Below, piece after piece: positions 1 through 43,753 of a DNA stretch of 43,753 bases. Origin of the DNA: Candidatus Methanofastidiosia archaeon (GTDB lineage: Archaea > Methanobacteriota_B > Thermococci > Methanofastidiosales > Methanofastidiosaceae); contig PWMA01000154.1 in the NCBI GenBank assembly GCA_003558335.1, positions 1-43,753 of the forward strand, written 5' to 3'. Numbering within the stretch: position 1 is the first letter of the stretch; each line of letters opens with the position of its first letter. A program made the position numbers and the translations under genes. The notes below the pieces were generated by a model. It made no database searches. It worked only from the letters and a program-made list of their open reading frames with translations, and was not told the DNA's origin.

Positions 1-2972
1 ACATGGTCAAGGCCGCCATAACCGATATCGTATGCCCAACCATCTCCACCCAATAACCAGACGCTTTTTTTAACTAATGAATCGGCTAAACTCAATAGAT
101 CTTTAGCTTCAGATTTTTCAATAGATTTAAGTTTGTCTTTCAAAATTTTTACCGATTCTCTCTGTTTATTTATTCCATCTTCAGTATCTTGTTTGGTATT
201 TTTTATTTCGGAAACTAAATCATTTCCAAGATCATCGACAAGTTTTTCAAGTAACTCTATTGCATATTCTCTCTGCTTATCTACAGCAAGTCTCATTCCT
301 AATCCAAATTCTGCTGTATCTTCAAAAAGTGAGTTTGACCATGTTGGCCCTAGACCGTCCTTGTTTTTACAATAAGGCGTTGTTGGCAAGTTTCCTCCGT
401 AAATGGACGAGCATCCTGTAGCATTTGCTATAAAGGCTCTATCTCCGAATAATTGAGTCAATAGCTTTACGTAAGGAGTTTGACCGCAACCCGAGCAAGC
501 ACCACAAAATTCAAAAAGAGGTTCTAAAAGTTGCACATCTTTTACTTTTGACATATTTAACTTATCGCGATTAACATAAGGTATAGATTCAAAAAATTCC
601 CATTTTTCTTTTTCCCGGTCTAGAATTGGATCTTTGAATTCTATATTAACAGCCTTTAATTTAGGGTCTTGTTTATCTTTTACAGGGCATACTTCATAAC
701 ACAGTGTACAACCAATACAATCTTCGGGCGAAGCCTGAACAGTGTACATGTAATCTTTAAATTGAGAAAATTTTGACTTTGCATATTTAAATGATTTTGG
801 AGCATTTTTTAGAGTTTCTTCTGGATAGACTTTGGCCCTTATGACTGTGTGAGGGCATACAAAGCTACATTTGCCACACTGTATACATATCTCATTGTTC
901 CATACCGGCACTTCAAGGGATATATTTCTTTTTTCCCATTTTGTTGTGGCAGTAGGGTATGTACCATCATCAGGAAATGCACTTACCGGAAGATCATCCC
1001 CTTTTCCTATAACTATTTTAGAAATTACGTTTTTAACAAATTTCGGGGCCTCTTCAGGCATTGAAGTTTTTATATCGTGATCACTTGTCGCTTTTTCTGG
1101 CACTTCTATTTCATATAGATTATCAAGCGCTTTGTCAATTGCCTCATAGTTCATCTTCAATATTTTTTCTCCCTTTTTACCATAAGCCTCTTCTGTATGC
1201 TTTTTGATCGATTTAATTGCATCTTCTTTAGGTATAATATTGCTTAAGGCGAAAAAACATGTTTGCATAATTGTATTAATTCTGGATCCCAGGCCTATTT
1301 CTTTGGCTATGTCGTAAGCATCAATGGCATAAAATTTAATTTTTTTGTCTATTATTTGTTGTTGGACTGTTTTGGGGAGATGTTTCCACACCTCTTCTTT
1401 AGGATATGGGCTATTCAAAAGAAATATTGCATTTTCCTCAGCTATTCCTAACATATCATATTTTTCTATGAAAGAACTTTGGTGACAAGCAACAAAGTTT
1501 GCTTTATCTACTAAATATGGCGATTTTATCGGCTCTGGTCCAAATCTTAAATGGGAAATTGTAAGAGATCCAGCTTTTTTTGAATCATAATGGAAAAATC
1601 CTTGGGCATAGTTGTCTGTTTCCTCTCCAATTATCTTTATTGAGTTTTTGTTAGCACTGACTGTTCCGTCAGAACCTAGGCCAAAGAAAACTGCTCTAGT
1701 CCTATTTTCTGGCTCAACAAAAAAGTTTGTATCATATTCAAGGCTTTTATTTGTTACATCATCCTTAATTCCTACTGTAAACCTGTTTTTAGAAGAACTT
1801 TTTTTTAGTTCATCAAAAACTGCCTTTACCATCGATGGTTTAAATTCCTTTGAGGATAATCCATATATGCCTCCAATTATTTTTGGCATTTCTTTCATAT
1901 CCAACATACCGTCTGAAAATGCAGAGGCGATAGCAGCTTTTATATCTAGGTAAAGAGGCTCTCCTAGAGATCCAGGTTCTTTTGTCCTATCAAGGACCGC
2001 AATACTTTTTGTTGAAACAGGAAGTGATGAAATAAAATGCTTCAAAGAAAAAGGCCTGTAAAGTCTTACTTTTACGACTCCAACTTTTTCTCCATTACTA
2101 TTGAGATAATTTACAGTTTCCTCTACAGTTTCTGCCCCGCTTCCCATTATAACAATAATCCTTTCGGCATCTTGGGCCCCACTGTATTGGAAAAGCTCAT
2201 ACTTTCTACCTACAATTTTTTCAAATTTTTCCATAGTGTCTTGGACTATATCAGGACAAGCACTATAATAAGGATTTATAGTTTCTCTTGCCTGAAAAAA
2301 TGTATCGGGGTTATGTGAAGTTCCTCTTATTATTGGATTATCAGGAGATAGAGCTCTTTTTCGATGCGCTATCACTAAATCTTGATCTATCATTTCTTTA
2401 AAATCATCGTTTGTTAAAAGCTCAACTTTGGAAGTTTCAGCCGATGTTCTAAAACCATCAAAGAAATGTAAAAATGGAACTCTTGACTTTAAAGATGCAG
2501 CTTGAGCAATAAGTGCAAAATCCATTACTTCTTGGACTGAATTTGATGCCATTAATGCAAATCCTGTTGAACGGACTGACATTACATCACTATGATCACA
2601 AAAAATTGATAGCGCATGAGTTGCAAGAGTTCTAGCACTTACGTGAAAAACAGTTGGCGTAAGCTCGCCTGCTATTTTGTACATGTTGGGTATCATTAGA
2701 AGAAGCCCTTGTGAGGCAGTAAATGTTGTGGTAAGCGCACCAGTTTGTAGTGATCCATGTATGGCTGCGGCTGCGCCTGCTTCACTTTGCATTTCAGTTA
2801 CATGAGGAATCGAACCCCAAATATTTGGCTTTTCCTCAGATGCCCATTGATCAGATAATTCGCCCATTGTCGATGAAGGAGTAATAGGGTAGATTGATAT
2901 AACCTCATTAACGTGATAAGCTGTATGTGTAGCAGCTTCATTTCCATCAATAGTAACTTTTTCTCTATTCAT
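1..2972 (-). CDS. nifJ: pyruvate:ferredoxin (flavodoxin) oxidoreductase, single-polypeptide NifJ type; C-terminal end runs off the window
   Basis: Absent from the ORF track because no stop lies in the window. Reverse-strand translation from ATG at 2972 gives MNREKVTIDGNEAATHTAYHVNEVISIYPITPSS... and stays open for 990 codons. It has two 4Fe-4S ferredoxin motifs (CIQCGKCSFVCPH, CIGCTLCYEVCP) and the TPP motif GGDGWAYDIGYGGLDHV at the window edge. The short plus-strand ORFs at 133-2318 are shadows of this gene. Confidence 0.9.
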   Translation of the reverse strand, partial: MNREKVTIDGNEAATHTAYHVNEVISIYPITPSSTMGELSDQWASEEKPNIWGSIPHVTEMQSEAGAAAAIHGSLQTGALTTTFTASQGLLLMIPNMYKIAGELTPTVFHVSARTLATHALSIFCDHSDVMSVRSTGFALMASNSVQEVMDFALIAQAASLKSRVPFLHFFDGFRTSAETSKVELLTNDDFKEMIDQDLVIAHRKRALSPDNPIIRGTSHNPDTFFQARETINPYYSACPDIVQDTMEKFEKIVGRKYELFQYSGAQDAERIIVIMGSGAETVEETVNYLNSNGEKVGVVKVRLYRPFSLKHFISSLPVSTKSIAVLDRTKEPGSLGEPLYLDIKAAIASAFSDGMLDMKEMPKIIGGIYGLSSKEFKPSMVKAVFDELKKSSSKNRFTVGIKDDVTNKSLEYDTNFFVEPENRTRAVFFGLGSDGTVSANKNSIKIIGEETDNYAQGFFHYDSKKAGSLTISHLRFGPEPIKSPYLVDKANFVACHQSSFIEKYDMLGIAEENAIFLLNSPYPKEEVWKHLPKTVQQQIIDKKIKFYAIDAYDIAKEIGLGSRINTIMQTCFFALSNIIPKEDAIKSIKKHTEEAYGKKGEKILKMNYEAIDKALDNLYEIEVPEKATSDHDIKTSMPEEAPKFVKNVISKIVIGKGDDLPVSAFPDDGTYPTATTKWEKRNISLEVPVWNNEICIQCGKCSFVCPHTVIRAKVYPEETLKNAPKSFKYAKSKFSQFKDYMYTVQASPEDCIGCTLCYEVCPVKDKQDPKLKAVNIEFKDPILDREKEKWEFFESIPYVNRDKLNMSKVKDVQLLEPLFEFCGACSGCGQTPYVKLLTQLFGDRAFIANATGCSSIYGGNLPTTPYCKNKDGLGPTWSNSLFEDTAEFGLGMRLAVDKQREYAIELLEKLVDDLGNDLVSEIKNTKQDTEDGINKQRESVKILKDKLKSIEKSEAKDLLSLADSLVKKSVWLLGGDGWAYDIGYGGLDH

Positions 2973-3065
2973 TAATTTCACCATTAACTAACTAAGTCCT
3001 TAATTAAAATTAAAAAATTAAAATATAAAGTTATCCCTACAAGATTCTTTTTTATGTATATTAAT

Positions 3066-3578
3066 TCAAACCCACTTGTTGTATTTAATTCTTTCACTTT
3101 TGAATCTCTCGATAGGTTTTGGCACCTCTAGAGGATATCCCATTATTACTACTGAAAGGGGAAATATTTTTTCGGGAATTCCAAGTAAATCTCTATACCC
3201 CTTCACTTTATCTTCTAGAGGGTATATGCCTGACCATACTGCACCTATACCAAGATCATGAGCGGCAAGCAAAATATTTTGAGTTGCTGCAGAACAATCT
3301 TGAACCCAAAATCCAGGATATTTTTCTAAACTTGGATCTCCACAAATAACTATTGCTGCAGAAGCTTCTTTTGCCATAGGAGCGTATAGACTTACTTTTG
3401 GTATCTCCTCTAAGATACTTTTTTCGTCTATGACCATAAAATGCCATGGCTGTTGATTACCTGCCGAAGGTGCATTCATTGCCGCTTTAAGTAATTTATC
3501 AATAATCTCCTTAGATATCTCTTTATCAGTAAATTTTCTTACACTTCTTCTAGTACTAATCGCTTCAAGAGTTTCCAT
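3066..3578 (-). CDS. nitroreductase family protein (FMN-dependent)
   Basis: METLEAISTRRSVRKFTDKEI...APSAGNQQPWHF is a typical nitroreductase N-terminus. The start is moved to the internal ATG at 3578, which is preceded by GGAGAG. The 29 extra upstream codons in the track look non-coding. Confidence 0.8.
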   Translation of the reverse strand: METLEAISTRRSVRKFTDKEISKEIIDKLLKAAMNAPSAGNQQPWHFMVIDEKSILEEIPKVSLYAPMAKEASAAIVICGDPSLEKYPGFWVQDCSAATQNILLAAHDLGIGAVWSGIYPLEDKVKGYRDLLGIPEKIFPLSVVIMGYPLEVPKPIERFKSERIKYNKWV

Positions 3579-3682
3579 ATTAATCTCTCCTTTTTCGTTT
3601 TGGTATTTTAAATTTATATGTTTATTCCAAAAAACCGAAACTATTATAAAATTCATCATCTTCAATAAACTTAGGTAAACAC

Positions 3683-3976
3683 ATGAGCTCGATTAGAATT
3701 ATAGTCCTCGATGTACTAAAACCCCACAAACCAATAATTCCTGACTTTGCAAATAAATTGGCGGAAATTCCAGGGATTATAGGTATAAATATTTCAGTAA
3801 TAGAAATAGATCAAAAGACTGAAACAGTTAAACTTTCAATACAAGGTGATTCGATTGATTACGAATCAATAAAACAAGAGATAGAAAAATTAGGTGGAAC
3901 TGTACACAGTATAGATAAAGTAGTTGCAGGAACAAGGATCATTCCAGAAGTTGAAACCTTGCAAGATAGGTCCTAA
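3683..3976 (+). CDS. DUF211-family small archaeal protein
   Basis: IRIIVLDVLKPHKP...INISVIEIDQKTETVKLSIQGDSIDYESIKQEIEKLGGTVHSID matches the recalled DUF211 pattern. Confidence 0.65.
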   Translation: MSSIRIIVLDVLKPHKPIIPDFANKLAEIPGIIGINISVIEIDQKTETVKLSIQGDSIDYESIKQEIEKLGGTVHSIDKVVAGTRIIPEVETLQDRS

Positions 3977-4260
3977 TTTCCTCTGTTTTTTCTTATCTCT
4001 TTTGATATTTTTTTAAGTATCTCATTTTTAGAAAACTTTTTTTCAACTAAAAATCTTCCAATATTTCTTTCTACCTTCCCCTGATCTTTTGGATATTTTA
4101 GATTTTTTTCAAGTTCATACTTTATTTTAATTGTATCCAAAGCTTTTTTAATCTCATCTAAATTCGGATTTTCCACAGCTAGATTCTTTGGAAGCTTTCT
4201 TCCATCTTTCTTTGAAAGCTTTTTATCAAGGTATGCTGGCCATATAATATAATCCTTCAA
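3973..4260 (-). CDS. srp19: signal recognition particle protein SRP19
   Basis: IWPAYLDKKLSKKDGRKLPKNLAVENPNLDEI is the SRP19 signature N-terminus. Length is 95 aa. Confidence 0.85.
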   Translation of the reverse strand: MKDYIIWPAYLDKKLSKKDGRKLPKNLAVENPNLDEIKKALDTIKIKYELEKNLKYPKDQGKVERNIGRFLVEKKFSKNEILKKISKEIRKNRGN

Positions 4261-4322
4261 AAGTATCCCCCTAACCTTTTAAGTAATCATTTAACATTAC
4301 ATAAAAGTGTATTGGTGATCAA

Positions 4323-4685
4323 ATGCATGAACTTTCGCTTGCCAACGGAATGTTAAAAACTGTAATAAATGCAGCTCAAAATCAAAATGCTAAAAAAATA
4401 AAATCAATTAAACTTGAGATGGGTGAAATACTTCTTGTTAATCCTGAACAACTTATATTTTGTTTTGATGTAATTTCAAAAGGGACAATAGCGGAAGGAG
4501 CTAAAATTGAGATTACCTTTTTAAAACCAAGAATTCGTTGCAATAGTTGTGACAAAGAATTTAATATTAGCTCAGAAAAAGATTTTCCTTTGCTTTCAAT
4601 AGTTTGCAAATGTGGATCTAAAGATGTTAAAATAATGACTGGTCGTGAGTTTAATATAAAATCTATAAAAATTGAAGAAAGCTAA
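4323..4685 (+). CDS. hypA: hydrogenase nickel incorporation protein HypA
   Basis: MHELSLANGML N-terminus (nickel site MHE) and a C-terminal CxxC...CxC zinc site (CNSCDKEF...CKCGS). Confidence 0.85.
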   Translation: MHELSLANGMLKTVINAAQNQNAKKIKSIKLEMGEILLVNPEQLIFCFDVISKGTIAEGAKIEITFLKPRIRCNSCDKEFNISSEKDFPLLSIVCKCGSKDVKIMTGREFNIKSIKIEES

Positions 4686-5848
4686 CTTTTTGATAGAAAT
4701 CTTTCTAATCTATCGCACGCCTCATCAATCTTTTCTTTTTTAAGAGGATAGGCAAGTCTTACATAATCATCAGAGTACTGTCCAAAAGCAGAGCCAGGAA
4801 CCGTGACTACTTTTTCTGCTTTAAGCAGTTTTTCAGAAAACTCTTCTGAACCCATTTTTGTTTGAGATATGTTCATAAATAAGTAAAATGCACCTTTAGG
4901 ATTAATTGCACTTACATTTTCCATTTTTTTCACTCTTTTAAAAAGTAAATTTTTTCTATTTTCAAACTCATCTCTCATATTCTTCACAAATTCTTGAGGC
5001 CCATTTAGAGCTTCCAAAGCACCAAATTGGGCAAATGTGTTATTACAAACTGGGCCGTACATGTGAAGTTTTAGCATTCTATCAAAAAGCACTTCATCCT
5101 TTGAAGATAGATATCCTACTCTCCATCCAGTCATAGAATAAGTTTTAGAAAAAGAATTCACCGTTATGACATTTTTTGCCATTCCATTAAGAGATGCAAT
5201 ACTTGTATGTTTTTTGCCATCATATATAAGATTCTCATAAACTTCGTCAGAGATTACTTTTAGATTGTATTCAATTACAATATCAGAAATCTTTTCCAAA
5301 TCTTTTTTATCTATAACAGCGCCCGTTGGATTTGTAGGTGAATTTAGTATCAATAGTTCTGTATTTTCAGTTATCTTTTCTTCTAAAGCATCGGCATTTA
5401 AAATAAAATTTTCATCTTCTAAACATTCAACCTCTATAGGTTTTCCTCCGGATAGAATAATTGTAGGTACATAAGCAACAAATGCAGGCGATGGAACTAA
5501 AACAGAATCACCTGTTTTGATTAAAGATTGAATTGCAAGTGATAAAGCTTCTCCTCCTCCAACAGTAATCATAATTTCATTTTCAGAAACATCAACATTG
5601 TTTTGTTTTTTCATTTTTTTAGAAACTGCTTTCCTTAAATCCAAGAGTCCAGCATTTGGAGAATATGATGTTTTTCCTTTTTCTAAAGCTTTAATAGATG
5701 CTCTAACTATGTGAGGAGGTGTATCAAAGTCCGGTTCACCTATTCCAAGATTTATTGCACCTTCCATGCCTTGGGCAAGGTCAAATAGTCTTCTAATGCC
5801 TGATTTAGGGATGCTGTCAAGTGCCGAAGGTATAGAATATTTTGTCAT
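4682..5848 (-). CDS. class I/II PLP-dependent aminotransferase (aspartate/aromatic type)
   Basis: 388 aa with the SFSKTYSMTGWRVGY PLP-lysine motif and NPTG motif. Confidence 0.85.
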   Translation of the reverse strand: MTKYSIPSALDSIPKSGIRRLFDLAQGMEGAINLGIGEPDFDTPPHIVRASIKALEKGKTSYSPNAGLLDLRKAVSKKMKKQNNVDVSENEIMITVGGGEALSLAIQSLIKTGDSVLVPSPAFVAYVPTIILSGGKPIEVECLEDENFILNADALEEKITENTELLILNSPTNPTGAVIDKKDLEKISDIVIEYNLKVISDEVYENLIYDGKKHTSIASLNGMAKNVITVNSFSKTYSMTGWRVGYLSSKDEVLFDRMLKLHMYGPVCNNTFAQFGALEALNGPQEFVKNMRDEFENRKNLLFKRVKKMENVSAINPKGAFYLFMNISQTKMGSEEFSEKLLKAEKVVTVPGSAFGQYSDDYVRLAYPLKKEKIDEACDRLERFLSKS

Positions 5849-5857
5849 ACTAATCCT

Positions 5858-7216
5858 CTAGTAATCAAAAAGTGTTTTTTGCTGATTTATTTCTTTTTTT
5901 AATTTTTGATCTTCTTTTTCTTTTGAAAACTCTTTTTTAGACTCTATTTTTTCTTCAGATGATTTTGGAATCACCCTATCTTTTTCCATTTTTTCTGGCT
6001 CCTTTAAAAGTTCTTCTCTTGCCAAAATTACTTTTCTATAATTTTTTTCATCAATAAACTTGATTTCTTCCATATCAAACTCAAAAAAATTAGCTATAAG
6101 TGCGCCTTTTTTCGGATTAAGAAATAAAGCTAATATCATTGGAAGGTAAGATTTTGCAACATTTTTAGAGCAGTGACATTTTTTTCCTATTTTTTCTAGA
6201 ATCTTTTTCTTCATTTCTCTCTTTTTTTTAGAAGATCCTAATATTTGAAAATATTTAGGCGGTGAGAAAGGTATGTATCTTGAATCTGTTTTTCCAACAA
6301 CAGAAACTCCACCTGTCATTAGGTCTGAGGCATACTTCCACATAGAATAATTTCTAGTATTAAATGCTCTTTTCAAGTAAATATCTGACTTTGAAAGAAG
6401 TGCCGAGGCTTGAATTAAATCATTACCTTTGTATGCCTTTGGAGTATTTTCATTTATCCAAAGAAGTAGTTCTTCTGGTTTTTTGTCAACATTAAAAAAT
6501 TCTTTTCTGACATCGATTGAATTAGACATATAGAGCTTTGACAAAGCTTCAAATATTGAGGTTTCAGTATCTCTAGAGCCGATTAGTTTTTCATCTCCTT
6601 TTACTAGCTTTTTACCTAATGAGTCCAGATCATTAATAGCTGCACGCATATCTCCTCCAGCTTGCTCTGCAACTTTCATTAATGTTTCTTCATCTGAAAC
6701 TATATTTTCAGCTAGTGCTATCTCTTTTAATCTTGAAAAAATAGTTCTTGATTGAAGTTTTTTAAATTGAATAAGTTTAGAGTTATCTCTTATCGATTGA
6801 GAAACTTCCCAATAACTATTTGCAGTAAGAATAATAGGATTTTGTGTATTTTTTATTATTTCTAGTAATGCCTTTGATCCTCCAAAATCTTCTTTCCCAT
6901 GAATGTTGTCTGCTTCATCAAGCAGTATTATTTTTTTATATCCAAAAAGAGTTTTTGAAGAAGCAGCATTTCCTACAATTCTGTTTAATATATGCTGATC
7001 TCTTTTGTCGCTTGCATTAAGTTCTATTAAATCGTACCCAAGATCTTTTGATAGTACCTTTACTAAGGTTGTTTTACCACTTCCAGGAGGGCCATAAATT
7101 AAAAGTGCCTTCTTTTCAACCCCCCAAGTGTTTATCCAAGCTAGGACGCTTTTTACAACTGCCTGTTGACCTTTTATTTCAGAAAAATTTTTTGGAAAAT
7201 ATTTTTCAACAAGCAT
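5858..7216 (-). CDS. rfcL: replication factor C large subunit
   Basis: EKYFPKNFSEIKGQ..., Walker A GPPGSGKTT, DEAD-like LLDEADN, and a lysine/glutamate-rich C-terminal tail. It sits directly downstream of rfcS. Confidence 0.85.
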   Translation of the reverse strand: MLVEKYFPKNFSEIKGQQAVVKSVLAWINTWGVEKKALLIYGPPGSGKTTLVKVLSKDLGYDLIELNASDKRDQHILNRIVGNAASSKTLFGYKKIILLDEADNIHGKEDFGGSKALLEIIKNTQNPIILTANSYWEVSQSIRDNSKLIQFKKLQSRTIFSRLKEIALAENIVSDEETLMKVAEQAGGDMRAAINDLDSLGKKLVKGDEKLIGSRDTETSIFEALSKLYMSNSIDVRKEFFNVDKKPEELLLWINENTPKAYKGNDLIQASALLSKSDIYLKRAFNTRNYSMWKYASDLMTGGVSVVGKTDSRYIPFSPPKYFQILGSSKKKREMKKKILEKIGKKCHCSKNVAKSYLPMILALFLNPKKGALIANFFEFDMEEIKFIDEKNYRKVILAREELLKEPEKMEKDRVIPKSSEEKIESKKEFSKEKEDQKLKKEINQQKTLFDY

Positions 7217-7217
7217 A

Positions 7218-8171
7218 TTATCTCTTTCCTAAAGAGAGATTTGCCAGAAGATATTCAAGCTGTATAAATTCATTTGCTCCCTGTACTAGTCTAAAATCTG
7301 CTTCACCTATCATATCAACTATCATAATTTTCTCTTTGTCAGAAACTTCTAAATTGAAAGTTTCTTTATGCATTTGCATTATTATATCTTCTCCAGACAA
7401 TCCCTGTTCTAAAATAAGTGTTTGAAGTATTTTTCTTGATGAAATATAATCTCCAGATAAAGCTACATGCATCATGTTTTTTATTTCTTCAGGTCTTGCC
7501 CTAGAAGTTACCTGATACACTAAACTTTCTGTTATAGAATCTCCTATACCTGAAGAGGCCTGAAGAGCATTTATTGCTCTTCTCATATCGCCTTCTGAAA
7601 CATAGGCAATTGCTTCAAGACCATCCTCTTTAAGATCGATATTTTCTTCTTTTGATATCTTTTTAATCATTATTTTTATAGCCTCATTTGATAAAGGTCC
7701 GAATCTAAATATTGCACACCTAGATTGTATAGGATCAATTATTCTTGAAGAGTAATTGCATGAAAGAATGAATCTACAAGTTGAGGTGTAGACCTCCATA
7801 GTTCTTCTCAGAGCATTTTGAGCATCTGAAGTAAGTGCATCTGATTCATCTAAAAAGATTATCTTGAAATCTCCACCTATAGGTTTTGTTCTTGCAAAAT
7901 CTTTAATTTTTTCCCTTACAACACTTATACCTCTTTCGTCAGAAGCATTTGTTTCTTGAAAATTTTGTCTCCAATATTCACCAAAAATCTCCTTTGCGAG
8001 AGCTATAGCCGCTGTAGTCTTTCCAACTCCAGGCGGTCCAGCAAATAATAAATGAGGCATTGATTTTTTATTAACGTAAGAGTTAAGCCTTTTAATTATA
8101 TGTTCTCTCCCAACTATATCATTGAGTTTTTGCGGTCTGTACTTCTCAGTCCAAGGTCTTTCAAACTCCAT
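7218..8171 (-). CDS. rfcS: replication factor C small subunit
   Basis: PWTEKYRPQKLNDIVG, GPPGVGKTT, IIFLDESDALT and SRCAIFRF motifs. No intein is present. Confidence 0.95.
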   Translation of the reverse strand: MEFERPWTEKYRPQKLNDIVGREHIIKRLNSYVNKKSMPHLLFAGPPGVGKTTAAIALAKEIFGEYWRQNFQETNASDERGISVVREKIKDFARTKPIGGDFKIIFLDESDALTSDAQNALRRTMEVYTSTCRFILSCNYSSRIIDPIQSRCAIFRFGPLSNEAIKIMIKKISKEENIDLKEDGLEAIAYVSEGDMRRAINALQASSGIGDSITESLVYQVTSRARPEEIKNMMHVALSGDYISSRKILQTLILEQGLSGEDIIMQMHKETFNLEVSDKEKIMIVDMIGEADFRLVQGANEFIQLEYLLANLSLGKR

Positions 8172-8274
8172 TCCATCACAACTAATTATTCGTAATTGAC
8201 TAGATATTTAAATCTTATTGGATTAATTAGAACAAGATTACTATCAATAAAGGAATTTCTAATTTTTTAAATAT

Positions 8275-8736
8275 CTAATCACTTAACTGTAATTTTTTTA
8301 TCCTAATACCGGCATCTCTTATCATGTTCATTTTTATTTCATTGTCAAGGTCATAATCTCTTGAATACACTATCTCCTTAACTCCTGCGTTTATGAGTAT
8401 TTTTGTACAGGACATACAGGGAAAATGAGTAGAATATACCGTTGAATTTTCAGTTGACACTCCGTGAATGGCAGCTTGGATTATAGTATTTTGCTCTGCA
8501 TGAACGCCTCTACAGAGATAAGATTTCTCAAGAGAACTAAGTGTCTGACGAAGACAAGTTTCTTTTGAACAGTGCGGAAGCCCTCTAGGGGCTCCATTGT
8601 ATCCTGTGGAAATAATATGTCCGTCTTTAACTAATACAGCACCTACTTCTTGTTTTATACAAGTAGATCTTTTCTTAACCAATTCTGCAATACTCATAAA
8701 ATATGTATCTATGTCCATTCTTGTCATACAAATCAC
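8275..8736 (-). CDS. dCMP deaminase (ComEB/cytidine-deoxycytidylate deaminase family)
   Basis: Zinc motifs HAEQNTI and PCMSCTK. Length is about 150 aa. Confidence 0.85.
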   Translation of the reverse strand: MICMTRMDIDTYFMSIAELVKKRSTCIKQEVGAVLVKDGHIISTGYNGAPRGLPHCSKETCLRQTLSSLEKSYLCRGVHAEQNTIIQAAIHGVSTENSTVYSTHFPCMSCTKILINAGVKEIVYSRDYDLDNEIKMNMIRDAGIRIKKLQLSD

Positions 8737-8738
8737 TC

Positions 8739-9461
8739 TTATATGATAAAAAAATCTTTTGTAATTTTTCTTTTTTCTTCTATTGTTTTTCCTTCAAAAA
8801 GCTTATAGCATCCACAAGAAAACTTACCTTCTGTACATATACCCTCACTAATACATTTTGGTCCAGAAGATTCAAATATAGCAGGGGAAACTTCAAGAAC
8901 TTTGTATAAAATCTCCCAAGTCATATCTCTAATTTCCCATTGAGCCCTATTGCAGCATCTTAGATTGAAAAGATGAAGTAATTCTCTGGCATTCATAGTC
9001 ATAACAATATTTGTTTTTGTAGCATTTGGCAGTATAAATCTCGCGTCTTCTGGAGAAATCCCCAACTCAAGCAGCTTTTTGTAACTCTGAGTAGTATTAT
9101 TTAAACTTTGCTTGTAAATATCTTCAGCAGCTTTATTTTTCTTAATTGACGGAGGCGTAACAAATGGAACATCTTCCATCTTTACATATCTTTGACTTTG
9201 TTGAGTAAACGAAGCTATCCTATGTCTCACTAATTGATGGGAACAAGCTCTAGAAATACCTTCTATTGAGAACGTAAAACTTGCATGCTCTATAACTGAG
9301 TAGTGTCCATAACCAACAACTCTTTGAATCCTTTTTTTTGCATTATCTCTGTCAATTTCATTCGATATATCTGAAGGGGCACCTTCTTTCATTGATGTAA
9401 GGGCTGCCACAGCACATACTTTTTCTGGATTTTGAGTATATTCTAAAAGAACAACCTTCAT
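8739..9461 (-). CDS. thyX: flavin-dependent thymidylate synthase ThyX
   Basis: ThyX motif RHRIASFTQQSQRY. The start is taken at ATG 9461 (MKVVLLEY) rather than the track's TTG at 9479. A TTTATATA box on the minus strand lies about 25 nt upstream, suggesting a leaderless transcript. Confidence 0.85.
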   Translation of the reverse strand: MKVVLLEYTQNPEKVCAVAALTSMKEGAPSDISNEIDRDNAKKRIQRVVGYGHYSVIEHASFTFSIEGISRACSHQLVRHRIASFTQQSQRYVKMEDVPFVTPPSIKKNKAAEDIYKQSLNNTTQSYKKLLELGISPEDARFILPNATKTNIVMTMNARELLHLFNLRCCNRAQWEIRDMTWEILYKVLEVSPAIFESSGPKCISEGICTEGKFSCGCYKLFEGKTIEEKRKITKDFFII

Positions 9462-9480
9462 TAACTCGAATATGAGCAAA

Positions 9481-9493
9481 TATTATATAAAAC
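9481..9493 (-). promoter_or_regulatory. candidate TATA box for thyX (leaderless)
   Basis: The reverse complement reads GTTTTATATAATA, about 25 nt upstream of ATG 9461. Confidence 0.3.
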
Positions 9494-9551
9494 TAAGCAT
9501 TATCTCAAATAAGCTTTATTTAGTATAAATTGATATAAAAATAATCATAAT

Positions 9552-9563
9552 TATTGATTATCA
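9552..9563. promoter_or_regulatory. copy 1 of exact 12-mer TATTGATTATCA (embedded in palindrome ATTGAT-T-ATCAAT)
   Basis: Read directly in the 256-bp non-coding gap between thyX and the 87-aa ORF. Confidence 0.25.
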
Positions 9564-9697
9564 ATAGTTTTATTTCATTTAAATAATAACATCAATAATT
9601 TGTAAGGTATTAAGCCTTTTTTAGTTATATTTTGTAATCATTTTGGAACATTGTTATATATTATCGATATCGAAAAGCTTATAAACTGGTAACTGTA

Positions 9698-9709
9698 TAT
9701 TGATTATCA
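9698..9709. promoter_or_regulatory. copy 2 of exact 12-mer TATTGATTATCA, about 27 nt upstream of ATG 9736
   Basis: Same 12-mer as at 9552-9563, spaced 146 bp from copy 1. Confidence 0.25.
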
Positions 9710-9735
9710 GCTACTAAAAGGATAGGTGAGGTGTT

Positions 9736-9999
9736 ATGAAAATAGTTGAAAATGGAATTAAAAGGCACATAGATAAGCCCTACAAAGTTAGGATACTTGT
9801 CGAAAACCTAAACCTTGACACAATTAGTGCAGAAACAATTCCTGGATCAGTAGATGTAAAAACATACGATACAGATCTTGGAACTTATCTAGAACTTACT
9901 GGTGATGCAAGGGATGTTATGGAGTCTGAAACAAGAATAGTTGAAATGAATAATACTATTAAGGTAAAAGACATGAGAAAAGTATTTTCAGAGATTTAA
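9736..9999 (+). CDS. hypothetical 87-aa protein
   Basis: Strong SD-like GGTGAGGTG precedes the ATG, and a T5-A-T6 run follows the stop. No family was recognised. Confidence 0.5.
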   Translation: MKIVENGIKRHIDKPYKVRILVENLNLDTISAETIPGSVDVKTYDTDLGTYLELTGDARDVMESETRIVEMNNTIKVKDMRKVFSEI

Positions 10000-10011
10000 T
10001 TTTTATTTTTT
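10000..10011 (+). terminator. oligo-T tract (TTTTTATTTTTT) immediately after the 87-aa ORF
   Basis: Archaeal terminators are commonly oligo-T tracts. Read directly from the sequence. Confidence 0.3.
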
Positions 10012-10038
10012 AATACTTAAATAACCTTGAGGAGAACA

Positions 10039-11652
10039 ATGCTAAAAAAATATCCAAGCATAATAGTTTTATCAATACTTATATCAGCACTCATTATTCC
10101 AGCTGCTTATGGTAATACGAATACAAATTTTCTTGTAAATGTTGTTAGAGTAAATGGAACTCCAATTCAAGATGCATCAGTAACAATTACTCTACAAGAA
10201 GATACAAACTATCAAAGATCTGGAAGTTCCAATTCTAGAGGCGAAGTATTTTTTGAAAATATAAGAGAAGGAGTTTATAAAGTTAATATTTCAAAAAGCG
10301 GTTTTGCGTCTATAACTAAAGACGTTGATATTTCACAAATTGAGTCAGAAAAATTTTATCTTAGAAGCAGCGGATTTAAAATAATTTCAGGTCACGTTTA
10401 TAGGGATTTAAATAATGATAACAATATTGATTTCGGTGAACTTGGAATTTCTAATGCAACTGTCACTGCAACAGGAGTTACATCAAATCAATCTTTTTCT
10501 ACAGCTACAGATGAAAATGGACAATTTAGGATTGAAGTTCCCGATGGAGAAAATTACACAGTTAAAGCTTCTTATTCCACTTCAGAATATCAGTTACCAA
10601 CTTCAGTTGTTCCGACAGATACAATCGACTATTCTATAAACATACCTTTAGTAATAAAAGGGGATGTAATTGGAAAAGTTACAACTGAAGACGACGCGCC
10701 TTTATTTGGTGTCCTTGTTTTTCTCAAAGGAACAACGGTATCATACACATCAACAGATCTTGGTGGATTTTTTAGATTTTCCGTTAAACCAGGAGAGTAT
10801 TTTTTAGAAGTTGAATTTAGAGATTATGAAAAGTACACTTCAGAAACTTTTAAACTTGAAGAGGAAGAGCAAAAAGAATACACAATCGTTTTATCTAAGA
10901 GAAAAGGTATACTTACATATGAAATAAAGACAGAAGATGGCAAGACTTTATCTGAAGTTGATGCCGAAATAATACGCACTGGAACTGGAGACTTAGTTGA
11001 AAAAATTAATAAACCATCGGGAACAGTTTCCTTAATTCCAGGAGTTTATACATTAATAGCTGATGCTAGAGGATATGATCCTTCCGAAGTTATATTTGAA
11101 ATTACTGAAGATGGAATTTCAAAGTCAATTACTTTAGATCAAGCAGACGGCTCCATAAAAGTTTCTTTAAGAGATCCAAGGGGAAATCCCATAAGTGGTG
11201 TTTCCATTCTTGTTGATGGAGTCCAAAAAGGTACCTCTGATGATTCGGGGGTAATAGTAATATCTGATCTGCCTCCAAAACAATATGAAGTCACAGCATC
11301 TTCTACACTACACGGGAAAGTAACTCAGCTAGTTACTGTTGAAGGAGAAACTGAAAAAGAAATAAATTTAGTTTTAGAATCAAATATATTGACTCAGGCA
11401 TTGCCTTTCATAGTTATAGCTGGATTTATAGTGATTATATTTCTATTAAAGAAAAACTTAAAATATGGCGAACTCACAAAAAAACCACTTGGAAAACAAT
11501 CAACTCAAGATACACCGGTTCAAGACAATGTTTCAAATGCTGAAGAAAGCAAGGATTTCTCAGAACCAAAACCTATCAAAAAATCAAAACTTAAAACAAA
11601 GAAACCTTTAAGGGGATTACCAAAAAGACCTTCTAAGAATATGGAAGAATAA
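10039..11652 (+). CDS. cell-surface protein with repeated carboxypeptidase-regulatory-like (beta-sandwich) domains, signal peptide and C-terminal TM anchor
   Basis: N-terminal signal MLKKYPSIIVLSILISALIIPAAYG. Repeated modules of about 80-90 aa fit the pattern G.V.D..G.P..GV.V...G...T.D..G.F. C-terminal TM is ALPFIVIAGFIVIIFLL, followed by a Lys-rich tail. ATG 10039 follows GAGGAG, and the track's TTG at 10027 is less likely. Confidence 0.7.
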   Translation: MLKKYPSIIVLSILISALIIPAAYGNTNTNFLVNVVRVNGTPIQDASVTITLQEDTNYQRSGSSNSRGEVFFENIREGVYKVNISKSGFASITKDVDISQIESEKFYLRSSGFKIISGHVYRDLNNDNNIDFGELGISNATVTATGVTSNQSFSTATDENGQFRIEVPDGENYTVKASYSTSEYQLPTSVVPTDTIDYSINIPLVIKGDVIGKVTTEDDAPLFGVLVFLKGTTVSYTSTDLGGFFRFSVKPGEYFLEVEFRDYEKYTSETFKLEEEEQKEYTIVLSKRKGILTYEIKTEDGKTLSEVDAEIIRTGTGDLVEKINKPSGTVSLIPGVYTLIADARGYDPSEVIFEITEDGISKSITLDQADGSIKVSLRDPRGNPISGVSILVDGVQKGTSDDSGVIVISDLPPKQYEVTASSTLHGKVTQLVTVEGETEKEINLVLESNILTQALPFIVIAGFIVIIFLLKKNLKYGELTKKPLGKQSTQDTPVQDNVSNAEESKDFSEPKPIKKSKLKTKKPLRGLPKRPSKNMEE

Positions 11653-11659
11653 ATAATCC

Positions 11660-11678
11660 ATAAGCTTTTTTAGCTTAT
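11660..11678 (+). terminator. 7-bp hairpin ATAAGCT-TTTTT-AGCTTAT after the surface-protein gene
   Basis: Read directly. A further T-run lies at 11686-11690. This could equally be part of the next gene's promoter region. Confidence 0.25.
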
Positions 11679-11696
11679 ATTCCTATTTTTATTTAT

Positions 11697-13085
11697 ATGA
11701 AGAAAAAAGTTGTTATAATTGGGGCGGGACCTGCAGGCCTTTTTTATGCATATGAACTTTCTAAAAGTAATAAATTTGAAGTTATTGTTCTAGATAGGGG
11801 CAGGAATGTTGACAACAGAAAATGCCCTCTTGAAATTAGAGGATTTTGTGAGAACTGTACACCTTGTAATGTATTACATGGAACGGGGGGATCAGGTTGT
11901 CTTTCAGATGGAATACTAAATCTGAGGCCCGATATAGGTGGAGATCTAGAAGAACTAACTGGAGATACCAAAAAGGCCTTTAAGCTAGTAGAAAAAGTTG
12001 ACTCAATTTTTTTAAATCATGGAGCGCCTAAAAAAATACTTACTGGAGAACCAGAAATGATTGAAGATCTCCAAAGAAAGGCCGAAGCTGCAGGAATCAG
12101 ATTTATACAAATTCCCCAAAGGCATATAGGAAGTGATTATACTCCGGTAGTTATAAACTCAATTAAAAAATATCTTGAAACAAAAGATGTAAAATTTATT
12201 CTACTTGCTGACGTCAAAAAAATAGAAAAGAACCAAAATAACTATGTTACTTTCTATTCTAAGAAAAACGAATTATATAAAATTGAATCAGAGTTTTTGA
12301 TAGCAGCCCCAGGAAGGGCCGGCTCTCCCTTTTTAATGTCACAAATAAAAAAACTTGGTTTAGAAACAGAACATAAACCAGTGGATATTGGGGTAAGAGT
12401 TGAAGTACCAAAAGTTGTCATGAAACCTGTAATTGAAGTTAATAGGGATCCTAAGTTTCATATATATTCTAAAACGTATGATGATTTTGTAAGGACTTTC
12501 TGTACAAATCACGAGGGTTATGTCATGAAAGAACAATATGACGAATATGTGGGCGTAAACGGACATTCAATGAGGGACATCAAATCACAGAATAGTAACT
12601 TTGCATTTCTTTCAAAAGTTACACTGACCTCTCCAGTTGAAGATACAACATCATACGGAATATCTATTGCAAAAATTGCTACACTTCTTGGCGGTGGTAA
12701 ACCTCTCATACAGAGATTTGGAGATTTAAGAAGAGGTAGAAGATCTACTCCTGAAAGGATAAGACGTAGTAACATAAAACCAACACTTCTATCAACAACA
12801 CCCGGAGACATAGCTATGGCGTTGCCCTATAGACTTGTTACAAATTTGATTGAATCGCTTGAAAGACTTGACAATGTTCTCCCAGGGGTGGGAAGTGATT
12901 CAACACTTCTATATGCTCCGGAAATTAAATCCTATGGACTAAAAGTAATTGTAGATTCTTCAATGGAATCCAATTTGCCAAATCTTTTTGTTGCTGGGGA
13001 CGGAGTTGGACTATCAAGAGATATAGTCAATTCTGCAGCCACAGGAATTCTTGCTGCAGAAGGAATACTAAAGAAGGAGAGTTGA
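11697..13085 (+). CDS. FAD-dependent oxidoreductase (COG2509-like uncharacterised FAD-dependent dehydrogenase)
   Basis: Dinucleotide-binding N-terminus VVIIGAGPAGLFYAYEL and C-terminal FVAGDGVGLSRDIVNSAATG. Confidence 0.75.
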   Translation: MKKKVVIIGAGPAGLFYAYELSKSNKFEVIVLDRGRNVDNRKCPLEIRGFCENCTPCNVLHGTGGSGCLSDGILNLRPDIGGDLEELTGDTKKAFKLVEKVDSIFLNHGAPKKILTGEPEMIEDLQRKAEAAGIRFIQIPQRHIGSDYTPVVINSIKKYLETKDVKFILLADVKKIEKNQNNYVTFYSKKNELYKIESEFLIAAPGRAGSPFLMSQIKKLGLETEHKPVDIGVRVEVPKVVMKPVIEVNRDPKFHIYSKTYDDFVRTFCTNHEGYVMKEQYDEYVGVNGHSMRDIKSQNSNFAFLSKVTLTSPVEDTTSYGISIAKIATLLGGGKPLIQRFGDLRRGRRSTPERIRRSNIKPTLLSTTPGDIAMALPYRLVTNLIESLERLDNVLPGVGSDSTLLYAPEIKSYGLKVIVDSSMESNLPNLFVAGDGVGLSRDIVNSAATGILAAEGILKKES

Positions 13086-13894
13086 TTTTGAAAGATATCC
13101 AGTACTTATTCATAGATATAGATGGCGTGCTTTACAAAGGACGTTATCCTATCAAGGGGGCCAAAGAATTTATTGATTATTTAATTGAAGAAGATATAAA
13201 ATTCATTTGTGTTACTAATAACTCTTCCAAAACAGCTGAAAACTATTCTAAAAAATTGAAGAGTATGGATATGAAAATAGAAAAAAATCAAATAATAAAT
13301 TCAGGTGTCGCTACAGTAGAATATATTAAAGATAAATACCTAGCAAGAAATGAAAACTTAAGCGCTTATGTAGTGGGAGGAGAAGGACTTATAGAAATTG
13401 TTAAAAATTCTGGAATAAAAATTCAAGACAAAAATCCAGATATAGTAGTAGTTGGGTGGGATGTAAATTATACTTATGAAAAAATGAAAAAAGCATCGCT
13501 AGCTATTAGAAAAGGCGCTATATACATAGGCACAAATCCAGATATAACTTATCCTTCCGATGAAGGTATACTTCCAGGATGCGGTTCAATTTTGGCATCA
13601 ATAACAACGGCCAGCGAAGTTGAACCTATTATAATAGGAAAGCCAAAACCTTTGATAATGGAAATGGCAGCCAAAAGGATTTCAGCAAATAAAAAGAAGA
13701 GCCTGATGATTGGAGATAGAATCGATACTGATATTCTCGCTGGAAAAAATTTTGGAATTCAAACTGCGCTTGTATTAAGTGGAGTATATAATAATTCTGA
13801 ACTATTGGACTCTTCTATAAAACCAGATTATGTTTTTGAAGATATAATGGAGCTATATGTTAATTTGAAAGAATATAGAAAGGTGCACAAATGA
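13082..13894 (+). CDS. HAD-IIA family hydrolase (NagD-like sugar/nucleotide phosphatase)
   Basis: FIDIDGVLYKG (DxDG motif), VTNNS and GDRIDTDILAG motifs. It overlaps the neighbours on both sides by 4 nt. Confidence 0.8.
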   Translation: MILKDIQYLFIDIDGVLYKGRYPIKGAKEFIDYLIEEDIKFICVTNNSSKTAENYSKKLKSMDMKIEKNQIINSGVATVEYIKDKYLARNENLSAYVVGGEGLIEIVKNSGIKIQDKNPDIVVVGWDVNYTYEKMKKASLAIRKGAIYIGTNPDITYPSDEGILPGCGSILASITTASEVEPIIIGKPKPLIMEMAAKRISANKKKSLMIGDRIDTDILAGKNFGIQTALVLSGVYNNSELLDSSIKPDYVFEDIMELYVNLKEYRKVHK

Positions 13895-14382
13895 AAAATA
13901 ATAAGTTATTAGTTTTTTCATTGATAATAATTTTTTTAACACCCCTTTGTATTAATAACTCTCTTGAAAATTGGAATACAAACATAAAAGCCGCAAATAC
14001 AAGACTAGATAGAGGAATAGAATACTACAATCTTGCTTCTTCTGCTTATTCCATTCAAGATATGGAAAATATTACAATTTATGCCGATAAATCAATAGTA
14101 GAATTATCAATAGCTTTAAACTTTATAGAAAATGCAATTAACGATGCACATGAATCCCAAAAAGATTGGCTAGTACTTTATACAAGTTACTACTTTAAAA
14201 AAGTTCAAGCACTTAAGAATGCGGCAAATGAAATGAATAAATTAAAACAATATTATCAAAACGGACAAGAAGATGAACTCTTCATTTCATTAGAAACTAT
14301 AAAAAAATATGAAGGTGAATTTAAAATCTATGATACAAAAATGGAAGATATAAAAAGGGAAAACATCTCAGAATTTCAATAG
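13891..14382 (+). CDS. hypothetical secreted or lipid-anchored helical protein
   Basis: N-terminal hydrophobic segment ending LTPLC (lipobox-like). The rest is predicted helical. ATGA start/stop coupling to the HAD gene. Confidence 0.5.
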   Translation: MKNNKLLVFSLIIIFLTPLCINNSLENWNTNIKAANTRLDRGIEYYNLASSAYSIQDMENITIYADKSIVELSIALNFIENAINDAHESQKDWLVLYTSYYFKKVQALKNAANEMNKLKQYYQNGQEDELFISLETIKKYEGEFKIYDTKMEDIKRENISEFQ

Positions 14383-14384
14383 GC

Positions 14385-14930
14385 TTATCTTTTCTTTTGA
14401 ATAATTTTTTCAGGATAAGTAAAATAAGGCCCTCCAAGATGATTTATATACTTTACTTTTTCTATATTTATACAATCATTGTAGAACTCTTCTTCAATTT
14501 CTGAATGTACAATCTCACCAACAAATAAGTAATGATCTCCACATAAAAAAGAATCAGTTAATTTGCATTCAAGAAAAGCAAAACATTCTTTTATAGAAGG
14601 TGAGGAAATTTCTTTACCTTTAACTTCTGTGAGGCCGTACTCTTTAAATTTATCATTATTTTTACCACTTTCAGAACCACAAAGAATGGTTTTATCTAAA
14701 AGTTCAAAAGACGGAATATTTACCGTGAACTCTTTAGAGCCATTTATCAATTCGTGAGACAATTTTTTCGTTGAAAGTGCTATTGATATAAGTGGTGGAG
14801 AGTGAGAAACTGGACTCGACCATGCTATTGTAACGATGTTAGATTTTTCTTGATACTTAGAAGTAACTAGGACTAGAGGTCCGGGATTTAATAACCTTAG
14901 TCCTTTTAGGTTTTCTATTTTAGTTTTCAT
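14385..14930 (-). CDS. flavin reductase-like FMN-binding protein
   Basis: LLNPGPLVLVTSKYQEKSNIVTIAWSSPVSHSPPLISIAL is typical of the split-barrel flavin reductase family. Confidence 0.7.
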   Translation of the reverse strand: MKTKIENLKGLRLLNPGPLVLVTSKYQEKSNIVTIAWSSPVSHSPPLISIALSTKKLSHELINGSKEFTVNIPSFELLDKTILCGSESGKNNDKFKEYGLTEVKGKEISSPSIKECFAFLECKLTDSFLCGDHYLFVGEIVHSEIEEEFYNDCINIEKVKYINHLGGPYFTYPEKIIQKKR

Positions 14931-15412
14931 TCTATCTTATATCCTATTTTTTCTAATAAATCTCTTCTTTCTTTTTTTTCATGTTTATCTTCAATCTTTT
15001 CTGCAGAAGTTCCATCAACAATTCCTATTATAGAATTTCCTAGATTAGTTTTTGCTACAATTACTTGGAAAGGATTTTCACTAGCCCCATATATCCTACA
15101 TACAGAAGGATGATTTTTTATACTATTCAAAACATTGATTGGAAAAGCACCACGCATCATTATAACAAATAAATGCCCTGCTCCAATATCCAATGCTGCA
15201 TTAGCAGCAAGATCTTTTAGATGTTGATCATTTCCTGCAACTCTTGTTATTTTTGGCTTTGATTCATTCATAGCAACGCCAATTTTAATTCCTGCAACAC
15301 AAGTTAGAAGAGTCTTAGCAAGATCATCAACAGTATATATAGAAAAGTTTCCTTGGCCAACTATGAACTCCACGCCCTCATCTTTTTTTATATCAATAAT
15401 ATTCATTTCCAT
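14927..15412 (-). CDS. adenosine-specific kinase family protein (PAE2307-like)
   Basis: GAGHLFVIMMRGAFPINVLNSIK...RIYGASENPFQVIVA matches the recalled family pattern. Length is about 160 aa. Confidence 0.65.
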   Translation of the reverse strand: MEMNIIDIKKDEGVEFIVGQGNFSIYTVDDLAKTLLTCVAGIKIGVAMNESKPKITRVAGNDQHLKDLAANAALDIGAGHLFVIMMRGAFPINVLNSIKNHPSVCRIYGASENPFQVIVAKTNLGNSIIGIVDGTSAEKIEDKHEKKERRDLLEKIGYKIE

Positions 15413-15443
15413 AATATACCTCTTTTAAATTTTATATGGACTA

Positions 15444-16097
15444 CTACTCTATACATCTATTAAGAGCTTCAAATGCAAGTACCATATCTTTCTCATTAAC
15501 TACAAATATAGTGTCCATAAAACAACTCATAGTTTCAATAACATTTATACCCACAGAAGAAAGATTTGAAGATAGATATGAAACTACTCCTGGAGTATTT
15601 CCAATGTCTTCTGGACTCTTAACAGATATTTCAACTAAATTTTTAGATACTCTTAATATATTTTCTTTTCCTATAACTCCTGTAACATCGTCAAGATAAT
15701 CTTCAAGTAAGATTAATGTTATTCCTTGAGAGCCCTGTATAATGTTGATTAAATATCCTTCAGAAAGAGTTTTTTTCAAAATTGGTTCAAGTTTTAGAAA
15801 AACATGCCAGCTAGGCTTTAACGTTACAGTTGCAACTTTAGTTTTTATATTTATTCTGCTTTTTTTTAAAATTAATTTTATTTTTTTCTCGAGAAAATTT
15901 TTTTCTTTTTGTAATTCTTCAGCATATCTCCTTGAGGCGATGAGTACTGCAACCATATTGTCTATTTTGTATTCATCCATTATCATTCTTGAGAGTGCGG
16001 AATAATTTATTATTCCATATCTAAGACAATCCATTATAGAAGGATGTGCACCTATATATTCTCTAACTATTTCGGCTATACTTTTTTTGTCTGACAC
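15444..16097 (-). CDS. predicted regulator with C-terminal ACT-like domain (COG2150-like)
   Basis: N-terminal helical/HTH-like region (IAEIVREYIGAHPSIMDCLRYGIINYSALSRMI) and a C-terminal ACT-like segment (GVVSYLSSNLSSVGINVIETMSCFMDTIFVV). Confidence 0.5.
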   Translation of the reverse strand: MSDKKSIAEIVREYIGAHPSIMDCLRYGIINYSALSRMIMDEYKIDNMVAVLIASRRYAEELQKEKNFLEKKIKLILKKSRINIKTKVATVTLKPSWHVFLKLEPILKKTLSEGYLINIIQGSQGITLILLEDYLDDVTGVIGKENILRVSKNLVEISVKSPEDIGNTPGVVSYLSSNLSSVGINVIETMSCFMDTIFVVNEKDMVLAFEALNRCIE

Positions 16098-16175
16098 AGT
16101 TATTATATGTACGATGCCATATTTAAATGTTCTGAATCTATTTAATGTTGATCAATTATACCAAAATCCTTAAAG

Positions 16176-16185
16176 GTATATATAT
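16176..16185 (+). promoter_or_regulatory. candidate TATA box for the pop5-psmA superoperon
   Basis: GTATATATAT lies about 25-30 nt upstream of ATG 16208. Confidence 0.3.
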
Positions 16186-16207
16186 TCTAACTAATTTAGA
16201 TATTTAA

Positions 16208-16552
16208 ATGTCCATTAAAAATCCGAAGACTCTCAGAGAAAAAACTAGATACATAGGTTTTATAGTAGAAGGAGGGAAAGACTTTAAAAGAGAGGACCTA
16301 GTTAAGGCTATCTGGAATTCAACCATTGATTTTTTAGGAGAATTTGGAGCTTCTGAAATAGGTCTTTGGGTTAAAGAGTATGATGAAAGCAGTAGATATG
16401 GCATAATAGAAAGTAATATAAAATCAGTATACAAAGCCATATTTATACTATCACTTACTAAATCTATAGGTAAAGAAAAAGTTAACGTATTACCTTTTTG
16501 TGTTTCAGGCACTATAAAGGGATTAAAAAAAATTAAATCTAATGTTAATTAG
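16208..16552 (+). CDS. rnp2: RNase P protein component 2 (Pop5/Rpp14)
   Basis: LREKTRYIGFIVEG...WVKEYDESSRYGII fits Pop5. It holds the canonical position directly upstream of psmA. Confidence 0.8.
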   Translation: MSIKNPKTLREKTRYIGFIVEGGKDFKREDLVKAIWNSTIDFLGEFGASEIGLWVKEYDESSRYGIIESNIKSVYKAIFILSLTKSIGKEKVNVLPFCVSGTIKGLKKIKSNVN

Positions 16553-16570
16553 TTTATGGAGGTTATATAA

Positions 16571-17320
16571 ATGGCATTCGTTCCACCAGCATCTGGTTAT
16601 GATAGGGCAATTACCGTTTTCAGTCCAGATGGAAGTTTGTATCAAGTTCAATATGCCGGCGAGGCAGTAAGAAGAGGTGCCACCGCTATAGGGATTAAAT
16701 GTAATGAAGGCGTTGTCCTTTGTGTTGATAAGAGAATCCCTTCTAGGCTTGTTGAACCGGAGTCCTTTGAGAAGATATTTCAAATAGATGATCATCTTGC
16801 AGCAGCTACTTCAGGGATAATAGCAGATGCAAGAGTTCTTGTAGATAGGGCGAGAATTGAAGCTCAGATTCATACCCTGAGTTACGATGAAAAAATGTCT
16901 GTAATGATGTTAGCAAAGAAAGTTGGAGATTTAAAACAAATGCACACACAGTATGGCGGATTAAGGCCATTTGGTGCTTCTTTGATTATTGCAGGTATAA
17001 ATTCACAAGGGCCTCAGATTTTTGTAACTGAGCCTTCAGGAGCTTATCTTGAATGGAAGGCTACAGCCATAGGGGCAGGAAGATCAGTAGCAATGGATAT
17101 ATTTGAAAAAGAATATTCTCCCGAAATATCAATTGAAGATGCTATACTTCTTTCTTTAAGAGCACTAAAAAAATCAATAGAAGGGGATTTAAACAAGAGT
17201 AATGTAGAGATGGCCGTAATAAGTATGGAAGATAAACTCTTCAAAAAGATGAATGAAGAAAAATTAAATTTCTACATAGAAAAAGTTAAAGATATTAATG
17301 AAGATGAAGATAAGGAGTAG
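16571..17320 (+). CDS. psmA: proteasome alpha subunit
   Basis: [25 protein letters not shown] is the alpha-subunit signature. GGAGG lies 8 nt upstream. Confidence 0.95.
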
Positions 17321-17325
17321 ATTAT

Positions 17326-18012
17326 TTGATATCTCTAGATGATGCAGTTACTGCAAAACTCAAGTATCAAGGGGAAAATTTTGAGATTTTAGTAGATCCT
17401 AAAAAGGCTCAAGATTTTAAAGAAGGGGGTGAAGTAGAAGATTTCCTTGCAGCAAATTTTATTTTTAAAGATGCAAATAAAGGAGATAAAGCATCACCTG
17501 AAACTCTTAAAAAAGTATTTGGTACTGAAAGCGTCAATGAGATTTCAAAAATTATTTTAAAAAAAGGAGATATACATCTAACTACAGAACAAAGAAGAGC
17601 AATGATGGAGAATAAGAAAGCTCAGGTAGTTTCTTATATCTCTCAACATTCTATAAATCCTTAAACAGGACATCCTCATCCTCCACAAAGAATAGAAAGT
17701 GCCTTAGATGAAGCTAGGGTCACTATAGATATGTACAAGAGAACTGAGGATCAGATTAAACAGATAATCCATGCACTTGCTCCCATACTGCCTATTAAAA
17801 TTGAAAATAGAAGGATTGGAGTAAAAGTACCTGCTGAACATGCACCAAAAACTATGGGATTTATAAAAGATCTTGGAACAATTATTAAAGAAGAGTGGGG
17901 ACGCGATGGCTCTTGGATGTTTGTAATTGAAATACCTGCAGGACTACAGGATGATCTTTTCAACAAATTGAACAATGCTACAAAAGGAAATGTTGAAACA
18001 AAAATAATGTAA
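17326..18012 (+). pseudogene. SBDS-family ribosome maturation protein, interrupted by one in-frame TAA (17662-17664)
   Basis: Track ORFs 17326-17664 and 17731-18012 share a frame (offset 405 nt). Translation across the stop reads ...SQHSINP*TGHPHPPQRIESALDEARVTIDMYKR..., a continuous SBDS sequence. Confidence 0.7.
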
Positions 18013-18030
18013 TGAAATGGAGAGGTAACA

Positions 18031-18711
18031 TTGGAATTTTTAGTAAAGGATAGATCTATTGTCACTCCAGGAATGGCAATTGCAAAGGGACCTTTTAAGT
18101 ATGAGTATGGCGTAGATAAATTTGAAGATACAATAATATCTTCTGTTTTGGGGATAGTCTATATTGAGAACAATAGTGTCAGAGTGGTACCTCTAGAGGG
18201 CAAATATATGCCAAAAAGAGGCGATGATGTAATAGGTACCGTTGTGGGAATAAATCCTCTGAGTTGGGATTTAGACATAAATGCCCCCTATCTTGCTAAT
18301 CTTCATGTTCAAGATGCCTTGAGATATGTCAAGGATACTTCAAATCTTGATAGGATATTTAAGGTTGGCGAGGTAATATATGCAAATATTAAAGATGTCG
18401 GAGAATCTTCAGACATTGCTTTACAGTCAAAAGAAAGACCTTATGGAAAACTAAAATGGGGTAGAATTGTAAAGATTAATGCTACAAGAGTACCTCGTGT
18501 AATAGGAAAAAAAGGATCTATGATAAAGTTACTCAAACAAATGTCAAAATGTGAGATTATGGTTGGGCAGAATGGCAATATATGGATAAAAGGTGAGAGA
18601 CAAATGGAAGGCATTGTTGAGAAAGCCATCAATAAAATAGACAACGAAGCCCATATACCTGGACTTACAGACAGAATCAAAAAAATGCTTGAAATTGAAT
18701 TATCAAAATAA
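18031..18711 (+). CDS. rrp4: exosome complex RNA-binding protein Rrp4 (S1 + KH)
   Basis: TTG start preceded by GGAGAGG. An S1 domain is followed by a KH motif, VIGKKGSMIK. Confidence 0.9.
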   Translation: MEFLVKDRSIVTPGMAIAKGPFKYEYGVDKFEDTIISSVLGIVYIENNSVRVVPLEGKYMPKRGDDVIGTVVGINPLSWDLDINAPYLANLHVQDALRYVKDTSNLDRIFKVGEVIYANIKDVGESSDIALQSKERPYGKLKWGRIVKINATRVPRVIGKKGSMIKLLKQMSKCEIMVGQNGNIWIKGERQMEGIVEKAINKIDNEAHIPGLTDRIKKMLEIELSK

Positions 18712-18726
18712 TATTAGGTGTTATAC

Positions 18727-19455
18727 ATGGATAAAGACATAAAATTCTTTGAAAATGGAAAGAGAATTGATGGAAGAGATGTAGATGAATTGAGAAATAT
18801 AAATATAGAAGTCGGAGTTTTTAAAAGAGCCGACGGCTCTTCCTATATAGAGTGGGGTGGAAATAAAATTTATTGTGCTGTTTATGGCCCAAGGGAGGCT
18901 TACCCCAGATTTCTTCAAAAATCAGATAGGGCTATATTAAAGTGTAGATATAATATGGCCTCTTTTGCGGTAGAAGATAGAAAAAGACCTGGGCCCAGTA
19001 GAAGAGGCGTGGAGATAGGAAAAGTTACTCAAGGAGCATTAGAGCCAGCATTACTCTTGGAAAACTTCCCAAAGTGTATGGTTGAAGTAAATATTGAAGT
19101 TGTACAAGCAGATGCCGGAACAAGATGTGCAGGAATCGCAGCAGCATCTGTAGCACTTGCCAATGCAGGGATCCCCATGAAAGAGTTAGTGCCATCTTGT
19201 GCAGCTGGAAAGGTAGATGATAGAATTGTTTTAGATTTATCTAAAGAAGAAGATAATTATGGACAGGCTGATTTACCATTAGCATTTCTCCCAAGAAAAA
19301 ATGAATTCAGTCTTTTACAAATGGACGGTGACCTTTCTGAAGAGCAACTTGAAGAGGCTTTGGAATTAGGTAAGAAAGGATGCCTTGAAGTATATGAAAT
19401 TCAAAAGGAAGCTTTAAAGAAGAAATATGTGAGGGAGGATGATTCAAATGAGTAG
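18727..19455 (+). CDS. rrp41: exosome complex exonuclease Rrp41 (RNase PH domain)
   Basis: [13 protein letters not shown]...[12 protein letters not shown] and the phosphate site QADAGTR. ATG 18727 lies 6 nt after AGGTG, and the track's GTG at 18718 is an alternative. Confidence 0.9.
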
Positions 19456-20248
19456 TGTTCTTTCAGATATTAAAAAAGATTATATGGTAAGTCTATTGAA
19501 AAACGGCAAACGTGAAGATGGGAGAGGACTCAATGACATGAGAGACCTAAAAATTGACATAGGCATTGTAAATAAGGCTGAAGGTTCTTGCTATGTCCAA
19601 ATTGGAGATACAAAAGTTATTGCTGGAGTTAAATGCGAAACAGGAACACCCTTCCCGGATACTCCAAATCAAGGAGTTTTTACTACAAATGCAGAATTAA
19701 TTCCTATGGCCTCCCCTGACTTTGAAGCCGGACCTCCAAGGGAGGATTCAATAGAACTTGCAAGGGTAGTTGATAGAGGAATTCGAGAGTCAGGTGCAAT
19801 TGATTTTGAAAAATTAGTTATTAAAGAAGGAGAACTTGTTAGAGTTTTATTTGTAGATATACACATAATGGATTACAATGGAAATCTATTTGATGCGGCA
19901 GGCATTGCTGCAATAGCAGCTCTTTACAATGCTAAAATACCAGTATTAGATGAAGAGGGAAACAAAACGGAAGAGCAAATACCTTTGCCAATGAGGAAAA
20001 TTCCTGTACCTTGTACATATGTAAAAATAGCAGATTCACTATTATATGATCCATCTTTTGAGGAAGAAAGTGTAATGGATTCAAGAATAACAGTTACAAC
20101 TGAAGACAAAGGAAACATAGCCGCAATGCAAAAAGGAGACGTGGGAAGCTTTAAAAAAGAAGAGATTTTAGAGATTGTTAGAAGATCAAAGGCACGCGGT
20201 GACGAAATAAGATCAATTTTAAACGAAAAATTCTCTGATATGAGGTGA
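19448..20248 (+). CDS. rrp42: exosome complex subunit Rrp42 (RNase PH-like, inactive)
   Basis: [15 protein letters not shown]...[17 protein letters not shown] 19448 lies 9 nt after GAGGGAGG and overlaps the rrp41 stop. Confidence 0.9.
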
Positions 20249-20253
20249 TTATT

Positions 20254-20508
20254 ATGGCAGTTTCAAAAAAATCGAGCAGCGCAGGGAGATTTGGACCAAG
20301 ATATGGCAGAAGAATCAGGGTTAAGATTTCTAACATTGAATCACAGATGAAACAAAAACATAAATGTCCACAATGTGGAAGGAAATCAGTAAAGAGAGTA
20401 AGCACCGCTATATGGGAATGCTCAAAATGCGATACTAAATTTGCAGGAGGAACATATATTCCAGATACTCCTGTGGGAAGACTTTCACGAAAGGCGTCTT
20501 TAAAATAG
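20254..20508 (+). CDS. rpl37ae: 50S ribosomal protein L37Ae (eL43)
   Basis: GRFGPRYGRRIR and the zinc ribbon CPQCG...CSKC. ATG lies 5 nt after GAGGTGA. Confidence 0.9.
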   Translation: MAVSKKSSSAGRFGPRYGRRIRVKISNIESQMKQKHKCPQCGRKSVKRVSTAIWECSKCDTKFAGGTYIPDTPVGRLSRKASLK

Positions 20509-20519
20509 GAAGTGAGTAA

Positions 20520-20660
20520 TTGTATAAATGTATAGAGTGTAAAAGAATACTTACTCCTACAGAACTTGATGATATAAGAGGGATTAAGTGTCCTTATTGT
20601 GGAAACAGAATCTTTGTCAAGATGAGACCTGAATTGTCAAAGTCTGTTCCAGCACGTTAA
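20520..20660 (+). CDS. rpoP: DNA-directed RNA polymerase subunit P (Rpo12/RpoP)
   Basis: Not in the ORF track (46 aa). TTG start follows GGAAGTGAG. Translation is (M)[45 protein letters not shown] with a CxxC...CxxC zinc ribbon. It holds the canonical slot between L37Ae and Brix. Confidence 0.8.
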
Positions 20661-20661
20661 T

Positions 20662-21174
20662 ATGATACTTGTTTCAACCTCTAGAAGGCCATCTACAAGG
20701 ACAAGATCCTTTGTAAAAGAGCTCTTAGATGTTATACCTCTTTCTTTTCAAGTTACAAGGGGTAAAAAATCTATTGAAGAACTAATAGACATTGCTGTTC
20801 TCAAAGGATGTAGAAGATTACTTATAGTAGAATCAAAAGATGGAAATCCCGCCATTCTTTCTTTCATGCATGTTGATAAGAAAGAATGGAAATGGATTGG
20901 CATAATGTATGTTACAGTATCTCTTAGAAGAGAAATAAGAATAACTCATGAAATTGATAAATTTGATGATGATGTGCCTTTGCTTATAAAAGGTGAAAAA
21001 AATGATTTTTTTGATTTTACTAAAGAAATGTTCGCATGTAAAAACTATGTTGAAAACTTAGAATATCCTATTATTTTATGCAATGAGGGATCTATTAACT
21101 TTTTAAGACACGACATCTCTAGTGAATTACTAGGTCCCAAAATTAATGTATTCAAATGGAAGCGTTTATCCTGA
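20662..21174 (+). CDS. Brix-domain (Imp4-like) ribosome biogenesis protein
   Basis: MILVSTSRRPSTRTRSFVKEL is the archaeal Brix N-terminus. It holds the conserved superoperon position. Confidence 0.8.
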   Translation: MILVSTSRRPSTRTRSFVKELLDVIPLSFQVTRGKKSIEELIDIAVLKGCRRLLIVESKDGNPAILSFMHVDKKEWKWIGIMYVTVSLRREIRITHEIDKFDDDVPLLIKGEKNDFFDFTKEMFACKNYVENLEYPIILCNEGSINFLRHDISSELLGPKINVFKWKRLS

Positions 21175-21578
21175 TGTCAATAACAAAAAATAAATCAAGA
21201 GGAGTCCGGGCGGAATACGAAGTCAAAAAATTCCTCCTTGAAAACGGATTTTTTGTCTTTAGTAAAAGAGTAAGTCAGAGTGGACCGGATGTTATAGCTA
21301 TAAAAGATCAAAACATACTAGTAATTGAAGTTAAAAATACTAAACTATCTAGAGTTCAAATTAAAGGTTCTCAGCTAAAATCTCTTTCAGAAACAGCTGC
21401 AGAAATATCTAAAAAAACTATTCTATACCCAATAATAATCCTTGCTGTTAAATTTTCTTCAAAAAAAACTGGATGGGCCTTTATTTCTATTGAAAATGAA
21501 AAATTTGAAGATAAAATAATTATAAAGGAACAAGAAAAACTGTTAGAACTAAGCAAAGGCTTAAAAAGTTTCATTTGA
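21174..21578 (+). CDS. hjc: Holliday junction resolvase Hjc-like nuclease
   Basis: The pattern SRGVRAEYEVKKFLLENGF...GPDVIAIKD...LVIEVK supplies the E...D...ExK catalytic set of Hjc. ATG overlaps the Brix TGA (TGATG). Confidence 0.65.
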   Translation: MSITKNKSRGVRAEYEVKKFLLENGFFVFSKRVSQSGPDVIAIKDQNILVIEVKNTKLSRVQIKGSQLKSLSETAAEISKKTILYPIIILAVKFSSKKTGWAFISIENEKFEDKIIIKEQEKLLELSKGLKSFI

Positions 21579-21602
21579 GACTTAGAGAATAGAGAGGGTC
21601 AG

Positions 21603-21914
21603 ATGCAAAAAAAATCAAATACAAGATATTCAAAAAATCCTAGAAAGTTTAAACAAAAAACTCAGTCTAATAAAAACAGAAAGCTAAATATGGCAAGAGT
21701 TTCAGATTTCAAATGGGATTTAAATCAAATACTAAATAAATTACCTGAGGACAAGGCAGGATTGATACGTGGACCTCTCTATGCAAAAGCTTCAAAAATA
21801 AGTGTCGACGAAGCTAAAAAGTTTTTGAAGGAAAAAGAAGAAGAAGGGGTAATTGAAAAAGAAATAGCTATAGAAATACTCCGGGTCTTGACAAAATATT
21901 CAAAATTTAGATAA
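21603..21914 (+). CDS. hypothetical small protein with Lys/Arg-rich N-tail and helical (possibly winged-helix-like) body
   Basis: MQKKSNTRYSKNPRKFKQKTQSNKNRKLN, then ...LYAKASKISVDEAKKFLKEKEEEGVI. GAGAGGG lies upstream. No family was recognised. Confidence 0.45.
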   Translation: MQKKSNTRYSKNPRKFKQKTQSNKNRKLNMARVSDFKWDLNQILNKLPEDKAGLIRGPLYAKASKISVDEAKKFLKEKEEEGVIEKEIAIEILRVLTKYSKFR

Positions 21915-22017
21915 TCTTTCTTGTTAAGTATATTAAATAATAATCTATTAGGGAAATTTATTTATATATAGTGTTGTTATTGTAAAATATACTCTATATA
22001 GGAGATTTATCGATAAG

Positions 22018-22491
22018 ATGCCCTACGATCCGAAAATAGATTACTATGAATTAATTGGAGATATTACACCTTCATCTAATTTAAAACAGATTAAGAGATC
22101 CTACAGAAAAAAAGCTTTAAAATATCATCCGGATAAAAATCCTGGAAAAGAAGAATGGGCTAAAAATAAATTTCTTGAGCTAAAATATATTTATGAAATT
22201 CTTATAGATAAAGAAAAAAAAGAGCGATATGATATAGATAGAGAAAAATACTTATCTTTTAAAAATCCTACTAGTTATGAAGTGCGGCCTGATTGGAAAT
22301 ATACAACAAATCTCAATATTAACTCTCTAGATATAAATCTAAATTCGATAAATTTTGTAAAAAGAAAACCTTATGTAGTTCATGATTATGGAAAAGACTC
22401 AAACCAAATTTTCATAAGAGTTTTTATTTATTCAGTTATGTTTATTATGGTTTTAGTTACAATATATATGTTAATCTATATTAATCAATAA
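22018..22491 (+). CDS. J-domain (DnaJ-like) protein with C-terminal transmembrane anchor
   Basis: DYYELIG...IKRSYRKKALKYHPDKNPG carries the HPD motif. C-terminal TM is IFIRVFIYSVMFIMVLVTIYMLIYI. No G/F or zinc-finger region is present. Confidence 0.8.
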   Translation: MPYDPKIDYYELIGDITPSSNLKQIKRSYRKKALKYHPDKNPGKEEWAKNKFLELKYIYEILIDKEKKERYDIDREKYLSFKNPTSYEVRPDWKYTTNLNINSLDINLNSINFVKRKPYVVHDYGKDSNQIFIRVFIYSVMFIMVLVTIYMLIYINQ

Positions 22492-23353
22492 GTGCCTTTT
22501 TTTCTATATACTTTTCCACCATTTTGGCATTCAATAGAGGCACTTTTAATCCCATAAGTATTTTCTCTGCAGCAATTCTTTTCAAGATTTCTCTTTCCCC
22601 ATGGTCCTGAGATATTCTTTCAAGATCTTTAATAAATTCTGAGGAATTCAACTTTGAAAGAACTGCCGAAATATCTTCTTCTTTAAACCTACTTTTTTTT
22701 GGTATCATATCTTCTACAAGTTTATCAAGAGACTTCATATCAAACTTGTCAGACATAAAATCATATATTTTGTTATTGAATGATTCTCTAATTGATAGTA
22801 AAAGCATTGCTATATCAAAGTCTTCAGTAAGTTCTTCAACTTCCATTCTCTTTACACACTTCCAACCATTATAGTTTCCCAAAAAATGGACCATTTCTTT
22901 ATTTGTTTCAAGTTCATTTCCCTTATCTTGAATAGGATTCTCTCCAAGATAGTTATCAAAGACATCTGGCGTAAGTCTTTCAATGCCTAGTTTTTCTAGC
23001 ACCATTTCTGTCAGGATCCCCTTTGCAATACTTTTTGCTTCCTTTATAGTTGCTATTTCCGATAATTTTTTTGTTGTAGCAGGAGATTTTACCTTATAAA
23101 GAGCACTAGAAATTCCATCCCCTTCACTTATAATTGAATTAACTATGTTTTGTATATAATTAAGATCAAAATCTTGCCCCAAATATTCAAATATTTTTTC
23201 ATTAAATGATTCTCTTATAGATAATAACAATCGTGCCATATCGAGTTTATCTTTTTCTTCAATAGTTTCAAAACCTTTGTAGCATTTCCATCCTTTATAA
23301 TTACCGATGAACTCAACTTTTTCAGGCATAGCCATCCGATCACCTAATTTCAT
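22481..23353 (-). CDS. hypothetical protein built from two tandem homologous modules of about 140 aa
   Basis: Module 1 is VEFIGNYKGWKCYKG...MARLLLSIRESFNEKIFEYLGQDFD. Module 2 is VHFLGNYNGWKCVKR...IAMLLLSIRESFNNKIYDFMSDKFD. No family was recognised. Confidence 0.55.
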   Translation of the reverse strand: MKLGDRMAMPEKVEFIGNYKGWKCYKGFETIEEKDKLDMARLLLSIRESFNEKIFEYLGQDFDLNYIQNIVNSIISEGDGISSALYKVKSPATTKKLSEIATIKEAKSIAKGILTEMVLEKLGIERLTPDVFDNYLGENPIQDKGNELETNKEMVHFLGNYNGWKCVKRMEVEELTEDFDIAMLLLSIRESFNNKIYDFMSDKFDMKSLDKLVEDMIPKKSRFKEEDISAVLSKLNSSEFIKDLERISQDHGEREILKRIAAEKILMGLKVPLLNAKMVEKYIEKKALID

Positions 23354-23443
23354 TGGACCGTTCTTGTTTAAAAATGTTTACCGAATTATTTGGTATTATC
23401 AAAAAGAAATATAAAAACTAAATTATAAGAAAGATGAGAGAAT

Positions 23444-24352
23444 ATGAGGATAACTTTTGTTGGTTCAGGTGCAATAGGAAGTCTTTTTGGAGGCCTTCTA
23501 AAAAAAGGAGGATCAGATGTCTTACTTATAGGAAGACAGGATCATGTGAGATCTATAAAAAGAAATGGGTTAACTATCTCTGGAATTGAAAAATTTACAA
23601 TTAATATAGATGCTTCCACAAATCCTCTTGATGCAGAGGATTCAGATCTTATTGTGATCACAACTAAAGCATATGATACTAAAAAAGCACTTCTAGATGT
23701 CGTACCCATTTTAACTAATAATATAAAAGTAATGTCTCTGCAAAACGGTGTGGGAAACATTGAAGAAATCTCTAAATACGTTGAAGACCATAATGTCTTA
23801 GGATCAGTAACTAGCATGGGAGCTTTACTTGAAGCTCCAGGCAAGGTACAATTTAGGGGAAAGGGAACTACCTTTGTTGGCGAACTATCAAAGGAAGGCA
23901 AATATGCAAAAAAAATATCAAATATATTTAATAACGCCGGAATAAAAACACAGTTTACAAATGATATATTCTGTGAGATATGGTCAAAAGCCATAATTAA
24001 CTCTGCAATAAATCCAATTGCTTCTATTTTTGACAATAAAAATGGTATCCTTTTAGATGAGAATCTTCTAAAAATTGTAAGAGAGGTTACAAATGAAGGA
24101 AGGACAATTCTTCAAAAAGATGGAATAAATATTCCAAACGATATTTTTGAAAAAACATTAGAGGTCATTAATAATACTTCTAACAATATCAATTCTACTC
24201 TTTCAGATCTTAGGAATGGGAATAAAACAGAAATTGATTATATTTCTGGTAAAATCGTGGAAGTTGGACATAAATTAGGTTTACCTACATCTTACAATAA
24301 GACACTATTTGATATGATCAAATACAAAGAAAATATACTATTAAAATCTTAA
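23444..24352 (+). CDS. panE: 2-dehydropantoate 2-reductase (ketopantoate reductase, PanE/ApbA family)
   Basis: MRITFVGSGAIGSLFGGLL Rossmann N-terminus, and the K...N...E pattern in the C-terminal domain (SKAIINSAINP, STLSDLRNGNKTEIDYISG). Confidence 0.8.
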   Translation: MRITFVGSGAIGSLFGGLLKKGGSDVLLIGRQDHVRSIKRNGLTISGIEKFTINIDASTNPLDAEDSDLIVITTKAYDTKKALLDVVPILTNNIKVMSLQNGVGNIEEISKYVEDHNVLGSVTSMGALLEAPGKVQFRGKGTTFVGELSKEGKYAKKISNIFNNAGIKTQFTNDIFCEIWSKAIINSAINPIASIFDNKNGILLDENLLKIVREVTNEGRTILQKDGINIPNDIFEKTLEVINNTSNNINSTLSDLRNGNKTEIDYISGKIVEVGHKLGLPTSYNKTLFDMIKYKENILLKS

Positions 24353-24467
24353 TAAATAGAGTTCATGTTCTCTCTAGAATATATATTTAAATTCAAATGT
24401 TAATAATGAGTCATATAACAGAAAAGCATTTTAATATTTACCAACTAAAAAGTAATTAGGTGTTTTG

Positions 24468-25514
24468 ATGGACGACGATGTGTCCTTTATAATGTCAAAA
24501 TTGATGGAAAAGGGTTATACAGAATCTCAAATAAAGGAGAAAATAAAATTAAAAAAAGAGTCACTAATGTATGATATAACAACCAAAGGTATAATTTCTA
24601 TGATTGCCTCTGAAGAAGGAATAACTCTCCCTGGAAAAGAGGATACCAATATTGAATCATTGAAAGAGGGAATGAAGGATGTCAATGTCTTAGGTAGGAT
24701 TTCTAGAAAATATCTTCCAAAAGAATTTACGAGAGACGATGGCTCCCGAGGGGTAGTACTGAATGCATTCCTAACTGACAATACGGGAGAGATTCCATTG
24801 GTTTTTTGGGATGAAAACGCTGTCAATTACAATGAAGAGTTGAAAAAAGGAGATGTAATCAAAATTATTTCTGGACAGATCAAAGGCAGCTTGAAAGGAC
24901 CACAACTTCACATTTCTTCAAAAAGTAAGGTAATTATAAATCCTGAAGGAATAGATGAATCTATTTTACCTGATTCATATAATATTCACTCTTTAAAATA
25001 TGAACGAGTTATGATTTCTGAATTAGAACCTGGGGACAAGTTCAAAGAAATTAGAGGGACCATCGCCAAATTATATTCTGTATTTTTTTATGATGGCTGT
25101 TCAAAGTGCTATAAAAAAATTGATTCAACTCAAAAAGGATTTTGCAAATATTGTAAGATTGAGACATCACCTATAAAGATTGCCATATTAGACGTAGGAT
25201 TAGACGATTCGAGTGGGTATATAAGGGCTTCCTTTTTTAAAGATAGAGCAGAAAAAATCTTGAATGTTTCAAGCGATGAAATATATCAACAAGTAAAAAA
25301 TTATCTTGAAAAAGGATTTAATTTGAGAAATGCGGGAGAAACTTATTTATCTGAAAACCATTATATTTTATTGGGAAAAGAAGTGCTGATTTCTGGAAAA
25401 GTTGCAGAAAGTGAATTTGTTGGAAGTGTATTCCAAGTACATAATATACACGACATAGATCTAGAAGAAGAAATCGATATAGTTTTAGAGGCCATAGAGA
25501 AGGAGATCAAATGA
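24468..25514 (+). CDS. replication protein A large subunit (Thermococcales RPA41-like; OB fold + zinc ribbon)
   Basis: IRGTIAKLYSVFFYDGCSKCYKKI...CKYCK...ILDVGLDDSSGYIRASFF closely parallels the recalled Pyrococcus RPA41 sequence. Confidence 0.8.
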   Translation: MDDDVSFIMSKLMEKGYTESQIKEKIKLKKESLMYDITTKGIISMIASEEGITLPGKEDTNIESLKEGMKDVNVLGRISRKYLPKEFTRDDGSRGVVLNAFLTDNTGEIPLVFWDENAVNYNEELKKGDVIKIISGQIKGSLKGPQLHISSKSKVIINPEGIDESILPDSYNIHSLKYERVMISELEPGDKFKEIRGTIAKLYSVFFYDGCSKCYKKIDSTQKGFCKYCKIETSPIKIAILDVGLDDSSGYIRASFFKDRAEKILNVSSDEIYQQVKNYLEKGFNLRNAGETYLSENHYILLGKEVLISGKVAESEFVGSVFQVHNIHDIDLEEEIDIVLEAIEKEIK

Positions 25515-25822
25515 AACACAACTATTCTATTGAGATGGATATAGGCAATGTCAAAGGAGATGAACCATTAGTTTCTTTCATAGGTGTAGTAGTTTCTATA
25601 GACCCATCAACTTATATGATGATCATTGATGATGGAACAGGAGCAATAAGTGTTTCCTCAGATATGCTTTATGACGTAGAAAAAATACTAAGGGTAATTG
25701 GCATCCCATATAAAGAAGGTGGACAGATAATTGTAGATTCTGATATAATCCAAGACTTTTCTGATTTTAAAATAGATCTCTTCAGAAAAGTACAAGACAT
25801 TGAGAAGGAGGTCTATCAATGA
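25511..25822 (+). CDS. replication protein A small subunit (RPA14-like OB fold)
   Basis: 103 aa with an OB-like core (VSFIGVVVSIDPSTYMMIIDDGTGAISV). It is coupled by 4-nt overlaps between the RPA41-like and RPA32-like genes. Confidence 0.6.
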   Translation: MKHNYSIEMDIGNVKGDEPLVSFIGVVVSIDPSTYMMIIDDGTGAISVSSDMLYDVEKILRVIGIPYKEGGQIIVDSDIIQDFSDFKIDLFRKVQDIEKEVYQ

Positions 25823-26586
25823 AAAAAAGAATGCCATCTTCAAGATTGTCTTTAGCAGAAATTCAAAAAGGTTATTTTGTAAAACCTGAAGATGACTTTG
25901 CAACTAATTATGTTATTACTCAAGATGGTTTGAAGGTTTATAGGCTAAAAGGAATTGCAACAATAATGTCAGAACCTAGATTATCCGATGATGGTACCTA
26001 TGGCTCAGTTTTTCTAGACGATGGATCACAAAACATAGTTGCTCTAGCATTCAGAGAAAATACTAAGCTCTTAATGTCAATTAAGAAAGGAGATTTGGTT
26101 CAGTTCATAGCAAAACTTAATGAGTGGCAGGGTAAAAAGCAGCTTACAATTGAAGCTTTATCTTTAGTTTCTTCCAATATGCTTACCTTACATAGGGCTG
26201 AATCTGTACTTACTAAACTCAAACAGAAAAAATATTTTAATATAGCTCAGAAGATATACGAAGAGGAAAAAAATGTTAGAAAGGCAATGGATCGTGCTAA
26301 AAAAGAAGGAATAAATCCAGACTTGATAGATGCCATTGAAGAGTTAAACTATCTCAAAGAATATGCAGAAGAAAATCGCATCTTTGATTCTGATACAGTT
26401 CTTGAATCAAAAGTTTTAGATGCAATTGAAAAACTTGATGAAGGCGATGGAGTTGTGCTTGATTTAATACTTTATGAATTAAAAGATGACTATGTAGCTG
26501 ATGACATTGATAACGCTGTAAGAGAACTTCTTTCTAGAGGGGATCTATATGAGCCAAAAGTGAACTACTTTAAAAAGACAAATTGA
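25819..26586 (+). CDS. replication protein A middle subunit (RPA32-like OB fold + C-terminal winged helix)
   Basis: OB core LKGIATIMSEPRLSDDGTYGSVFLDDGSQNIVALAF...WQGKKQLTIE plus a C-terminal wHTH-like region. It is third in the coupled operon. Confidence 0.65.
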   Translation: MKKRMPSSRLSLAEIQKGYFVKPEDDFATNYVITQDGLKVYRLKGIATIMSEPRLSDDGTYGSVFLDDGSQNIVALAFRENTKLLMSIKKGDLVQFIAKLNEWQGKKQLTIEALSLVSSNMLTLHRAESVLTKLKQKKYFNIAQKIYEEEKNVRKAMDRAKKEGINPDLIDAIEELNYLKEYAEENRIFDSDTVLESKVLDAIEKLDEGDGVVLDLILYELKDDYVADDIDNAVRELLSRGDLYEPKVNYFKKTN

Positions 26587-26598
26587 TGGTGAGTTATA

Positions 26599-27138
26599 AT
26601 TAGAAAATATCAAATAGGCGTTATCGGATCTGCACGTGGTAATATAGATGAAGATATAAATCTAGTAGCAAAAGAACTTGGAAGAGCTATTGCTAAAAAT
26701 AACTTAATTCTTTTTTCTGGCGCTTGCCCAGGTCTTCCACTTGAAGCTACAATTGGCGCAAAAGAGTTTGAAGGTATCACAGTTGGAATCTCTCCTGCAA
26801 TTAATATAAAAGAACACGTTGAAAACTATAAATATCCATATGATGTATTTGATACATTGATATTTACTGGATCTGGGTATAAAGGCAGAAATGTTACTTT
26901 AGTAAGAAGTTGTGATGCAGTTATTTCCATACAAGGAATGATTGGCACTCTAAATGAGCTTACTATAGCATACGACGAAAAAAAGATTATTGGATTATTA
27001 TTGGGAACAGGAGGAGCTTCTGATCTATTTTTAGATCTTTTAAAGAAAATTGATAAGTCAAACGAAAATGTTTTAACTTCTGATAATCCTTACGATTTAA
27101 TTGAAAAAATAATAGAAGTTTTAGATAGAATTCATTGA
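26599..27138 (+). CDS. LOG/TIGR00725-family (SLOG, Rossmann-like) protein; apparent non-canonical ATT start
   Basis: The frame is open from the TGA at 26590 and reads (I)RKYQIGVIGSARGN...FSGACPGLPLEA...QGMIGTLNELT (LOG-type GxGTxxE). The first ATG/GTG/TTG in frame is TTG 26857, which would remove the Rossmann N-terminus. ATT 26599 lies 5 nt after GGTGAG. Confidence 0.65.
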   Translation: MRKYQIGVIGSARGNIDEDINLVAKELGRAIAKNNLILFSGACPGLPLEATIGAKEFEGITVGISPAINIKEHVENYKYPYDVFDTLIFTGSGYKGRNVTLVRSCDAVISIQGMIGTLNELTIAYDEKKIIGLLLGTGGASDLFLDLLKKIDKSNENVLTSDNPYDLIEKIIEVLDRIH

Positions 27139-27933
27139 GAGTAACCTATCTAAATAATCCTCTTTCAAATCCATTCCAAACACGTCACCATTTCTATGAT
27201 AATCAGAACCTGCAGTAGGTATAAGGGAATATTTTTCTGCAAGCTTCAAATATTCCTCTTGTTCCTCTTTGCTATGTTTAGAATAATATACTTCAAGCCC
27301 CTCAAGACCAACGTCTGCTAAATAGGATATAAAAGTATCAAGATCTTCATTTCTTAAAAAGGTATATTTAGGGTGAGCTAGTACTGGAACACCTTTATAC
27401 TTTTTGATTATCTCAATTGCCTTTTTTATAGAAGGTCTTTCTTTTGAAACATAACATGATTTGTCATTTCCAATGTATCTTTCAAACGCCTCTTTAAAAG
27501 TAGACACATAACCTTTTTTTACCATTATATCTGCGATGTGTGGCCTTCCAATATTGCCCTCAGCACTTGCTTTTAGCTCTTCGATAGTAATTTCAAAACC
27601 AAACTTTTCAAGTTTTTTTAACATTTTCTGATTTCTATCATCTCTTGAATTTTTTAGTTTGTTTACAAAATTTTGGAACTTAAGATTGGTATAATCAACA
27701 AAATAACCCAACATATGTATCTGTTTATCATGTTTTGCGCTTATTTCAAGGGCAGGAATCAGATTTACACCCTTTTCATTTGCAGCCACCATACCTTCAG
27801 GTATGCCATCGATAGTGTCATGGTCTGCAATAGCAATAGTATTGATTCTATTTTCATTAGCTTTGGAAATAATAGCTGTGGGAGAAAGAAGCCCGTCAGA
27901 AGCTGTTGTGTGAACATGTAAATCTACTTTCAT
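27121..27933 (-). CDS. PHP-domain metal-dependent phosphoesterase (TrpH/YciV-like)
   Basis: MKVDLHVHTTASDG...IAIADHDTIDG...LAHP...GSDYH are the PHP motifs. Confidence 0.8.
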   Translation of the reverse strand: MKVDLHVHTTASDGLLSPTAIISKANENRINTIAIADHDTIDGIPEGMVAANEKGVNLIPALEISAKHDKQIHMLGYFVDYTNLKFQNFVNKLKNSRDDRNQKMLKKLEKFGFEITIEELKASAEGNIGRPHIADIMVKKGYVSTFKEAFERYIGNDKSCYVSKERPSIKKAIEIIKKYKGVPVLAHPKYTFLRNEDLDTFISYLADVGLEGLEVYYSKHSKEEQEEYLKLAEKYSLIPTAGSDYHRNGDVFGMDLKEDYLDRLLSMNSI

Positions 27934-28040
27934 AGAAATGATGAAATTTAATTAATTTAAATGACTTTCTGGTTATCAAAAATTACAGGAAGTTCCATAA
28001 TATTTATAAATGATTTTAATAAGGGTTGCAGGGTGAATTA

Positions 28041-28199
28041 TTGAAAAATCTTGAACTACCAATAATACTCATATTAATGGCATTGCCATTTTTTATAATT
28101 AAAAGTGAAGACTTCACCACTTATATTTACTGGGCACTTGTATCTTTTGGCTATTTAATTTATATTACATTTTCTACGAGAAGGTGGGCAAATGAATAA
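28041..28199 (+). CDS. possible small two-helix membrane protein upstream of the symporter
   Basis: Not in the track (52 aa). A TTG start gives (M)KNLELPIILILMALPFFIIKSEDFTTYIYWALVSFGYLIYITFSTRRWANE. It overlaps the symporter start by 8 nt. Confidence 0.3.
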   Translation: MKNLELPIILILMALPFFIIKSEDFTTYIYWALVSFGYLIYITFSTRRWANE

Positions 28200-29547
28200 T
28201 ATGCTGTTGATTATTGGAATTTATGCAATAATTGGAACCGTCATAGCTTTGTATTCAAGAGGGGCAAAAACCCAAGAGAGTTTTTTTATAGGTGACAGGA
28301 GTATAGGTGGTGTAGTTTCTGCACTTACTTATGCAAGTACAACTTTTTCAGCATTCATGATGGTTGGTTTAGTCGGATTAGCTTATGCGACTGGCGTCGG
28401 AGCTTTAGGTTTTGAGTTAGTTTATCTTGTGGGAACTCTTTTCTTCTTGTCCTTTTATGGCCCCAGAGTATGGAAAATTGCTAAAGAAAGAAATGTTGTT
28501 TCTCCCTCGGGAATTTTAGAACATAGGTATGGTCTCAAAACTGTAAAAACTGCCGCCATCATATCTCTCATTGCACTTGTACCTTACACTTCAGTACAGC
28601 TTACAGGAGTTGCTCTAATTCTTGAGCAAAATGCCAGTATTACTTATTCAACTGGAATAATAATAATTGGACTTTTAGTAGCTTTATGGACATTCCTTGG
28701 AGGTCTTAGGGGTGTAGCATTAACAGATTCAATTCAAGGCATTTTAATGATTTCTTTGTCTATAATAACATTAGCATGGGTAACAGCAAGAGTTGATTTC
28801 TCTGCTATTTCTTCACTAGGCCAAGCAATGTATGTTCCAAATCCAGTATGGACTCCTAAATTCTTCTTGTCATTAACTATACCGTGGTTTTTCTTTGCTT
28901 TAACAAATCCACAAGTTTTTCAAAGAATGTTTATCTCTAAAGATTTAGCTTCACTAAGAAAAATGATTGTATACTTCGGATTATTTGGACTATTTTATAC
29001 TGTCATAGTTACTCTAATTGGAATTCAATTAAGAATTTTGACTTTTGAAGGTCTTTTTCCATTGGTAGAATACAGAGATAATGTCACACCAATTTTACTT
29101 TCAATAATGCCTGAATGGATATCTCTATTGGTGGCATTAAGTATTATTGCCGCCTCAGTTTCAACTGCAAACTCAATTGTTTTGACATTATCTTCAATGG
29201 TTTCAAAGGACATTGTTAAGGAGAAAGGAATACTATATGGAAAAATTACCATTGTTTTACTAACTTTGGTGATTTCTTTGTTTGCAGTTAGAAAAGTAAG
29301 CTATATCGTGGAACTTTCAGTTTTGTCTTCTACCATACTATTGTGTTTATTACCTCTAATATTTGGATTGTTCCACTCTGAATTGGGAAAAGATTTAACT
29401 GGAATCTTAACTATTCTAAGTGGATTTTTTGTTTCAATAGCTTTAACTTTCCTAAATCTAACTCCACTTGGGATCCCGATACCAATTATAACCCTAGCCG
29501 TTTCATTTTCCACATTTTTAATTGTTGGAAAAATAGAGTCAAAATAA
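28192..29547 (+). CDS. sodium:solute symporter (SSS) family transporter
   Basis: 451 aa and about 12-13 TM segments. FFIGDRSIGGVVSALTYASTTFSAFMMVG is typical of the SSS N-terminal region. Confidence 0.8.
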   Translation: MNNMLLIIGIYAIIGTVIALYSRGAKTQESFFIGDRSIGGVVSALTYASTTFSAFMMVGLVGLAYATGVGALGFELVYLVGTLFFLSFYGPRVWKIAKERNVVSPSGILEHRYGLKTVKTAAIISLIALVPYTSVQLTGVALILEQNASITYSTGIIIIGLLVALWTFLGGLRGVALTDSIQGILMISLSIITLAWVTARVDFSAISSLGQAMYVPNPVWTPKFFLSLTIPWFFFALTNPQVFQRMFISKDLASLRKMIVYFGLFGLFYTVIVTLIGIQLRILTFEGLFPLVEYRDNVTPILLSIMPEWISLLVALSIIAASVSTANSIVLTLSSMVSKDIVKEKGILYGKITIVLLTLVISLFAVRKVSYIVELSVLSSTILLCLLPLIFGLFHSELGKDLTGILTILSGFFVSIALTFLNLTPLGIPIPIITLAVSFSTFLIVGKIESK

Positions 29548-29597
29548 ATTTAGAATCTAGTAGAAAATCTTTTATTGTTATTAAATATTAATTGGAT

Positions 29598-30008
29598 ATG
29601 ATAACTAGAATGTTCGTTATTGCAGATAATTCATCTTTAACTCCTCAAACTGTAGTTAACTATATCGTAAGCCTTGGAAAAACTTTGAACATTAAAGATA
29701 CTTGTTATGGCATTATGGTCGAAGGTGATGGTGATGTTGTTGAGAATGTTACATTAAAAGTTAGAGATAAATTTAATGGGGATATATTCTCAAAACATAG
29801 GGCTTATCCAATAGGCGATGAAAGAAGATGTAGAGCTACAAGAGGAGGAGGCGCAAGACCTGGATATTATTTTTTAATACAAGAGTATAAAATGTTACCA
29901 TTTATATCTAAAGTTCTTAAAGAAAAAAGATTTAAAAAAATTGATAAAAAAAAGGTAAAACCTGTAGATGTAGATTTATTGAAGAAGGTAATTAAGGAGA
30001 AGGTGTAA
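29598..30008 (+). CDS. mmp6: methanogenesis marker protein 6
   Basis: ITRMFVIADNSSLTPQ...CYGIMVEGDGDVV...PIGDERRCRATRGGGARPGYYF matches the recalled Mmp6 pattern. TTG 29592 is an alternative start. Confidence 0.8.
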   Translation: MITRMFVIADNSSLTPQTVVNYIVSLGKTLNIKDTCYGIMVEGDGDVVENVTLKVRDKFNGDIFSKHRAYPIGDERRCRATRGGGARPGYYFLIQEYKMLPFISKVLKEKRFKKIDKKKVKPVDVDLLKKVIKEKV

Positions 30009-30010
30009 GT

Positions 30011-30445
30011 TTGAAAGTTTTTATTTATCCTCCAAATAGTATGATCTTACAAGATTTAGTTGAGAGATTTGGACACACTCCACTTGCACTTGCCAAAGAG
30101 ATAGATAGAAGAGTAAATGATCCAGAGCTTGATTCTCCTCCGATGAACATAACTGAAATAGATGTAAAAATTGGATTGAAATATGCTGCAATAGAAGTTC
30201 CTTCTGGAGTTAGAGGTAGACTCGCTTTGTTTGGCCCACTAATCGATGAAGCCGAGGCCGCCATAATTGTAAATAACTTCCCATCTACATTTGGTTGCAT
30301 GGCTTGTGCAAGAACAAACGAACTTACTATTTATTTGATTAAACAAAAGAAGGTTCCAACATTAGAACTTGATTATCCTAAAAATGAAGAAGAAGTAGAA
30401 GATTTTGTTGCAAGAATTAAGGAATTCTTGGAGGATTTAAAATGA
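30011..30445 (+). CDS. mmp5: methanogenesis marker protein 5
   Basis: (M)[30 protein letters not shown]...DSPPMNITE...[15 protein letters not shown]...[13 protein letters not shown] is near-canonical Mmp5. The TTG start follows GGAGAAGGTG. Confidence 0.85.
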
Positions 30446-31659
30446 TTAAAATAGCTCAACTTTCCTGCGGCAATGATTACAGTGGAATACAAAAAGAAAT
30501 CGAGAAGGCAGCAGAAACAGTAGGCGCCAAAATAGTCTTTCCTGATGTTGATATAGATTTTGATGAAGCTGTAGAAGAATTTGGATTCAATCCTGTGAGT
30601 GCAGGGTTAAAACTAATGATTGCAAGAGCAAAAGCCCTTGTAGATAAATCTTTTGAAGCAGACGCCGTATTTATAGCAACATGTTTTAGATGTGCAGAAG
30701 GATCTCTAATCAGAAATGAACTTAGAAGATATCTTCAGAAACATACAAGACTCCCAGTTGTAATGTATTCTTTCACAGAGAATACTCGTGCAAGCGTACT
30801 TCTTACAAGAATGGAGGCACTTGTGACTATTGTTAAAAGAAAAGATTTATTGGGGAGAGAGAGGCAAGTTGGTATTACAATGGGCATTGATTCAGGATCG
30901 GCTACTACTAAAGCAGTAATTATGCAGGAAAATAAGATAATAGGAAAGTACTGGAGTCCAACTACAACAGTAATTGAATCTGCTGAAGCTGTGGTAAAAG
31001 AAGCTCTTAAAAAAGCTAAAATGGATATTAAAGATATAGAATCCATTGGAACAACTGGTTATGGTAGATATATGATAGGAAAACATTTCAAGGCAAAACT
31101 TGTTCAAGAAGAATTAACTGTAAATTCTAAAGGGGCAGTTTTCCTTGCCGATAGACAAAAAGGCGAAGCAACAATATTGGATATAGGCGGAATGGATAAC
31201 AAAGCTATAGCTGTAATGGACGGGATTCCAGATAGCTTTACAATGGGAGGAATATGTGCGGGCGCCTCAGGAAGATTTTTAGAAACAACTGCAAAGAGAC
31301 TCGGTCTTGAAATTGGAGAGTTTGGAGATCTTGCAGCCAAAGGAGATCTTCATAAAGTACCAATGAATAGTTATTGTACTGTATTTGGAATTCAGGGATT
31401 AGTTTCAGCTTTAGCTGAAGGCTATAATAAAGAAGATGTGGCGGCCGCAGCGTGTAGAAGCGTAGCCGAGCAGATTTATGAACAACAACTTCAGGAAATT
31501 GATGTAAGATATCCTCTAATTCAAGTTGGAGGCACTTCCCTTCTGAAAGGGCTCGTTATGGCGGTAGGCGATATATTAAAGACTGAGCCTTTAGTCCCTC
31601 CAGATTCTCAATATATCGGTGCAGTTGGTGGAGCCCTACTTTGCTCAGGATTTATCTAA
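30442..31659 (+). CDS. mmp15: methanogenesis marker protein 15 (N-terminal Cys-containing domain fused to BcrAD/BadFG/HgdC-type ATPase)
   Basis: The ASKHA/activase motifs are [36 protein letters not shown] and VGGTSLL. The N-terminal domain carries [14 protein letters not shown] coupling to mmp5. Confidence 0.85.
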
Positions 31660-31669
31660 AGGGGATGCA

Positions 31670-32212
31670 ATGGAAATAATAGTTGAAGGATTGCCAGAGA
31701 AAGAATCTCAAGGTTATGTAACTCTTATTAATGATATAATGAGAGAATTTGAGATAAGGAGAAGTGTAGAAAAAGTATATTTTTATGGCGATACTGAAAA
31801 CTTTGTTTTCATCGCTTCAATCAGAATAAAAAAAGTTTTAGAACCTCTAAGAATAGAAGACGTTGCTACCTACAATCCAGAAAAAGAAATCTTATCTGTT
31901 GAAGATGAATTTTATGTTCCAAAAATTTTGTCTCTTCTTTGGTCATTTTCAAAAGAAGAAATTGAACAAAAAGATAGAACTGAAATTAAAATACCTTCTG
32001 AAATATTCAATAAATTAAAATCTGAAATCGTCTATTACCCTACTGAAGATTTGAAAAAAAATGTTCAAGAAGCAATAAATAGAATTTTACCTGAAGCCGC
32101 TAGAATTAAATATATACTCTCTGCCGAAAAAACTATCACTGTGGCATCAAGTGAAAATGCACTCTCCGATGAAAACAAAAAGCTTGCACATAAAATGCAT
32201 GAGAGGGATTAG
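31670..32212 (+). CDS. mmp17: methanogenesis marker protein 17
   Basis: About 180 aa starting MEIIVEGL after AAAGGGG. It holds the position between mmp15 and mmp7. The longer track start at 31619 would overlap mmp15 by 41 nt. Confidence 0.7.
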   Translation: MEIIVEGLPEKESQGYVTLINDIMREFEIRRSVEKVYFYGDTENFVFIASIRIKKVLEPLRIEDVATYNPEKEILSVEDEFYVPKILSLLWSFSKEEIEQKDRTEIKIPSEIFNKLKSEIVYYPTEDLKKNVQEAINRILPEAARIKYILSAEKTITVASSENALSDENKKLAHKMHERD

Positions 32213-32222
32213 GTGAATTTCA

Positions 32223-33146
32223 ATGTTTAAAATGGCATTATTTGAAGGTGGACTTCACAGGGCCGACGAGTTAGAAGATCTTGTAGATGATCTTGGTGGT
32301 TTTTTAATTCAGAAGAACGTCACTCAAATAGATATAACCCTTATAATGGCTGTACCCGGAGAAGATTACGAGCTTATTAAAGAAAAAGCAAAGGAGTTAA
32401 GGGGAAAAATAGTAGAAGTTCCTCTTGCAGGTTCAGAAATTACAATTGTTTCACCCTCTCTTGGAAAACATCATCTTCCTCATCCAGTTTGTGATATTTC
32501 AGAATACATAAGAAGAAATGGTGCTGTAACTAATGTAATGGGTCTTGCAAGAGGGGTAGGCCAAAGAATAAATCAGATAACTGCGGTGGAGAAAGGAATG
32601 ATAGAAGAAGCCGATGTTGCAGTTTATTCTTTGGGAAATTTCAGCCACTGTCTTGAAAAAAAGACTCATCTTTTCATGGATATTGAAATACCTGTGGTAG
32701 TACTTGGTGGTCCTGAAAAATTTATAGCTGAAGGTCTTGATTATTATGTTGGTGGTATTGGAAGAAGAAGTCAAAGACTTCGTCAAAAATTTGATTTAGA
32801 TATTTTTGATATTATGGTAAGTGAAATATCAAAAGCAGTTGAAAAAAGACGAAGAGAAATAGAAGAAGATCCTTTAGTTATTGAGCCAATATATCTAAAA
32901 AAAATTATAGAAGAAAATGTTGAAGGAATAGATAAGATTGTATCTCCCATTCCTGTAGTATTGAATGTAGATGGGATTAAAGTAAAAATGCCTTTGAATC
33001 AATTCATAGAAAAAATAAAAAATATTGAATTTGATGGTAGGAAAATAGAAGAATACTGTAATATTTATCAATCACCTTATAGTGGAATTACTATACTTAA
33101 GATATTTACAAAGTCTTATTTCGAATCAATAGATAAAAAATCTTAA
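32223..33146 (+). CDS. mmp7: methanogenesis marker protein 7
   Basis: 307 aa beginning FEGGLHRADELEDLVDDLGGFLIQ, with ...VVVLGGPE.... AGGTGA lies 7 nt upstream. Size and position fit Mmp7. Confidence 0.75.
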   Translation: MFKMALFEGGLHRADELEDLVDDLGGFLIQKNVTQIDITLIMAVPGEDYELIKEKAKELRGKIVEVPLAGSEITIVSPSLGKHHLPHPVCDISEYIRRNGAVTNVMGLARGVGQRINQITAVEKGMIEEADVAVYSLGNFSHCLEKKTHLFMDIEIPVVVLGGPEKFIAEGLDYYVGGIGRRSQRLRQKFDLDIFDIMVSEISKAVEKRRREIEEDPLVIEPIYLKKIIEENVEGIDKIVSPIPVVLNVDGIKVKMPLNQFIEKIKNIEFDGRKIEEYCNIYQSPYSGITILKIFTKSYFESIDKKS

Positions 33147-33147
33147 T

Positions 33148-34539
33148 CTAATTCCAATTATTCTTGAGATAATAAAAATAAAAAAGAACTAAAGGAGTTC
33201 CAAATAGTCCATATACCAATAAATTTATAATACTTGAAGGAAATAATCCTACCAAACTTTCAAATAAGACCATTAATATAAAAATACCTATTGACAAAAT
33301 AACAAATCTTTTATCTGGGATAAATATAATTCCTAAACTTTTTGAGATTAATATCATTCCAATTATACAGGATACCAGAGTTGAAAAAGCTGCTCCGTTT
33401 ATGTTATAAACTGGAACCAATAAAAAATTTAGAATTACATTTATAGTAGCTATTAACGCTGTTATCTTCATGGGCTGCCACTGTTTTCCAATACCTTGTA
33501 AAGATGTTGATCCAATATAAAAAATTGAGTAGAATATCATAGCAATTGACAAAATTTTTAGAACCCATCCACCTTCCTGGATACCAAATAGAAAATATAT
33601 AATTGGATTTGAAAATGCAAAAAGTGAAAGTGCAACAGGAAGTGTAAAACTAAATGAAGATTTAAGTGAAACTAAAATGCTATCTATTTTTTCCCTTTCA
33701 ATTGATTTCAATCTTGAAATCTCAGGCAGTAACACTGCAGACAAAGCTATTGCAAATGAAGGAACTATTCCTGCTGTAGGTGAAGCCATACCATAAATTC
33801 CAACTGTTTCAGGCCCAAAAAATCTAGCCAAGACGTATATATCTGCATTGAAAAGAAGCACAAGACCTAATGAGAATATAGAAACAGGAATAGCAAATTC
33901 TAAAATTTTTCTAAACTCTTTATAATACTCATTTTTTAGTTTTAATTTTATGCCACTCTTCATGACAAACAAAAAAGATACTATTATCCCAACTAGATAT
34001 CCTCCTACAAGGGATCCAGAAGCACCAGAAACTCTGAACATATATGAAAGAGGGACTGAAAGTAAAAAATAGGATAGTGAAAGAGCAAATATTGAAATTG
34101 CCATATAATTTACTTTTTTTATACCAAGTAAGATTCCATTAAAAACTGAAAATATAAAACCAAGAGGGACTACTAAAAGAATTATTTTAAGAGGTATGGC
34201 TATACCTTCCCTTATCTCAGGTGAGTAGTAGTTTAATATAAATGGATTTAGAGCAAATAAAAAAGTAAACAGTGCAATTCCAATTGGTATAAAAAATAGA
34301 GAAGATGATATTTTTTCCGATTTATTTTCTGAATCAAAAATAGATGTGAATCTTGATACTGTAGGCGCTATTCCAAAAGAAGAAAGAATTAGAATAAGTG
34401 ATTGAAAAGGCATAATAGCTGTTAGAAATCCATACTCTGAGAGGAGAAGTATGTTTGCAGTAAAAAGTATGAATAAATAATTTGCGACCCTTGAGAATGA
34501 ATTTGCTAAAAGAAGTATTAAAGATTTCTTGATCATCAT
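33148..34539 (-). CDS. polysaccharide/oligosaccharide flippase (MOP superfamily, Wzx-like)
   Basis: 463 aa and about 12-14 TM segments. The N-terminus LLANSFSRVANYLF is typical of polysaccharide biosynthesis (Wzx) proteins. Confidence 0.7.
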   Translation of the reverse strand: MMIKKSLILLLANSFSRVANYLFILFTANILLLSEYGFLTAIMPFQSLILILSSFGIAPTVSRFTSIFDSENKSEKISSSLFFIPIGIALFTFLFALNPFILNYYSPEIREGIAIPLKIILLVVPLGFIFSVFNGILLGIKKVNYMAISIFALSLSYFLLSVPLSYMFRVSGASGSLVGGYLVGIIVSFLFVMKSGIKLKLKNEYYKEFRKILEFAIPVSIFSLGLVLLFNADIYVLARFFGPETVGIYGMASPTAGIVPSFAIALSAVLLPEISRLKSIEREKIDSILVSLKSSFSFTLPVALSLFAFSNPIIYFLFGIQEGGWVLKILSIAMIFYSIFYIGSTSLQGIGKQWQPMKITALIATINVILNFLLVPVYNINGAAFSTLVSCIIGMILISKSLGIIFIPDKRFVILSIGIFILMVLFESLVGLFPSSIINLLVYGLFGTPLVLFYFYYLKNNWN

Positions 34540-34574
34540 TTTATGACTAAATCTTTATCTTTTATCTCTTTTGT

Positions 34575-35558
34575 TTAGTCTCTTAATTTTTCTCCAAGTT
34601 TTATTATATTTGTCCGTCCCTTTTCTTCTTTTTCTATTAGTTTTCTCTTCAGAAGCTTATCTAAGACCCTCGACAATGTTGGTTTTGAAAAGAATGTAGT
34701 TTGTTCAAATAGCTTAGCCTGTGTCATTGAACCTCCATTATCCGATATTATCTTCAAGATTCTTGATTCTCTTGGATCTAAAACATTTAAGGCTACTTCT
34801 ATCTTACTGTAACCTTTTTTCCTTGTGAGGAAAAGGATAGCCATTAATCCAAAGAATATAATGGATACAGATATTAAAATATATAACGCAGTGTTGTCAT
34901 GTGGTTCTTCTTCTATAGGTTTTTGTTCTATAATTTGTCTCAATGGCGCATATTTTTCATCATAATTAGCGTTAAAGACAAATCTTTCTCCTTCTTTTAC
35001 ATCTTCTTTGTACCAAACTACTGAAACTTTATTGTCTACAGATTCTAACCTGGAAGGAGGAGGTGAAAACTCTGGTAGTAAGGGAATACCTCTTTCAAAA
35101 TTAAATGCTGTTTTTAGGTATCTTATATTACAGGGAGATTCAAAATCAAAGCTTATAATATATGAATCATTTTTAGCCGATGTTAGATCTGTGGTGTCGT
35201 ATTCTATTGTAACAAGAAGACTTTCTCCCAATCTTAGACTTCTATCAAAAAAAAATCTAACAAAGGACTCTCTACCAATAGGAGATGAAGAGGATTCAAG
35301 AACATTTCCATTTTCATCAACTATTCTTAAGTTATTGGCTCTCCCTGGAACGTAAAGTGAAAATCTATTAAAATCGGGCAAGCCTAAGTTTAAAAATATA
35401 ATTCTAATGGTGACATGCTCAGAATTTTCATAAACATCAACATCTACAGTACATCCCATACAGGCAAACTCTTCTATCGCGTATGCTGGAACCTGTAAAG
35501 TCATGCCTATAAAAATTAGGAAAATTAAGACTATTTTTTTCATATTGTCACCATTCAT
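34575..35558 (-). CDS. membrane-tethered winged-helix (MarR/TrmB-like) regulator with extracytoplasmic N-terminal domain
   Basis: Signal peptide MKKIVLIFLIFIGMTLQVPAYA, an external domain of about 200 aa, and TM ALYILISVSIIFFGLMAILFL. The cytoplasmic wHTH is ESRILKIISDNGGSMTQAKLFEQTTFSKPTLSRVLDKLLKRKLIEKEEKGRTNII. Confidence 0.65.
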   Translation of the reverse strand: MNGDNMKKIVLIFLIFIGMTLQVPAYAIEEFACMGCTVDVDVYENSEHVTIRIIFLNLGLPDFNRFSLYVPGRANNLRIVDENGNVLESSSSPIGRESFVRFFFDRSLRLGESLLVTIEYDTTDLTSAKNDSYIISFDFESPCNIRYLKTAFNFERGIPLLPEFSPPPSRLESVDNKVSVVWYKEDVKEGERFVFNANYDEKYAPLRQIIEQKPIEEEPHDNTALYILISVSIIFFGLMAILFLTRKKGYSKIEVALNVLDPRESRILKIISDNGGSMTQAKLFEQTTFFSKPTLSRVLDKLLKRKLIEKEEKGRTNIIKLGEKLRD

Positions 35559-35657
35559 CTAATTTAGGGATGTATACACTACAATATATAAGAGATTATT
35601 TAAGATTTATCCTAATTAAAAGAAAGATTTTTATATTTTAAAATACATTCGAAAACA

Positions 35658-35942
35658 ATGGCCCTATATATTCTTAAATGGATTGTTGGAGCGATTGTAT
35701 TCAGCGTAGGCATATTATTTGCTCTCTCAGCAGCTTTGAGTGCACAATCGTCGGATATTTATTATATTTCAGGTACTGCAATGATTGCTATTTCCTTTAT
35801 CATCGTTGGATCTAATATATTCTTTATGGGAGTAACAGAAAGAAAAAAGAAGAAAGAATTAAAAAGAAATAAAGATCTTCTGACAAAAGTTGAAATTCTT
35901 TCTTCGAAGAAAAGAATAGATTCTTACAGAAATATTAGATAA
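35658..35942 (+). CDS. hypothetical small membrane protein (2 TM, Lys-rich tail)
   Basis: Two hydrophobic helices are followed by ERKKKKELKRNKDL. No family was recognised. Confidence 0.45.
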   Translation: MALYILKWIVGAIVFSVGILFALSAALSAQSSDIYYISGTAMIAISFIIVGSNIFFMGVTERKKKKELKRNKDLLTKVEILSSKKRIDSYRNIR

Positions 35943-36774
35943 TTTCAATATTATAAATCTCTTCTATCAAATATCTGTGTATATTATCAATATCTTCTTT
36001 AGATAAAATTCTTTTTTCAAAAAGTTTTTTAGTTACTTTAGGGACTGACTTAGGTCCTAAAACGGAACCTGGTCTACTCTTATCATCAATATAATCTGTT
36101 TCCATTAAAAATCGTTTTCCTTCTTCACAGGCTTTGACTATATTCTTTTCTCTTGCAATAATTGAAGGGTAGATGCCAATTTTTTCACAAATAGAAATCA
36201 TAGGAGGGGAAAAATGTTTTATTATTTTTTCAGAATTTCCATATCTTTCAACGATTTTTCCTAATTCAAAAAATTTTTCTTCACTAAAAGTTTCTGTGTG
36301 CAGTTGTACGGGACAATTTAATCTCTTTGAAACCTTTAGTACCTCTATTAAAAATTTGTTTGAGATGTCTATAATATCTTTGTCTACTTCATAATGGGGC
36401 CTTCCTACTTCTCCTATTCCGAATACCAAACCCTCTGAGATTCTCTTTTCTATTTCATTTAATACATCCATGGAAATTTCGAAGGCTTTTTCTCCTCCCA
36501 CTTTCATTACAAGACGGTGAAATTCTGCTGGGTGAAGTCCAATTATTGGATAAGATTTAGCATCAGTTTCTTTATTAATGATTCTTGATAAATCAATTAA
36601 ATTGTCATAAGCTTTCTCAAAACCTTTGCTGTTTTTTACTTCAACTTCTGAGTCTTGAGCGGTTTTGTAGACCAGTATGAAATGTGTTCCGCCTGCAGAA
36701 GAGAAATCTCTAACTGCTTCAAGACCTCTTCCCCTTAAAGGGTCAATATGCATATGATTGTCTGTTATTATCAT
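35935..36774 (-). CDS. TatD-related TIM-barrel metal-dependent hydrolase
   Basis: MIITDNHMHIDP..., GEVGRPHY and VQLHTE are metal-ligand motifs. Confidence 0.7.
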   Translation of the reverse strand: MIITDNHMHIDPLRGRGLEAVRDFSSAGGTHFILVYKTAQDSEVEVKNSKGFEKAYDNLIDLSRIINKETDAKSYPIIGLHPAEFHRLVMKVGGEKAFEISMDVLNEIEKRISEGLVFGIGEVGRPHYEVDKDIIDISNKFLIEVLKVSKRLNCPVQLHTETFSEEKFFELGKIVERYGNSEKIIKHFSPPMISICEKIGIYPSIIAREKNIVKACEEGKRFLMETDYIDDKSRPGSVLGPKSVPKVTKKLFEKRILSKEDIDNIHRYLIEEIYNIEII

Positions 36775-36818
36775 TAAATTAATTTGACATAACTACTATT
36801 AATATTTTTGGAAAATCT

Positions 36819-37172
36819 TTAAATGGGGAATAAAATTCTATCTCCAACTTTCATTCCATATTTCTTGATAGATTCTGAAGGCATTTCAATAAAATATTTG
36901 GCTTTCCCTTTATGCCTCACATATAAAGAAAAAGGATTTACATTTTCCTTCATATCGATAATCTCAAATTTAGAATTAAGCCATAACACATCAATTGGGA
37001 AAAAAACAAACAACATTGTTATTGCAGCATTTCTCTCTTTTTTTAGGCAAAAAATATAAACTTCTTGTGAGCCAGATATATTTTTTTTAAACATAAGTCC
37101 TTTTGAAAGCTCAAAGATATTCCTCTGATATCTTAATTTACTAAAAATTTTTGAAAGGTCATAAGAATGCAT
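36819..37172 (-). CDS. DUF192-family protein
   Basis: PIDVLWLNSKFEIIDMKENVNP...YFIEMPSESIKKYGMKVGDRI resembles DUF192. Confidence 0.6.
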   Translation of the reverse strand: MHSYDLSKIFSKLRYQRNIFELSKGLMFKKNISGSQEVYIFCLKKERNAAITMLFVFFPIDVLWLNSKFEIIDMKENVNPFSLYVRHKGKAKYFIEMPSESIKKYGMKVGDRILFPI

Positions 37173-37280
37173 TAATTAAATCATTTATCTAATTTTAAAA
37201 AATTATCCAAATTATAACCCAAAACTTTATATATAGTAACACGTTTAAAGATATTAGTGTTACTGGCATATAGTATTTTG

Positions 37281-37316
37281 CCGTATAGAGTTTAAATCTC
37301 TATACGGTTTTTATTT
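37281..37316 (+). ncRNA. perfect 10-bp hairpin CCGTATAGAG-TTTAAAT-CTCTATACGG followed by TTTTTATTT; 3' end of a candidate small RNA or 5'-leader element
   Basis: Read directly. It lies in a divergent intergenic region where no upstream gene needs a terminator. An upstream 8-bp hairpin (37235-37264) and a TTTATATA box (37227-37234) are also present. Confidence 0.3.
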
Positions 37317-37369
37317 ACAAATATTTATATCATATAAAACTTTTTAAATGGATATTCTTTCCTTTGACT

Positions 37370-37897
37370 ATGGAGCAAATGAAAGAACATCTTCTTGTAA
37401 CAACTCCAACTGCCAGACAATTTGATGGAATTTGGGAAATTGAATGGGCATTGGAAGGGGAGATATTTGAGATAAAAAAAACAAAGTTCAAAGGAGTTTT
37501 ATTAGTAAAGTGTAAAAATGCTAAAAAGGCTGCAGAAATGATTAAAGATTATGAAACTAGTGCCATACATAGAGTCTTGCCTTTTGACAGATATATCAAT
37601 ACAGATATGAATCTAATAAATGTGGAAGCAACTGACGTTGCAATATCCAAAATATTTAAAAGTGACACATTTGCTGTAAGATGCAAGAAAAGAGGAAAAG
37701 TTAATTTTAAATCTCAGGACATTGAAAAAGAAATTGGCGCAAAAATCGTTGAATCAACTAATGCAAAAGTAAATCTTGAAGATCCCGACGTAAAGGTCAT
37801 TATTCAGATAATTGACAAAAAAACAGGGATTTCTGTCCTAAAAAAAGATGAAATTATTAGAAAAGATGTTCTCGAAGAGGACACAGATTCTTTCTAA
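37370..37897 (+). CDS. stand-alone THUMP-domain RNA-binding protein
   Basis: About 176 aa. ...FAVRCKKRGKVNFKSQDIEKEIGAKIV...VKVIIQIIDKKTGISV is the typical THUMP core. Confidence 0.7.
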   Translation: MEQMKEHLLVTTPTARQFDGIWEIEWALEGEIFEIKKTKFKGVLLVKCKNAKKAAEMIKDYETSAIHRVLPFDRYINTDMNLINVEATDVAISKIFKSDTFAVRCKKRGKVNFKSQDIEKEIGAKIVESTNAKVNLEDPDVKVIIQIIDKKTGISVLKKDEIIRKDVLEEDTDSF

Positions 37898-38175
37898 ACT
37901 AATTTTGTTTTAAGTCCGTTAATATCTTCTTTTATGCTATCTATTGCTTCAATAAGCGCCTGCTTTGGAGATATTGTCCCGTCAGTGTTAATTATAAACA
38001 TCGGACTTTTTTTGTCTAGCAGTGGATGATCGACTCTATAAGCAGCTACATTAACCTTTTTATTTTTTAATAATACAACTCTCAATAAATTGCAAAGTGT
38101 ATGATCTTCACCAATAATCCTAAACTCCATTAAACTTCCATCATTTTTTATTACTTCAATATCCAAATTAATCAC
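37894..38175 (-). CDS. rpoL: DNA-directed RNA polymerase subunit L (Rpo11)
   Basis: EFRIIGEDHTLCNLLRVVLL...VAAYRVDHPLL is the RpoL/Rpb11 signature. Confidence 0.9.
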   Translation of the reverse strand: MINLDIEVIKNDGSLMEFRIIGEDHTLCNLLRVVLLKNKKVNVAAYRVDHPLLDKKSPMFIINTDGTISPKQALIEAIDSIKEDINGLKTKLV

Positions 38176-38758
38176 CTACATAATCTCTTAGATACGAAAG
38201 AGCATCGTCGTAGCTTATATTTAAAGATACCGTTTCTTTATCCTTAAAAATCTTTTTTTCTATACCTTCATTTAAAAGTTCTGAAGATAACATATCTGAT
38301 TCAATTGCAACTCTTACAATAATTTCTTTTACAGGTTTTGAAACTCCAGTTAAATCTTTTAATAAGCATGAAACCTCTCCGGCAATCTCTGCAACTGTTG
38401 AAACGTTTGCAGTGGAAATAACTTTATCTTTATCCACTTCAAAAAAGTATCCTTTGTCATCTATGACCGATTTTAAAAGTTTAACAGGAACAGTTACACT
38501 CGAAATTTTAGATATACTATCAAGACTATATGTATAAAATCCTTTTTTTTCTTTTAATTCTTTTTCCTTCAACTCTTCCAAGAAACTTTTAATTGAGTAG
38601 GCTATATCTTTCAGATTATTTGGATCTAAAACTACAACCTTTAAAGTATCTTCGGATATATCAAAACAAATATCCTCAAAGTTTGAAAGAAAATGGGCAA
38701 TTTCTACCTTTTCATTGCCCTTGATTTTAAAACTCAAGACTCTTGTTTTCTTTTTCAT
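38168..38758 (-). CDS. hypothetical protein in the csl4-rpoL operon (possibly exosome/RNA-associated)
   Basis: 196 aa, overlapping rpoL by 8 nt and 4 nt from csl4. No motif was recognised with confidence. Context alone suggests an RNA-processing role. Confidence 0.4.
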   Translation of the reverse strand: MKKKTRVLSFKIKGNEKVEIAHFLSNFEDICFDISEDTLKVVVLDPNNLKDIAYSIKSFLEELKEKELKEKKGFYTYSLDSISKISSVTVPVKLLKSVIDDKGYFFEVDKDKVISTANVSTVAEIAGEVSCLLKDLTGVSKPVKEIIVRVAIESDMLSSELLNEGIEKKIFKDKETVSLNISYDDALSYLRDYVGD

Positions 38759-38762
38759 CTTA

Positions 38763-39350
38763 TCATAATTTAGCTTTCAAATAGTCATTTGCCGTCTTTC
38801 TAGTTTCCTTGGAATTACAGTAGTTGCATTCAAGCTTTCCATCCTTAATTCCAAGAGTTTTTTTACAAACTCCACAGACAGCTCTAATTACTCCAAGAGA
38901 ATCTTCTGCAGTTGAAAGTCTTATTGCATCTCCCTGAGTATCCACTACCCTTGCCCTTACAACATCACCATTTCTGAACTCTGTTGAAATAGTTTTTACG
39001 TATTTTTTGTCAGTCTGGGAAACATAGATTCTAGCTTTTGTATTGGCTGAAAGCTTTTTATCCGAATATCCTTCTAAAGCTAAAAGATCTACATAGACCA
39101 TTTGTGGCTTAACTGAGACTATCTCTCCATAGACAATATCGCCTTCTTTTATTTTAGGCACAACATTTGTTTTTGAAATAACACTTGCACTTCTTCTTGA
39201 CATGTCAAGATCTAGATTTCCTACTAAAGTTGCATATATCTTTCCGTTTTCTTCATAAGCTCCCTCTCCTGGTAAAAATTCTTCTGCAACTCCTATATAG
39301 TCACCAGGTATAACAAACTCTTTTTTAGTCTCTGCTTTTGCGTTCATCAT
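38763..39350 (-). CDS. csl4: exosome complex RNA-binding protein Csl4 (S1 + C-terminal zinc ribbon)
   Basis: N-terminus VIPGDYIGVAEEFLPGEGAYEENGKIYA, an S1 domain, and CGVCKKTL...CNYCNSKETRK. Confidence 0.85.
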   Translation of the reverse strand: MMNAKAETKKEFVIPGDYIGVAEEFLPGEGAYEENGKIYATLVGNLDLDMSRRSASVISKTNVVPKIKEGDIVYGEIVSVKPQMVYVDLLALEGYSDKKLSANTKARIYVSQTDKKYVKTISTEFRNGDVVRARVVDTQGDAIRLSTAEDSLGVIRAVCGVCKKTLGIKDGKLECNYCNSKETRKTANDYLKAKL

Positions 39351-39969
39351 AACACCTCATAAATCTATAAAGTTCAACTTCAATCATTACTTTTTTTTTC
39401 TTATGGATATCAAACATTGCTTTTATTGGAAAATTAATACTCTTCTTTTCTACTAACTCGAAACCACTCTCCATAGCAACATCTCTTATGAAATCACAGT
39501 TTCCTTTCTTATGTAAGGAATACACTACATCTCCTATTTCAAATGCCTTTTTCAAAAATTTTGTATCCATACTCCTCTTTTTTGTACCAAAAGGCGGATT
39601 TTGAATAATAGTGTCCCCTCGCAGGAGGACGTTTAAAACATCACCTTTCCTAACCTCATAGTTTCCTAAGATTTGATTACTTTTTAAAGTTATTGTTTTT
39701 AGATTATCCTTCAGAATTTCTATCGCTCTTTTGTCTTTCTCAACAAAATAGACTTTTTTACATCCTAAAATCATCGATGCTATACCAAGTCTACCAGTAC
39801 CTGCACCAAGATCAACTACCTTTTTCCCGAGTATATCTCCTCTATAATATGCAAAAAGAACAATTTCAGCAGCTATATCTCCAGGAGTAGTGTACTGTTC
39901 TTCAAACATGTTTGGATTATCCATCTCTTTTAGATTTGAAAGAAGTATTTCAAGTTGTTTTTTTCTCAC
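39325..39969 (-). CDS. SAM-dependent methyltransferase (COG2263 / METTL5-like, NPPFG motif)
   Basis: VVDLGAGTGRLGI (SAM motif I) and IQNPPFG (N6-adenine/amino-methylase motif IV). It is the conserved partner of csl4. Confidence 0.8.
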   Translation of the reverse strand: MRKKQLEILLSNLKEMDNPNMFEEQYTTPGDIAAEIVLFAYYRGDILGKKVVDLGAGTGRLGIASMILGCKKVYFVEKDKRAIEILKDNLKTITLKSNQILGNYEVRKGDVLNVLLRGDTIIQNPPFGTKKRSMDTKFLKKAFEIGDVVYSLHKKGNCDFIRDVAMESGFELVEKKSINFPIKAMFDIHKKKKVMIEVELYRFMRCYDERKSRD

Positions 39970-39984
39970 AAAAAAATAAAAATA

Positions 39985-40494
39985 TTAAAAGTATAAAAAT
40001 CCTACCTTTGATTGTAGAAAATGCTTTACTCCCTTATTTCTCATTATTATTTCCATAAGCACGCCTAGTACTATCAATTCTGCCACCCCCTTCACTAATA
40101 TGGTATATAAGACAGGCGATGGAAGCCCATAGGGGATTTTTAGTATTCCTAGCGTTATGTATATCAAAAAGGCTTCAGGTATCCATCCTCCTATAACAGC
40201 AATAAAAGGCCTTGTCTTTTTAGACAGAATAGCAATACAAACTCCTGTTAAAGCTTTAATAGGCGGTACTAAAAAATTACCAAAGGTGATGCCTGGCCAT
40301 ATTCCGACTATAAATCCTGTTATACCTCCAAATATGGGGCCTAATAAAATTGAAGCAAGTACTGTTCCTATGTGGGAAAGATCAAGATAAACGTTTGGCA
40401 CAGGTGTTGGAATAAGTAGTATGGTTCCAAATAAGATTCCTATTGCTGCAAATATTGCAGTGAATGCGATATATTTTGAATTAATAGATTTCAA
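39985..40494 (-). CDS. small polytopic membrane protein, possibly an ECF-transporter S component (ThiW-like)
   Basis: 169 aa and 5-6 TM segments. LDLSHIGTVLASILLGPIFG resembles the recalled ThiW-type pattern. The assignment is weak. Confidence 0.35.
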   Translation of the reverse strand: MKSINSKYIAFTAIFAAIGILFGTILLIPTPVPNVYLDLSHIGTVLASILLGPIFGGITGFIVGIWPGITFGNFLVPPIKALTGVCIAILSKKTRPFIAVIGGWIPEAFLIYITLGILKIPYGLPSPVLYTILVKGVAELIVLGVLMEIIMRNKGVKHFLQSKVGFLYF

Positions 40495-40563
40495 TAAATC
40501 ACCATAAAAAATAATAGTCTAAATCAATATATAAATATTTGGGTAGATACTTAAAAATGAGTA

Positions 40564-42261
40564 TTACATTTCTTCTGGTGCACTTATTCCAAGAAGCATT
40601 AAACTATTATTCAATACTATCTTTGTTGCTCTTACAAGACTTATTCTAAAATCTCTATTTGTTTTAGCATTTAATACGCGGCATTCATGATAAAACTCAT
40701 TAAAGCATTTGGCAACATCATAAGTATAATTAGACAAATAATCTGGCCTGTAATCAATTGAGGCCTTTTCAACTATTTCAGGAAACTCTGAAAGAATAAA
40801 AACTAGTTTATACTCTTTTTCACTGAGCTCATCTATTTGAAATTTACCTTTTACGCATTCTGCCTTGTTTAAAATTCCTGCAGCTCTTGCATGGGCATAC
40901 TGGATATATGGTGCTGTATCACCTTCAAAGTCTAAAGCCCTTTTCCAGTTGAATATAATTTTTTTGTTATTATCCTTCATCATACTATATTTTAATGCGC
41001 CAATAGTCACAATTTCTGATATTTCTTGAGCATTAGAGATGTTTCTTTCTCTAACCTGTTTTATTGCTTCTTTATTAACAAACTTCTTTAAATCTGAATA
41101 CAGCACAACATTTCCTTCTCTAGAGGACATTTTACCCTCTTCAAGCATTACGAGCTCATATGATAGGTGGTAGCATTTCTTAGCTTGGCTAAATCCCATA
41201 ATCTCCAAAGTTTTGAATAGTTGTTTGAAATAGAACTTCTGCTCACTTCCAACAACATATAGTGAACGATCAATTTTAAAATCTTTAAATTTTCTTTCTG
41301 CAAGTGCAATGTCCTTTGTTGAGTAAAGAGCCGTTCCATCATTACGAAGAATAACAAATTCATCAAGATTGTGGTCTATTAGATCAACAACGATTGCCCC
41401 TTCTTTGTTCTTTGCAATACCTTTTTCTAATAGTTCAAAGGCTACTTTTGTTCCTTTGTCCTTAACTTCACTCTCATAAAAGAAAATATCAAATTCAATT
41501 CCAAGTTCTTTGTAAATCCTCTTAAACTCTTCAAGACTCCATTCTCTTGTCATTTCCCAGACTTTCATAGTTTGTTTTTCTTCTTCATACAATTTCTTTA
41601 GGACTTCTCTGTATTCTTCATCGTAGATTTCAGATTTCTTTAATTTGTTATCAGCTTCAGAATACACTTTTCCTAAAAAATCTCCTTTATTACCTTCTGG
41701 AATAAATCCACTGTAGAACTTCATATAACCCCATATACATTTGGCAACATGGGCTCCAACGTCTCCTATATAATTTGCTCTTATAGTTTGATAACCAGAA
41801 AATTCCATGATATTGGCCAAGGCATCTCCAAGACAAACATTTCTAAGATGGCCTATGTGAAATGATTTATGCGTGTTTGGTTGTGAATATTCAACCATGA
41901 CTTTCTCATTTTTTTTATTACCTTTTCCATAGAGTTCGTATTCACTAACTATTTTCTCAATTGTAGCATTTGAAAAAAATTTTCTATCAAAAAAGAAGTT
42001 TATATATCCCCCTGATATTTCTATTTTTTCTACCCCATTTGGCAATGAAATATTCTCTGATATATTCTCTGCAATTTCAAATGGACTTCTCTTCTGTTTT
42101 TTTGCAAGTTCAAACGAAAGTGGAGTTGCAATGTCGCCTAATTTAAGATCAGGCGTCTTTGAAAAAACTATATCTATACTCAAATCTCCTTCTGAACTAA
42201 TAACCTTTTTTATAGAGTCTTTCAATTCTTCTTTTAAATTTTTGAGCAATATATTCCCCAC
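40564..42261 (-). CDS. argS: arginine--tRNA ligase
   Basis: Class I HIGH motif (SQPNTHKSFHIGHLRN), MSSREG (KMSK-equivalent) and a DALR anticodon-binding C-terminus. Confidence 0.95.
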   Translation of the reverse strand: MGNILLKNLKEELKDSIKKVISSEGDLSIDIVFSKTPDLKLGDIATPLSFELAKKQKRSPFEIAENISENISLPNGVEKIEISGGYINFFFDRKFFSNATIEKIVSEYELYGKGNKKNEKVMVEYSQPNTHKSFHIGHLRNVCLGDALANIMEFSGYQTIRANYIGDVGAHVAKCIWGYMKFYSGFIPEGNKGDFLGKVYSEADNKLKKSEIYDEEYREVLKKLYEEEKQTMKVWEMTREWSLEEFKRIYKELGIEFDIFFYESEVKDKGTKVAFELLEKGIAKNKEGAIVVDLIDHNLDEFVILRNDGTALYSTKDIALAERKFKDFKIDRSLYVVGSEQKFYFKQLFKTLEIMGFSQAKKCYHLSYELVMLEEGKMSSREGNVVLYSDLKKFVNKEAIKQVRERNISNAQEISEIVTIGALKYSMMKDNNKKIIFNWKRALDFEGDTAPYIQYAHARAAGILNKAECVKGKFQIDELSEKEYKLVFILSEFPEIVEKASIDYRPDYLSNYTYDVAKCFNEFYHECRVLNAKTNRDFRISLVRATKIVLNNSLMLLGISAPEEM

Positions 42262-42303
42262 AGAAAAACTAAATAGAATCTTTTTATCACTTTTGGTTAA
42301 TAA

Positions 42304-42891
42304 TTAAATTTTAAAAAATGTATTTGAAGTAGCTTCTATAACATCATTAGCGCTGTGTATAAGTGGGATATTTCCATCATTTAGAACATAGATTATTAAT
42401 AGTATATTTATTACCAAAAGTATCACAACTAAGATTATAAATAACTTCTTTTTACTTGATATTTCCATTCTTTTTTTTGGTATCTCTCTTCTCTTAAGTG
42501 TTTTACCTCTTTCAACTACCGGCATCATAGGAGGAACATCATGTTGAGGTATTTCTTTCATGGGCGCGGTAACACCTTGGTAAGACTCTTCTTTCATTTT
42601 TTCTGGAAGGACTTCTTGATCAATCCCTTGTTTTTCAAAACTTTCTTCAACTGGAGATATTGGTTCTTCTTTTTGATCAATATCAACTTCTTCAATAAAT
42701 ACATCTTTGTCTTTTATAAATATCTCATTTGGTTTTCCCAATCTAACATGTGCTATATTTAGAATTCTATCACAGTTAGAACAAGGCTGTTCTTCAATAC
42801 ATGTGAAATGAAAAGTCATATTACAGTAACTACAGTAACTCATTTCCAAATTGTCTTTTATTTTTTTACTACAAATGCCACACGTTTCCAT
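42304..42891 (-). CDS. tail-anchored membrane protein with N-terminal C4HC3 (PHD/RING-variant-like) zinc finger
   Basis: C4-x2-C7-x12-C20-x2-C23-x4-H28-x2-C31-x5-C37-x2-C40, read from METCGICSKKIKDNLEMSYCSYCNMTFHFTCIEEQPCSNCD. An acidic/proline-rich linker follows, then TM LFIILVVILLVINILLIIYVL. Confidence 0.6.
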   Translation of the reverse strand: METCGICSKKIKDNLEMSYCSYCNMTFHFTCIEEQPCSNCDRILNIAHVRLGKPNEIFIKDKDVFIEEVDIDQKEEPISPVEESFEKQGIDQEVLPEKMKEESYQGVTAPMKEIPQHDVPPMMPVVERGKTLKRREIPKKRMEISSKKKLFIILVVILLVINILLIIYVLNDGNIPLIHSANDVIEATSNTFFKI

Positions 42892-43000
42892 GAGTAGTTA
42901 TTGTTTTTTAAATATAAAAAGTTTAGCTTGTTATTTTGTTCTTATTGAAAATTAACCATAAATCATTTATATTGAAAAAAATTACACTATATTAGATAAG

Positions 43001-43753
43001 ATGAAAACTAAAGAAACTTTTGATGATTTGACTATTAATAAATTAGAGAAAAAATCTAATAAGATAAGAAAAGATATAATTGAAATGATATATTACGCTA
43101 AATCAGGCCATCCAGGTGGATCTTTATCTTCCGCAGATATTGTAACATCTCTATACTTTCACATAATGAATCATGATCCAAAAAATCCTTTTTGGGAGGG
43201 AAGAGATCGGTTTATTCTAAGTAAAGGACATGCTTGCCCCTCACAGTATGCAGCTTTGGCTGAATCTGGGTATTTTGATCTGAATGAATTAAAAAATCTT
43301 AGAAAGGCTGAATGTATGCTTCAAGGACATCCTTGTGTAAAGACACCTGGTGTTGAGATTTCAACAGGATCCTTGGGCCAAGGTCTTTCTATTGCAATTG
43401 GAATGGCATTGGGACTGAAATTAGACGGTAGCAACTCTAGAGTTTTTGCAGTACTTGGGGATGGAGAGCTGCAGTCCGGACAAGTCTGGGAAGCAATGAT
43501 GTCTGCTCCCAATTTTAAACTTGGGAATCTAACGGCAATAATTGATCGAAACATGCTACAAATAGACGGTCCTACAGAAAAGGTCATGGCAATTGAACCA
43601 CTGTTGGATAAACTTAAAGCATTTAATTGGCAAGTTTATGAAATTGATGGCCATGATATTTCTGAGATCATAGAAACTATAAATGAAGGACTCATGATAA
43701 AAGATAAACCAAAGATAATAATAGCACACACAGTCAAAGGTAAAGGAGTTTCT
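43001..43753 (+). CDS. transketolase, N-terminal (TPP-binding) subunit; runs off the window
   Basis: Not in the track because no stop lies in the window. The sequence reads MKTKETFDDL...SGHPGGSLSSADIVTSLYF...RDRFILSKGHACPSQYA...GSLGQGLSIAIGMA...LGDGELQSGQVWEA, and is open for 251 codons to the window edge. Confidence 0.9.
   Translation, partial: MKTKETFDDLTINKLEKKSNKIRKDIIEMIYYAKSGHPGGSLSSADIVTSLYFHIMNHDPKNPFWEGRDRFILSKGHACPSQYAALAESGYFDLNELKNLRKAECMLQGHPCVKTPGVEISTGSLGQGLSIAIGMALGLKLDGSNSRVFAVLGDGELQSGQVWEAMMSAPNFKLGNLTAIIDRNMLQIDGPTEKVMAIEPLLDKLKAFNWQVYEIDGHDISEIIETINEGLMIKDKPKIIIAHTVKGKGVS

Follow-up and report, generated by a model that had tools for sequence, protein, structure and literature searches.

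Five-gene core of the methyl-coenzyme M reductase activation operon in an uncultured Methanofastidiosum, with a proposed ATP-driven electron injector

Introduction

Methyl-coenzyme M reductase (MCR) makes nearly all biological methane, and the reduction of the nickel of its cofactor to Ni(I) is only partly understood. The locus described here raises the question of whether five consecutive genes for methanogenesis marker proteins (Mmp) form an ATP-driven module for this reductive activation, as a first-pass annotation had proposed from the DNA letters alone, and which part each of them would play. The genes lie within a stretch of 43,753 nucleotides (hereafter, the window) on a contig that belongs to an uncultured Methanofastidiosum. 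In the reading preferred here, to which a probability of roughly 0.7 is assigned, the five genes make up the conserved core of an MCR activation operon, with its own promoter and coupled translation, and Mmp6, Mmp5 and Mmp15 would serve as an electron injector.

Organisation of the locus

Five consecutive open reading frames occupy positions 29598-33146 of the plus strand, in the order mmp6-mmp5-mmp15-mmp17-mmp7, and mmp15 as a whole spans 30442-31659 (+). The features are as follows:

29558..29597, plus strand: promoter-like block, conserved in Methanofastidiosum loci
29598..30008, plus strand: mmp6, 136 aa (DUF2102/TIGR03272)
30011..30445, plus strand: mmp5, 144 aa, TTG start (DUF2112/TIGR03271)
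30442..30870, plus strand: N-terminal domain of mmp15, residues 1-143, without a Pfam match
30871..31659, plus strand: ATPase domain of mmp15, of the BcrAD/BadFG/HgdC activase type, residues 144-405 (PF01869, TIGR00241)
31670..32212, plus strand: mmp17, 180 aa (DUF2113/TIGR03291)
32223..33146, plus strand: mmp7, 307 aa (MCR_C/TIGR03274)

The start of mmp6, previously put at TTG 29592, is moved to ATG 29598, where the 136-aa NCBI product begins; the TTG, 6 nt further 5', is not kept in relatives. For mmp17, the start was taken as an ATG within a longer listed GTG frame. Read directly from the sequence, the successive junctions are 2 nt, a 4-nt ATGA overlap, 10 nt and 10 nt, in agreement with the tight coupling by 2-10 nt gaps or an ATGA overlap that the first-pass annotation described, and purine-rich stretches resembling Shine-Dalgarno sequences (GGAGAAGGTG, GGAGGA, AGGGGA and TAGGTGA) precede the internal starts. 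The gene noted earlier directly 5' of the cluster is indeed a sodium:solute symporter by family match (28192-29547); it is a lineage-specific neighbour and stands outside the unit. Equally, mmp3, atwA, mcrC and the mcr structural genes (mcrABG, or mcrBDCGA in the earlier account), said to be missing from the window, found no match among its ORFs of at least 100 aa.

A single conserved promoter-like block was found, upstream of mmp6 only. It contains a BRE-like AGAAAAT at 29562-29568 and a TATA-like TTTTATTG at 29570-29577, the latter with its midpoint some 25 nt ahead of the mmp6 ATG; both labels follow the general archaeal promoter consensus. In 12 Methanofastidiosum loci, the roughly 43 nt before this ATG are almost invariant, and the sequence farther upstream is unrelated. 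From this arrangement, the transcript of the cluster is predicted to be leaderless or nearly so.

Family membership and conservation of the unit

Membership in each family was judged by a whole-protein HMM score above the curated NCBIfam cut-off, and the earlier identification of the five proteins as markers 6, 5, 15, 17 and 7 held for all of them: Mmp6 scores 129 on TIGR03272, narrowly above the cut-off of 125.95, Mmp5 232.7 on TIGR03271 (140.25), Mmp15 695.5 on TIGR03286 (455.75), Mmp17 104.5 on TIGR03291 (67.1) and Mmp7 360.8 on TIGR03274, again narrowly above its cut-off (349.15). The E-values of these HMM matches run from 1e-30 to 1e-209. In gene order, the Pfam matches are DUF2102, DUF2112, BcrAD_BadFG (residues 148-400), DUF2113 and MCR_C.

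The comparison set comprised 80 related loci from two orders, 13 of them from Methanofastidiosum and 67 from others (L015-L081, mostly Methanomassiliicoccales). The order 6-5-15-17-7 is common to all 80 wherever the contig allows, with distances between genes almost always of -8 to +13 nt. In 62 of the 67 loci outside Methanofastidiosum, mcrC and mmp3 adjoin the cluster, and atwA was found in 50 of them; in Methanomassiliicoccales the order is atwA (A2)-mcrC-mmp3-mmp6-5-15-17-7. In Methanofastidiosum, by contrast, both here and in the 13 other loci, the five genes stand alone behind their own promoter-like block, without the McrC gene that Methanomassiliicoccales place in the cluster. Pairwise dN/dS values of 0.01-0.09 place each of the five genes under strong purifying selection. 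The best-conserved members are Mmp15 (about 70% identity between orders) and Mmp5 (about 57%), and the fastest-evolving one is Mmp17, with about 25% identity to its Methanomassiliicoccales orthologues. Natural fusions of Mmp6 to Mmp5 (P0262, P0284) and of Mmp5 to Mmp15 also occur, each on one metagenomic contig only, so that a frameshift artefact is possible. Because of the HMM E-values, the order kept in 80 loci and the low dN/dS, the observation far exceeds what chance would produce.

The same families have been described as one unit elsewhere. In Methanosarcina acetivorans, an "MCR activation operon" comprises A2 together with Mmp5, 6, 17, 7, 3 and 15; it is co-transcribed according to RT-PCR, and clean deletions of Mmp5, 6, 15, 17, 7 or 3 were not obtained (bioRxiv 10.64898/2026.03.18.712670). 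Both this operon and MTBMA_c04360-c04410 of Methanothermobacter marburgensis hold the five families of the present locus in one tightly linked unit, although the Methanofastidiosum unit is without the A2 and Mmp3 that the M. acetivorans operon includes. That the five genes might be adjacent by chance, or expressed independently, is hardly credible against the identical order and close spacing in two orders, the promoter-like block confined to the front of mmp6 and the co-transcription of the homologous M. acetivorans operon.

Mmp7 and Mmp17: subunits of the solved activation complex

Two of the five proteins have direct counterparts in a structure. The ATP-dependent MCR activation complex of Methanococcus maripaludis, whose structure is solved (PMC12176620; PDB 8S7V, 8S7X and 9H1L), has Mmp7 and Mmp17 among its subunits, and to this extent the earlier description of the families as long known only as phylogenetic markers, with most subunits lacking functions, is outdated. 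Mmp7 aligns to 8s7v_H over residues 1-302 (E 3.2e-76), gap-free through residue 150, and keeps H84 and C143, reported to serve FeSIII, as well as C90, reported to lie next to FeSII (PMC12176620); on position-checked alignment, the three are at least 95% conserved in 74 sequences. Mmp17 matches 8s7v_G over residues 16-178 (E 3.2e-5); it has no cysteines, and its gene ends 10 nt upstream of mmp7. As shown by homology, Mmp7 with Mmp17 holds the outermost nitrogenase-L-cluster-like [8Fe-9S-C] centre, FeSIII.

The window encodes none of the other components of the M. maripaludis complex, namely McrC, Mmp3, A2 and MCR; conversely, the complex is without Mmp5, Mmp6 and Mmp15, all three encoded here and never mentioned in the main text of the complex paper (PMC12176620). 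The purified complex is active with Ti(III) citrate and inactive with DTT, and further clustered Mmp proteins were proposed to be necessary for physiological activation (same source). The proposal of a reductive activation module for MCR thus matches published work on both sides, the complex for Mmp7 and Mmp17 and the 2026 preprint operon for Mmp5, 6 and 15; this functional reading is published knowledge, and the cluster is an ordinary one for a methanogen.

Mmp15: an activase ATPase fused to a possible acceptor-like domain

The first-pass annotation had read Mmp15 as a complete activase ATPase behind a cysteine-bearing N-terminal domain, and both parts are borne out. The ATPase domain scores 226 bits on PF01869 (residues 148-400), and the protein scores 309 bits on TIGR00241 (cut-off 125.4). 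The activase motifs named earlier are present in the sequence, and the domain carries the phosphate-1, phosphate-2 and adenosine motifs when aligned with 1HUX and 4EHT. It aligns full-length with HadI (4EHT), MbdQ (9GAI_D), MbdP, HgdC (1HUX) and DCCP-R (7YYL_E). C272 falls in register with C127 of HgdC and C312 with C166, and both are invariant in 15 sequences (alignment A1). The HgdC numbers were counted off the alignment and agree with the positions of its cluster-bridging cysteines; on the alignment, Mmp15 keeps both residues that, contributed by each monomer, bridge the single [4Fe-4S] cluster of the HgdC dimer. Compared with the so-called archerases (HgdC, HadI, BcrAD and DCCP-R), the C-terminal domain of Mmp15 is a full-length activase with both bridging-cluster cysteines.

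In a rival view, these marker genes would be a remnant or would have been repurposed, unconnected with MCR in this organism, with Mmp15, for example, activating another radical enzyme. Marker genes can outlast the loss of Mcr in some archaea (PMC9635834), and the window holds no mcr gene. Nonetheless, Methanofastidiosaceae are reported in the literature to be methyl-reducing methanogens with vertically inherited Mcr, the purifying selection extends to all five genes and leaves the ligand residues intact, no partner gene of the HgdAB or BcrBC type was found near the cluster, and Mmp15 scores 695 bits on its own model but no more than 60-86 bits on those for benzoyl-CoA reductase subunits. A function apart from MCR is therefore very improbable.

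The N-terminal domain (residues 1-143) has three invariant cysteines, C9, C81 and C84, and no Pfam match even at E<=10. Its AlphaFold2 model (pLDDT 87.0, pTM 0.83) has as its top Foldseek match HadB (3o3o_A, E 6.9e-4), and the other top matches include MbdON (9gai_A and 9g87_A, TMq 0.60-0.63) and DCCP (7yzm_A, 7yyl_A and 6eno). Overall, the HadB, MbdO/N and DCCP matches have E-values of 7e-4 to 1e-2, probabilities of 0.99-1.0 and TMq of 0.52-0.63 and cover about one third of the target. The top structural neighbours of the modelled domain are the very partners that such ATPases reduce, at a probability of 1.0 and a TMq of 0.57-0.63, whereas generic flavodoxin and CheY folds reach a TMq of 0.40-0.45. 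At the level of fold only, the predicted domain resembles the acceptor subunits of HgdC-type activases, which supports, and does not prove, an injector role. Relative to the archerase acceptors (HgdAB/HadBC, BcrBC/MbdON and DCCP), the model resembles part of them in fold: the acceptor-like portion, joined to the ATPase in one protein, is about 143 aa, one third or so of the length of HadB or DCCP. In sequence it shows no similarity to PF06050-type proteins. With this domain and with Mmp5 as queries, profile searches of PDB sequences yielded nothing.

Mmp5 and Mmp6

The CxxC noted earlier in Mmp5 is C96-x-x-C99, with both cysteines invariant in 121 sequences. The AlphaFold2 model (pLDDT 82.5) is a small alpha/beta domain in which the pair lies at the strand-3/helix-4 junction. 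Foldseek gave no match with E <= 0.001, and the matches of highest probability are weak (BzdNO 8s02_B, E 0.05; DCCP 7yyl_A, E 0.18). In the models, the order of secondary-structure elements equals that of the Mmp15 N-domain, with the CxxC at the same strand-3/helix-4 junction. Comparison of the CxxC region by hhalign gave a weak local match (probability 24%, barely above pairwise controls), and no Pfam match of the acceptor type (HGD-D) was found for Mmp5 even at E<=10.

In Mmp6, the conserved features are C36 (TCYG), C78 (RRCRA) and an RPG motif, after which comes a Lys-rich tail. The Arg/Gly-rich motif already pointed out is present as RRCRATRGGGARPGYY; across 69 diverse sequences, conservation of its C78-R and RPG parts is 90% or higher. 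With 74 representatives at 50% identity in 1.84 billion proteins, this is a very small family.

A proposed electron injector

In the published arrangement, FeSIII is the starting point of an electron wire that leads by way of the McrC-bound clusters to the F430 nickel. We infer that Mmp6, Mmp5 and Mmp15 constitute an ATP-driven injector for this wire, separate from the complex and docking to it transiently. As HgdC does, Mmp15 would dimerise by way of a [4Fe-4S] cluster, here bridged by C272 and C312, and would receive electrons from a physiological donor, for example ferredoxin. Binding and hydrolysing ATP, it would drive an electron of very low potential onto a second Fe-S site, built from the HadB/BcrB/DCCP-like N-terminal domain of Mmp15 with C9, C81 and C84, the CxxC of Mmp5 and, possibly, C36 and C78 of Mmp6. 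FeSIII on Mmp7/Mmp17 would be the next station of this electron, and Ni(II)-F430 its destination. The presumed final acceptor would differ from that of the archerases, being a metallocluster wire to F430 instead of a CoA thioester or a small molecule. Mmp3, McrC and A2, needed for the full complex, would have to be encoded elsewhere in the genome.

A more specific form of this proposal is offered tentatively, at somewhat less than even odds: the three proteins may be a miniature self-contained archerase in which the HgdC-type ATPase carries a shortened HadB/BcrB/DCCP-like acceptor domain and Mmp5, as a diverged paralogue of that domain, provides the second half of a pseudo-heterodimeric Fe-S acceptor. 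They may then provide the L-cluster wire with the physiological, ATP-coupled supply of electrons below -600 mV that has been missing, in a second ATP step beside A2. Part of this idea is already in the literature: the preprint, citing Shelton et al. 2025, names Mmp15 as a possible transiently associating ATPase, and A2 is reported there as a genuine ATPase (bioRxiv 10.64898/2026.03.18.712670).

The solved complex, without Mmp5, Mmp6 and Mmp15, activates MCR in vitro with A2 as its sole ATPase, an observation that speaks against an injector; because of this activity, a second ATP-dependent step is not required by existing data.

The same three proteins could instead be maturation factors. In concert with NifB, they would spend ATP and reductant on the assembly, reductive fusion or insertion of [8Fe-9S-C]-type clusters for McrC and Mmp7, with Mmp7 and Mmp17 remaining complex subunits. 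The clusters of the complex are L-cluster-like, nifB comes next after the mmp cluster in M. marburgensis (PMC12176620) and is reported as essential in M. acetivorans (bioRxiv 10.64898/2026.03.18.712670), and the absence of Mmp5, Mmp6 and Mmp15 from the purified mature complex is as expected of assembly factors. The structural neighbours of the Mmp15 N-domain include the double-cubane cluster protein, and the seven conserved cysteines spread over Mmp6, Mmp5 and this domain could form a scaffold site. Against this, neither the window nor any of the 80 loci has a nifB close to the cluster. To our knowledge, moreover, the characterised HgdC/BcrAD ATPases are all ATP-coupled electron donors to a partner Fe-S protein, and none is a cluster insertase. 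Finally, DTT does not sustain activity of the published complex but does suffice for the cruder A3a fraction, a difference that points to a missing redox function and not to a missing cofactor. A maturation role is accordingly considered unlikely, at perhaps one chance in five.

Implications

The locus represents no new kind of system and offers a clean minimal example of the five-gene core. Its separation from A2, McrC and Mmp3 shows that mmp6-5-15-17-7 is an evolutionarily indivisible unit. The fold link of the Mmp15 N-domain, as modelled, provides a concrete hypothesis for three uncharacterised subunits, Mmp5, Mmp6 and Mmp15, which is testable in the tractable methanogens M. maripaludis or M. 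acetivorans.

Organization of the five-gene cluster

Five consecutive plus-strand ORFs (window positions 29592-33146) encode the methanogenesis marker proteins Mmp6, Mmp5, Mmp15, Mmp17 and Mmp7, in this order. All five translations score above the curated NCBIfam cut-offs for marker families 6, 5, 15, 17 and 7, the families proposed in the first-pass annotation, and every motif quoted there is found in them; their Pfam matches are DUF2102, DUF2112, BcrAD_BadFG, DUF2113 and MCR_C. The junctions, read directly off the window sequence, bear out the tight gene coupling that had also been suggested:

30008 (stop) to 30011 (TTG start), plus strand: mmp6/mmp5 junction, 2-nt gap, with GGAGAAGGTG preceding the start
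30442-30445, plus strand: mmp5/mmp15 junction, ATGA overlap of stop and ATG, preceded by GGAGGA
31659 (stop) to 31670 (ATG), plus strand: mmp15/mmp17 junction, 10-nt gap with AGGGGA
32212 (stop) to 32223 (ATG), plus strand: mmp17/mmp7 junction, 10-nt gap with TAGGTGA
33146, plus strand: 3' end of mmp7; a single base separates it from the stop codon of the convergent gene
33148-34539, minus strand: gene for a MurJ/polysaccharide-synthesis-type membrane protein, convergent to mmp7

The earlier span holds for the five-gene block as far as 33146, but its start is shifted: Mmp6 most likely begins at ATG 29598 rather than at TTG 29592, because the public 136-aa product begins there and conservation among relatives does not extend to the TTG. 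This is the sole coordinate correction needed.

Upstream of the Mmp6 ATG, 43 nt are nearly invariant among 12 Methanofastidiosum loci, while the sequence further upstream is unrelated. This block contains BRE-like and TATA-like elements of the kind generally known from archaeal promoters. Their position, with a centre about 25 nt ahead of the ATG, points to a promoter of the cluster's own and to a transcript that may be leaderless. A promoter-like block of its own is a minor peculiarity of the Methanofastidiosum cluster. Next to it lies a sodium:solute symporter gene (28192-29547), whose best match is panF-like and below the cut-off. It sits between a PHP phosphoesterase gene and mmp6 in the window genome only; it has no counterpart in 80 related loci and therefore represents an insertion specific to this lineage at a variable site, likewise a minor peculiarity.

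Host and surroundings of the cluster

The window comprises an entire NCBI contig of 43,753 bp. Its Mmp15 shares 91% identity with the protein of Candidatus Methanofastidiosum methylothiophilum, and a twin contig of 10.5 kb was found in assembly GCA_003563815.1. According to the literature, the Methanofastidiosaceae are methyl-reducing methanogens that inherited Mcr vertically (PMC9635834; PMC7302380), and by its lineage the host is taken to be an MCR organism. Family searches of the window ORFs returned no mmp3, atwA, mcrC, mcrABG or nifB, in agreement with the first-pass annotation for all of these genes except nifB, on which it made no claim. Scanning the window for tRNAs and Rfam families returned nothing. 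The other genes are ordinary archaeal housekeeping genes, among them those for RFC, ThyX, proteasome alpha, SBDS, exosome Rrp4/41/42, Hjc, RPA, PanE and ArgRS.

Some ORFs of the window are irregular. The SBDS gene appears split (17326-18012): of the 231 positions in the TIGR00291 profile, the ORF at 17326-17664 (112 aa) covers no more than 1-114, and a separate ORF at 17731-18012 (93 aa) resembles the C-terminal part. The cause could be a frameshift or an error in assembly, or the gene may truly be split. Only the C-terminal half of TIGR00725 (profile positions 76-158) is matched by the ORF at 26857-27138, whose true start probably lies further upstream, via a non-listed start codon or a frameshift. 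The 541-aa product of 10027-11652 has no NCBIfam match at E<=0.001, and further ORFs without a family lie at 13891-14382, 14927-15412, 15444-16097, 22481-23353 and 25819-26586.

Conservation of gene order

A scan of one genome per species yielded 332 confirmed Mmp15 loci, 80 of which were fetched for comparison (13 from Methanofastidiosum, the rest mostly from Methanomassiliicoccales). Wherever the contig extends far enough, the Mmp6-Mmp5-Mmp15-Mmp17-Mmp7 order is identical, with inferred junctions nearly always between -8 and +13 nt. Pairwise dN/dS against Methanofastidiosum orthologues is 0.01-0.09 for every one of the five genes, values that are approximate because dS is saturated. Across orders, identity to the window proteins is about 70% for Mmp15, 57% for Mmp5, 40% for Mmp7, 39% for Mmp6 and 25% for Mmp17, and therefore the two least understood proteins, Mmp15 and Mmp5, are the most constrained.

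The flanks of the five genes differ between lineages. In the loci from outside Methanofastidiosum, atwA (TIGR03269, 742 bits), mcrC (TIGR03264, 294 bits) and mmp3 (TIGR03268, 447 bits) precede them, and Mmp3 and McrC are encoded within 10 kb of the cluster in 62 of the 80 loci. Neither was found within that distance in any of the 13 Methanofastidiosum loci, where a PHP phosphoesterase gene lies upstream and MurJ-like and DUF7343 genes lie downstream. Compared with the Methanomassiliicoccales arrangement, the five-gene core of the window is detached from atwA, mcrC and mmp3, which is a minor local peculiarity. In many Methanomassiliicoccales loci, mmp7 is directly followed, after about 9 nt, by a gene for a 141-aa Cys-rich DUF123/GIY-YIG-like protein (L048:2795-3220, and at this position in 57 loci of the order). 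The gene is missing from the Methanofastidiosum loci and the window, and could be an extra operon member or an unrelated nuclease. Seven fetched loci (L019, L020, L021, L026, L033, L053 and L061) are archaeal mmp operon contigs in genome bins with bacterial labels, among them Bifidobacteriaceae, Ruminococcus, Bacteroides salyersiae and Dialister hominis; most likely these are Methanomassiliicoccales contigs placed there by binning contamination.

Relation to the published MCR activation complex

The MCR activation complex of M. maripaludis, solved by cryo-EM in 2025, comprises McrC, Mmp7, Mmp17, Mmp3 and A2 on MCR, with three [8Fe-9S-C]-like clusters forming the path to F430 (PMC12176620). The outermost of them, FeSIII, is located at the Mmp7/Mmp17 interface with Mmp7 H84 and C143 as ligands, and Mmp7 C90 adjoins FeSII (PMC12176620). 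The window Mmp7 aligns with chain 8s7v_H (E 3e-76) and keeps H84, C143 and C90, and Mmp17 aligns with chain G of 8s7v (E 3e-5). Homology to the solved structures shows that Mmp17-Mmp7 forms the end at which electrons enter the L-cluster wire of the activation complex. An "MCR activation operon" consisting of A2 and Mmp5, 6, 17, 7, 3 and 15 has since been described, which is co-transcribed by RT-PCR and for which clean deletions were unobtainable for any gene; A2 was found to be a genuine ATPase stimulated by MCR (2026 preprint 10.64898/2026.03.18.712670).

The cluster is an orthologue of this operon from a known methanogen lineage, and its assignment to MCR activation in general is given a probability of about 0.9 or higher. 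The first-pass reading as an MCR activation module is consequently correct, yet already known, given the published complex and operon; it is now textbook-level knowledge in the field, and sister genomes already carry these proteins annotated as methanogenesis markers.

Mmp15, Mmp5 and Mmp6

Residues 146-401 of Mmp15 align over the full length with the activases HadI (4EHT), MbdQ/MbdP (9GAI), HgdC (1HUX) and the DCCP reductase (7YYL_E). C272 and C312, both invariant in Mmp15, are in register with HgdC C127 and C166, the cysteines that bind the dimer-bridging [4Fe-4S] cluster. A third cysteine of this domain, C338 (AAAC[R/H]SVAEQ), is also invariant in Mmp15 and has no cysteine counterpart in HgdC or HadI.

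The N-terminal domain of Mmp15 (143 residues, with C9, C81 and C84 invariant) matches no Pfam family, even at a threshold of E<=10, and has no relative by sequence in the PDB. Its AlphaFold2 model (pLDDT 87.0, pTM 0.83) is a four-stranded alpha/beta domain, whose best Foldseek matches in the PDB are HadB of 2-hydroxyisocaproyl-CoA dehydratase (3o3o_A, E 6.9e-4), the double-cubane cluster protein (7yzm_A, 7yyl_A, 6eno) and, with TMq 0.60-0.63, MbdO/N of 3-methylbenzoyl-CoA reductase (9gai_A, 9g87_A); generic flavodoxin/CheY folds rank lower (TMq 0.40-0.45). HadB, MbdO/N and the double-cubane cluster protein are exactly the proteins reduced by HgdC-type ATPases.

The Mmp5 model (pLDDT 82.5) has the same order of secondary structure elements, and its invariant C96-x-x-C99 falls at the same strand-3/helix-4 junction. 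The hhalign comparison of the two CxxC regions is weak (probability 24%, E 8e-4) and barely above unrelated control pairs, and the fold search with Mmp5 gave nothing significant, its two highest-probability matches being BzdNO (8s02_B) and DCCP (7yyl_A). Both models were folded separately, after a chimera alignment based on the natural fusion P0009 had been dropped because MAFFT stacked Mmp5 sequences on the Mmp15 N-terminal domain and not on the Mmp5 half. Mmp6 belongs to a tiny family (74 representatives at 50% identity among 1.84 billion proteins) and conserves C36 and C78; a word-indexed homologue search returned only 15 proteins, of which all but two, at 40% identity, were Methanofastidiosum-like. 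Profile-profile comparison of Mmp6 with Mmp5, the Mmp15 N-terminal domain, Mmp17 and Mmp7 found nothing, and single-sequence and profile searches of solved-structure sequences with Mmp5, Mmp6 and the Mmp15 N-terminal domain gave chance-level matches only, such as uL15 (E 1.1) to the GGGxRPG stretch of Mmp6. A 1302-aa protein (P0275) with 10 matches to Mmp6 residues 60-97 was discarded as a spurious tandem-repeat translation.

Natural fusions join Mmp6 to Mmp5 (P0262, 259 aa, L083:249-1028; P0284, 299 aa) and Mmp5 to Mmp15 (P0009, 558 aa, L082:6001-7677, in an A2-McrC-Mmp3-Mmp6 context). They may be genuine or frameshift artefacts at overlapping stop/start junctions, and since each occurs on a single metagenomic contig, their support for a physical complex of Mmp6, Mmp5 and Mmp15 is no more than anecdotal.

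Proposed mechanism

The cluster would encode two sub-modules, Mmp17-Mmp7 and Mmp6-Mmp5-Mmp15. The second is tentatively viewed, at somewhat short of even odds, as a compact electron injector powered by ATP, of the HgdC/BcrAD ("archerase") type. An Mmp15 dimer would carry a bridging [4Fe-4S] cluster and take up an electron there from a donor, for example ferredoxin. On binding and hydrolysing ATP, the dimer would force this electron onto an acceptor Fe-S site made up of the Mmp15 N-terminal domain and Mmp5, possibly together with Mmp6, and from that site it would pass to FeSIII. The 2026 preprint, with reference to Shelton et al. 2025, considers that Mmp15 may be an ATPase that associates transiently (10.64898/2026.03.18.712670). 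The main rival, in which Mmp6, Mmp5 and Mmp15 mature or insert L-like clusters together with NifB, is considered rather unlikely and is rated below the injector; in M. marburgensis the additional Mmp genes are clustered and followed by nifB (PMC12176620).

The purified complex is active with Ti(III) citrate and inactive with DTT, and the extra Mmp proteins have been suggested to be physiologically needed (PMC12176620). An electron injector would account for the dependence of the purified complex on Ti(III) citrate and for the ability of cruder fractions to work with DTT. The structural similarity found for the Mmp15 N-terminal domain is a useful lead that extends beyond this window, and Shelton et al. 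2025 may already cover part of it.
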